A stretch of 63,958 nt of DNA, the filler included, from Fonticula-like sp. SCN 57-25 (taxonomy: Eukaryota): NCBI GenBank assembly GCA_001724245.1. It is 6 parts of 6 records of this genome, joined end to end, with 100 filler letters (N's around TTAATTAATTAA, not from the genome) between each part and the next. Parts side by side here need not be neighbours in the genome. Positions count along the whole stretch, not along the records: positions 43,311 to 53,808 come from MEDX01000231.1; 5 more parts are not named here. One strand, given 5' to 3'. The notes under the pieces are model-generated. The model saw only the letters and a list, made by a program, of their open reading frames with translations. It did no database searches and was not told the DNA's origin. The translations under genes were made by a program, and so were the position numbers. Below are positions 1-63,958 of this stretch, piece by piece. The stretch's first letter is position 1, and every line of letters starts with the position of its first letter.

Positions 1-95
1 CCGGGGGTACCCGACGCAACTGGAAAGGGAGCGGCGAGAAAAAGAAAGGGGGAGGTGACCGCGGCGGTGCCTGAGAATTTGTTCTTTTTTCGGCA

Positions 96-3000
96 ATGGC
101 GACGCAGCTCGAGAATGGAGACCATCCCTTGTCGCTTCACACTGACGCAGAGTCATTAGCCGCACCCATGTCGCCTGTCCAGGATTCGCCTGGTGCATCC
201 CTGACGCCTCGCGAGGCGACGGTCGTTTTCAAGCCAATTGTGCGCCTGGAAACCGAGTCGACGATTGATAGCACGAGCGCGAGCGAATCAGAGCCCGAGA
301 TCAAGGTTGTCGTGGCGGATGCAACCACCCCTACGCAGCAGACCATCTCGATTGCCGTTTCGCCCGAGGAGGTAGTGACCCCCGCCGCCGAAAAGGCGAC
401 CGACGCGGATCCCAAGACCGGCCTCGCCATCTCTACAAACAACCTTGACCTCCTCTTTGTCGAGAAGGATGCCGGGTCGCCCGGGTCAGCGCACTCGTTG
501 AGCATGACCGAGTTCCTGGACAGCATCCCCGATGAGGACAATTCGCCCAAGCCAAAGTACGTGATTCTTTTCTTGAAGGGTCCCTTTTTACTAATGCTTT
601 GCTTAGAGCGAATGAACGGAGACGGCGCTCAAACACAATCCAAAACACCTTTAGCACAATGCGGGATCTCACAACATCCCTTTTCCGGAAAAAGTCGGAC
701 GGCGCGTACGCCATCCACACGATTCTGATGCCGATCTTTAACCCAATTCATAGCAACGCCGAATCCAATGCGAGCAGCGCGCACTCTGAAACGCGGCCCG
801 CCTCCACAAAACCACCCATCCCATCCACCCCATCCCCACCCGTCTCGACCATCCCACCCGCCTCGACCACCCCGCCCGTCTCAACCACCCCGCCCGTCCC
901 TGACGACGTGCGCACCCCATTGGCCAAAATGTCTTTTTCTCACCTGTGATTGGCCACAGCCCGCCGCAACAAGCGAAACGTCGCCGACGGGCGCGACAAA
1001 CAGCCCTATGCGCTCACTTTCCCTTTTGCGTTCCCGCATGAGCCTTCGCCGCAAGGACACCACCTCTACTGCTTCTGCTTCAGGGTCGCCCTCTGCGTCG
1101 CCTTTGGCCGCGTCGCCCGCCTCGTCCTCGCCAATCACGACGCCCGCCAAGCCCACTTTGGCCAATGGCGGCAGCGCGAGCGGCGGCATGAACCTGATCC
1201 GCTCGATCAGCCTTCGCCGCGAGCGCTCGCGCGGCAGCACCGAGATGATGGGCGCTTTCGTTCCACCTTCTTTGCCGCCACGTGACAATACCACTTCTGA
1301 CCCGCCGAGCCTCACCGGCAGCGCCGCCAGCAGCGCGAGCGACCTCAAACTGGACGTTGCCGCCGCGCTCGCCGCCGTCCCCGAGTCCGATTCTTCTTCA
1401 GTAATGTCGCCAATGTCGCCGAGCCGCCGCGTGAGCTCGGACGCCGAAAGCATTTTTTCGAAACCGGCGCCTCCCATTGGCTCGCTGCGGCGCAGCGGCA
1501 CGCTGAACCGCACGTGGCGCGCGTCGAGCTCGGCGCTGCTTATTGGCAAAAGAGAGCCGACAACGCCGTCGGGAATTAATGACGGCGGGTCGTGGCAGAT
1601 GCTGCCGAGCACGCCGGCGACGCCGATTTCGCCACGTGAGCGCGCCCAATCACAGCCTACAATGGACGATGGCGCGATTGGTGCAAATGCAGGTGCAAAT
1701 GCAGGCACAAATTCGGCTGTTTCAGGTGAAAATTCCGATATTTCTGCTGCAAATACGTCAAATTTGCCCTCAATTTCAGGCGCGATTGCGGCCTCTGCGA
1801 CGCTTCCCATTCGCAGCGGCAATGCGACCTTTGCCGTCCGCGCCCCCGCGATAAAGTCGAGCATCTTTGACGCCTCCCTTAATCAGCGCCGCCCATCCGA
1901 CCTCGACCTCGGCTCACTTTCCGCCCCCCTTTCACCCGAAGAAACCAAACGTCGCAAACGCCTCCAAGCACGCACATTTGTCGCACGTGAACTTTTGGTG
2001 ACAGAGCGTAATTATGTGAGCATGCTGCAATTGGTCGTTGAGCAGGTGATTAGGCCGCTGGTAAAGTTGAGTGAGCATGGAAGGCCAGTGCTGACAGAGA
2101 ATGAGATTAAGAATATTTTTGCGTGTATTGAGGAAGTGTTGAGGGTGAATGAGGCGTTTTTGGCGGATTTGGAAGTGGTCGCAGAAGACAAGTCATTCAC
2201 AGGGCTAGGCGATGCTTTTGCCAAACATGTACGAGAGAAAAGATTGTTTGGGGTTGAGTCAGGGGTGGAAGGATATGGGTTTGATATGGGTTTGATATGA
2301 GTGGTTATGATGAATGACTCGATGATAATGTGTGTGTTTATGATGTCAATGTGTGTCAAAGTGTGTTTATTTTGTGTGTATTTAGTGCTGAAATGACACT
2401 TTTAACCACATTTCCATCCATTTCAACCCATTTTAACCCATTTTAACCCCTTTTTGCTCACTCTTTTTTCCTAGTTTAATGGCGGAAGTTATGTCAAATT
2501 CGGCGATTATTACTCTGCGGCAAAGAGCGCCATTCGCCGCGTCGAAGAACAGTCCGAAACCTACCGCGTCTTCATCGCCTCGTGCATGCTCAACCCCGAC
2601 CTTCAACGCCAAGACGTCTCCAACCTCTTAATTCTCCCTATTCAGCGCGTCACTCGCTACGTCATGCTCCTAAGTGACCTTGTCAAGCACACTGAGCCAT
2701 CGCATCCAGATAGTGAAGCCTTGTCTGCTGCGCTGACAAATATGCGAAAGTTGTCTTTTGATGTGAATGAGGCAAAAAGACGCGAAGAATCGATGACAAA
2801 AATGTTTCAAATTCAGAAATCGATTGAGAATTGTCCGCCGACAATTATAAGTGCGTCGCGGCGGTACGTCACGGAAGACGACTTTTTCCTTATGGACGGC
2901 GACACGGCGGTGCGCGACGCGCGACTGTTTCTATTTACGGATATGATTCTGCTGGCACGTGGGCCGCCGCATACGAGGTTTCTGACCAATAGTATTGCGA

Positions 3001-3254
3001 ATCAGTCGATGGCGGTGATCGCGGCGAGAAAGACAAGGTTCAAGTTTCACAAGATTATTATGCTGAAAAGGGTGAGGTTGGTTGAGGGTGACGTAAGCAG
3101 GAAACCGGGGCCGGTGTTTAGGCTGATGGATGGGGGGGGGGAGGGGGCGGCGCTGCAGGCGTATAGTGCGAGTCATTATGCGAATTTTGTGGCGGCATTG
3201 CAGCCGCAATTGGCCGCAAACGAAGAAGTCAAGGAAGTCAAGGAAGGAAAGTGA
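96..3254 (+). CDS. Dbl-family RhoGEF (DH-PH) with long low-complexity N-terminus, multi-exon
   Basis: DH motifs RELLVTERNYVSML, IKNIFACIEEVLRVN and LLILPIQRVTRYVMLLSDL, then a PH-like RLFLFTDMILLA. Introns at about 557-606, 706-753, 908-959 and 2229-2474. Confidence 0.85.
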
Positions 3255-3962
3255 GAAAAAATGAGAAAAAAGTGAGAAAAATGGCAAGAAAAAGGTGTTT
3301 TTGGTGTCAAAAATGGTTTTTTGGTGTCAAAAATGTCAAAAAGGTGCCAAAAAATGTCAAAATGGCACAAAAAATACCGCCCGTAAATCAAGGTTTTTTT
3401 CTTTTGTTCATGTTTCAGTAATGTTTCTTGTTGTTTTCAGTGTTTCATTTCATATCCTTTTTCTTGTTTTCTTATCTCTTTCCTTGTTCTCGCCCACTAT
3501 GTTATATTCACGGTGGACTGCGTCGGCGAGCGCGTCCATCTACTGTACCCGCACACACTTGTACCTCTTTTTTCGCTTATCTGCCCATCAATCAATCATA
3601 TGCTGTCGCAGGAAATACACTTTATATTCATATTATTCATATGTGATTATGTAATAGTCTTACAGCAGGAAACTAAAATGGCGGGAAAAGTGTAACAACG
3701 CCAATATCAATATCAAACAGAAAGTACTCTTGCTTGCTCAAAAGGCGAAAAAACGCACAACAAAAGAAAGTAAACTGTATACAAGCACGAAAAAGCGCCA
3801 TTTTTAGAAACAACATTCAACATTTTCCTCAACTTTTGTCACTTTTTGGTTGAAAGTGCCGATTTCATAGACAATAAAAAGATGGTAAAAAGACACTTTT
3901 AGGTCACTTTTAGCCACAAAAGTGTCATTTTCACCTTCAATTTCCATCTTTTCCCTTCTTTT

Positions 3963-6900
3963 TCAGTCACTTTCCCCTCCACTTTCACTTTCTCTTGACA
4001 ATGTTGACCTTGGCGTGAGCGGCGTCGTCGTCCCCGCACTCGCCTCACCCGAAAAGAACTCTTCAAACACACTATCAGGCAGCGGCTCATCATCATTCAT
4101 CCACTCACTCATGATCACGTGATCTGTTGTTGCACGGTCACGTGGGTCGGATTCAAGCATGGAACGAATAAGAGTGACAATAGTTGATGAAAGTGTAGAA
4201 GGAAAATCAACGTCCACGTGGCCAAGTTGGATGCGTGCGATGGTTGGCTTTGGGTCGTCTGCGTCGGCGACGCCAAAGGGGAATTCGCCAGTGACCATGA
4301 TGTAGAGGATGATGCCCATGGACCACACGTCGGTGGGGGGGCCAAGGTACTCACTAGAGGGGAAAAGGGGAGAAAAAGTGGGTGAAAAGAAGGGAAAATG
4401 GGTAAAAATGGTAAAAAATGGGTGAAAAATGGTCAAAAATGAAGAAAAGCGGACAAAAAGACAACAAAAATAGTCAAAAAGACAACAAAAAACAACAAAA
4501 AAGAAGACAATGTGTGTTAGAATTGCGTTCAAATAGCACTAAAAGTGCTTCTAATGTTCCAATTGACGTACCGTTTGCCGACCATTTCGGGTGCAGCATA
4601 TTCGATTGTGCCGCAAAAGGTGCGCAGGAAATGATCGGGACGGAAAATGTTGCTCAGGCCGAAATCTGGCGGGAAAAGAGTGTTAGTGGCCACGTGGTTG
4701 GAAAAGAATGTTAGTGGCCACGTGGGAACAATAAACCCTTTTTGCCATATTTTGTCATGGGACACATGGGTATATGGCGCCAAAATCAAAATATAGAGTC
4801 GTTACTCATGAAATTCCATCCATATATACACCCACGTGGACAAATAAAAACCAATTAAAACACCGCCCACGTGGTCAAATTGTCACTTTCCCTTTCCTTT
4901 CCCTTTACTTTTCTCTTTCCTCTTTCGTACCGATGAGTCTGACATCACCATTATGCCCCACCAATACATTCTCCATCTTCAAGTCCCTATGCACAATATT
5001 GTTCATCTGAATATACTCCACCGCCGCCGCCAACTGTCTAAAAATAAACTTTGCCGCCGACTCTGGCAGCCACCCATCCCTACTATCAAACACAAAATCA
5101 TCCAATGTCTGCCCCGGCACATACTCCATCACAATGTACGTATAATCCGGATGCTGCACGACATCCAGCAATCGAATCACATTTGGGTGATCGAACGATC
5201 GCATAATTTCAATTTCACGTGCCAATCGTGACATCATTCCCGTATTTTTAACCTCATTCTGAATGACCTTGACCGCCGTCTGAAAGTTTGTCATCCTATT
5301 GTACCCGAAACGAACTTCGGCGTACGCGCCAACGCCAATCACAGCGCCCAAATCAAATGTCCCGATCGTGCCCGTTACGGATGACGCGGCTTTTCCGGCG
5401 CCGTCCTGGCCGGCGTCGCCGCGCTCGCGCATCGGAACCTTGAAGGCCTCGACCCACTCGGCGAGGTCGAGCTGGTCGGCGCACTGGAAATAGTACTCGC
5501 GCGTCGCGAGCGATATCTTAAACACGTGCGCGCGCTGCGCCTCGCTCGCCACCTCGACTTTGACAATGTCGGCGAGCGGGAAAAAGCCGCGCCAGTGGCC
5601 ATGTGAGAGCGCGTCTTCAGAGTCAAAGTAAAAAAAGGCCATGGGGGTGAGCGAGCACATGCGCGAGACCCAGCTGCGCCACGAGCCGCCGCGCTTCATG
5701 AGCCAACCGCGCCGGATCGTGTCATTTAAAACATTCGAGGCGGCAGAGGGGCGCTCCTTGTCGCGCAGCAGCTTGGGCATCGGAGAAAAGCGGGCGAGCG
5801 ACCACCCGCGCGTGATGGAAGGGCGGCGGTTTTGGGCTGTATAAGTTGATGTTGGTGTGGGCGGCGCGGCAGATTCGGCGAATGGCGACGGCGGCGCGTC
5901 GACATTTGATAGGGAAGTGGATGACGTGCGGATGCGCAGCGAGCCAAAGGAAGGCGAGCGCGAAATCATCGAACCGAGACGGCGCATAATACTGCCACCT
6001 GGGCTCGGTGGCGGCGGCGGCATCGCAGCTTTGGCGTCAATTTCAGAAGCATTGACAGATGAAGGAAGGCGCGCGAGGGGCGGCGGGCCAATAGGGCGCG
6101 AAAGGTCAGAGGTAGAAGAGGAATTTTTGCCGAGGTTCAAAGAAGGGGCGCTCGCGTCGCGGCGGACGGGCGTGACGGGCGGCGGAGCGGAAGAAGTGTC
6201 GCGCGAAGAATTGCCGCGGGTTTTGCCGACGAAGGTGCGGCGGAATTTTTGAAAGGCGCCTTCGCGGCCAGCGGAAAGCGGTGACATGAGATCTAGAAGA
6301 AAGGGGGTGAGTGAGGTGGAAGATATGGTCACGTGCGTACCTTCTTCGCCGGCGGATGCGGTGCCAAAGGCTTCTTCGGGCAGTGCTGTGACAATATTAG
6401 TAAGAAAAAAAGTCATGAAAAAGCACGAAAAAGTGCACGAAAAAGGTATGAACAGACAGAAAATGTCACAAAAAAGACACAAAACCAACAAAAAAGAGCA
6501 TAAAAAGATACAAAAAAGCATCAAAATACACGTACGTTCGTCTTGGCGAAGGATGTAGTAGGCCTCGTCGCGCCAGAATTCGGATGCCGGGAGGTGCTGC
6601 GGGACACCTGTAGGGTACGACGCGCTCTTTAGGACAAACGTGCCTTCATCAGCAAGGCCAAACTTGTTCATCAGTTTGGCCACAACAGCTAGACACATAA
6701 TATATAAGCAAAAACAACCAAAAAAGGCCCTTTTTTTATTTAAGCGCACCTCTCATTGTAGTTGAATTGGGAACGGCCACCTTGGACGATCTCGCGGCGT
6801 CGGCGACAAACATTTGGTGGACGGTAAAAATGGCGAGCGGCGCGCGCGCAGTGTCGCTGCTGGCTGCAATAGCGGGGTCGCTGCCGCGCACGAGGCACAG

Positions 6901-7472
6901 TTCTTCGTCGAGCGCCATCTCGACGGCGGTCAGGCCGGGCGGCATGCCGTCGGGGAAGCTGACCGACTTTAGGACGAAAAGTTCGGGCTGGCTCAGCTTG
7001 AACTTTACACAAATGCGCTCAATGACGGCTAGGTAATTCATTAGATAAACATATTTGAAAAGTGACATGTGTGTGACGTACCGATGGTCAAAAAGTCGGG
7101 CGGGATCCCGACCTTGCTGATGTGGTTCAGATGCTTGGATGTTCCGTCAACGACGCGCACCGACAGGATGACAAGCGGGCCGCGCGGCGATGTCGGCGCG
7201 GAAGTTTGTGAAGGCGCCTTGGCGGGCGCTTCCTTGTGCTTGGGTGTCGTCGGCGGTTCGTCATCCTGCTGCGGCTCGGGATGATGGGCGGCCGCGGGCT
7301 CCATGGAGGCGAAATCCGGCGTAAAAGAGCCATCGGCGGACAGCGGGGTGGCCTTGTCAAATGCCTCCTTGAGCGCCGACCTCACTTCGAGCTCAAAGTC
7401 GGACATGAAGGAGCCGCTGTAGCTGCCGACCTGCGAGAGGTCGAGCGACAGGCCCGTCGATCTCTCCGACAT
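3963..7472 (-). CDS. Ser/Thr kinase of CAMK/AMPK-related type, preceded by two ubiquitin-like/RA-like repeats and a PH domain, multi-exon
   Basis: Kinase motifs GVGAYAEV, AVKVI, HRDLKMENVL, DFGLSN, TFCGTIEYAAPE and DVWSMGIILY. PH segment RRGWLMKRGGSWRSW...EWVEAF. Confidence 0.85.
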
Positions 7473-7821
7473 TGGTGCTCCAAAATTGCGTCAAAACAAG
7501 TTGACGATCGGAAACGAGTGGGTTCCTGGCAACCACGACGAAACGCCCTGCGTCGCGCCCTGCGGCGAACGCGCGTCGTCACCCCCGGACAAGATGAACC
7601 CGACCGTCAAGTGAGGAGAAAAAAGACTGTGCGCACAGGCTCCGTGTGCGTCACACCTCACCCTGCAAGCACCGACGACGGTCGGGGGATTGTTTTGCAT
7701 CGCCACACCCGACTCTGCCCCTGCACATTCTCCCTTGATCGCGATCGATTCGATCAATCGCGATCAGCTCTGCTGACACACACTTTTGCCGACGGCTCTC
7801 TGACGGCTCTGCAAGGGGGGC

Positions 7822-9478
7822 ATGCGCGCTCGTGTGCTCGCTGCAGTGTTGCTGCTGGCGGCCGGCGCCGTCGCGTCGGTCAGCGTGCCTTCGTCGGCTT
7901 ACTTTGTCGAGACGTTTGACGACTCGTGGGAATCGCGCTGGACGCGGAGCAGCGCGCTCAAGCACAGCGACGGCGAGGAGCTCAAGTATGAGGGTACACT
8001 AAGCATGTTCGCCGCATGCCATTGCTCACTGATCTTTTTCTTAGGTGTGTGGGCTGTGGAGGAGCCCTCTGTGTACCCCGACGGCACCGGCGACAAGGGC
8101 CTTGTGATGAAGAGCGCCGCTCGCCTCCACGCGATCAGCGCCAAGCTCCCCACTCCCATCACCGACTTTGGCACCGAGTTTGTCGTGCAGTACGAAGTCA
8201 AGACGCAGGACGGCCTCGAGTGCGGCGGCGCGTACCTCAAGCTCATCAGCGCCTCTTCCGATTTCTCGCCCTCCTCCTTTGGCGGCGACACCCCCTACAC
8301 CATCATGTTTGGCCCCGATCGCTGCGGCCCTTCCGACCGCGTCCACTTTATCCTTCGCCACCTCAACCCCCTCACGAATCAGTACGAAGAAAAACTGCTC
8401 GACGCGCCGCCGCGCACGCCTTCCACCAAGACCTCAACCCTCTACACGCTCGTCGTCCGCGGCGACAACACCGCCGAGATCTTTATCAACGGCGAGTCCG
8501 CCCGCAGCGGCTCCCTCTTTGACATGTTTTCGCCGCCCGTGAACCCGCCGGCGACCATCGACGACCCGACCGACTCCAAGCCGGCCACGTGGGAGGACGA
8601 GCCGCGCGTCCGCGACCCCGCCGCGCGCAAGCCCGACGACTGGGACGAGTCGCAGCCGGCCGAGCTGCCCGACATGACCGCGACCAAGCCCGAGGGCTGG
8701 CTCGACGACGAGCCGCTGTACGTGGCCGACCCGGAAGTGGCCAAGCCCGACGACTGGATTGACGAGGATGACGGCGAGTGGGAGGCGCCCGTCGTGGCCA
8801 ATCCGCGCTGCGAAATTGGCTGCGGCGAGTGGAAGCGGCCGACGGTCCGCAACCCGCTCTACAAGGGAAAGTGGCTCGCGCCCTACATCGACAACCCAAA
8901 GTATGTCGGGCCGTGGAAGGCGAAGCAAATTGCAAACCCGGATTACTATCACGACGACGCGCCGCACAAAATGACACCCATCGTACGCTGCCCACGTGAC
9001 TAAACACCCCAAAACTAAACTTTTTCCTATTCAGGGCGCCATCGGATTCGAGCTCTGGACCATGCAGGGCGACATTCTCTTTGACAACATCTTTATCGGC
9101 TCGAGCCTCGCCGACGCCCGCGCGTTTGCCGAGGCCACGTGGCGGCCGCGTCACGACATTGAAGCTGGCCTCGAGGCCGCTGCCGAGGGCGTCGTCGGCC
9201 CATGGGGCTTTGCCTATGCCGAGCTAAAGGCATTTGCCGGAGAAGTGTTTGTGGATCCGATTGGTGCGGCGAAGCGCCACGTGGGCGCTGCGACGGTGGC
9301 GGTTGTTATGCCGCTTCTGATTGGTCTGATTGTGGTGCTCATGAGGACGACGGGTGGGGATGGGCTCGTGAGGCCGGCACGTGACAGGCGGGTGGCAGAA
9401 GAGGAAAAAGAAGAAGAAGAAGAAGAAGAGGAAGAAGTGGAAGAGGAAAAGGATGAAAAGGAAAAGAAGAACGACTAA
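7822..9478 (+). CDS. CANX: Calnexin
   Basis: Signal peptide, GLECGGAYLKL, IMFGPDRCG, P-domain KPxDWDE repeats, IGFELWTMQ, TM segment and acidic tail. Introns near 7994-8044 and 8983-9034. Confidence 0.95.
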
Positions 9479-9730
9479 ATTGATGTATGAAAATAAATTG
9501 CAATCATATTATGCTTGAGATTTCAATATTCGATGCTTATTTGATCACCCATGAGTGGCAAAAAAAAAGTATTTTATATGATTTTGACCACTGTATGTGT
9601 GTATCAATCAAACTGTTTTGCTGTATATACGTTGCTAAACATGTCTTTTTCATATTTCTTTTTGACTATAATCTTGTTTCGTCCCTTAAATACAACATAT
9701 TGACCAGTGTACAAAAATACTCAATACCTC

Positions 9731-10561
9731 TCAACGCCACGCCGCATAAAGCGTCGGGTCATAAGTGTGCCTTACCAGCCTGCTATGCAACTCATCCGGC
9801 AGCTGCTTCACCAACCTCACCGACAGCGCAATCACCGGCTGAGCCTGCAAATCAGGCAAGTTTCTCAGCACCTTCATTGGATTGGGCGACGCCATAATAC
9901 TGTCACGAATAAGAATGTACTGTGCAATAGTGCACAATACCGCCAAATGAGCGCCAAATGCAAATAAATAGTCCCACAATTTGAGCACTTCCTCGAGCGG
10001 CGGCGTGCAGCTGCACAGCGTCAGCACCGACGCGAATGAGTATACCTTGGCGTCGGCCTTGCGCGCGCGAAGAAAGGCAGACAGCTCGGGGTCGACTACC
10101 TGCAGGCACTCTTCGAGCAGCTGAACGCCGTAGTGCACGCCGTCGAGGTTGGGCTGCAGGTACATGGGGCAGAGCTGGCGGGCGAGGTGCTCAAAGGTGT
10201 AGAAGGCGTCGGGCTCGGGCATCACGTAGAGGAGGGGGGCGAGGAGGACATTCATGCCTTGGACGTAGCCGACGGAGAGGCCGGGGGACTTAGAAGTGCC
10301 TTCAAGCTGAAGTACTGCAGAAGAGTGTCAAAAAAAAGGGATCATCACAGAAACATCGGCATGCGGCATCACAACAATCGCCATGGCGACATGTCATGGC
10401 GATCATGCATCACGCATCACAACACACAACATATCATAATGTATTACAACACTTTACGACACTCCACAACACTTCACAACATATGTCCACGTTTCACAAC
10501 GACGTCACGTACCTTTGGATTGGTTGGCGAGGGCGTTGAGGACGCGGACAAACTGCGCCTC
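9731..10561 (-). CDS. BUB2: BUB2/Cdc16-type TBC GAP (MEN/SIN), 5'-truncated by contig end
   Basis: YVQGMNVLLAPLLYVMPE, VYSFASVLTLCSCTPPLEEVLKLWDYLFAFGAHL and SPNPMKVLR match Bub2/Cdc16 motifs. Confidence 0.85.
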
Positions 10562-10661
10562 NNNNNNNNNNNNNNNNNNNNNNNNNNNNNNNNNNNNNNN
10601 NNNNNTTAATTAATTAANNNNNNNNNNNNNNNNNNNNNNNNNNNNNNNNNNNNNNNNNNNN
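10562..10661. other. Artificial contig linker
   Basis: N44-TTAATTAATTAA-N44, giving stops in all six frames. Confidence 0.98.
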
Positions 10662-12478
10662 CAAGTGGAACCTGACTGGCACGCCGCTGCAGAACCGCAT
10701 TGGCGAGCTGTACTCGCTCATCCGCTTCATGGACGTTTACCCGTACAGCTACTACTTTTGCAGGCAGTGCGACTGCAAGAGCCTCTCGTGGAAGTTTCAC
10801 AACCACTCGGCATGCGTCGAGTGTGGCCACAAGCCTCACTAGTACGTTTAGAGGGGTGAATTTTGGGTGGTATTTGTGTCATTTCATGTCATTTTATGAC
10901 ATTTTTTGGTACTTTTGGTACCATTTCATGTCATTTCGTGCCATTTTGTGTCACTTTTCATGTCGTTTCATGTCATTTTTGTGCCATTTTTGTCATTTCT
11001 TATGCCCTTTCTCACCTTCTCTTCTCTTTTCCAGTCACTTTTGCTGGTGGAACAGCGAAATTCTCCGCCCCTTCCAGCGCTTTGGCTCTGAAGGCTACGG
11101 CCGCGTCGTCTTCTCCCGCCTCAGCGTCTTCTCCCGCCTCAGCTCGCTCCTCCAGCGCATCATGCTGCGCCGCACCAAGCTCGAGCGCGCCGCCGACCTC
11201 GGCCTGCCCCCGCGCGTCTCGTACCTCCGCACGCACTTTTTCAACGCCGAAGAAGAGGATTTTTACCGCGCGCTCTACTCGGAAAGCCGCACTCAGTTTG
11301 CGTCATACGTCGAGAACGGGAGCGTGCTCAATAATTATGCGCACATTTTCGAGCTGCTGATGCGCATGCGGCAGGCGGCGAACCACCCGTACCTCGTGAC
11401 GCACAAGGCGGGGGGGAGCACGGCGGGGGGGGGGGGGGGGNNNNNNNNNGGGGGGGGGGGGGAGGGTGTGTGGCATTTGTCAGGACCAGGCGGAGGACCC
11501 GGTGCAGGCGTCGTGTAAGCACGTGTTTTGTAGGGAGGATATTAGAATGTATCTGGGGAGTGCAGTCGCAAACGCAACGTGCCCGGTTTGCTTTAGGTAC
11601 GAAAGAGTGAATTTTGGTTGAAATTGGGTTGAAATTGGGGTTGAAATTGTGTGCATTTTGGTGCAAATTTGACACTTTTAGGTGCATTTTTGTCATTTCT
11701 GGTGCATTTTTGTCATTTTTGTCACATTTCTTTTTATGATTTTTGTTACTTTTGCCGCATTACTGACACTACTTGTAGGCCCTTTACTGTTGATCTGTTC
11801 CAGCCTGCCCTTGCCACTTCCCGCGAGGAAGCCCGCGCGAGCGCCTCGCACCGCCGCTCAATTATGAACCGCATTCAGCTCGACCGCTGGAAAACCTCTT
11901 CCAAAATTGAAGCCCTTCTCGAAGAACTTTCCAATATCCGCGACGCGCGCCCCGCCTTTGACACGTGCTCGCAGTCACCTGGCTCGGCCGCGCCCGCCTC
12001 GGCCGCCGCCGCGAGCATAAAGTGCATTGTATTTTCCCAGTTTGTCTCTTTCCTCGACATTATTGAGTGGCGCCTGCAGCGCGCCGGCTTCCGTACAGTC
12101 AAGCTCGACGGCACGATGACGCCGCAGCAGCGCGATCTGATCATTGAGGCGTTCACGACCAACCCGCGCGTGCAGGTTTTCCTCATTTCGCTAAAGGCGG
12201 GCGGTGTGGCGCTGAATTTGACCGAGGCGAGCCACGTGTTTCTTATGGACCCGTGGTGGAACCCGGCGGTGGAGGCGCAGGCAATGGACAGAATTCATAG
12301 GCTGGGGCAGTACAGGCCAATTCAGATCAAGAGGCTGATCGTCGAGAATTCGATCGAGGCGAGAATCGTGCAGCTGCAGGAAAAGAAGAATCTGATGTTT
12401 CAGAGTACCGTCGGGATGGACGTCGACGCGCTTAGCAGGCTCACGCTGGAAGATCTCAACTTTTTGTTTGTCATGTAG
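10662..12478 (+). CDS. RAD16: Rad16-type SNF2 helicase with RING finger, 5'-partial
   Basis: LTGTPLQNRIGELYSLIRF with Cys-rich insert, IMLRRTKLERAADLGLPPR, LNNYAHIFELLMRMRQAANHP, RING exon, and SLKAGGVALNLTEASHVFLMDPWWNPAVE. Confidence 0.92.
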
Positions 12479-12840
12479 GGGAATCTTAGTGATCTAGGCT
12501 TGAGTATTTTACCGGAATTGGGTTTTTTGTAGATAGTTGTATGGTTTAGGGAACAGCGACGATGATGTCGCAATTTCATAGGAAATAAAATGAATAATAA
12601 AGACTGTTGCTTTATTGCTCGCCTCGCTCCACTTTGGCCGTTTTGGGGCGATCTTGCTGCCCCATCGTGCTTGGTGCATCTTAGTTTTGGCACATTTCCC
12701 GCCAAATTCGTCATCAATGTTGATTTTAGCGCTGACGTAATCAGAATCGTTGACTGTTTGAAGCTCGAGAGACCCCTTTGCGGCATCGCGCCCTCTCTTC
12801 TTCATCCTGCATCCCCCACCCTCCCCCCCTCACCGCGCCC

Positions 12841-15800
12841 ATGGAGTCCCTCCTGCGCGCCGGTGAAACCCTGCGCCGCTCCTTCTCCCCCCTGGGCGGC
12901 GCCGGCCTCGTCAGCATCGGCGTGACGGTCAACAGCGTGCCCGACGATCCTCGCGAGCTCGGCCAGATGCTGCTCGCCGCGATCCTCGTGAGCCCGCGCG
13001 CGCTCGAGGACTGCTTTGAGGTTCTGAACCGCCGCCCCTCATTAGAAGGCCTTGCCGCGCTCGGCGGCCCACAGAGCCGCACGATCCCCAACTACCTGTT
13101 AAATGCGCGGCACAACCACAGCCAGTTTGACATCAACTCTGCCGCCGCCGGCACGCGCTTTTCGCTTCTCCACTCTGCCGCCACGTGCGGCGCCGTCGAA
13201 GCCCTGAGCACGCTTCTCCGCTGGGGCGCGAACGCGAGCGCCCTCGAGCGCACCGGCAGCACCGCGCTCCACCTCGCGGCGCGCAACGGCCACCGCAACG
13301 CCTTTCGCCTTCTTCTCCAGAGCGGCGTCAGCTGCGCGCACGCCAACAGCGACGGCCTCACTGCGCTTCACTGGGTGGCGACGAACGGCCACACGCCGCT
13401 CGTGCGCATGCTGCTCGACGCGGGCGCGCCGGCCGACCCCGTCGACCTGCACGGCCAGACGCCGCTGCTCGTCGCGTGCCAGAACGGCCACACAGAGACC
13501 GTCAAGCTGCTCGTCGTGCGCGGCGCCAACGTCAATGCGGTCGACAAGCACGGAAGAACGGCGGCGTTTTTTGCGTGCAGGTACGGGCAAGTGGCATGCC
13601 TCGCGCTGCTGCTGCTGCACGGCGTGGACGTGTGCGGCTCGATAGAGGAGAGTGGCGAGTCGCCGCTGTCGCTCGCGGTCAAGGGGCAGTTCAAGGAGGC
13701 GGTGAGGGCGCTGGTGGCGCATGCGCCGAAATTGGTTGGAAAGATGCCTGAAGTGGTTGTCATGCAGAGCATCGAAGAGGCGGCGGTCGTCAGGGTGCGT
13801 TATTAGGGGATTAGCTTGAAGCAATATTGATCTCTATCTACCCAATATCAACTCGACATGCTGCTGTGTCTCTTATATTCATATTTCATGTGTATTATCT
13901 CTATCAACTTGCATGAAATTCTTACATACTCTCCCTTCTTTTTTCCATACTTATGTTCATTTTTCCCGCCAGATGTCAAAGTGGCTTGCGCTTGAAGGCC
14001 ACGCCGACCCACTTCTCGCCGCCCTCTCCGACGCCGCCGTCAGCCATGGCATGCAAATCGTGAGCGTGAACACAAACCTTGCCGCCCTTTCCGCCCCTTT
14101 CGGCCGACTCATGCGCGCCATCGCCGCCGTCCTCGAAGAGCCGCCGAGCGCCGCCGCCGCACCTGCATATGCGGCCGCCCAGCAGCAGCTCGAGTCACTC
14201 TGGACATTGACGGCCACGTGGTTTGACTGTATTGGTGAGCCGTCCGAAGCTGCGGCCGAGCTGCTCGCGTGCCTGTCGGACCGCCTCGTGTGCCTTTTGA
14301 ACGGCCTTTTCCTTATCAGGTACGAAATGGCCCTAAAAAGGAAGGTTTAAAGACAGTTTTGTGCTAAATTGGGTATAAATTACCACTATTTTTCCATTTA
14401 TAGCAAGAGCAGTGACGCTGGCCGTCATCGTTTCCGCTCCTTTGTCGTGTACTACCTCTCTACGATGCTGTGCATTGTTGACCGCGACCCGCCCCTTATA
14501 TTCACGTCGCTGCAGTTCCTCCTTGACGAGGACGAGCTGCGTCGGCCCTTCTTCCACGTGGTCCGTCGGCAGCCATTTCTGCGTCGGCGCGAGTGGTTCT
14601 TTGACAACCTCGCGCAGCGCGCCGGCGAGGACGCACTCACGGCGCCCGTCGACCACGACTTTTACATCAGCGCGGCACATGATGACGTCATGCGGTCGTC
14701 GTGCGATGCAGTTTTGGCGGCGCCAGTGCTTGAGCTGCAGCGGCAGTTTAGTGTGAGGTTTGTGAATGAGAGCGGGCAGGGGGCGGGAGTGAGAAGAGAG
14801 TGGATTGATCTCGTTACTTTGCAGCTCATCAGCAAAGATTATGGTGCGGGAAGAAGGCGGGAAAAGTAGGGAAAAGTAGGGAAAAGTAGGGAAAAGTAGG
14901 GAAAAGTAGGGAAATATGGCGGGAAAATCGGCGGTTTTGTGGTTCAAATCATATAAAAACATGCTTAAAATGCATTCATGGTCATATGCTGTTGTGTGAT
15001 GAATATTTTCCTTGATATGTCTCGCTACTTTTAATGCCATTTTAGCCACGATTTCATTATTTTGCCTCTGACTGACGCTCTTCTAGGCTTGTTTGTGCGC
15101 TCCGCCGATGGCTCGTGTATTTACCCGAATGCGCGTTACGGCCCATGCGGCGACGCGGACGAAGGCGACGCACTTGCCACGCTCGAGTTTTGCGGTCGTG
15201 TCTTTGCACTGGCGCTTTATCACCGTGTTGTTGTGGACGCCCGCCTCGCGCGGCCGCTCATTCGGCATATTATTGGCGTGCCTGTCGACGTACACGACAT
15301 AGAAATGCTCGACCCAGACATGTATCGAAGCCTAATCGTACGATATTTTGGTGATTTTTGGTGTCATTTTGATGATTTTTGGTGTACTTTTGGGTACTTT
15401 TGTGTCATTTTGTGTACTTTTGCGTCCATTCTTGTCACTTTTACCTCCATTTTTGTCACTGTTTCATGCTCACTTTTACTCACTTTACGCAGTGGCTACT
15501 TGAAACGGACATTTCCGACCTTTCTCTTGAAATGTTTTTCGCTCTCTCTGAAGACCGCCTCGGCCGCATTGACATTGTCGACCTCGCACCCGGCGGCCGC
15601 CACCGCGCCGTCACCGAGGCCAACAAGCACGACTATGTGCAGCGCCTCGTCGCCCACAAGCTTGTAGCAAGCGTGAAGCCGCGCATCGACGCTTTTCTCA
15701 AGGGCTTTTTCGATATTGTGCCGCAGCACGCCGTGAGCCTTTTTTCAGAAGACGAGCTCGCCCTCATGCTCTCTGGCACATCTTCAGTACGCTTATTAAG

Positions 15801-16285
15801 CAGCCTTTAACATAATATCTAACACATGCTGCAGATTGACGTGGACGACTGGCGTGCTCATACAGAGTACAGCGGCTTTGAGGCGGACGACGAGGCTGTC
15901 GCGTGGTTCTGGGCGGCCGTCGAGGAAATGTCGCAGGAAGACCGCGCCATGCTGCTGCGCTTCGTGACTGGGTCGCCGCGCGCGCCGCTTGGCGGTACGA
16001 AGAAAGAGACATTTTATGCGTGGCTTACATTGAATAGGGTTTGTAAACTTGGCGGGGGCGCAGGGCGATACGGCGCGGTTCACGATTGTGAAGCTCGATA
16101 CGGACGCGCGCCATTTGCCGTCGGCGAGCGTGTGGTGCGCCTGGTACCCTTTTTTTAAGTGGTTCTGACTTGTTGTATGTAGCTTTAATAGCCTAAAGCT
16201 GCCAAAGTACGAGTCAAAGGAACAGCTGAGCAGCGCACTGCAGCGCGCGGTCGACTTTGGAAGAAGAGGATTTGAACTGTCTTGA
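12841..16285 (+). CDS. HACE1: Ankyrin-repeat HECT E3 ubiquitin ligase (HACE1-like), multi-exon
   Basis: Several ankyrin repeats (TALHLAARNGH, TPLLVACQNGH), RFVNESGQGAGVRREW, LLRFVTGSPRAP, and spliced catalytic LPSASVCFNSLKLPKYES. Confidence 0.85.
14861..14910 (+). repeat. Intronic tandem repeat (GAAAAGTAGG)x5
   Basis: Five perfect 10-nt copies visible inside an intron of the HECT gene. Confidence 0.95.
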
Positions 16286-16493
16286 GGTTTTGACATGTTT
16301 TTGAGTGCTTCATCTTGTAGATATTTTTGACGAAAGGGCAAATGCCTATAATAAACTGTCTAGTTTCATGATAAATTGCTTTGTTATACATAAAGTGAAC
16401 ACACGGCGGCGGTGTTCTTGTTTAGATGTGCATTCTGGTCCGCTAAAGACGCTCTTTTCCCGCGCTGCCCAAATGCGCATTTGGGTTCTCGTC

Positions 16494-17374
16494 ATGCCGC
16501 TCACGCGCGCCACCCTCGAGGCGCACGTCGCCGCTCATGGCAAAGAGGAGTTTTCTGTGCGCTGCGCTGCGTGGCTCGCTGACTCGCAACGCGTCGCCGA
16601 GCGCACGCGACTACCGCCGCCCGACGCGGCAGCGGCAAAGCGCATCGCTCTCGCGCCGCTGGGCAACACGCTGGCGGCGGCCGCGTCGGCAATCAAGCGC
16701 GCAAAGGAGAGGAAAAGGGAAAAGGAACGCGGCGCAATTGGACACGCGGCGCGCCATGTGGTGCGCATTGCTCTTTTTAGTTATCTCTGTTGCTGAATAC
16801 CCGTCGCTTATTTTCGATTTCGTCGGCTTTTTCGACATATTTACGCAATTTCGTCGCTTTTTTGTTGCTATTTCGCTCGGCCAGGTGGACCCCAAACGAC
16901 GTCGGACCTCTGCGGTGCGGCGCTCAGTGTCGACCGCGGTGGTCGAGGCGGAGCTGCGGCGGAGTGTTTTGCCACGCAGCAGCGACGCCCCGCCTGCCGC
17001 GCCGCCCCTTCCGCCGCCGCCGGACGACGAAAGGCCGCGCGTGGAGAGCTACGAAGAGTGGCTCGCTCAGCAGTCGCAGCGTTCAAACGAGTGGACGCGG
17101 CGAAAGGCACAGCTCAGCCAGCTGATCGCCGACACAGAGGTGCGCCACTTTTTCTCTGATTGGGCGTGCAAGATTCACAGGTGGATGACAGGCCGAGCTG
17201 CATATGGCCGCCGCTCCGGCAGCGGCGCCGCGCGGGGACGACCGACGAGCGACGCGCGGGCGGCGAGAGGAGCACTACATCACAGACGAGCGCCTCTCAT
17301 CATCCCCGCCGCTTCACGCGCATCGCGATGACGACCCGCACTACAACCACATGTACCTATACAATGACGAGTGA
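16494..17374 (+). CDS. Hypothetical protein with D-box-like motif (about 3 exons)
   Basis: GC-rich coding-like exons joined by GTGCG..AG introns, and RIALAPLGN. No recognisable domain. Confidence 0.5.
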
Positions 17375-17475
17375 TAATAGAAGAGCGCAAATAGGCGCAA
17401 GTGAAAGGAAAGGAAAGGAAAAAGGCATATTAAGAATAGTATTGTTTCAACATGAGATCTAAAAGTGTAACACGA

Positions 17476-17834
17476 TTACTTGAGCTTTCCCTCCTTGAAA
17501 AGGACATGTTGCCTCACTGCGCGAGGATTAGCCACATGGGAAAAACGGGTAAAAGCGCGCACCGATCGGGTCGTATTTAAGAAAAGCGAGCTTGTAGAGC
17601 GCAGCGCGAGGCCGCGTCGTCGTGTAGAAAAAGCCGGTGCCAGCCTGGCTGATCAGCTTGACAATGAGCGTGCTGCATGGCGCAAGAAAAGCGGTTAGGA
17701 ATCGATACAAAGACAGTAAAAAGAAATATATTTCGTGTTCAAATGCGTACCGAGCCTTAGCCTTCGCCACTACAACACAGGAAAGAATATAATGTTAGCA
17801 CAAACGCCCACAGCAACGCGACAGCTATCGCACT
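17476..17834 (-). CDS. MRPL33: Mitochondrial ribosomal protein bL33m (4 exons, start codon split A|TG)
   Basis: Spliced product [29 protein letters not shown]...[18 protein letters not shown]. Confidence 0.88.
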
Positions 17835-18218
17835 TTTTCGTCGGGATCGGCGACAGCAGGTGGCTGATGCAAACTGCAAACTGCCGATCTTTGAACAACA
17901 ATCTTGCCAAATATGCGGCAAGTCCATAGGGCAATTGAAAAGGGTTACACTCTAGTCATAATTATAAAAAGCAATATGGACATGCCATATTTGAAAAGCC
18001 ATACATGTACCTCACATACACATGTACATCTCACAATATCACTCTATCCATATCAAGAGTAATTAATATATCAGATGAGGCTGCAATTCTGGACGTATGA
18101 ATCAAAGAGATTGATATAAATTGACTTGTTTATTAAATGTAAAAATGTGACTGGTTGGCATGGCAGCAAGCCTGGCAACCTCACGCAATGAAACTACAAT
18201 GAAATACCCCCACGCCGC

Positions 18219-21200
18219 TTACTCAAAGCCGTTAAGCTTTGTGGCGATGGTGTTCATGTTGGGGCGCCTTCCAGCGTTCTCAATCATGGTGCTCTGGATG
18301 ATGGAGCGGACGACGATGCGCATGCCGTCCATGTTGTCGTCATTCTCGACCTCCTCGGGCAGCTGCAGCAGGTCGAGCGCGGCCGACGCCTTGATGATCT
18401 GCTGCGTGGTGCAGTTGGCCCACGGAGCGCGGCGAGTGTACATCTCCCAGCAGACAACACCAAACGAGTACACGTCGCTGGCAATGTCCTCCTCGAGCGT
18501 GGCGGGCTCGTTCTCAGACTCGGCGCGCGCGATAAGCTCGGGCGAGGCGTAGCGAATGGCGGTCTCGGACAGAGTCGCGGGGGTGGCGTCATCGCTGGAA
18601 AGGGGAAAAGGGGCGGTTAGCACCAATGAAATCAACGAAAAAGATGGTTTTCGTACTATGAACGGGCGTTGTTGAAGCCAGCAATGACCGGGATCGGGAA
18701 GTGGTCACCCGCGGCGGGCGACTGGAGGAGAATGACCGACGACGAGAGCGCGCGGTGGGCGATCTGCATCGAGTGAACCGCGTTGAGACCAGCCGAGATG
18801 CCCGCGGCGAGGTGCATGAGGAGCGTCGAATCGAGCATGTACATGGCCTCGTCGGGGTTGTGGAGGAACTGGGCGAGGTCCGTCTCGTAGATGCGCGTGA
18901 CGAGCGTGCGCGGCTCGTCCGTGTAGGCGACAAGCGCAATCACGTTGGGGTGGAACGAGAGCGACCACATGAGAGAGACCTCAGTGTGGAAGCGGTCGCC
19001 GTTCTCGCGCTGCGTCAGGTCGGCGCGGTCGACATAGTCGTAGACGGCCACGTCGCTCGTGCCAATGCGCTGGACAACATTCTGGTCGAGCAGCGTCGCG
19101 GCGTAGGCAACAAGGTCGCCGGTCGTTTCGAGCTGCGCGCCCGGCTGGATGCACGTCGGGTAGTCGAGCTGCAGGAAACCGGGCAGGGCAACCTCCATGA
19201 CAGTGTTGACAATGGTCTTGTCGGCAAAGGAAAGGTGAGTGGTCGACTCGGCGTGGCGCATGCTGCCGCGCGAGTTGGCGAGCGTCTTGCGGTACTCCTT
19301 GAGCACGTTCATCGCAGCGGCACCGCCAAACTCGTCGAGCGTAGAGTTCATCTTGGCGCGGCGGCGGCGGATGCTCACCACAATCACGACAAGCAGGATC
19401 AGGAGGAGGACAACGCCGCCGACGGTCGCGCCGGCAATGATGCTGCCGTTCGTGCCGAGGCCGGGGTCCTGCACAACGTTGGTCGTCGACGAGGCGGTCG
19501 TCATGATGAGGCGCGAGCCGACCTGCTCAGTGTCGTTGTCGCGGCCGGCGAGCACAAGGACCTCGTACGCCTGGCCGGGCTCGAGGCCCTCGACGGTGGC
19601 GCCGCCGGCAGTCGCGTCAACCTGGTGCGAGTAGGTGAAGCCGTCCGTCACGGCGCGCGACACCACGACCGAGCGGTAGTGGATCTCATAGTAGTGAGCG
19701 AGCGCAGAGGCGGTCCACGAGAAGGTGAGCGAGTCGGGCTTGGGCGTGTCGAGCTTGAGCGCGCCAGCGGGGGTAATGTACGTGGCCGTCTGGAGCATGG
19801 CGGGCGACGAGTCATCGTACTCGCCGTTCACGCCGATGCACACGCGGAACTGGTAGACGGTGTACGGGAAGAGGCCGCTCACGGTCACCGACTGCGACGT
19901 AAGGCCGACAGCCGCGCCGTCGTTGGCAATGACAAAGCTGCTGAGGCCCATGGCGACCTCGACGCGGAACGTCGCGTTGGCAGTCGCGTTGAGAGTGTCC
20001 CACTTGAGCGTGACCGAGTGCGACATCTTGGAGGTCCAGGTGAGGTTGGCAAGGTTGCCGCTCGACTCAATGGGCTCGAGCACGCAGGGGTTCGAGTAGG
20101 TGGCCTCCCAGGTGCCGTTGAAGTGGCACAGGCGGCTCGGCGGGCCGAGCTCGGACGGCATAAAGCCAGTCGCGCAGGTGCCGTTGGACTGCTGGCCGGG
20201 GGCGGCGGTCGGGAAGAAGGTCTGGCCGACCGACTCGGACGGGCAGTTGTCATACTCAATCTCGCACGGGTTCACAACGGCCGCGGCCCATACGCCGGAC
20301 AGGAGGCACTCGCGCGTCGGAGTGCCAATGTAGCCGGAAATGCAGAAGCCGACGGTGGTCTCGCCGGCGCGCGTCGCGTTCCAGACAGCGTCCTCGGCGG
20401 TGCCGCTCGGGCAGTACAGAGGCACGCACGGGCTCGAGATGTCGCTCCAGTTGCCGTCCTCGTCGCACGTGCGGGTGGGGGAGCCCTGGTAGCCCTGGGC
20501 GCAGACACCAGTGACGATCGGCGAAAGCGCAGCGGTGCGCGGCCAGTCAACAAAGCCCTCCTCAATGACGGGGCAGAAGAGCTGCTCGCAGGGGTTGACA
20601 ATGCTGCCCCAGGTGCCGTCAAGCTGGCACTCGCGAGAGGGGCTGCCGGCGTAGCCAGAGGCGCAGGTGCCGCTGGCAAACTCGCCAGCGACGGTCGCGG
20701 TCCACGAAACCTGGCCGCTGGTCTGGGCGGGGCAGAGGATCTCGGCGCACGAGCCAGACATGGCGCTCCAGGTGCCGTCAATCTGGCACGAGCGGGTGAC
20801 CGTGCCAAAGGTGCCGGCAGGGCAGGACCCCTGAACGTCGGCGGTGTTGGAGAAGGCCGACGGCCACGAGCCGGTGGCGTCATCAAAGGCAGGGCAGGTG
20901 ATGCGGCTGCACTCGTTGTTCACAGTGAGGGACCACTGGCCGAGCTCGGTGCAGTTGCGGCGAGGAGCGCCCTGCCAGCCAGCGACGCAGGTGCCGGAAA
21001 CGCCATACGTGAGCGAGTCGACGGTGGGCCAGTCGGCGTTGTGCGAGGTCGTGGTCGAGCACTGGAGGCGGCTGCAGGCGCCGGTCGTCGTGTCCCAGAC
21101 ACCGGTCGACAGGCACAGGCGAAGCGGCGTGCCACCAAAGCCAATCGTGCAAGAGCCAGAGGCGGTCGAGCCAGCGAGGGTGCTCGGCCACTCGGCATTC

Positions 21201-22006
21201 TCCGAAGTCTCGGCAGCGCACGACACCTGAGTACAGGTGCCGATAACGGCGCCCCACACAGCGTCAGAGCCGCACACGCGGGTCACGGTGCCGGTGTAGC
21301 CAGTAAGGCACGAGCCGGTGGCGGTGGCGCCAGCGGTGGTGACGGGCCACGAAGCAGAGTTGGCATTGCCGGCGGGGCACTTCTTCACCTCGCAGGGCGA
21401 CGAGACGGCGCCCCACTGGCCGGTAAGGCTGCACTCGCGCGTCGGGCTGCCCTCATAACCGGTAAAGCAAACACCAGTGGCGGTCTGGCCAGCCTGGGTC
21501 TCGGACCACGAGCTCTGGGCACCGTCGTTGCTGATGGCAGCGCACTTGATGGCCTGGCAGATCGGCGAGGGGGTGCCCCACGAGCCGGACAGGGTGCAGG
21601 TACGAGCGGTGGAGCCAGAGTAGCCGGGAAGGCAGGTACCGGTGGTCGAGAAGCCGGCCTGAACCTGGGCGGGCCACTCGGCGTTGAAGGGCGAGTAGCC
21701 GGGCGTGCTCGACGTGCAGTAGATGGGCTGGCACGGGTTGGTGATCGTAGTCGACCAGCGGCCGTCACCGTTGCACATGCGCTGAGGCCGCGGAAGCGTC
21801 GTGTCGTAGCCGGCCACGCACGTGCCATTCACGAGCTGGTCGACGGCATCGGGGCTATCCCAGTTGGCGTGCTGGTTGTTGGTGAGGGCGGGGCAGGGGT
21901 TGGTGCTGCAGGGGTTCCTGACCTCGGACCACGTGCCGTTGTAGAAGCAGTCGCGCGCCGGGAAGCCAGACGTGTTGTCGTAGCAAGCGCCAGTAACCTC
22001 AGAGTC
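18219..22006 (-). CDS. Single-pass receptor with at least 12 HRM-like Cys/Trp repeats, 2 FN3-like domains, TM and a TKL-like pseudokinase domain, 5'-truncated
   Basis: Repeats of about 54 aa with pattern C..W..T.AG...G.C..GY.G.P.R.C...G.W....C; TM IIAGATVGGVVLLLILLVVIVVSI followed by RRRR; kinase C-lobe RYASPE and SDVYSFGVVCWEM; HRD appears as HRA and DFG as AGF. Confidence 0.88.
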
Positions 22007-22106
22007 NNNNNNNNNNNNNNNNNNNNNNNNNNNNNNNNNNNNNNNNNNNNTTAATTAATTAANNNNNNNNNNNNNNNNNNNNNNNNNNNNNNNNNNNNNN
22101 NNNNNN
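22007..22106. other. Artificial contig linker
   Basis: N44-TTAATTAATTAA-N44. Confidence 0.98.
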
Positions 22107-23414
22107 AAGAGGGTGCAGTAACTACGGGCGTCGCTGCTTCGGGTTCCGATGGTATCGGAGCAGCCACGACAGGCTGTGCTACAGCTTCAACTGGTGCAGC
22201 CTCATGTACAGGTAATACAGAAGTTGTCACTTCAGGCTGCTCTGCAGGTTGTACTTGAACATGTTCATGTTCAGCTGCGTGAGCCGCCGGTGCTGATTCG
22301 GGCGTCGGTATTTCCGGCTCTTGATGCACTGATGTGACACACGCGGCCACAGGCTCAGCTACTGTTTCAGGAGCGGCTGCAGCATTAAAAATTGGAATGG
22401 AGACGGGCTCAACTGGCTGGGCGACTGGTGCGTCGGTCAGAGCAACAGCGGTGTCTTGGCTCGTCGCCTGCGACTGCGTCTGCGTCTGCGTTTGCGAGGC
22501 TGTCTCGCCGGAGGCCGACGCCAAAGGGCGTTTCTATACAAAACATTAGCAAAGACAAATATACAAAAAAAATCCATACCTTTTGGAGGCTGAGTCGGCC
22601 ACGTCGGGGTGCGGGCTCTGAAGAGGGTGTCGACGAATCGGACAATTGCGACGTCGGCGTCAAGTCAGGAAGAGGCGCCGCGTCGGCGGCCGCAAGAGGC
22701 TCAGCAATTAATTCGCTGCTAATGGCGGCTGGCTGAGACTCGGGCTGCTCGGCTGGTGACTCGGGCTGCTCGGCTGGTGACTCGGAAAATGCGGCGGGTG
22801 CCGGGACGAGAACGACAGCGTCGGGAAGGACGTCTGGCTCGGGCAACGAGGGCGCGGGAGCGGCATCAGCAGGCGTGAACACCAATGAAGGCTCGACTAC
22901 CGCGCTATTGGCGGATTCAACTGGTGTGTCTTGGACAACTGACTCGGTCTCCGAAGGACTAGCAGTGGTCGCAGCCGTCGCAATGTCCGCCTCGGGCACA
23001 GCATCGGCGCTGACCTCTGGGAAAGCCACAGTCGCCTGAGGCTGTACCGGTGGCAGCAGACGCGCACGCTCGGGAGAAACAATGTCGAGTGAGCGCTCGT
23101 CCTGGACCTCGCTTACTGTGCTGCAGGACGCAGTGGCACGCTCCACCTCCGCCGATGCCGCGGCCTGTGCAAAACGCGCGGGAAAGCCACAACCGAGCAT
23201 TAGCATCGTCGATCCCGACTCTCGCCGCCACTTCACAAAGCATATGCGTTCGTACCGCCAAAAGAACCTCGGTGTCAATGTCATCGTCCATAAAACTATC
23301 CATCACCGACAAGTCCAGGCGCGCTGCCGACGAATGTTGCACATCCTGGCTCTGCGTGGGCGTCGGGGCATCCTGCGCCAGGACATCGCCAGAGAGGCCC
23401 CAGTCAGACGACAT
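22107..23414 (-). CDS. Hypothetical A/P/E/S-rich low-complexity protein, 3'-truncated
   Basis: Consecutive minus-strand ORFs linked by short GT-AG introns, with an internal ESPAEQP duplication. Confidence 0.6.
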
Positions 23415-23744
23415 GACAAGCCTGTGTATTAAACCCCACTCAGAGCAACAGGCAGTGTAAAGTGACAGGCAGAGAAATTTGACGTTGACAGGTTATTGAC
23501 AGGTGGCGCCACCGCCGACACACTCGTCCGTCACCGCCCAGCGAGACGCGATTCAAAATTTGACGTTTCGCGCGCAATGCACAATATTGTGACAACCCTG
23601 TTCATATTTTCCAATCATGATTTCTTGGACAACTGGCAGAATATGCATGCATACACAGCCGCAGATCTTTATAAAATTAATACGACTGTACATGGAGCTG
23701 TTCTAATCATTATTATATTATAATTATGTACATCATTATACAAA

Positions 23745-26700
23745 TTAGAGAATGAGGTAGTCGAACCAGACATCGAGCAGCTCGACATTCGCCACCGCGA
23801 TGGCCCGCATCCTCTCCCGCGCCTTTGCCATTGCCGCCTCATCGTTCACTTCATCCCCATATGTGCGAGTCACATTCGTATCCACAGTCATTGCCATGTA
23901 CACCAGCGGCACCGACAGTAGCTGCGCCGCCACTTGGCACGGCATCTCCTCAATCACGTCCCCTATCCTTGCCAGCCGCTCTGGTACTGCCTCTGCCTGT
24001 TCGAGCAGCCGCAGCGCCACCGCCGTCGCGTCAAGCAGCCGCGGATCAGACGCCGCCGGCGTCCCCGCCCGCATGCGCCCAAACGCGCCAATCGCGTGAA
24101 TCAGAATACTCTCGAGGACCGTCGTGAGGCACTCGAGGCCGCCGCCCGACAGCAGCACAATCAGGTCCATCATGCGACCATTGGACTCAAGAAGGGACGC
24201 CACATGGTGATCGCGCTCGGATGTTGGCGGCCATGTGAGGCTCTCAATATACATTTGGAGCGGGTGGGACGCGAGGCTGGCGCCGAGGATACGCTCGGCG
24301 GCATAGTCGGCGAGGTCGAGCAGGCGCGTGGGGATTGGCTGGCCGTCGGCGGCGCGGCAGCACAGGTCCAATAGGACGAGCGGGCGAAGATCGTCAGGGG
24401 TTGACTGCAAAGCGGCGCGCGAAACAGAAATATTTGACGAAAGAGGCCCAAGTGTGCCGCTCGAGACGTACGCGACGAGCTCGCTGCTAGCGTTCGCCGC
24501 AGTGACAAGGGCAGATTTTTGCGCAATGTGGTGAAGAAGAGGCCGACGGTCGCGGTTCTGCTCAAACGGCGCAGACGGTCGCTTTTGGACTCCACGATTA
24601 ACCGAGCCGGCACGCAAAAGCGACGAAGAAGTACGCTCAGACAAAGATGCACGGCTGGAGCGGGACGAGCTCGATCGTGAAGACATGCTCGAGGCGCGGC
24701 CGCTTTTCTCGTCAACATCAACCATCACATCATCATCTACTTCTTCATTTGGCAGGACAACTTGTGCGGGGCCGAGGATGTAGTCAATGAGCGGCTGGCC
24801 AATGAGGCGGAAAAAGACATTGTCGTGACGACAGAGCATTTCCACTGTGCACATATTAGCAAAGAGACGCATGTAAATGTGACGTACGTAGGCGCACGAC
24901 GGTGTCGGCCGCGGCGTCGAAAGGGTCCAAAGATAGAAAAAGCGAAAAGAGACGCGCTGCTACGACGCTCGGGATGCGCGGGTCGGCTCCAAATGGGTCA
25001 GTTGGGTCCACCGACAAGAGCTGCAGCGTGACCGCAAGTAGCGCCGCGTCACCTCCATCATTGTCTTGACTCGTATCCGCGTCGCCAATGAGCCATAACC
25101 GCCAGATGACCTTTAAAAGAGCGCGCGTCGCCGGCCCGCCGCCTTCGATGAGCGGCGCCATGGCGTCCGACTCGGCGACCGCGGCGATGCGTCGCAGGCA
25201 GAGTCCCCTCGATGCGTGCGACGCAATAAACGGCGGCAACGTACCTGCGAGAATATCCAAAAAAGCTGTGTTTCCAGACACGAGGAGCGCACAAAGTGAC
25301 GCGGCTGCCGACACAAGCGTATCTTCACTCCTTGACTGCAGAGCAAGCACTTTTACAAACAGCGCGCATGCACGCTCAGTGTCAATCTGCGCAGCGGCCC
25401 ACTGAGCCAGCGGCAGCATAATAAGCGTAATTTCTGCGTCATTAGGCTCCTTTGAAAACTCGCCGAGCAGCACTCGCGAGAGCAGCTTGATGAGCGCGTC
25501 GTCCACGTCAGAGTCCGCGCCCGCATCGCTCACCCCGCCTACAACGCGCGGGAGCATCTGCGCCGACAGCGCATCGAGCATGGCCGCAGCGACGCGCGGA
25601 AACTGCTTCATTGTGCGCAGCGAAAACTGTGTGGCGGCCGGCAGAATGCTCGTCATGTCCTTTAGCGGTAGCCTCGAGGCGACGGCGGCGAGCAGTTGCG
25701 CGGCTGCGTCGGCGTCGAGCCAGCCAATGTCCGACGCAGCGCCGTGCGCGACTGCCCAGCGAGAGTACCGCACGCGCTGCTCAAGTGAGACAAGGCGACC
25801 GACAAGGTCGTCGGTGAGACCACGCAGCACCGCCGGCAGCGTCGCGGGGACAAAGAAAAAGACGGACGAGAGGACGGCCAGCGTGCCCCAGAGGTAGGAA
25901 AGGTCGGCGTGCCACGTGTGCTTTGGCGACGGCATCGCGTCAAGCATAAGAGAAATGTGGCTCATAATGGCGCGAGTGAGGCACGCAGGCTCGTCAGAGG
26001 CGAGCAGAGCGAGGGCCGAGCTAAATGGGCGCTTGTGGAACTCGTCCTCGAGTAGGGCGAGAACGTCGCGCGGTGCGGCGCGCTGCCGAAGGGCGTCCAG
26101 CTCAGATTGAACAACGCCAATAGAGGCTCGCAAAAGTGCCGTCGCCATTGGCTCGGGGACTTGCAGCGTGAGCTCGTATATGAGGAGACGTCGGAGCTCG
26201 GCGGCCTCGGGGACCTCAACGGGTCGGAGCCAGTACTAAAGGGAAGTAAGCATTTTAATAGGAATATGGCGGAATTGCGCACCCAGACCGACGGGGCAGA
26301 TACCAAAAGGTCCACATTCCGCGCCGCTGCAATGTCTTCTGCGAGGAGACCGCACACGAATGACCGGAACCTGATGCGGTAGGCGCAGCTGAACCGCGCG
26401 ACTATGTGGGCGTCGACATGAAGATTCGGCTGCCAGCCGGGCACATGCGTCTCCAGCATGTAAAGGCACCACTATAGTATAATAAATGTAAGTGCACTGT
26501 TGCAATGAGCAGGCAGCAGCGCACCTCGCAGAGCGGCGCCCATGCGTGCCTGACAAAGGCAAGGTCGTCAAGGACCCGCTCGGCATGCTGATCGGCCGGC
26601 TCGCCCATGAGCGCCATCGCGACACTCGATGACAGGCTACGGATCATCTCCACGCGGTCCTCTAGCGACGGTGATATACATGCAGCGTGTAGAGCCAGCG

Positions 26701-26746
26701 CGTCTGGAGGCGCTGCGAGCACGAGCTGCTCTAGCATGGCTGCCAT
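23745..26746 (-). CDS. INTS5: Large alpha-helical protein, probable divergent Integrator subunit 5
   Basis: About 950 aa in several exons. N-terminal HAWAP and AHI...F...CGL motifs and a C-terminal VPERL...QLLSV...NVELL pattern resemble recalled INTS5 motifs. Confidence 0.45.
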
Positions 26747-27044
26747 GCCCTGCGTCGCTGCCCCTCCAGTGAGAGTAAGCACTGCCCCTCAAGTTGACAC
26801 CTGGGATTTGGATAAACAAAGGGTTTTGCCTATATTCTGTAAATGGTTATCAAATGTTCCCGCGTTCTTGTATTTCCACAGGTGTATGTTGTCATTTTGA
26901 TGAATGTAAACCACTACATGTTTCATGGCATTGTCGCCTGGCATACCAATGAGCAATGTCTCTACTTTCAGCTTGGTGTAGAGTTCTGACGAACCTGCAA
27001 TCTGATCTGATTGGCCAATAGCGTGATACTTGAGGGGCACTGGC

Positions 27045-28580
27045 ATGGCGGACGGTGGCTCGCTGAACGACGGCGAGCCCGCATTGCCCGGCCAGGCCGA
27101 CGGCGTGACTATAGCGCTAAACGATCTGGCCCCACGCGACGCGACCAATATGACAACACCGATCGAGGGAATGCGACATCGGTCAGCGAGCCGCGCGACT
27201 GTAGATGTTGCCCTGCCCCCGGTCGAAGAAGATGCCCGCGCCGTGCTGGATGGCCTCGAGGCGATCCACAACATTGATTCCGACTCGACGATGGCCGCGT
27301 GGGATCAGTGGGAGAAAGAGGCCGCGGCCAATATTCACCGCAAGTGGTATTATCTTCCTGAAACGCGCGATGCCGAGACGGCCGCGCTGCCTCTCAAGGA
27401 GCGGATCTTTGTGACCATGTCGGTCCCCACGGCGTCAAAGTGGGCCTTTGCCTACTTTATCTACATACTGATCCTGATTCTGATGAGCACTATAACGTTT
27501 TGCGTGCAGACAATCCCTCCGCCGGACGATGAATTACTGCAGTGGGAATCAATGTGGTATGTCTTTGAGCTCGTCTACGTGATCAACTTTACGGGCGACT
27601 ATGTGATCCGTCTCGCGACGGCCCCCCGCAAGGTCAAGTTTATGTTGAACCCGTACAACATCATTGATTTTCTTACAATTATCCCCTTTTACATCCAAGT
27701 GATTCTTCTTTCGTCGCACGTAAACGCCGTCGCTGCACTTGCCGCCGTCCGCATCCTCCGCACGATCCGCATCCTGCGGGTGGTCCGCGTCGGCGGCGCG
27801 TCCCCGACCGTCATGATGATCGGTCACGCCTTTGTTCGCGCGCGCGACGGCATCATTCTTCTCATTGGCCTTCTCGCGATCGCGCTGATCTTTCTCTCCG
27901 CGTGCGTCTTTTTCGCCGAGGGCTCCGAGTCCCAGCTGCGCAACGGCGTCTACTACTACGTGAGCGGCCCGAACGCCGGCGAGGCGTCGTGCTTCCAAAA
28001 CGTGTTTGGCAGCATGTGGTGGACGCTTGTCACGATGACGACCGTCGGCTACGGCGACTGCGTTCCCGTAACGCCCGCCGGCAAGGTCGTCGGCGCCTTT
28101 ACGATGATCTGCGGCGTCCTCGTCATCGCCTTCCCCATCACAGTGCTCAACGCCAACCTCAACGAGGTCTACGCAGAGTTCAAGGAAAGGCGGAGGATTA
28201 AAAGGGCGCAGCGAAATAAATCCTTTGGCTTGCAAGACATCAACGCGCTCGTCGCAATGCTCAGCGTGCGCGCCGATCGGCAAGACGACATCGATGCGCC
28301 CCACATGAAGCGGCTCGCAGTCCTCGCGGACAAGCTCAAGATGATGAACGAGCTCAACCACGAGATAGACACGCTCATTAGCGGGCTCGCTATTGAGGAG
28401 GCGAGGCTTGGGATGGCGCACCCGCCGTCGCTAGGGTCATCCAGGGGGTCGCCAAGTGAGCCGCCATTGGACACGGCGTCCGTGGGCGGGTCGTCGGTAA
28501 AGCAGAGGGCGCGGCCCGTTAGTCAGGGGTCTCGGCCTGTCAGTCAGGGGTCGCCACCAGTGTCGCTGGCGAGTAGCTAG
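27045..28580 (+). CDS. Six-TM voltage-gated potassium channel (Kv-like, no obvious T1 domain), intronless
   Basis: NPYNIIDFLTIIPFY (S3), RILRTIRILRVVR (S4), WWTLVTMTTVGYGD (pore filter) and GVLVIAFPI (S6). Confidence 0.95.
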   Translation: MADGGSLNDGEPALPGQADGVTIALNDLAPRDATNMTTPIEGMRHRSASRATVDVALPPVEEDARAVLDGLEAIHNIDSDSTMAAWDQWEKEAAANIHRKWYYLPETRDAETAALPLKERIFVTMSVPTASKWAFAYFIYILILILMSTITFCVQTIPPPDDELLQWESMWYVFELVYVINFTGDYVIRLATAPRKVKFMLNPYNIIDFLTIIPFYIQVILLSSHVNAVAALAAVRILRTIRILRVVRVGGASPTVMMIGHAFVRARDGIILLIGLLAIALIFLSACVFFAEGSESQLRNGVYYYVSGPNAGEASCFQNVFGSMWWTLVTMTTVGYGDCVPVTPAGKVVGAFTMICGVLVIAFPITVLNANLNEVYAEFKERRRIKRAQRNKSFGLQDINALVAMLSVRADRQDDIDAPHMKRLAVLADKLKMMNELNHEIDTLISGLAIEEARLGMAHPPSLGSSRGSPSEPPLDTASVGGSSVKQRARPVSQGSRPVSQGSPPVSLASS

Positions 28581-28878
28581 AGGGTCAGGAAGAGCGCTTT
28601 GCTCGTTTTTTGGCAGGTTTGTGTTTGATGTTTGTGCGTAAGCACTGTGTATTGTATTTATGGACTTGCCTGAGCGCATTGTCTATGTTCCTGTTCGTAA
28701 CAATAATAAGCTGAAAGAGAATTATATAAGCCATATTCAACTGAAAGTAGACTGCTTTTTGCTGTGCAAATATGTCAAGTATACTTTATGGTCGTTTCGT
28801 AAACATTGCAATTTTGCAATTTGGCGCCAAAATCAAAATCGGGGAAACGGTGACCGTCAAGTGTTGCCGCCAAAGGGC

Positions 28879-30873
28879 ATGTCTTCGCCAGAATCGCCTT
28901 ACTCCTCGCCGCCGAGTAGCGCGGGTTGTACGCGCCGTGGCCTCTCGTTCACTTGTAAACTCACTTTTGCATTGCCGCGCCAGCTCAACCGCTTGTGTCC
29001 GTCGACATACCAGCGAGCCCATCCTTTGTCAAGATGATGCAGTCGTACCGCGTTGTCAAGACCAAGTACGGCTCGCGCGAAAAGGCGGCTCTTTCAAGCG
29101 ACTCAGCGGCAGTGGAGCCCATTGCGGTAAAGCCGCGGATAGCACCGGCGACGATGGTGCGGTACGGCCGGCACAACACTGCGTCATCATCGTCGCAGGA
29201 TGCCGGCTTGCGTATGGGAGCCGGTGCGCCATCGTCATCGCTGCCATCACAAGAAGAAAGTGAAGAAGAAGAGGAGGAGGACGACGAAGAGGAAGAAGAA
29301 GAGGAGACACAAGTGAGGCTTGCACCGCCGCTGCGAACGCGCACTCTGAATACACACGAGCTTGTGGAGGCCGGCAAACGCAGCGAGTTTGTGGACAACG
29401 TCGACTTTATGCTTGACGGCCTTCGGCAAGAGTGCCCTTTATCAATTCGGCACCAGAGCGCACAGACGCTCATTAAGAAGCTGTCTGACTCTTCCTTTCT
29501 ATTTGATTTTGTTGGTAGCGACATGACGAGGCGGACGTTCCGGCTGCTGCAGGACAAGCCGGACACCGCCCTCGAGGCGCTCACACTCTGCTTTGCGGCG
29601 CTCATTCTGCCGTCGTGGCCCGCTCTGGAGGCGCTCGTCGGCGAGTACGAATTCCTGCAGCTTGTCAGTTCGTGGCTGGACGGCATTGTCTCGCTGGACG
29701 GCCAGCTGCCGGCGTCAGTGCAGGTGCGTGGCAGAGTAAGAATATTTCGTGCTAAACAGAGGATAGGCTACCGTAGACGAGTTCTTGACGCCACGCCTCG
29801 AGAGGCAAGAAGACGAACCAAATGTGCGCGTAGTGTCTTTATGTTGCTTTGTTGCGTGGGGCGGGGACTGTTCTATGCATCATATTTTTCTGATCTACTT
29901 TTGTGCCTTTTCTGACTCTGTCCGCAGGACCTTGTCTTTGCGCAGCACCTTGTTGCCCTGCGCCTGCTCGACTCGCTCTCCTCGCGCCCCATGAGCGCCT
30001 CCCTCCGTGTCTCTCTTCACTCTTCCGGCGTGAGCCACGCCCTCCTTCGCGCCGCCCGCCGCGCGCTCCTCTCGCCCTCGCCGTCCAGCCGCGCCTCTTT
30101 GCTGTCCCTGCGCTCCCTCGAGGCGACCATGTTTCAGAATGAGCCGCTTCAGCAGCTTGTCACGAACGACGCCGCCTTCCTGGACGCGTCCCTCGCCGCG
30201 CTCGCCGTCACTGCCGCCAACGACGACGACGCCCTGCGCGGCGCCCTATTGGCCGTGCTCGTGAACGCGACCAATGAGAATGCACCTGGGTGCCGCCATG
30301 TGGGCGCTAGCGATGACGGCGCGCACCTTGCGCTCGTGGTGCGGTGCGTGCTGGACGCACGCGCATCGTTCGATAGTCACGTACAGGCCATCGCGTTGCT
30401 CGTCAACCTCATTGAGCACGATAGGAGGAACCGCGAGGCGCTCGCGACCATCACTGTGAATGGTTTTGTGGATGACAACGTGGAAGATGAGGCGGCGCTG
30501 GATGGGGATGGCGATGGCGATGAGCGGCTGCAGAGCGCGCTGCTCGCCGTGGCAGATTTGTTTGAAAAAGAGGGAGAGGCGGGGCGCAACACAACAGAGG
30601 AGCGTGTCAGGGGGGCGTACCAGGCGCTCCTCCTTGCGTGTGCCATCAAGAATTGCCTGCCAAACGAGGAGATTCTGATTGGTGCGCTCGACTATCCTCT
30701 CATTTATGTAGCTAAATGTGGGTCTAGAGCGGCTCGGAAAGGGGTGCGTTGCAGAGTTGAGTACCATTCTGACGCAGTTTATCGAGTTTCATGATACGGT
30801 GGGGGCCAACTGGAAGCAGCCGATAGAGTCGATACGGCGCGTCATCCGGTACCTGCGCGAGCGGACCCTCTGA
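28879..30873 (+). CDS. WAPL: WAPL cohesin release factor, multi-exon
   Basis: An acidic disordered N-terminus, then HELVEAGKRSEFVDNVDFMLDGL...PLSIRHQS, and HEAT-like LVNATNEN and LLVNLIEH. Confidence 0.75.
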
Positions 30874-31145
30874 TGCTGACATATTCGACATGGCTTTTCC
30901 CCGAGTATCACTTGCATAGCACCATATAATATATCATTGTTGCCGCAAACGTGTAATAAGCATGCTGTTTAATAGTGGGCAGAACTATACCCCTACAGTG
31001 TCTAAAAGTGCGCAATTACTCGAACTGCACTGCACTGCAGGGCCACACTGATGACACACCATAAGATCACGTGCTTTTGTTGGGGTTCTCGACGGTTTCT
31101 GATTTCCACGCGGCCCTGCCTGACGTCCGATCCCTCCTCGCCATC

Positions 31146-32349
31146 ATGTCGCTCCGCGGTTCGATCGTGGGTATGTGCAACCCGCTCCTCGACATCTCGT
31201 CGTCTGTCTCGACGGATCTCCTCAACGCGTACGCTCGCTTTTCCTGAAAACCGTTCTCTGACTAATCCGTCGACAGCTACAAGCTCGAGTCCAACTCTGC
31301 CATCCTCGCCGAGGATTCGCACATGAGCCTGTACGCACTTGATTCGTTCCCTTTTTTTTCGTATGTTTATTCTAATTAATACTCTAGTTACGACGAGCTT
31401 GTTGAGAAGTTCCCCGTTCAGTACATTGCCGGCGGCGCGACGCAGAACTCGATCCGCGTGGCCCAGTGGCTGCTCGAGGAGCCCCACTCGACGACCTACT
31501 TTGGCGCCGTTGGTAAGGATGAGACCGCCAAGAAGCTCCGCGAGGTCGCCTCGAGCGTCGGCGTTCGCGTCGAGTACATGGAGGTTGAGGATGTCCCCAC
31601 CGGCAAGTGCGCCGTCCTCCTCACCGACAAGCACCGGTCCGTTCAAGTTATTGTCTGATCCTGTCGCTGACTCCTTTTCCCTTTGCAGCTCGATGGTGAC
31701 GCACCTCGGCGCCGCGATCAAGTACCACCCGAGCCACCTCCAGCAGCCCGAGCAGTGGGACCTCCTCAAGCAGGCCAAGGTTGTCTTTGTCAGCGGCTTC
31801 TTCCTGACCTCGTCCGCCGAGAGCGCCCAGCTCGCCGCCGAGAACGCCGCCGCGACCAACCAGATCTTTGCCTTCAACCTCTCTGCCCCCTTTGTTGCCC
31901 AGTTTTACAAGGACGCCCTCCTCAAGCTGATGCCCTACTGGGACTACGTCATCGGCAACGAGGCCGAGTTCGAGGCCTTTGCCACCGCCATGGAGTGGAA
32001 CCTCGGCCAGAATGACCTTGCCGAGATCACCCGCCGCGTGGCGCTCCTCCCCAAGACCAACACCAAGCGCAACCGCGTTGTCATCTGCACGCACGGCGCT
32101 CTCCCGACCATCATCGCCCACGCGCACGCCGACGGCACCGCCACCGTCACCGAGCACCCCGTGATCAGCATCAAGCCCGAGGACATTGTCGACACGAACG
32201 GCGCGGGCGACGCGTTCGTCGGTGGCTTCCTCTCGCAGCTCGTCAAGGACAAGCCGATTGAGGAGTGCGTGCGCGCGGCCAACTATGCCGCGTTCACCGT
32301 CATCCAGCACGACGGGTGCACGTTCCCCGAGAAGCACTCGTTTGCGTAG
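31146..32349 (+). CDS. ADK: Adenosine kinase (PfkB family), multi-exon
   Basis: GMCNPLLDIS, IAGGATQNSIRVAQW, FNLSAPF, IGNEAE and IVDTNGAGDAFVGGFL. Confidence 0.96.
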
Positions 32350-32607
32350 AGCGAGCATTTGCATAGGAGATGTACTTGGCAATAAACATTGAACACAACA
32401 TGCCTGGCCATAAAAAAGAGTATTGTGACATGGTTGTTACAACGTTGTTATGTGGTTGTGACATGGTTGTACGGATAGTCGGATGGGTGGTTTTATTCAC
32501 GCTAGAATTTTACACAGTTTTGAACGAAAGGATGAAAGGAGCGAATACTATAGCTACTCACATAACGCGGCGCGTTGCTTTGCACCGAGCAACACTACAA
32601 ACACACA

Positions 32608-32707
32608 NNNNNNNNNNNNNNNNNNNNNNNNNNNNNNNNNNNNNNNNNNNNTTAATTAATTAANNNNNNNNNNNNNNNNNNNNNNNNNNNNNNNNNNNNN
32701 NNNNNNN
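32608..32707. other. Artificial contig linker
   Basis: N44-TTAATTAATTAA-N44. Confidence 0.98.
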
Positions 32708-33811
32708 CAACGCAATTCTCCAGATGATCACCGACAAGACGCTGATCGACAAGAAAGCATCTGATTCGAGCCGCGGTCTCGTCGGCACCGCATGGTCCTT
32801 GGTTTCGCGCGCGATCTGGGGTTCGTCTCCGACTCTCCCACCAATGGAAACTGTGCTGGTAGACACTGAATCCGCAGATTCTGCTGCTTTGGACATTCAG
32901 CGCCGGCTCAATGAGCGGGCACGCTCCGATCCCAAGGCGCCGTCCGTGCTGACAGTGGAGCAGTTTGCCACCCAGTTTGGTCATGGCTTGCCAATGTCCT
33001 GCCCGCAGGACGTGGACATTGTTCTCTCCCGACTTGTTGCAAAGAACATTGTCTCGGTAGAAGCGGCCAAGTCGCATCGCCTTGTCAAGATCGTGTCGCA
33101 GCGCCCCAAGGGCGAAGTGGGGGTGACAGAAGGCGAACTGGCCATTCTCTCAATACGGATGGTCATCGAGTCAATTGAGAAGCGTGAAAAGGAGGTGGCG
33201 AATGAAGTTAACCAGTACGTTTTTTGCTTTGTTGCTTTGTATTTTCAGGCTCCTGACGTTGTCGCGCAAGGTTTACCGCTCAGCTGAAGCAGCTCATGCA
33301 GAACAAGGCGCCAAAGTCAACTCAGATCGCGGTGCTCAAGCGCCGTCGTCTCCGGACAGACATGCACGACACAATTCACCGTTTGCTTTTTACGTTAGAG
33401 TCAGAGTTGAATCAAATTGAGATTGCGCAGTTCTCTGGCCTGACCCTTCGGACGCTCGAGTCGGCCATTCCTTCCTTGAAGCAGCTGCTGGACGACACGT
33501 CGATAGAGCGCATCGACAATGTGACAGACAAGCTCATGGACCTCGCTGATCGCCAGCAAGACATCAACGCCGCCCTGGAGAGGTCGATGCCGAGCGCCGC
33601 CCCTGTGGACGAGGACGACCTGGAGGCCGAGCTCGAGTCTTTGATAGCCGCCAGCAATCCCACGCCGACCAAGACTGCGGACCGCAGTTCCAGCAGCATC
33701 GTTGACAGTCTACCGAATGTGCCCTCTGATACTAGCTCAACGACACAACTCGCAGAGGGGATGGAGAGCATGTCTCTAAAGGAGCACTCTAAAACTAAAG
33801 AGGCAATCTAA
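32708..33811 (+). CDS. CHMP7: CHMP7-like ESCRT-II/III hybrid protein, 5'-partial
   Basis: C-terminal Snf7 domain (LKRRRL, IERIDNVTDKL, DEDDLEAELESL) preceded by an extended N-terminal region with a W-x6-IW amphipathic segment. Confidence 0.7.
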
Positions 33812-33918
33812 AACCGATTCAACTATTATTGTAATGCAAGGATGACAAGGATTAATATATACAATGCTATGAACACGGTGAAACAGACTTTAAAAACATT
33901 CCTCTTTGCAATGGAGCT

Positions 33919-35693
33919 CTAGTCGCTATCCGACGACTCCAACTCACTCGAATCCTCCAGCAAGAAATCGTCCCCGAGGTCCTCGACGGCAGCGTCCTTG
34001 CCGGCAGACGCGACACGTCTCCGCTTCACCGGCTCGGCCTCCTCCTCCGACGCGGAATCTGACTCGCTCGACGAACCCGATGTCGAATCCTCGCTCTCGG
34101 TGTCGCTCTTGCGGCGGCGGCGCGCGGGCGGTCTCCCGACGGGCCGCTTGGAGGGACTCCGCGGCGCCTTGTCGCCCTTGCTCCCACCAAAGCGCCTCCC
34201 CACGGCCGACTTGTTGAGCTTTTGGGCGGGTCGCGGGCCGGCGGACGGCGACTTGGCGCGCTCCGTCTCGGATGCGGACTGGGCGGCGGCATTCTCGCTG
34301 TCGCCCGTGGCAGATATCGTCTCTGTCGGCTCGCCATTGACGTAGTACGTCTTGTGCTTGAGGTGCCAGGTGACGCTGATGCACGCGCCAATGGTGCGGA
34401 ACTGGTGGACAACCTTGCGCGGGATAAAGTAAATGTCACCGCCCGACAGCCTGATGCGCGAGTAGCGGATGCCTTGGCGGCGCAAAAAGTTGAGCTTTGC
34501 TTCGTCAATCCACATCAGAGAGTCAATGAGCTGGTCCTTTGCCTCCTCGTGAAAGTAAAGCCCGCACGTCTCGGCGACGCGGTCCATGTCGCCGCCGTGG
34601 AACGCAACAATGTCCTTGAGCTCGTAGCTTTCCGCGCCCGCCGTGGCGCCCTGCACAAACCCGGCAGCGGCGACGGGGTGGCGGAAGGGGAAGAGCCCAG
34701 CCATGTCAGCGTGCGCGCCGGTGCGGTCCTCAATCAGCTTCTCGCGGGGGCGCTCATTGCGCGGCATCAGCTGCAGGCGGTCAAGCACGGTGCGCTTGCG
34801 CGAGGGCGTGCCGCCGTTGTTGGCAGTGCCGCCAGCGCCGCTCGGAAGCTCTTGGAGCGGCACCGTCTGCTCGCCGGCGCAGCACCACATAATGGGCCCG
34901 TCGTCGCTGTCCCCGGGGTCGAGGTTGTCGTACATCGAGTTGGAGCCCCAGGGGAGCACCTCTTTCAAAAAGGGGTGCGATTCCAGAACTTTAAGCACTT
35001 CTTCAAAGTAGCCGCCCCGTTCCTCCTGCTGGCAGCCAACCAGGCTAATGTTGCGCATGGTGCCGGCCCGGTGCGTGCCGGCCTGGTACGAGCGCTCGAC
35101 GTCCGAAATGTAGTCAGAGATCGTGCTGACGTGACACAAATGCTTCTGGCCGAACGACTCGACAGACACTTCCGTGCGGGGGAACTTGTCCGAAACCATG
35201 CGCAGAATGTTGGGCACGTTATTCGCGCCACCGTGCACTATCCCCATCACAAAGTCAGGGACGCCGGGCTGTGATTCGCGAAAGATGATATCAAAACTAA
35301 GGGGAAAATAGTAAGTAAACAGAGCAGATCTATGAAGCGATTCGCACCTCTGCTGTGAAAATATCAATTGCTCAGACGGAGAAAGCGCATCCCAGTTCAG
35401 GCGGTACACATGGCAAACGGCAGCGCCGCCGTTCGCTGACGTCTCTGACACGACATAGTTTCCCCGATCTTCGTGCAACAACGTCACGGTTTCCGAAAGT
35501 TGCAACGGCACACGAGACCCAGCAGCTTTCCCTTTCTCCGACTGCTTCGCCTCTTCCGAAGCCGCGCAGCCGTCCGCTGGCTGCTCAACTGATGGGCAAG
35601 TCAGCAAAAACCGCAAACCGGGCGCCCTGACGATGAATTGAACGCACCTTTTACCGTCACCTTTTCGCTCGGCGCCTCTTGCTTAAACTCCAT
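33919..35693 (-). CDS. RSBN1: RSBN1/DPY-21-like putative H4K20 demethylase (start may be 35741)
   Basis: DSDDGPIMW..GEQTVP, EDRTGAHAD and WIDEAKLNFLRRQGIRYSRIRL..GDIYFIPRKVVHQFRT match RSBN1 family motifs. Confidence 0.85.
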
Positions 35694-35891
35694 GTGCTGC
35701 AATCCCGCCAGGTGTAGCTGTAGAATGGCTGGGCTTGTCATTTGTCCGCGCGATCAGTGTCCTGACGTGAGCACCTGCTCAGCGTGCCGTGGGGGTGTCA
35801 GCGAGACACGGAACAACACAAATCGAACTTGTGCACAGTGCTGTGGGCAGGAAACGGTCCCAGTTGTCACAGTGCTGTGGGCTTGGCGGTG

Positions 35892-36299
35892 ATGCGTGGC
35901 CGGCTGCTGTACCCCAAGGCGAGCACGCTTGTCAAGGTGTTTGCGACGTCTGCGGTGGCGAGCTATGTGTTCACGACACTCAATATAGAGACGCTGGGCC
36001 TGCGTCCGAACAGGTGGTACTCGATGATTGACAGGTCCGTCGACCACATCTTTACTCCGCTTCAGGACGACTACACCGCCGCCATGGTTCGCCTTTTGAG
36101 CAAAGATGAGCCGCTCGACCTGGTGGACTGGGCGACCATTGCGACCCACATGGGCCGCGTGGGCGCGCAGAGCTATGCGGCCAATGCTTTCTACCAGGGA
36201 TACCTTTTGACCGGCGGAGAGGCATCGAGCATGCGGAACTGGATGCACCAGGCGTACTTTGAATACGAGACGCCCGCGTCCGAGTCGGAGCAGGCATGA
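35892..36299 (+). CDS. Small hypothetical protein (135 aa)
   Basis: ORF with coding-like GC3 bias followed by an AT-rich 3' region. No recognisable domain. Confidence 0.5.
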   Translation: MRGRLLYPKASTLVKVFATSAVASYVFTTLNIETLGLRPNRWYSMIDRSVDHIFTPLQDDYTAAMVRLLSKDEPLDLVDWATIATHMGRVGAQSYAANAFYQGYLLTGGEASSMRNWMHQAYFEYETPASESEQA

Positions 36300-36405
36300 G
36301 GAGCAGCACTCTAATTTATGTGTATAATATTTTTATCGTGTACATTCTCTGCATATGAGATAGACTGAATTGAAAGGCACCTACTTATTCACACATCAAG
36401 CACAC

Positions 36406-37260
36406 TTACAAAACGTTCCACTTCTCCTCAAACGACGTGCAGAGCTTGCCGAGCACAACAGACGCGCTAAGCGGGTACTCGCTGACGGCAATAAACTCGT
36501 CCACATAGTCCGCCTCGATCTTTCCGTGCGCAAAGCAGCCGCACACAAAGACGACCGGCTCATCGGGCAGCTCCTTCACGTAATCATTTATCCTGACGAG
36601 CTTGTCGCCCTTGTGCGAGAGACCGATGCGGCGCGCACCCACGGGCAGGTGGTCCGTCACGGGATTCTTGATGACTTTGAGGAGCTTCTCGGGGCCGTCC
36701 GTCGCGCGGATGCTGAGCTTGTGCAAAAGTTGGACTGCGCAGGGTGGTCAATACAGTGACAGCATAGGTGATTCGGCGTACCCATGAGTCCGGCAAAGCG
36801 AGAAAAGGTGCGCGGGATGCGGGTGTGCGGGTTGACTTCGATAAGGACGTTCTTGGCCGTGCGGATGTACACCTGCAGGAGACCGGCCTTGTTCAGCGGG
36901 CTGTCGAGCAGCGTCAACAGGCACTACGCGGCGATCGTCAGAGACCAGAGAGCCCATTAGTTCAAGCAGCCGCAGTACCTGGTGGCAAATGTCCGGGCGG
37001 TACTCTGCCGGGTTCTGGTTATTCTTGGTGAGGATGTGGTGGTGGTCGTCGCAGTTGAGGAGCTCGTGCTTTCCCTGCTTGCCGATCTTGACGGTCTCGA
37101 GGGCAGCCGAGTCCATAACCACGATCAGGCGCTTCATCGTCTGCTTCTCCTACAACCAGTCGTTCAGTACACTATATCGCAACACGAAAAGCCAGCAAAC
37201 CTGCATCGTCGTGGGCACAAGCGGCGCCTTGGGCACCATGTCCATCTTGACGCCTGACAT
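36406..37260 (-). CDS. EMG1: rRNA small subunit pseudouridine methyltransferase Nep1
   Basis: [59 protein letters not shown] and YPLSASV. Confidence 0.96.
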
Positions 37261-37338
37261 TGTGGCACCTTATGAGGATCGATGCAAACTGATTTGCATG
37301 CCATGTGGGATTGTTCTGTTTGAACGCGTGATCTTGTG

Positions 37339-38226
37339 ATGGACGGTGCGTTTGACAAGAAGCAGGCCCGCAAGGCGGTGCAGGCGCTTCTCGCGTTCGT
37401 CGAGAAGGAGCGCGCGGCGGGCAACAAGAAGACCGACCTTATTTCCGACGAGGAAATTGTCAGCCTTGTGATCGCCACCTCGACGATCCCCGCAAAGGTC
37501 GCGAGCAAGCCCCTCCGCATGTACGTTTGATGTCGCTGTGTTTCGCAGACGGACGGCTTACCGCGCCTTTGCAGCCCTCTGCCGCACTCTATTACCACTG
37601 GATACGACGTGTGCCTTATCACCAAGGACCCGCAGCGCGAGTACAAGGACAAGGTTGCCGCCCAGGGCCTCACCAGAATCTCAAAGGTCATTGGCGTGAC
37701 CAAGCTCCGGCAAAAGCACAAGCCCTATGAGGCCAAGCGCCAGCTCTGCAGCTCGTTCGAGGTGTTCCTTGCTGACGCGCGCGTTATCCCCGTGCTTCCC
37801 GCTCTCCTTGGCAAGCACTTTTTTGAGAAGAAGAAGTGCGCATTTCGTGTGTCCCATCGCTCGGCATCGCTAACCGCTCGCTAGGCAACCTATCCCGGTC
37901 GATCTTACAAAGAAGAACTGGGCTCCCGAAATCAATAGCGTTCTTGGCAGCACATATCTTTACTACGGCAAGGGCGCCAGCTGGTGCGCTTTTCTTTCGG
38001 CGCTATTTTACCGCCTTCTAACGCGTTGATTGTCTGCAGTGCCGTGAAGGTTGGCCGCACTGACCAGACCATCGATGAGGTGTACGATAACCTTGTGCAG
38101 GCTGTGGAGGCGGCGGCCAAGTTCATTGAGAAGAAGGGCGAGCATGTGCAGAGCATGCACATCAAGACGACGAACTCTGTCGCCCTCCCGATCTTTGTTG
38201 CGTTGCCGACTGCCGCCTCAAAGTAA
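37339..38226 (+). CDS. RSL1D1: Ribosomal L1 domain protein (RSL1D1/Utp30/Cic1), multi-exon
   Basis: VCLITKDPQREYK, LRQKHKPYEAKRQL, LLGKHFFEKKK and IKTTNSVALPIF. Confidence 0.9.
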
Positions 38227-38378
38227 AATGAGGCGCTAACTGCAAGGAATTCCATTTTGCACTCTGTACATGATGCTTGTTTCATTGGTTCTTCGTCTTC
38301 TACTTTTAACCAAAACGTCAAATGATATATTTGCTCTTTACAAATTCATTTTTACATCAGTTTCATATACCGTACACT

Positions 38379-39148
38379 CTACCGCGTCGCCTCATAGAGT
38401 GACGTGCGCAGCTCGGTCAAGCCCAATTGATGCCGACCGCTTGTCAGAAATACGTGGGGGTTGCACGCGGCAGTGTTCTTGTCAATATATTCCCTCAGCT
38501 CCTCTACCCGACGCGCCAGCGATTTCGAGTCCACGGCATCGGCCTTGGTCAACACCATCTAAGAGACACGCATGAGCGACGACTTTGGCAACAGGGAAAC
38601 CAACGCACCTGAAATGAGACAGCGCCATTGTTGAGGAATTGCGCAATGGAGGCATCGATGTCGAGCAGGCCTCGCCGCGAATCTATCAACAAGCATATCC
38701 GACGAAGTCTGTGGCGTCCATTAGTATTCACAATAGCAGACAGTTGTGTATTGGGCGTACTGGGGACGCGATGTCAAGTATCCCTCGACCATCGCTTGGT
38801 AGCCAGCGCGGCTGCCATAGCCGTAACCAGGCATGTCGACGAGCGTGATCTCGTCAGCTAGGCTGAAAAAGTTGAGCATCGTAGTGTGGCCCTAGTCGCA
38901 GCGTGTTAGCCAACCGCAGTCAAAGAGGGGCCGCTTGCGCGCACAGGACGCTTGGCAGTCTTGACGAGATCACGCCGGTGGAGCAAGGAGTTTATCAACG
39001 AAGACTTGCCGACATTGCTTCGCCCGACAAACGCCACCTCTGGCTGCGAGCGCTCTATTCCCCGTGCAGACACGGCGGACGCCAGGAACCAACTCTTTTG
39101 CTTAAAGAGCGCCTCTGCCGCCAGCGTTGTCCTCGACACAGCCGACAT
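38379..39148 (-). CDS. EngB/YihA-family GTPase (GTPBP8-like), multi-exon
   Basis: [33 protein letters not shown] and VLTKAD. Confidence 0.9.
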
Positions 39149-39204
39149 CGCCTCCTCGCGCCAGTTTGCAAATCAGTTTGCGTCACTTGTCATCGAACAT
39201 CGAG

Positions 39205-40394
39205 ATGCTGCTGCCGTGCGCCGTCGACTACGCCCCGGGCGATGCGGGGACACGCTCGGATGCGACCCTGGCGGTTGCCGGCTCCAGAATGACCACGAGA
39301 AAGTGGAATGGCAGCCTGCAGCTGCACGCCGTCAGCGATGACGCCAACGGTGCGTGCTTTTTTCCCGCGCGAAAGGCAGGGCTCACGCTGCGTAATACAG
39401 CCGAACAACAGAAGAGGTGGAAGGCGTTTGGGGACAGCAACCGCTTGGTGGAGGTTGAAATGAAGACCGGCGCAGCTGCTATTAAGTGGTGTGTTGACAT
39501 GGAATTTGCCGTGGATCTATCTGCTCACGTTTGGGGTGCATCCCTCTAGGCTGAACGCGACGCATTTACTTGTCGGCAACGACCTCGGGCAGGTGATGAT
39601 CTGGGTCGTACACGGTACGAAATAATAGCACGACCCGCTGAGAATCTCACTATTGCGGTGCAGAGTCTCCTCAGCAGCAAATGACGCTTTCAATGGAGGG
39701 CTACTTTGAGGAGCACGTGGACTTTGTCACGTCAGTGGACGCGAGCGCCGTCGACAAGCAGAGCTTTTTGAGTGCCAGCGTTGATGGCAGGTACGCACAA
39801 TTACCTTATGCTTAATCAAATATTCACAGAGTGGCTAGCGTGCGCTATTGGGCCATGTCGCAGGACCAGCCGGACACCTCCCTCGGCCAGTACCTCGAGC
39901 ACTCGCAGGCGGTTTGGGGCGCTGCCTTTTCAAAGACCTCTGCCAATGAATTTGCAAGTGTCTCGCAGGACCAGCTTTTGAAGCTATGGGACAACAGGCA
40001 GACAAAGTCGACGAGCACGGCTCGTGTATTGTCAACACCGCGCTCCGTCTCGTTTAGCGCGGGAAATTCCGTCGCGGTCGGATGTGAAGACGGCCATGTT
40101 GTTATCTATGACGCGCGCAGCATGGATGCTCCCGTCGCAACGATTCTGCAGCACAAGCGGCGAGTGACGGCGGTTTCCTTTGCCCCGAGCTCGGACTTGC
40201 TCGCCACGACGTCCAATGACCGCGGTGTGAGCGTGATCGACGCGAACGGCAAGGCTGCGGTGTACTCCAACAACGAGCACACGGACGTGGTGCGTGGCGT
40301 GACGTGGAACCAGACGGTACCATCGAGATTCTACGCCGTGTCGTGGGACGGCTACGTTTCGGAGCATATTGTGCCGAGCGAGCGCGTCGCGTAG
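39205..40394 (+). CDS. WDR77: WD40 protein, methylosome protein 50-like, multi-exon
   Basis: N-terminal S.MT.R.W.GSL motif, EHVDFVTSV, ASVSQDQLLKLWDNR and HTDVVRGVTW. Confidence 0.75.
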
Positions 40395-40486
40395 ATACAG
40401 TGTATACAGCCATGCACAAAAAGGAGGAATATATTGAATTATAAATGATGATGATATGGAACGTACAATCTTACACTATAGTCATT

Positions 40487-41240
40487 TTAAGCAGTCGCTG
40501 ACGCCGAGCCTGACTTGGCCGCCTCGGAAGCGAGCGAGTTTGCGAGCTGCTGGTCCGCCTCCTTGGCCTGTCTATTCTTCATCACGGCCTCGGCCACGTC
40601 CTTTGGCATATAATTCTCGTCGTGCTTTGCAAGCACCTCGGTAGCAAAAAAGGTGTTGTCATTCAGGAGATGGCCCTCGCACACAACGCCCGAGCCTTCC
40701 GCAAAGAGGTCGGGAACGATGCCGGCAAAGGTGACTTGCACTTCCTCGCTAGAGTCGCGCGTTAGGGAAAGACTCAAAAGAAACAGCAAAAACGTACTTG
40801 AGGTCAGTGACAGCAAAGGTAATGGCCGGCGGGTCGTTGACGTACTTGACGCTTTCCTCGCGCACGAGTCCGCCCAAGCGGAACCGCTTCGTCTGCTTGA
40901 GCTCCTCGCCTCGCTCCTTCACCTCGGTCGGCGTAATATAAAACATCAAATTATCCTGCAGGGCGTCCAGCAAAAAGAACAACGCCGTCCCGCTAGCGCA
41001 CAGCGCCGCGCCGATCGCCCAGAAACGCCGATTCCGGCGGCGCTCCAGGACATCGCTCACCATGCGGCGCTTCGAGCCAGGAACCTCGGTGGCCATCCGC
41101 CGCAATTGACTACCAAAACCCAAAACAGATATCCTCGTCCTCGTCATTGGAGCTGTTTGAGGCGCCGCCAGCAGAGACAGCGAGCGCGCCAGCGCAGGCC
41201 GGGCGAAGCCAGCCACGCGTCCGAGACCACGCAGCAGCAT
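40487..41240 (-). CDS. ccmE: Cytochrome c maturation System I heme chaperone CcmE with mitochondrial presequence (intron 40749-40797)
   Basis: N-terminal Arg/Ala/Leu-rich presequence, TM anchor, [35 protein letters not shown] and [14 protein letters not shown] (heme-binding HxxxY). Confidence 0.95.
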
Positions 41241-41327
41241 TCGGTTATCACACGAGGAGCTCGGGTGCAGGCTCGGGTGTACAGTCAGCACCAAAACCGA
41301 CCAAACCGACACTTTTGTATCGGCGCA

Positions 41328-43039
41328 ATGGCGAGCGATCGACTGGTCGCGTCGATAGGGAGTCTCGCCGTCTACAGCCCGGAATACGGTCTTACAGAGG
41401 AAACGGAGGATGAGAAGCTTTTGTTTTATTACCCCGATAGCGCATCCACAGATATTAAGTTGCGCCATGTCGGTCTCTGCGAGGCGATGGTGAACTTTAC
41501 GAGGTACCACCCGCCGCTGATTTCTGTTGTCCCTGCGTGCTAAACCGCCTGATGTCTAGAACGTTCTCGCCGGATAAGCCGTGTGAGTTTGTGCACACGA
41601 CGCATAATCGTCTAGTGTTTTTGAATCCCGAAGGCGAGTACTGGATCGTACTGGTACGTCATTACTCTTGTTTCGCCCATGGTTTCCCTGCTCACCCTCT
41701 GCATCCGGTCCACAGCAAGTTCGCCTTCCCGTTGTCAAGAACACGGGCAAGGAGGAGACCACAGAGTACGGCGAGACGGACGTTCAAAACTCTGCCATGA
41801 ATGCGATCCTTCGGCAGGCGTACCGCATGTTTAAGCTGTTCCACGGCACGTTCGAAGGTGTCGTGCGGCGATCCAACGTCGGCGTGCTTCGCGAGAAGCT
41901 GTCTAGCTTCTTTGCCGGCTACCTTCCCCGCATGGACTTGGAGGAAGCGGACCTGCTGAGCGCCCTCGACGGTATTCACTTTCTCCCGCTTGACAAGTCG
42001 CTCTACCTGCGCGTGCAGTCGGTCATCAACTACACTGAGCAGGCCTTCCCCGACATTTCCTACACCTGCTTCTTTTACACGCATCATTTAGCCTGGTCCG
42101 GCTTGGAACAGGACGACATTCGCGTGCTCTACCGCTACCTTAACACGGCCCTGGCGCCTGCGACGGGGCGCCGCGAGGAGGATGCGCAGCAGGGAAAGAA
42201 GCGCGCGCCAGTCTTTGGCCGGCAGGACGCCTTGTACGCACGCGGCAACTCACAGAAAACGATGTTTCCTTGCTTACATTGCTCTGATAGCTTTGTTATG
42301 GGCGCCGAGAACTTGAACGAGCGCGACGCGCCCGTGAACCCGCAGCGCGTGTACGTCGGGACGGACTCGTGCGAGCACCACCTCATCATCTTTCAGGTAC
42401 GCTGCTCAGCATCTGCATGCACAGTGAAATCTGACGCGACGTGCCTGCAGCTTGGTGACGTCACAATGGTATTTTTGCTTGCTGCGACGTCGGCGTCAAT
42501 GTCCAAGGTCGTCGACAGCAACTATTACAAAGCGCTCTACACGCACCTGCGGCCGCAGCTGAGCGAGCTGAATACGCTCATCGGTCGCCAGCAGGCACGG
42601 AAACCTCTGTACGTCTGCGATTACGCTTATTTTTATTATGAGGCTAACAAACTTGCGGTAGGCCGGAGAGTCCGTATCGGTACATTTACTTTAACCACAT
42701 GAACCTTGCCATCAAGGCCACGCTTGGCGACCCCCGGTCGTCCACGATCAAGGACGCTCTCAAGATTCTCGGCGAAATGCACGAGGACTTTGAGCAGTCC
42801 AGGGACACGATGACTGAAATGTGCGTAAAGTCGCACAATGACGTGTGGATTGTCGGGAGGCGCTCGGACCAGCGCGAGTTTTACGTCATTATCAGCAAGA
42901 AGGACGCGTCGCTGGTCGAGATTAACGGTACGCGGCCTGCAGGAATGTATTTTCGGGTGCTAACACGCAGCGCGACGCTGTTTTAGATGAGGTCAAGAAG
43001 CTGTGCTCGACCCAGTTTGCAAACATCTTCTTGGATTAA
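41328..43039 (+). CDS. CCZ1: Vacuolar fusion protein CCZ1 (Mon1-Ccz1 Rab7 GEF), multi-exon
   Basis: EKLLFYYP...VGLCEAMVNFTR, YRMFKLFHGTF, GIHFLPLDK, YIYFNHMNLA and WIVGRRSDQREFYV. Confidence 0.92.
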
Positions 43040-43210
43040 GATTTTTAGATTTTTTATTTTTCACTCGCTCTCTTGTGGTAAGAGAAGAAATAAAACAGAC
43101 CGAAATATGAATGTGTAAAGTGGTAAAACGTACAACGCAGGATAATTGACAGATTCGCGTCAGTGCGTAGCGCGATTTGAGAGGAAAAGGTGTAAACAGC
43201 CTGCGGCCGT

Positions 43211-43310
43211 NNNNNNNNNNNNNNNNNNNNNNNNNNNNNNNNNNNNNNNNNNNNTTAATTAATTAANNNNNNNNNNNNNNNNNNNNNNNNNNNNNNNNNN
43301 NNNNNNNNNN
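43211..43310. other. Artificial contig linker
   Basis: N44-TTAATTAATTAA-N44. Confidence 0.98.
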
Positions 43311-43441
43311 TACGTCGGCAGCAGCACAAAGAGATTGGCCTTGCCGAGCAGATCGGCTGCCACGGCCACAATGCCTACGCCGACTGCGAGCACCAAAAAG
43401 AGAATGAAGAGGACATAGACGCGCTGCCTCTGTCGTCGCAT
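43311..43441 (-). CDS. 5' fragment of a probable type II membrane protein
   Basis: Basic N-terminus MRRQRQR followed by a hydrophobic signal-anchor, truncated at the contig end. Confidence 0.45.
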
Positions 43442-43499
43442 GGCTACTCCGGCATGTGGTGACGCCCGACTAGGTCAAAAAGGAAACAAACGATTGAAG

Positions 43500-43506
43500 A
43501 AAAAAA
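43500..43506 (-). terminator. RNA polymerase III oligo-T terminator of the tRNA gene
   Basis: T7 run on the minus strand shortly 3' of the discriminator base. Confidence 0.75.
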
Positions 43507-43514
43507 GGATCAAT

Positions 43515-43631
43515 TGCTCGAGGGGAGGATCGAACTCCCGACCTCTGCGTGCCCAACGGGGTTGTGACACCCCTGTACATATATGTTCGCATATATAAGC
43601 ACAGCGCTCTAACCAGCTGAGCTACACGAAG
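43515..43631 (-). tRNA. trnI-UAU: tRNA-Ile(UAU) with 43-nt intron (43551-43593) and mismatched acceptor-stem 5' end
   Basis: A box TAGCTCAGCTGG, anticodon arm CTGTG-CTTATA^A-CGCAG, intron at the canonical 37/38 position, T arm GGGAG-TTCGATC-CTCCC, 3' strand CTCGAGC-A, and oligo-T about 8 nt downstream. Confidence 0.92.
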
Positions 43632-43763
43632 GAAAAATTCTGCCAATAATTGTACTTGAACCTACTGCGCGATTGCACACTTTGCCGGCCAGTTTGCACC
43701 TCGATTACGCGATAGCTGCGCGATAGTCCGACTTTGTCAAGCTAGCAAATTCACGGAGTAGAA

Positions 43764-44621
43764 ATGGGTGCGATTGGATTCTTGGGAGGAGGCCAGATGG
43801 CCACCGCTCTTATCAAGGGCATTGTCAAGGCGAACCTGCGTCGCGCCGACCAAATTCACGTCTTTGACACGTCCAAGGCGCAGACCGAGGCGAACGCTGC
43901 TTTCGGATGCAAGATTGCCTCGTCTGCCGTCGAGCTGACAAAGGCGTGCAACGTGCTGGTCATCGCTGTCAAGCCCGACGTTGTGCCCAAGGTACGCGCG
44001 TCTGCATATTTGCGAGCTTTCTAAAATTTTCTTTGAAAGGTTCTGTTGGAGATTGCTTCGGTGCTCACTGCCTCGCACTTGCTCATCTCGATTGCCGCTG
44101 GCATCACCCTGGCCGCCATCGAGGCCAAGGTCCACACGAGCGTCCGCGTTGTGCGCGTCATGCCCAACACCCCCTCTCTTGTCGGACAGGGCGCGACGGC
44201 CATTGCCCTTGGCAAGTACGCGTCGCGCGAGGACGAGGCTTTCGCCCTCGAGCTGTTCAACGCGGTCGGCAGCGCGTACGCTGTGGAGGAAAAGGTCCTC
44301 GACGCCGTCACCGGTCTGAGCGGAAGCGGCCCCGCCTACGTGTTCCTGTTCATCGAGGCGCTTGCCGACGGCGGCGTCCGTGCCGGTCTGCCGCGTGCGG
44401 TGGCTCTTGCCCTGGCCGTCCAGACGGTCAAGGGCGCCGCCACCATGGTACAGGAGACCGGCGTGCACCCCGGCGAGCTCAAGGACCGCGTGACGTCCCC
44501 CGGCGGAACCACCATCACCGGTGTCCACGCACTGGAGCGCGGCGGATTCCGCGGCACCGTCATGGACGCCGTCATGGAGGCGTCCAAGCGGTCGGCCGAG
44601 CTCGGCAACCCCAAGCTCTAG
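43764..44621 (+). CDS. proC: Pyrroline-5-carboxylate reductase (one short intron)
   Basis: IGFLGGGQMA, IAVKP, SIAAG, VRVMPNTP, LSGSGPAY and VTSPGGTT. Confidence 0.97.
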
Positions 44622-44794
44622 GTTAACCCAACCTGCCACTTCATATTGATGCCTGACAGCGACATTTTCATGTTGCTCGTGCACGTATGGGGTTGCTATA
44701 TTCATCATTCAAGGCACTTTATTCAATCACTGCATCACCATCAATAAAGACTGCATTTTAACACATTATGTACACAAAAAGTTTGGGCGATGCT

Positions 44795-46646
44795 TTAGCT
44801 GTTGTCCGGGTCGGTGCGCGCGGACCGCTCCGAGGCGCTACTGCCGCCGTCCTGGTTGCTCTGCGCCCCGCCACCCGGCAGCGTGCCACTCGCAGCGGCG
44901 CCATCCGCCGGGCGATTCTTGCGAAGTACTTTGGCATCCAGCTGGCGCCATTCCCGCGGGAATCGCGGCATCCTAAGGGGTACCGTTAGGCATTCGAAGG
45001 TCAACAATTAAATACGCACTCTTCGAGAGGAGCAGGCAAAGGTTCGTCGGTCACGAAATAGGCGTGCTGAAGTGCCTGGGCCGCGGTCGGCCGCTTCTTT
45101 GGGGGCATCTCGAGCAGCGACTCGGTCAATTCTATGGCGGCCGCGCTCATATTCAGCCTACGACTGGGTGAGTAACCGACGCCAGAGTAGCGAGAGCAGA
45201 ACGCACTCGACAAGGGACTTGTTCAATGTCGACGGGAACGGCGCCTTTGGTTTCACGAGGTGATACCAGGGCAGCTTGATGGCGCCCGGCCACGCGGCCT
45301 CGTCGATGCTGCCGCACTTTTGGAATATCTGGTAGAGCTGGTCCACCTCGTCCTCGCCTCGGAAAAGCTGTGTTTTGCTGTAGAGCTCATAGAGAACGCA
45401 GCCGGCAGACCACATGTCCACCTCTGGCCCATAGTCGGTGGCGCCCAGGAGCAGTTCCGGCGGCCGGTAGGCCAGCGTCACGACGCGGTTCGTAAAGACC
45501 GACGGCCGCGAGCCGATCCACGAGTCCTGGTAAAATCGAGCCAGCCCAAAATCTGCCAGCTTCAAAACACCGCCATTATTAATCAGCACATTGGACGCCT
45601 TGACGTCGCGGTGCACAATCCCGCGGTCGTGCAGCGCCTGGAGCGCGCACAGAAGCTGATGCATGTAGCATTTAAAGTGAGGAACCTCGATCGCCACATC
45701 CGTTTGGCACAGCAACCCCGAGAGGTCGTGCTCCATATATTCCAATGCCAAGAAAACCTCATCTAAAAAGGAGTGCTAGCATGAGCATGTGCGAGCCGCC
45801 AGCGCGGGTCTAAATAGCGTACCGTTCTCCGTCAGCACGTCAATAAGCTTGATAATGTTGGTGTGGTCGATGCTCTGCAAAACTTTAATTTCTCGCACAG
45901 CTGCAAGGGGCAACTATCCATCGTCGTATTAGACCACATTAGAATCGTCGCTGCGTCTGTCGTACCCCGTCTCGCGACTCCTTACCGCCGCGGATGCTCT
46001 TTATCGCGACAGGGATCTCATCCCGCTCATCGCCGTGCACCAGCGCCGCCTTGTGTACAACGCCATACGTCCCTGCCCCTACGCGCCCGTACCTATGATA
46101 CGGGCGCGTCGAGCTCGCCCTTGTTGGAAACGCCTTTGTAGCCGGGATGCGCTGGACGGGCTCTAACCGCAAAAGCGACTTTGGCTTACCGGATGTCGAC
46201 GCCGGCGCGTGTCGCCTCCGCGCCGTCGACGACGCCTTTGCACCGCCACTATGAGACTCTACGTACACATCATTTGCCTGCTCTCCCACCATTTGCGCAG
46301 CAATCGGCGGCGGCGGTGGCGGCGGGGCAGCCTCCAGGACCACCGGCGGCGCCGTCCACGGCGCGGCAGCCGCCATGGCGGCCATCTGCGCCTGCTGCTG
46401 CTGCTCCCACATTGCGCGCTGGTAAACCTCATATTGCGACGGCGGCGGCATGCCGCCCATCATCTGGACCGGGAAGGCGGGCTGGAGGATCGGCATGACG
46501 GGCATGCCCGGCGGTGGAGGCGGCGGCTGCAAGCCCTGCGGAAGAACAAACGGTAGCGGCGGCATCCCGGGAGATGGAACAAAGGAGGGAATGCCGGGCG
46601 CCCCCATGTACGGAAGATGAGGAGGGCCTCCACCGGGAGGGTTCAT
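44795..46646 (-). CDS. CTD kinase of the CDK9/CDK12 (Ctk1-like) group with Pro-rich N-terminus, multi-exon
   Basis: GAGTYGVV, AVREIKVL, EYMEHDLSGLL, HRDVKASNVL, DFGLAR and FTNRVVTLAYRPPELLLGATDYG. Confidence 0.88.
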
Positions 46647-46812
46647 AATGACGGCGACAGGCAACCGCTCGAGTAAGGATGCGTTGACGCGGCGGTGCCC
46701 GACCGTTCTGCGTTCGCGAAAGTCGTTCACGTGGCCAAATCTATGCGCTGTCATCAATTGGGTGATTGATCGATCGACACACGTGAATCGACGAGGCGCG
46801 CGGCGCAGCAGC

Positions 46813-48631
46813 ATGGCCGCGTTTCTGGTTGCGGCGGGCCGTAGCGGGGCAAGCCGCGGTCTCACCCTATCCGCGAGACGATATGCATCGGCAGTGTCAG
46901 AGCCTGCGCCGAGCACATCCCTTGTGCGCAAGTATTGGCCGATCGCGTTGGGTGCCGTCGGCGTCACCGGCGGCGTCCTCACCTTTACAGATTCTGGCCG
47001 TGCGTACGCTGCGATGATGGGGCGCGCTGGCCTCACGGGCTCCGTTGGCGCTGCAATTGTGGCGGACTACAAGTGGTCGCTGTACGGCGAGAGTAGAAAG
47101 GATGACGCGGTGTGGTCCAAGGTGCATGCGCGATCGGCCGAGCGCCTGCTTTGGCTCTTCCGTAGCCTTGGCGGCGTCTACATCAAGATCGGACAGCACA
47201 TGGCGGCGCTCGAGTACTTGCTTCCCCGAGAGTACACGCAGACGATGGCTGCCTTGCAGAACGACGCGCCGCAGAGCCCGTTCGCCGCCGTCGAGCGCGT
47301 CATTCACAGCGAGTTTGACAAGCCAATCAGCGAGATTTTCGCCACGTTCGACCCTACGCCTATCGCCTCGGCGTCGTTAGCGCAAGTCCACCGTGCAACG
47401 CTTTTGGACGGCCGTGAAGTGGCCGTCAAGGTGCAGCACGAAGCTCTCAAGAGGGACGCGCCGACCGACCTTCTCGCGGTAAACTCGTTTGCAAAGATTG
47501 TTCGCTGGCTGTTCCCCGACTTTTCGCTTGATTGGCTCGCGGAGGAGGTTCGCGTCGGACTGCCCAAGGAGCTTAACTTTGTTCAGGTACGCATGAAGTC
47601 ATAATATGTCGTGTTCTGATCCCTCGAGACAGGAGGGTGCCAATGCGGACCGCGCGCGCGTCATGTTTGCGCATCGCAAAAACCTCGTCATCCCCGAGAT
47701 CTTTTGGCCGCTCACTAGCTCGCGCGTCCTTATCATGGAGTTTATTCACGGTGCCAAGGTGACCGATCTTGGCTACCTTAACAAGCACAAGATCGACCCG
47801 CGCCTCGTTGCGACCACCTTTAACGACCTCTTTGGCGAGATGATTTACACGCGCGGGTTCGTGCACGCCGACCCTCACCCGGGCAACGTCTACGTCCGCT
47901 CCAAGGAGCCCACCAGGTCCTGGTGGAACTGGCTCTTTGGCGGGAAATCCAGCAACTTTGAGCTGGTGTTGTTTGATCACGGCCTGTACCGCGAGCTGTC
48001 GGACGACTTTAGGCTCAACTATGCGCACCTGTGGCTGTCGATTATTAACGGTACGCAACGCAGGGTCTTTTTTATGTATTGGCTGACCAGTGATGCAGGT
48101 GACGAAAAGGGCATCAAGCACTACAGCAAGGAACTCGGTGCCGGCGACCTTTACAGGTTGTTCACCGCCATGCTCACCGCCCGCGTCTACGACTCTGTCG
48201 TTTCCACCGACGGCTCCAACAACAACCTGAAAAAGCCGCGCAGCGAAGCCGAGACAAAGCTCATGATGAACACCGCGTCAAACTACCTCACCGATGTGAA
48301 CACGATCTTCGGCAGTATTCCGCGCGAGCTCCTCCTCGTGCTCAAGACGAACGACCTCGCGCGCTCTGTCGAAAACACTTTATTGGTACGATGCGTCTGA
48401 TGCAACTGTATGTACTCACCGGCTTTGCCCGAGCAGCAAGACGGCGGTCTGCGCTCCTACGCCCAGATGGCGCGCTACTGCGTCGACACCATCTACGAGA
48501 CCGAGATCAACGACGAGTCGCGCGACTGGAAGAGCCGCGCCGGCGCGTGGGTCGACTACCAGCGCGCCGTGTTCCGCCTGTGGGTGGTGGACGCTGTGCT
48601 CGCGGCAAGCTCCTACTTTAAGAGGGCTTGA
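46813..48631 (+). CDS. ADCK1: ABC1/UbiB atypical kinase (ADCK1/Mcp2-like), mitochondrial
   Basis: Presequence, GGVYIKIGQH, ASASLAQVH, VAVKVQH, FVHADPHPGN and FDHGLY. Confidence 0.9.
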
Positions 48632-48866
48632 TATAATCTCTCTATTTTTGCCCCCTTTTTGAACATATCCGGATGCATAGATGCGTGGAACGCGCAGATG
48701 CGAATATTTGTATATAAATAGATAAACGGTTTATAAGGCTAAAATGCAAAATTATGCTGCTGATGCTTGCGGCAAGTTACGATAGTACTAGTAGTAGGAA
48801 TACACGCTCGTGTGGAAGATAGGGGAGAAGAGAATCATTTACTGATTATGGAAATTGTAAAATTCG

Positions 48867-50667
48867 CTATTCGCGAAGCGCCTCGTTGAGCGGGTCGTCC
48901 TCGTCGTCGCTGTCCGCGAGCTGGAACACGTCATGGAGCGCATCACTTGACGACGGCACTGTGATGTCGCCGTCGAGCTGCTCGCCGCTCTCAATATCTT
49001 CTTCATCTTGTTCATCAAATTCGCCAGAGGCGTCTAAAAGTGCAATGTCTTGCGTGCGCGGGTGGGCAGTGTCCCGCGCGCTCCACTCAGACTTGTAACA
49101 AATGTAGCAATAAGAGCTGACGCAGCAGAACAGCGCGCACGCCAGGCCTCCCCACATGCCGACGAGCCCCGCCCCAGCCGGAAAGGCGAAAATCATGGCG
49201 AGCGGGATGCCCACAACGTAAAAGCTGACAAAGCTTGCCAGCGCCGCGATGAGCTGCTTGCCGAGGCCGCGCACGACGCCGCTCACAATGGACTGCAGGC
49301 CGTCCAGAATGTGGAAGCTGCCGTACACGAGGAGGACGCGCGCCACGAGCGGCGACACGCTCTCGTCGTCGGTGAACAGGGTCGACCAGTGCGTACGCAG
49401 CGAGAGGAGCAGGGTCGACAGCAGGAGCGAGATGCAGATGCCAATGCAGAGCGAGACCCACGCGGCCAGCTGCGCCTTCGAGCGGTGCCCCGCGCCGAGT
49501 TCATTGCCGACGCGCGTGGTGGCCGCCACGCCGACGCCGTACGGGATCATGTACGACAGGCTGGCCGTTGTCGCGACGATGGCGTGCGTGGCAAGCTCCG
49601 CCTCGCCCATGACGCCCGCCACAAGCGCAAGGATCTCAAGCGCCCACCACTCATTGCTTTAGAAATATGTCAGCAAACGCAAGGGCCAAGGCAATGTACG
49701 CACCAGACCATGGCCATGCCCGGCAGGCCGTAGCGGAGGTACTCCTTCCAGCCGCGCAGCGCCTTGCGCGACCACCCGCCCCACGTTTGGACGTGCACCC
49801 TGCTCAGCAAAAAGTAGACGTGCATGAAGAGCGGCTGAACGACCCAGCCCAGCGCGAGCGAAAGGCCGGCGCCGGTGAAGCCCATGTCCGCGACCACCAC
49901 AAACAGGTAGCACGCGAGGGCGACGATCGCCACGGCGGCGATCATCGTGAAAAAGATAGGAAGAGTGTTGCCCATGGCCGACAGGTAGCGCTTCTGGCAC
50001 TCAAATACAAGAACAAAGGGGAGCGCGCCAGCAAGGATGCGGATCATCTCGCCGGCAAGGGCGGCAATGTCGGGATCTTGCTTGAGACCAACAAGGATCT
50101 GCTCAGAGACGAGCCACAAGGTGATGATGGGGATCGACACAGCGAATGAAATAAGAACGCCGCGCTGAACATACTGTGGTGCGTAAAGAGCGTCAGAGAC
50201 ACACAAGCGAGACTTTAAGTGGCGTACGACGCCGACCATCTTGGAGTGCGGGTTGCGCCCATACTCTTGCGAGCACAGAGTGTCGAGCGCAGCAGCAAGT
50301 CCGTACGCGACAGACAATCCCGTCACAATCACATACATGTTCGCCAGTGACACGGCAGCAAGCTCTATTCGGACACGACACGGCGTTAGCGGCAAGCGGT
50401 CGAGTGGGCGCAACGATTTCCGCACCATGAGCTCCTCCGGTCCGCCCGACGATGAAAATAATAATCTGCGCCATGGCGTAAGCAAGCCGCCCCGGGCATC
50501 ATGCGCATGACAGTACGCACCAAGTTAAGGCTGAGCTGGAGCAGGTACCCCAGCACGACTGGCGTGGCGATGCGAACCTGCAACTTCGTCTCTGCCCAAA
50601 CGCGCGCCGGCAGCGGTCCACCGGGCCCCGACGCTAGCGAGTTTACATGCCGCTTGACTTTATCCAT
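48867..50667 (-). CDS. MATE family efflux transporter, multi-exon
   Basis: GLAAALDTLCSQEYG, GVAATTRVGNELGAG, SGVVRGLGKQ, YVVGIP and many TM helices. Confidence 0.93.
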
Positions 50668-50852
50668 AAGGCATTCACGGCCAGAACCTAGAACCAAAAA
50701 CGCCTGCGGAACGCGGCAACGGGGAAATGAAGTTGTCTATTGGCGCGCGCGATCGCTCGCCCTGGCCTTTTGCAGATGACGACAGAGGGGCCGAGGAAGG
50801 CGACGTTCACGTGATTAGTATCGCTGACACCGTCTGACGTCCAGGTGGCGGG

Positions 50853-53808
50853 ATGTCGTCGTCGGTCGAGTTGGACTCCCCTAGCTTACAGGGCGATGAC
50901 ATCGTGCGCGGGCCCCATGCTGTGCTCTGTGTATGCGGGGAAGCTAACCGATGGGGGCGGGTTCTAGGATTCCGACTTGATCGAGGTGACGCCGCCGTCG
51001 GCATTCCAAGGTGCGTGGCGCCATTTCGAGGAGACGTGGCTCACTCTGTTTAATGAATAGCCAAGGCACAGTCGTGCTACAAGTCATTAAGGGCGCGCCC
51101 CAAACTGTTCTATGGCCTTATTATTGGCTCCTTTGCGTTGGTGGTGACGGCCATCATCGTGACGGCTGTGGTGCTCACGAGCAATGGCGGTGCGCTTGGC
51201 GGGCGTCGCACCAGCGCGGCATCTCACGTGGAATGTTAGGTATCAACAACGACGGCGACACGAGCGATCTCTGGACGTCGGACCGCCTCTCCAGCACGGT
51301 CGTGCCCAACACGTACTGGGTGCACTTGTCCGTGGACATGGACAAGTTCACCTTTGTCGGCAATGAGACGATCTCGCTCAACGTCCTCGAGCCAACGTCG
51401 CTCATTGTGCTCCACAGCAACGCGCTGGTTATTACAGACGCTGCGGTTACCCTCAACACTGGAAAAACCATACGGCCACAAGCGTACGCGCGTACTATTG
51501 ACGCTCGCGTGGACACTCACCGCCGCCTCTAGGGTCATCACCGACGTCACTCGCCAGTTCCTTGTGCTGCAGTTCAAGGAAAACGAGATCACCAAGGCGG
51601 CCGTACGAGCGGTTAACCCCAAAGTATTATGCTGACTTTGTGTTTCAGCATTCTCTTTCATTAAAGTTCAAAGGCGACATCAAGACCAACCTCGCTGGGC
51701 TCTACCGCAGCTCGTACAAGATGGAAGGCTCGAGCTCCACCGAATGGCTCGCCGTCACAGTACGACCGAGCACGCATCGCTGATTGAAACCAACGCATTG
51801 TGTTAGCAATTTGAGCCTACGGATGCGCGCCGCATGTTCCCGTGCTTTGACGAGCCGGCCTTCAAGGCCATCTTCCACATGTCGGTCGAGGCGCCCTACC
51901 AGTTCACCGTCTACAGCAACACGCAGCGGATTCACAGCTACATGACGTCATCCAAGAACCAGGTGTGTTTTTATTTTGTGCTTTTGCGTGTAGTGCTAAC
52001 TTTGGGCAAGGTCTCGTACTTTGCTCCGTCGCCGATCATGAGCACATACCTTGTTGCACTCGTCGTCGCCATCTTTGAATGCGACAGCGTGCTCACGAAC
52101 GACGGCATCAACATCCGCGTGTGCTCACGCCCGCTGGCGCGTGGCGGCGAGCTCCGCCGCTTCGCACTGGACAACGCCGTCGAGATGATGGAGTACTATA
52201 CCGATTACTTTGGCATCTCGTATCCGTTGACCAAGGCGGAACTCTTTGCCATCCCCGACTTTGGCGCCGGCGCAATGGAGAACTGGGGTCTCATCACCTT
52301 CCGCGAAAAGTACCTTCTTCTCGATCCCCGCTCTGCGTCAGCCTCGGCAAAGCAGGACATTGCTGGCGTCATCGCCCACGAGCTCGCTCACCAGTGGTTC
52401 GGCAACCTCGTGACGATGAAGTGGTGGTGCGTGCACTCGCTCAGCTGTCATTGTGGCTGACCTGTGGTACAGGGACGATCTGTGGCTCAATGAAGGGTTT
52501 GCTTCGTTCATGGAGCTGCAGGGGCAGGACGCAGTTCACCCCGAATGGGACATGTACAAGAGCCAGTTTTACACTGGCATGCTCATGAACGCGCTGCGCG
52601 CCGACTCGCTCGCCAGCACCCACCCCATCGAAGCAACCATCGGTCCGCACGTGCAAAAAGGTTGCCTATCGTACTCACCACGGCTCTGCAGATGACCCGA
52701 ATGACGTGTTCCATCTCTTTGACACGATTTCGTACGACAAGGGCGCCGCCGTTCTGCGAATGCTGTCCCTCTTCCTTTCCGAGATTCGCAGCCCGAGATA
52801 CTTCCAGGACCACCTGTACGAGTACTTGAACAAGTACAGCTACTCGTCGGCCACGACCGCCGACCTCTGGGACTCGTTCGAGGACCCAGCTCAGGGCGGC
52901 CTTGAGATCGAGCGCCTCATGGACTCGTGGACGACACAGGAGGGCTACCCGCTGCTCACCGTCACGCGGGATGGTCGGATGTACGAGCTCGCTTGCTAAC
53001 GCAGCCGGAAACTCACGATAGTTCTAGTACTCGCATTAGCCAAGCTCGTTTCTGGGACGATCCGGCCGACGCCTCCGCCGGCTCGACTCGCTGGTGGGTC
53101 CCTATTACGTACCTTGCCAAGAACGCGACCGGCGTGTTCCGCAACACGGTGCTCATGCGCGGCCTTGCGTACGTCTATATAATTTTACTTTAGCGTTAGA
53201 ACTTACGTGTGCGCTCAGGTCGTTTGCGCTGCCCGAGGCGTCCGGCATTGAATGGTACAAGATCAATGCCGCGAATACGGCGCCCTGCCGCACCCTTTAC
53301 CCGGTCGATATGCTGCAGGCGATTAGGGCGTCCTTGATGAGCAACATTTCGATTCTGGATGGTGCGCATTTGCTTGCGACCGCTTGTTTGTCTCACCCTG
53401 CAAGGTAGCTTCCGATCGTGCTGGTCTACTCGGCGACTCGTTCGCGACCATGCTGAGCGGCCACACAAAGCCCGCCGACGCGTTTAACTACATCTCGTAT
53501 GCATCGACTGAGCTTGGTATGCAATTATTTAGCCTCTTTTTTGATGCTAATATGCTGTGCATAGCGGTCGTTCCCCTTCAGACGCTCCTCTCGTACCTCC
53601 GCCAGGTCGGTATGCTTGTGCGCTCGATCGACTTTGACGCGTACTCGCGCTCGCTTCTGTCGAATGCCATGAGCAGCGTCGGCTGGTCGGGCTACCCGGC
53701 AGGCCAGCCGGAGCACCACGTTGACCTGCTGCGCGGCGACCTTTTGATGGCCGGCGTCCAGTTTGGCGACGCTGACGTGATTGCTGAAGCATCGACGCGG
53801 TTTGAGGC
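50853..53808 (+). CDS. M1 family zinc aminopeptidase with N-terminal membrane anchor, 3'-truncated (start uncertain)
   Basis: QFEPTDARRMFPCFDEP, GAMENWGL, HELAHQWFGN, LWLNEGFA and SYDKGAAVLRML. Confidence 0.93.
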
Positions 53809-53908
53809 NNNNNNNNNNNNNNNNNNNNNNNNNNNNNNNNNNNNNNNNNNNNTTAATTAATTAANNNNNNNNNNNNNNNNNNNNNNNNNNNNNNNNNNNN
53901 NNNNNNNN
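53809..53908. other. Artificial contig linker
   Basis: N44-TTAATTAATTAA-N44. Confidence 0.98.
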
Positions 53909-54122
53909 TGTACATTGTGCTTTCAAGGTAGTGGATGCACGGAATGCGCGGTTTCAGCGTCATTTAGCTGGACTGTACAGCATGTTGTGTGTGTGCTTTT
54001 ATTTGCAATTGGAAGTGCGCCGGCCAAAGGCGCTTGAAGTCGTCTTATTTGTGCGCATATCAGTTCAGTTTGCACTTCAGTTTGCATCGTTTGCAAAGTT
54101 TGCAAGCCCCTTGAAAACAGAG

Positions 54123-55646
54123 ATGCCGCCGCAGGAGGCGCAGCGTCTTTCGACGCACGACGGGTTCGGCGAAGACAACGGTATATCCGACGACGAGGAC
54201 GACCACATTATTTCAGCTCAGGCTGCTAGCTCGCCTTTTGATTCGCAGAGCGAGGAGAGCCAGGATTTCAAAGAGTATGCACGTCTTCGTCCGTCAAAGG
54301 CCATCGAGTCGTCCATGTTTGAGCGGGATTTCGTCCAATTCTGTCGCTGGCTGCGCGCCAAGGTTCACGCCAAGCACCCCGCGAGCACCTTTCGCGACAT
54401 TAACCGCCACACGCTGTACCGCGATCTCCTCGGCTACGCCTTCATCGCGGTCGCATACTGGACACTGTGGTTTGTCGCGTCGTCTTACACCTGGGTCTGG
54501 TCCCCTCCTCTCTTTGTGGCAGCCCTCTATGTGTACCGCCGCGAACAGCTCGTCCACGCCCGCATGCACTACATCCGCAACATGACCGGCGTTCCTCTTT
54601 TGGACCGCTTTGTCGATGCGTCGCTCATCATCCTCACGGGCATCTCTGTGCAGGCATTTTACCGGCGTCACATTGACGAGCATCTGTCGTTCATCTCGAA
54701 CCACGCGCGCGTCTTTGGCTCTGACTGGCAGCCATTTGACGACCTGCCCGCCGTCTTCTGGGCCAAACCGTGGTCGCTCTTTCGCGTCGCGCTCGATGCC
54801 GACCGCTGCAAGCGCGACGGCTTCCACCGCGGCCACCTTTTGTGGGAAGGCATCGCCGTGCACCTGTACCTCGCCGCCGTCATCGGCGAGCTGTACGTCG
54901 GTCGCTCCTGCTATCTATTTGCCTTTCACCTTGTCCCGTACCTCATCACCGTCGCGGCGCGCCTCACCACGGGCATGCTGACGCACTCTGGCCTCGACTC
55001 GCGCAACTCGTTCAATAGCTGCGGCCTCTTTGACCACCGCACCGCGCGCGGCCTCTTCCGCATCATGGTGCTCCTCATCAACACTCTCTCTGACGACGCG
55101 CTCTCAGCGCACCCAATCCACCACGGCTACTCGCAGGCGCCGCTCGCGACGCTGCAGCCCATCCTGCGCGAGGTCAACGACCACTGCCGCGCGACCTACC
55201 GCGGCGTCCGGTACAACACGGTGCTCTCGCACGTCGTGCACGAAAACCTGCTCGCGCGCCTCCCGCCGCCGCGCTGGTACCACTACCCGGTGCAGGCGGC
55301 CGTCGACGTGGCCGCGCTCGCGCTCTCCGCGGCAAGCATCCTCGGCGCGTCCGTCCCGCCAATCCTCCTCGAGCTCGCCATCGTCGACTACCGCGTGTAC
55401 GCAGTGTCGACAAAGGAGGAGCGCGCGGCGAATATCATTGCGCTGTGGGACTCGCTGAGGCTCACTGAACGCGCGCGTGCAATGAGCAAGCACAATAGCT
55501 ACCTCACATTCGTTCTCAGAAATTACGCGGCCATGAAGGAGACGGTCAGGACGGCCGCCGTTCCGGTCAAGGCAGGTCGAAAGGCATTTGGTCCGGCATT
55601 CGTCTACGAAGAAATGGGATTGCCCATACCAGAAGGCGCAGAATAG
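54123..55646 (+). CDS. Divergent membrane-bound His-box di-iron enzyme (fatty acid desaturase/hydroxylase superfamily), intronless
   Basis: Ordered His motifs HARMH, HIDEH, TH and HPIHH, separated by hydrophobic segments. Confidence 0.6.
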   Translation: MPPQEAQRLSTHDGFGEDNGISDDEDDHIISAQAASSPFDSQSEESQDFKEYARLRPSKAIESSMFERDFVQFCRWLRAKVHAKHPASTFRDINRHTLYRDLLGYAFIAVAYWTLWFVASSYTWVWSPPLFVAALYVYRREQLVHARMHYIRNMTGVPLLDRFVDASLIILTGISVQAFYRRHIDEHLSFISNHARVFGSDWQPFDDLPAVFWAKPWSLFRVALDADRCKRDGFHRGHLLWEGIAVHLYLAAVIGELYVGRSCYLFAFHLVPYLITVAARLTTGMLTHSGLDSRNSFNSCGLFDHRTARGLFRIMVLLINTLSDDALSAHPIHHGYSQAPLATLQPILREVNDHCRATYRGVRYNTVLSHVVHENLLARLPPPRWYHYPVQAAVDVAALALSAASILGASVPPILLELAIVDYRVYAVSTKEERAANIIALWDSLRLTERARAMSKHNSYLTFVLRNYAAMKETVRTAAVPVKAGRKAFGPAFVYEEMGLPIPEGAE

Positions 55647-55793
55647 GATATATTAGAGCATTCATTGTAGTAGTAGATTTATATCTTTTTCTTGTATCGA
55701 AATCAGTGTTTGTTGTTTGTCAATGTACACTATCGAAGATGCAATTGTCTTCAGTAATATATCGCAATAGTACATATACCAAAAATACAGCGT

Positions 55794-57300
55794 TCAAAAA
55801 TAGTCCTGAATGAGCGGCGTGACAGTCTTCACCGTCAATGAACTTTTCCTCTCCTCCTTTTCGAGATCTTCAACACGCACTCTGCTTGAGTACTTGAACA
55901 GCGCGTCCCGCTCGCTCGCGAGCTGCCGCCTGAGCCCCTCTGCCGTCGTGCACAGCATCACCTGCGCCTCTACGTCCCTGTCGACCGACCGCGCGCCATA
56001 ATTTGGCGACCCAACCATCGTCATGACTGGCTTTCCTTGGTCGCCTTCCTCGCCGGGCGTGAACCACATGCCCTTGGCGTGGAATGTCCACCCCGGCCGC
56101 TCATACTCGTGCACGCTCAGGCGCTCCTGCTGCGCCGCCGCGTCGACTCGCGAGAGGAAATTGCGCTCTATGAACGTGTACGCGGGCGGGATGAGGCCGG
56201 AAGCGCCGCGGGAGCCGAAAAAGCCGTTGGCGCGCGGCGACGCAGTCAGGATCTTCATCGAGTGGCTCGATTCGAGAAGGAGGCGCTCGTACGCCTTGGT
56301 AAAGTTAAAATAGCCAGAGGCGAGGTGAATGTGGCCGTGCGGGGCGTTGCCGCCGCTAAGAAGGGCGAGGAGGGCGGATTCGTCCTGGCGCACGCCAAGT
56401 GGGCCGGCCTGCACAAGCGGCATTACCCACGCGTCGTCGTTCCCGCGCTTTTCAAAGAGATCCGTACGCGGACGCGCACTAAAAACAGAATTTTAGCCAA
56501 GTAATCCAAAGCACAGCGAGTGACGTACGCGTACTCGCGCTCGAGCAGGGCGTTGAGCGCGTCGCCGGCTTTGGTCCTGAACGCGCTGCTTTCTTTGGCG
56601 GGGTCCGGGACGCCAGCAGGAAGCTCGAGCGATCCCTCGGCCGACGTCGGCGCGAGGCGGTACGAATGGTCCGACACGCACGCGACGAGGCGCGCAAAGT
56701 AGTCAGCAAGATCGCCGGCGCCGCGGAACACGACGTAGCGATCCTGGCGCTGGTCAAAGTAGTCCTGGCTCAGGTTGGCGCCACTGAGGATCAGCGTGTC
56801 GTCAAAGAGATACACCTTCATGTGCTGCAGGCCGACCGTCTCGTCCCAGCGAGGGGGGAGCACAAACTTCTTAAAGCCGGTGAGGTCGGGCGTGTGGTAC
56901 AGCGAGACGGCCGCGCGATCGCCGTAGCGTGACGCGAGGGGAGACAGCATCCCGCGCGATGACTTTGGGCCGCGAGACCCGCGCAGGGCATCGAGCAGGA
57001 CGCGCAGGCGAAGCGAGGGGCGAGAGGCAAGCGCTTCGTCAAGGTCAGACACAAGCTGGCGCTCTCGCTCGCCCGTCCCGAGGTACAGCGAGGCTAGGAC
57101 AACGCGGTCGCGCGCTGACGCGATGCCGGCCTGCAGGGCACGTCAGCATGCACGAAACCAATTATATGGGCGCGCACCCGAAGCTCATCGTAAAACTCGG
57201 CGGGGGAGTTTATTATGTGAATGCGGCTGGCTGCACTGCGAAAGACGGGGGCCGAGCGCGCAACGCCGAGCAGCGCCGGGATAACGCTGCTCGACGGCAT
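55794..57300 (-). CDS. PGS1: PLD-type phosphatidylglycerophosphate synthase, multi-exon
   Basis: GLQHMKVYLFDDTLILSGANLSQDYF, ASGYFNF, ANGFFGS, WTFHAKGMW and GSPNYGARS. Confidence 0.93.
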
Positions 57301-57456
57301 GCCCACGTGATGCCGCCGAGGCCAGGGAAAGTGACAAACAGAATGGCAAAAACATCTTTGGGGTTTTATTGTATATACAATGACAATAACAAGAGGCGTG
57401 TAGGCAAACGCATTTGCTTTTTGGTTTAGTATCTGTACACTGCGCGGGGGCAACGC

Positions 57457-57854
57457 TTACGCCGGCGGCACTGTGGACAAAGGTTAGACCGGCAAGAGAC
57501 AAGGAGGTGCAAACATACCGATGCCGAGCAGCATTTGCTGGAAATGTAACGAAAAGCGCTCCACCTTTTTTACGTCCTGACGCTCTACCGTGCTGAACAT
57601 GAGCGTCTACAGCGCCGGCGCGTTAGTGGCCAGCCCAGGGCGACGCACGCAGGGGGAGCGTACTGTAAAGTCGTCCGTCACACGGACTTGAATCTCGCCA
57701 TCATCGTTGCGGTACTTGCTCACGAGCCGCACCTAAAGCATCAAAACATTAACCACATGTATACAACAAGTGAGAGACGCACGTTGTCCGGCCGCTCGCG
57801 CGCAAGCTGCTCAGCCGCGCTCACAAAGTCGTCCCACTCTTGAAACCGCGGCAT
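57457..57854 (-). CDS. SRP9: Signal recognition particle 9 kDa subunit (4 tiny exons, not in the ORF track)
   Basis: Spliced MPRFQEWDDFVSAAEQLARERPDN|VRLVSKYRNDDGEIQVRVTDDFT|TLMFSTVERQDVKKVERF... Exons include 57783-57854 and 57664-57732. Confidence 0.88.
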
Positions 57855-58881
57855 AGCGACTTTGGTCGATTGACGCAAATTTGCAAATTTGCACTCGACC
57901 AATCAGGACGCGCCATATGTGTCGAGGCTGAATGGTAGTCTCGCCCTTTGCTCGGCGCGGCGCGCGCGGCGACGAGACTTTGTGCCTATGCTTGTCGCCT
58001 CGGGAAACACATTGCCTATTGGCGCGGATCTTTCGGACATGTCGCTCATGTGCATACTCCACCTTTAACTCTACATAACCACGCTTCACCCTGTGCATAG
58101 CACTTCAATATACTATTTTAAACCACGCTTCACCCTACATGTGTCCTAGCAGCCACGCGCCGGGGCGCCCGTCCGCCGCCCCATCCGATTAATCGTGTTC
58201 TATTTCCGCCGCATACGCAATCAGTTCATTTGATAAGACACGGGCGCATGCCAATATTCCGCGGCGTGCTGTAAACAACCGCCCACCAAGCCCAAAAACG
58301 TGCTTGATCAGGTCGGTTTCGGTCGGTCAGCTTACTGGCATTTCCCGAAAAGGAAATGTATTTGAAACGTCATCGCCATTTGCGGGAAAAACGAGCTGGA
58401 ATCAGCGCGGCGCTGACCTTGGGTTCCCTTGAAGGCACGCGCGCTCGAGCGAAAGGGAAAAAGGCCGAGAAAAAGGAGTCGTCGGCAGGAGCGCACAGCG
58501 ACACGCAAGGAACGGGGAGATCTTAGCAGGACGCTCGACGTGCCAGCAGGACAAAGTCAAGGCCGATCCCTGTGGTGCTGGGTTGTTTTCTGGCGAAAAG
58601 AAAAGGAGCGGGATTGGTCCTCTGAGCGATTCCGGTTCCTTTGAGTAGCCTTGCCTAGACCGAATCGACCTGCGCACTTTGTGTCTTTTGCCGTTTCACG
58701 CTGAAGGTGCTTGGAGCGCAAAGGGGCGGGCGATTGTTACAAGTGGTCACAGGTCATCGTCGGTCCACGCTGCGTGCGTGCTGTTTCAGGTTGTCGCAGC
58801 GCCGACCACCGAATTGAAGGTACGCTTGGGATCGCGTGCATAGCGGCGCGAGCAGCGTGCTGAGACGTGTAAAATTGCAGC

Positions 58882-61668
58882 ATGGCGCAGAATCCGAGCT
58901 TTGCCAAGCTCATCGAGGTCGTCCGGCGGGACGATCCCGAGACCAAGTATGAGGTTCTCGTGGAGATTGGTCAAGGCAGCTTTGGATCCGTGTACAAGGC
59001 GAGAGATCGCGAGACAGGCGCCATTGTCGCTATCAAGAAAATGACCTGCAGCCCAGAACAGTCGAGTGATGTACGTTTTCCCTTTGTTTTCGTTTGATTT
59101 TTGAGCGGCGAGCGGCTGACACATGCGGCAGGAATTGGATGATATTCGGAAAGAAATTGAGTTTATGGCATCTCTCGATCACGAGAATATTATCAAGCAT
59201 TGTGGTAGTTTTTTGAAAGGCAATACTGTTTGGGTTGTGATGGAATTTTGCATGGGGTCTGTTGCGGACATTTTGGAGGTGTTCAAGGCGCCGCTTCAGG
59301 AGGCCGAGATCGCCGCTGTCCTCGCCAAGGTAGTTGAGGGTCTTATTTTCCTCCACTCCAAGAAGCGCATTCACCGCGACATCAAGGCGGCCAACATTCT
59401 CATGACGAGTCGCGGCAAGGTCAAGATCGCCGATTTTGGCTCTGGCTCGATGAGCGATCCCGCCAACACGTTTGTCGGCACGCCCTGCTGGATGGCGCCC
59501 GAAGTCATTCTCGCAATGGAGTCGGGGCTGTATAGCTGCAAGGCCGACATTTGGTCGCTCGGCATCACTGCCATCGAGCTCGCCGAGCGCAAGCCGCCGC
59601 TCATCGAGATGAACACGATGAGCGCGCTGTACCACATCCCCGAGAAGCCGCCGCCAACGCTCAAGAAGCCCGCCGCGTGGTCGAATGAATTTTCCGACTT
59701 TATCGAGAGCTGCCTGCGCAAGGACCCCGAGCAGCGCCTCACCGCGGCCGAGCTGCTGCAGCACCCGTTCCTCCAGAACGACAAGGCCAACCACAACCGC
59801 ACGCTCAAGCTGCTCGTCCGCCGCTCAAAGAACGCCGCGTCGCTCGACACGGGCGAGCCGATCGTGTTCGAGGCGCCCGTCGCCGTCGCTGCACCCGCTG
59901 CCGTGGCCGCGCCGACGCCCCTCGCGTCCACCGTGAGCATGGACGAGGACGGCACCGAGGACACTGAGGAGCTCAGGAAGCGCCGCCGCAACCAGAGCAA
60001 GCCCGCCAAGAAGGACAAGGCGGCCGACGGCGACGCTGCCGCGCCCGCCGCCACCCCCACTGCCTCGCCCGCGCGCTCCGCGATGCCATCGCACCTTGCC
60101 GCGCCGCTGAAGCGCGACTCGTTTGCGAATCTCGCCCCCAGCGACGCGAACCACACCCCCCGCCGCGGCGCGCATGAGCGCATGGCGTCGGTCGTGAGCG
60201 TCGAGAGCAACATTGTGAGCGACTTTCACCTCAATGACAGCGCGAATGACGCGTGGGAAGCCGAGAATCACGACCAGACGATACGCCCCGTCCGCCGCGC
60301 GACCGAGATGGCCGAGAATGACAACAATGCCAAGGCGCAGCTCAAGGAGCTCAAGGGTCTTCAGATGGCGCAGCAGAAGCAGACCAAGCAGCTGCTCAAG
60401 ACGCAGGAGGCGAACCTTGCCGAGTACCGCCGCCAGATCGAAAAGGACCTCGAGGCCGAGTCCAAGCAGCACTCTAACGAGATTGACAAGCTGCTCGCGC
60501 GGCTGCGCAGCGAGATGGAGGCGTTCCAAAAGTCGCAGGCGACCGAGTGGAAGTCGTTCCGCAAGGAGCAGCAGAGCCGCGCCAAGACCGAAGTGAAGGA
60601 GAATGCCCGCGTGATCAAGGCGGCCGTCAAGGAGAAGGAGAAGGCGTTCAAGGAGGCGCTGTCGCGCGTGACCGACAAGGCCGAGAAGAAGGCGCTCAAG
60701 GAGTCGCAGGAGAAGGAGCTCGCGGCGTTTGTGCAGCAGTCGCAGGACGAGTTTGCCGCGCAGCAGCAGTTTAGACAGGAGGAAGAGGCCCGCAAGCGCG
60801 CCATTGCGATGAGCCACGACCTGCACGCCGTCGAGATCCGCCACAGCGACTCTGAGACTGAGCGGCGGCGGATGGCGCGCGAGGTCAATGCCAAGCACCG
60901 CCAGAGCAACCTCGACCTCGAGGGCCGCAAGCTGCTCGAGCAGCTCCGCGAGCGCCACGAGCTCATGCAGACGCAGCAGGGCAAGAAGCTGCTCACAGAG
61001 GCAGAGTCGATGCAGCAGCAGCAGAAGAAGCGCGAAAAGGACCTCGGCAAGCAGCTCGCGCAGGAGGCCAAGAATCTGCCAAAGCACGTCAAGAGCGTCA
61101 AGGCAAAGATGGTGCGCGACAAGCAGGAGACGATCAGGATGACAAAGCAAAAGTTTGAGTCGCTCCAGAAGCGCATCGACGAGGATGAGGTGAGCAAGGA
61201 GGAGCGGAGGCGGCTCAAGGAGGAGCAGCGGCTCGAGATGCTCCGCGACGTCACGCGGACAGAGGCAGAATTCGACAAAAAGGTGCGTGAATTTGAACAG
61301 CAGCTTTGCAGTTTGCAGTTTGCTAACTTTATTTGCAGATTTCCGAGACGGTTGAGATTGAGACGACTGAATTTGACCATGCTCAGCGCGAGCTTCTTGA
61401 TGCTCTTGCCGCTCGCCACGAAAAAGAGCGCTCTGAGCTTGAAGCGTACCAAGTGGCGCGCCGTCGCAACCTTGTCGCTCAGCACGAGCGCGAGATGGCC
61501 TTGCTTGTTGCGAGCAACAAGAAGGCGTGGGAAGAGCTGGACAAGACGATCAAGGTTGATACCGACGCGTTCAATGCCACGGCGCAGCAGAATAGACAGG
61601 CGATGCTCGCGAGGCACAAGGAAGAGGACGAGCGCTTGCTACACAAAAAGTTTACCTTGGAAAAGTGA
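58882..61668 (+). CDS. TAOK: TAO-type STE20 kinase with long coiled-coil C-terminus (3' end approximate)
   Basis: GQGSFGSVY, VAIKKM, HRDIKAAN, ANTFVGTPCWMAPEVILAM, IELAERKPPL..MN.MSALYHI and a Q/E/K-rich coiled coil. Confidence 0.88.
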
Positions 61669-62069
61669 GCGGCGCTTGTTGCTTGACGCTTCACTTTTGC
61701 GCCTTTGCGCTGTCATGGTAATGTTTTGTGTTTCGTTTTGTATGCATTGTTTTTCTGTTTTTCAGCGACACTGACGCGCTTTCAGTCTTTCGACCTATTC
61801 ACTGTCTTTATCTTTATATTCATCTGTATGATTCTCCATCCAATAATATATAATGACAATCATCAAGAAATGGTCTGGAAAGGGGGGTCATATATTGTAA
61901 CAAGGTCATATATAAATAACAAACCAGGGACTGAAACTGAGACACCAGTCACGTGGACCGGCACGACGCTGCAGGACTGAAGGGTACTAACATTGACTAT
62001 ATGGAAAGATACTAATACGGGTCGCCGAGGCACAGCAGACATTCAACTGTTGGACAGCGCCCACGTGGC

Positions 62070-63372
62070 TTACGCGCCGAGGCTGATGCGCCTCCGCTTG
62101 GCGGCGGTCGGGTCGGCCATATAATCGCCGACGGCCGCGACGGTCTCGCCAATGATCGCCTTGACGCCCTTGCTGTACCACGGCAGGATCCCCGCCTGGT
62201 ACTGCTCGACGACGCCGTTCTCAAGCCCGACAACGAGAATACCCTTGTCAGTGTCGAGCGAGAAAGCCGTCGCCGGCCGCGACGCGCGCGCGGTAAACAC
62301 GGATGCCGCATCGCGCGTGCACCACACACCCAGCGATCCGTCCGACATCGCCGCGACAACGTACTTGTTGCAGCGAGTAAAGGCAGCACCGACCACGTGG
62401 TCGGCGCCCTTGCCTGCGAGGGCGACGCGGGGGGCGGCCGACAGCTTGGCGGCCTCCCAGACGCACGCCGACGCGCCGCTCGCGGCGAGCAGAAGCGGCG
62501 CCGCTGCGTTCCCGCCAAATGAGACGCGCGAAACCTGTTGATGGTCATGAGCGATCGATTTGATGGTCATCAAGGGGTGGGCGGGGCGTACGGGGGCGGA
62601 CAGGTGGGCGGAGCGCGCGCGGAGGGCGGGGCGGCCGCCGGCGCCGGTGCCGTAGAGGTGGACAGAGCCGTCGGCGCAGCCGACTGCAAGCATGCGGTCG
62701 TCCGACGAAAAGGCGACGCTCGAGACGTGCGCGGGGAGATCGCTGATCTGGTGGACCACGGTATAGTCGAGCGAGGCGGCCGGGGCGGCCACGAGGCTCA
62801 CGATGCCGTCGCCGCCGATGGCCACGACGCCCTTGGACGACACGGCAATGCCGCGCTTCTGAAAGAAAAGTGAGAAAAGGCAGAGGCGGCGCGCGCGCGC
62901 GCGTACAGTGACGTGGTCGGCATGGCCGGTCGTGTCGAGGTCAACCACAGAAAGCTGCCAGTTGAACTCGGGCGGGTACACGCTGAACGGCGGGATCATA
63001 TTCGTCGTCTGAGCGACGACAAACTCGTCGCGCTCAGAGAGGCCAAAGACGCGCGCGTTGTCGCTCGACCACACGAGCTCGCGCACCTGCGCGTTATTGG
63101 TAAGCAACTTTGTAAGCATGCCCGATGCCGTACGGTGCACGAATGCCGGAGCGTCGTCGTCGTCGCGCTCGACTCGGTGTGAATAATACGCACAATGTTG
63201 TCGTCGCCCGACGTCGCGAGCATCTCCCAATTCGGAGAAATGGCGCTTGCTACAATCTACATGGCCAGCATTAAACCGGGATCCCACCTATAGCAACTTC
63301 CGACGGCCATACCTTGCCATCATGCCGCTTCGATGCCCACTTTTTCGAAAACGTTGTCTGAGCCGTCGCCAT
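62070..63372 (-). CDS. WD40-repeat protein, multi-exon
   Basis: MLATSGDDNIVRI, VSSVAFSSDDRMLAVGCADGSVHLY and LVVGLENGVVEQY. A probable 5'-UTR intron lies near 63418-63455. Confidence 0.8.
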
Positions 63373-63814
63373 TTTCCCTGCGTCCACTGACCTTCCCTGC
63401 AGTCTTACAGCGAGCCCTGAGACCGTTAGCGCCCTGACTGGCCGCCGACCTTACCTCGGAACTTTCCCACCGGTAAAAACCCAACGTGAAGTTGACTAAG
63501 CGGAAATCATATACCCGATTTTAGTCACAATTTCTTTTTTTGGAACAGTCAGGTGCCCCTCAACCATCGGAATGCTATCAGTTGATAGAGGAATCTTGGT
63601 GGAATCAATAACAATAGCGAAAGGGGCTCCCGACGGCGGCCCAATAGGCTACCCGCTGCACTAGATACTATAGCAACGGAGCCAACTGGCCTGCAACTTG
63701 CACCTCTTTCATTATGATGACAAAGACAGTTCGTGAGAAGCCGCAAAGTGACACGAGACGGCCCTCGAATCTGCCCCTGAATAAAAGTCACGTGACAAAG
63801 GAGATTTGGCGCGA

Positions 63815-63930
63815 ATGGTGGCCGGGGGCGGCATGAATGCCAAGGTGTACAATGCGCTGCAGGAGCGGATCGTTCCGCTGGGCGGCACCTTTCACGCTCT
63901 TCAGCTTGTACAAGAGGAAAAGTTTCAGGG
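63815..63930 (+). CDS. First exon of an unidentified gene running off the window
   Basis: ATG-initiated MVAGGGMNAKVYNALQERIVPLGG... ending at a GTGCGC donor-like site. Confidence 0.4.
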
Positions 63931-63958
63931 GTGCGCTTGTTGCTAGCGCGTTTGTTGC

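Follow-up and report, generated by a model that had tools for sequence, protein, structure and literature searches.

A described counterpart of the defect reported here is found in mitochondria, where 5' tRNA editing is known from Acanthamoeba, Dictyostelium, Polysphondylium, Physarum and the chytrid fungi, and where, according to the review PMC4284800, it is confined to the first three pairs of the acceptor stem. The editing substrates covered there, from Acanthamoeba, Dictyostelium, Physarum, Spizellomyces and Monoblepharella, are repaired by Thg1-like 3'-5' polymerases and carry mismatches in the 5' strand of these three pairs opposite a 3' strand that can act as template, and the species differ in whether a G:U pair is edited. 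In the sections of this 2014 review cited here, 5' editing of this kind is not known for any nuclear-encoded tRNA, the G-1 of tRNA-His excepted, and some Thg1-like polymerases (TLPs) are predicted to be cytosolic, with substrates that are not known. [quoted passage not shown] A 2025 preprint (PMC12632743) credits the Thg1 family with three known biological functions and, in the portions cited here, nuclear tRNA repair is not among them. For tRNA-Ile itself, the identity elements given in the relevant part of a 2023 review (PMC9976931) are the discriminator A73 and the anticodon as strong determinants, together with C4-G69 and others in E. coli, and U30-G40 is listed as an antideterminant in yeast tRNA-Ile. 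Here we describe a nuclear-type gene for tRNA-Ile(UAU) in which the first two positions of the 5' strand do not match an otherwise regular tRNA.

When the whole window, by which we mean the complete stretch of 63,958 bases that was analysed, was searched with cmscan against Rfam, one tRNA was found, on the minus strand at 43631..43515. The match to RF00005 reached 40.3 bits (gathering score 29, E 4.7e-05) and covered the model completely, from 1 to 71. Finding a tRNA in a 64-kb stretch far exceeds chance expectation, as a 20-nt D-arm probe gave no matches in 100 shuffles. Position 1 lies at 43631 and A73 at 43515. The 5' exon of 38 nt (43594..43631, minus strand), as delimited by cmscan and a computed exon split, contains the 5' strand of the acceptor stem, the D arm with the A box, the 5' strand of the anticodon stem and the loop through A37, and in the cmscan alignment the anticodon UAU is located at 43597-43595. 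The 36-nt 3' exon (43515..43550, minus strand) was delimited in the same way, and comprises A38, the 3' strand of the anticodon stem, the variable loop AGGUC, the T arm with the B box, the 3' strand of the acceptor stem and A73. Pairing is complete in the D arm (4 pairs, 9-nt loop) as well as in the T arm (5 pairs, loop UUCGAUC); the anticodon arm likewise has all 5 pairs, one of them a U30-G40 wobble, and its loop reads CUUAUAA once spliced.

The two exons are separated by a 43-nt intron at the canonical 37/38 site (43551..43593, minus strand), which appears in the cmscan alignment as an insert following ...CUUAUA. Folding with fixed mature arms yields an 8-pair helix, in which the anticodon, together with the initial four bases of the intron, pairs with a segment further along the intron. 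A G in the intron, four bases upstream of the 3' splice site, could by its position in the sequence pair with C32, which is the arrangement expected for eukaryotic splicing. Direct reading, guided by the consensus forms of the A box and B box, identified the Pol III signals: both boxes are present, and a run of seven T residues (43500..43506, minus strand) starts 9 nt past A73. Such T runs are established Pol III terminators. On the other side of the gene, the 5' leader (43632..43645, minus strand) ends in ...UUUUUCC.

It is in the acceptor stem that this gene departs from the ordinary. The 5' strand reads CUUCGUG and the 3' strand CUCGAGC followed by A73, and the resulting pairs are C1xC72, a U2-G71 wobble, U3-A70, C4-G69, G5-C68, U6xU67 and G7-C66, of which cmscan marked only pairs 1 and 6 as non-standard. 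Yeast tRNA-Ile(UAU) also has the U6-U67 pair. The defect at positions 1-2 is a matter of the letters C1 and U2 in the 5' strand (43630..43631, minus strand); their partners in the 3' strand, C72 and G71 (43516..43517, minus strand), would template G1 and C2. The mismatch pattern at positions 1-2 is a single instance. The initial annotation had reported precisely this combination, i.e. a tRNA-Ile(UAU) with C1xC72 and U2-G71, Watson-Crick pairs at 3, 4, 5 and 7, a U-U at 6-67, a 3' strand that templates G1-C2, and a gene that is otherwise intact in its A and B boxes, its D, anticodon and T arms, its 37/38 intron and its T run, and cmscan and direct reading bear it out in each of these points. 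Upon inspection, no shifted register of the acceptor strands paired better, and a split or permuted tRNA does not fit, both halves being contiguous and in order.

For comparison, metagenomes were scanned with a pattern composed of the D arm and the UAU loop, which gave at least 120 loci, nearly all of them intron-less bacterial-type tRNAs. Neither the contig of the window itself nor a close relative was among the matches listed. Six intron-bearing tRNA-Ile(UAU) genes of eukaryote type, all on metagenome contigs (L015, L054, L082, L100, L102 and L115), were used as comparators. Three further candidates (L111, L028 and L035), in which the loop is followed by insert-like sequence, were dropped, as none of them matched the tRNA model at the gathering score, and L026, an intron-less Ile(UAU) gene with a standard stem, was kept outside the six. 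A search of a prokaryote genome collection with an exact 32-nt exon pattern returned 0 stretches.

The window gene has the D arm, the anticodon loop, the pairing of the anticodon with the intron, the intron placement at 37/38 and the Ile-type features A73, C4-G69 and U30-G40 in common with all six comparators, and it resembles one of them, L102, in having U6xU67. Positions 3-7 of its 5' strand are identical to those of L054, and the complete 5' strand of L054, GCUCGUG, differs from the window strand only in having G and C as its first two letters, exactly those that C72 and G71 would template. In contrast, a non-standard pair at 1:72 or 2:71, as represented by C1xC72 and the U2-G71 wobble in the window gene, is absent from all six, and the comparators score between 52.8 and 58.7 bits, which is 12-18 bits above the window gene.

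The structural weight of these differences was estimated from thermodynamic folds of the seven pre-tRNAs, calculated for unmodified RNA and ignoring base modifications, proteins and chaperones. In each of the six comparators, the 5' and 3' ends are paired with each other in both the minimum-energy and the centroid structure, which closes the acceptor stem, and the T arm is formed. The window pre-tRNA, in contrast, is predicted to fold with an open acceptor stem, leaving the first 4 and the last 5 bases unpaired (-43.3 kcal/mol, z -2.0). In this fold, ~11 pairs (within 43551-43631, minus strand) join the D-arm/A-box region and acceptor bases 5-8 to the intron's 3' end and the beginning of the 3' exon, a mispairing that occurs in none of the comparators and that may be due to chance or may be part of why the gene folds badly. 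For the spliced window RNA, the cloverleaf was calculated at -17.1 kcal/mol versus -22.1 kcal/mol for a minimum that is not a cloverleaf. Taken together, the lesion and U6xU67 leave 4 Watson-Crick pairs and 1 wobble of the 7 pairs in the acceptor stem.

The initial annotation had left room for an assembly error and had proposed that the start of the tRNA be checked against primary sequence data. This check was done on contigs, by aligning those of four metagenome runs (X1, X2, X5 and X6) to 43311-44400. Run X1, from a bioreactor, is possibly the source sample, and matches 0.99 of the sampled words of the stretch, parts of which are also present in about 20 other runs from 18 studies. A contig of 9,969 nt from this run (depth 16.5) covers the whole of 43311-44400, has identical letters at C1 and U2, and differs from the window only at 43450, 43468, 43469 and 43477, with no difference within the tRNA. 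These differences amount to three letters and one missing base, and are located downstream of the terminator. The second contig is from a separate study (X2; 268 nt, depth 3.5) and spans 43570-43848, and with it the 5' exon together with positions 1-2. None of its letters differs from the window, but 11 nt are deleted at 43708, upstream of the tRNA. The letters at positions 1-2 were thus reproduced in two of the four runs aligned, one of which is independent, and because the same letters are found in a contig from another study, an assembly error is now unlikely. In nearby DNA, the two strains are distinguished by the 11-nt indel and by ~4% divergence (6/158 letters). In X5 and X6 the tRNA was not covered by contigs of this organism; in X6 another, intron-less tRNA aligned across the gene, with a joint from 43545 to 43604 and 15 other letters between.

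A second contig over the 5' exon was not seen in X1 at 80% likeness, and as contigs show presence rather than absence, this gives a weak hint that a canonical copy is lacking. The X1 contig depth over 43496-43569 was 21.2 and 27.6 in two bins versus a baseline of 16.5, with no excess on the 5' exon. This excess indicates that other contigs share the region of the T arm and the 3' exon, and these can be either unrelated tRNAs or a second copy.

As to the host, open reading frames (ORFs) in the window match eukaryotic families, including calnexin/calreticulin, RhoGEF, a PH-domain protein kinase, an ion channel, ankyrin repeats, ABC1 kinase and MatE, as well as a CCZ1/INTU longin-domain ORF at 40614-42702, which is the immediate neighbour of the tRNA; the tRNA lies between this gene and an ORF at 43737-44708. 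The ABC1 kinase domain is found in two frames (profile 2-111 and 111-241) that are split exactly around a 46-nt GT..AG stretch (47587-47632, plus strand), and since the two halves flank this stretch, it fits a very short spliceosomal intron, as which the sequence can provisionally be read. The canonical 37/38 intron of the tRNA, the eukaryotic genes in the window and this putative 46-nt intron all agree with the view that the tRNA gene is nuclear in type. The calnexin ORF has one entry that is 100% identical and otherwise shows 48-57% identity to named proteins; among the 120 matches listed, the named proteins are all fungal (chytrids, zoopagomycetes, mucoromycetes, basidiomycetes and ascomycetes). 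The ABC1 fragment, an uninformative marker, gave 10 weak matches, with insects at 35-38% and Fonticula at 34%. With a calnexin that is 48-57% identical to those of fungi of all phyla, and weak ABC1 matches, the organism stays unplaced: it is a fungus-like eukaryote that is not assignable to any lineage in which editing of mitochondrial tRNAs is known. Of the 20 ORFs of the window that were scanned, none matched a Thg1 family.

A few other features of the window were recorded along the way. In a long receptor-like frame (18656-22054, minus strand), numerous cysteine-rich repeats with matches to the hormone-receptor (HRM) and Sushi models are combined with a transmembrane segment, two fibronectin type III domains and a protein-kinase domain that is weak, an architecture that is unusual for a fungus-like organism. 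This frame enters an N mask at 22007. Paired 44-base N masks are located at 10562-10661, 22007-22106, 32608-32707, 43211-43310 and 53809-53908, with a regular spacing of ~10.6 kb, and a distance of 205 nt separates one of these pairs from the tRNA's 3' end. A further 9 N are found at 11441-11449.

The demand for a tRNA that reads AUA was estimated by marking AUA codons in three clean ORFs with a total of 2,210 codons, in which the Ile codons were counted by hand. The receptor-like ORF (18656-22006, minus strand) has 38 Ile codons in 1,116 codons, none of them AUA; the kinase ORF (59120-61204, plus strand) has 28 in 695 codons, with a single AUA; and the calnexin ORF (7804-9003, plus strand) has 14 in 399 codons, again with no AUA. 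Of the roughly 80 Ile codons in these three window ORFs, AUA therefore accounts for 1. With its codon so little used, the tRNA-Ile(UAU) gene should be under weak selection.

The explanation that we favour, and to which we give roughly even chances of being correct, is that this is a genuine nuclear tRNA-Ile(UAU) gene with a 5' lesion that yields a weak or dead tRNA, and that the lesion is tolerated as AUA is nearly unused and perhaps another copy of the gene exists. The lesion could have arisen by substitution of both expected letters, G1 and C2, or, equally, by one 2-bp deletion. Had G1 and C2 been deleted, the last bases of the leader, C and U, would have slid into positions 1-2, and the leader would have been joined to U3; as they stand, the leader and positions 1-2 do read as a continuous leader running into U3. 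Since a single event at the edge of the gene would suffice, the coincidence of two hits at positions 1-2 has little force as an argument. The transcript, if made, would retain C1 and U2, and its stem is predicted to fold and mature poorly, so that the product would be a hypomorphic or dead tRNA. With AUA hardly used, and possibly with another gene copy elsewhere, such a defect could be tolerated. The data show the gene, its lesion in two samples, the weak predicted fold and the rarity of AUA; poor maturation and relaxed selection for tRNA-Ile(UAU) are what we infer.

The gene resembles tRNA pseudogenes and hypomorphic copies in its stem-breaking change and its lowered covariance-model score, and it belongs to a class, the nuclear tRNA genes, whose mutation rate is reported to be exceptionally high, as far as the cited part of the study goes (10.1101/2025.10.14.682033). 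It is unlike them in having one lesion only, with the promoter boxes, intron, terminator and isotype details intact, and in being common to two strains. A long-dead pseudogene should show scattered changes, therefore the pristine state of the gene outside positions 1-2 counts against a tolerated lesion, and the same applies to the age of the lesion, which is older than the split of the two strains. On balance, the indirect evidence on the lesion leans towards an ordinary defect rather than editing. If this is true, the case is a small example of a crippling 5' lesion in a tRNA gene of rare use, within a GC-rich genome nearly without AUA, and a caution that lone acceptor-stem defects in metagenome contigs are no evidence of editing.

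An alternative that we consider possible, although unlikely, is that the tRNA is functional as encoded, in other words that C1xC72 and U2-G71 persist in the mature tRNA, that IleRS charges it and that it serves the rare AUA codons, the fraying of the first pair being tolerated or a lineage-specific trait. Positions 1-2 are not listed among the Ile identity elements in the relevant part of PMC9976931, and all those named there are retained in the window gene. The stem evidently tolerates the non-standard U6xU67, which is also present in one comparator, the lesion is fixed in two strains, and the lack of a second 5' exon contig in X1 points, weakly, in the same direction. A natural, functional tRNA with 1:72 unpaired is the bacterial initiator tRNA (C1xA72), the mismatched 1-72 pair being treated in the relevant part of PMC9976931. 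There the mismatch is a recognition element, however, whereas the window tRNA is a eukaryotic elongator tRNA-Ile with a C-C clash. Against function as encoded speaks that none of the six comparators has a non-standard 1:72 or 2:71, and that, with U6xU67 included, the stem retains four Watson-Crick pairs plus a single wobble and no longer forms in the predicted fold. In yeast, tRNAs with a weak acceptor stem are open to 5'-3' decay, and bacteria use a 1:72 mismatch to keep the elongation factor off the initiator tRNA.

Very unlikely, in our judgement, is nucleo-cytosolic 5' repair or editing, in which C1 and U2 would be removed during or after 5' processing, and a Thg1/TLP 3'-5' polymerase would rebuild G1 and C2 opposite C72 and G71. 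The argument for it begins with the signature. The defects are confined to positions 1-2 of the 5' strand, the 3' strand is intact, and a restored G1 and C2 would make the 5' strand equal to that of L054. That mismatches at positions 1-3 are the mark of mitochondrial 5' editing, as the initial annotation had it, agrees with PMC4284800, which, in the part cited, describes exactly this signature in chytrid fungi and amoebozoans, with U:G being edited in some species. Cytosolic TLPs without a known tRNA substrate do exist, DdiTLP4 being the example treated in the cited parts of PMC5041481 and PMC6471195, and the intact remainder of the gene and the presence of the lesion in two strains also count in favour of repair. 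However, the mitochondrial substrates are organelle genes, usually many per genome, for which editing has been shown in RNA, whereas here we have one nuclear gene that is known from DNA alone. Editing of a nuclear-encoded tRNA, which the initial annotation believed to be undescribed, is indeed not reported in the cited portions of the reviews and papers from 2014 to 2025 (PMC4284800, PMC12632743), nor in any title or abstract among the matches listed in literature searches. The base rate is also unfavourable, as a scan of very large size can be expected to contain lone 5' lesions, and it was from such a scan that this case was picked. In addition, AUA is nearly unused, so that a broken gene can persist, and the organism is not placed in any editing lineage. 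If repair did take place, programmed 5' editing would for the first time be known outside organelles, and the orphan cytosolic TLPs would have a natural substrate, which would answer the question left open in the reviews as to the role of cytosolic Thg1-like polymerases and the existence of 5' editing beyond organelles. Several public metagenomes contain this organism.

A sequencing or assembly artefact at 43630-43631 is scarcely credible: the window does derive from a metagenome assembly, and the X1 Logan contig departs from it at four nearby places (43450-43477), but the X1 contig, at depth 16.5, and the X2 contig match all parts of the tRNA that they cover, including positions 1-2. Least credible of all is that the locus encodes a different tRNA, namely tRNA-Asn(GUU) with a 39-nt intron in the anticodon loop, which is what ARAGORN put out when introns were allowed, since this model calls for two bases separating the D stem from the anticodon stem, for G as the base at 37 and for a variable region of greater length, whereas in the Rfam alignment the insert falls at 37/38 and the anticodon is UAU, just as in the six comparators, A73 and U30-G40 are consistent with Ile, and the acceptor defect would in any case be identical. 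Its non-canonical geometry led us to reject the ARAGORN model; with default settings, this program reported no gene at the tRNA.

Finally, two observations concern the metagenome loci returned by the pattern scan. In two of them (L081 and L119), which have two pattern matches each, the 5' half of a tRNA with a UAU anticodon lies directly upstream of a complete, near-identical tRNA. Half-copies of this kind are left at tRNA genes by integrated elements. The scanned loci as a whole (L001-L120) are mostly intron-less bacterial-type tRNAs with a UAU loop, many of which have C1...G72, for example a group that starts with CCGCC..., and such tRNAs seem to be common in environmental bacteria.
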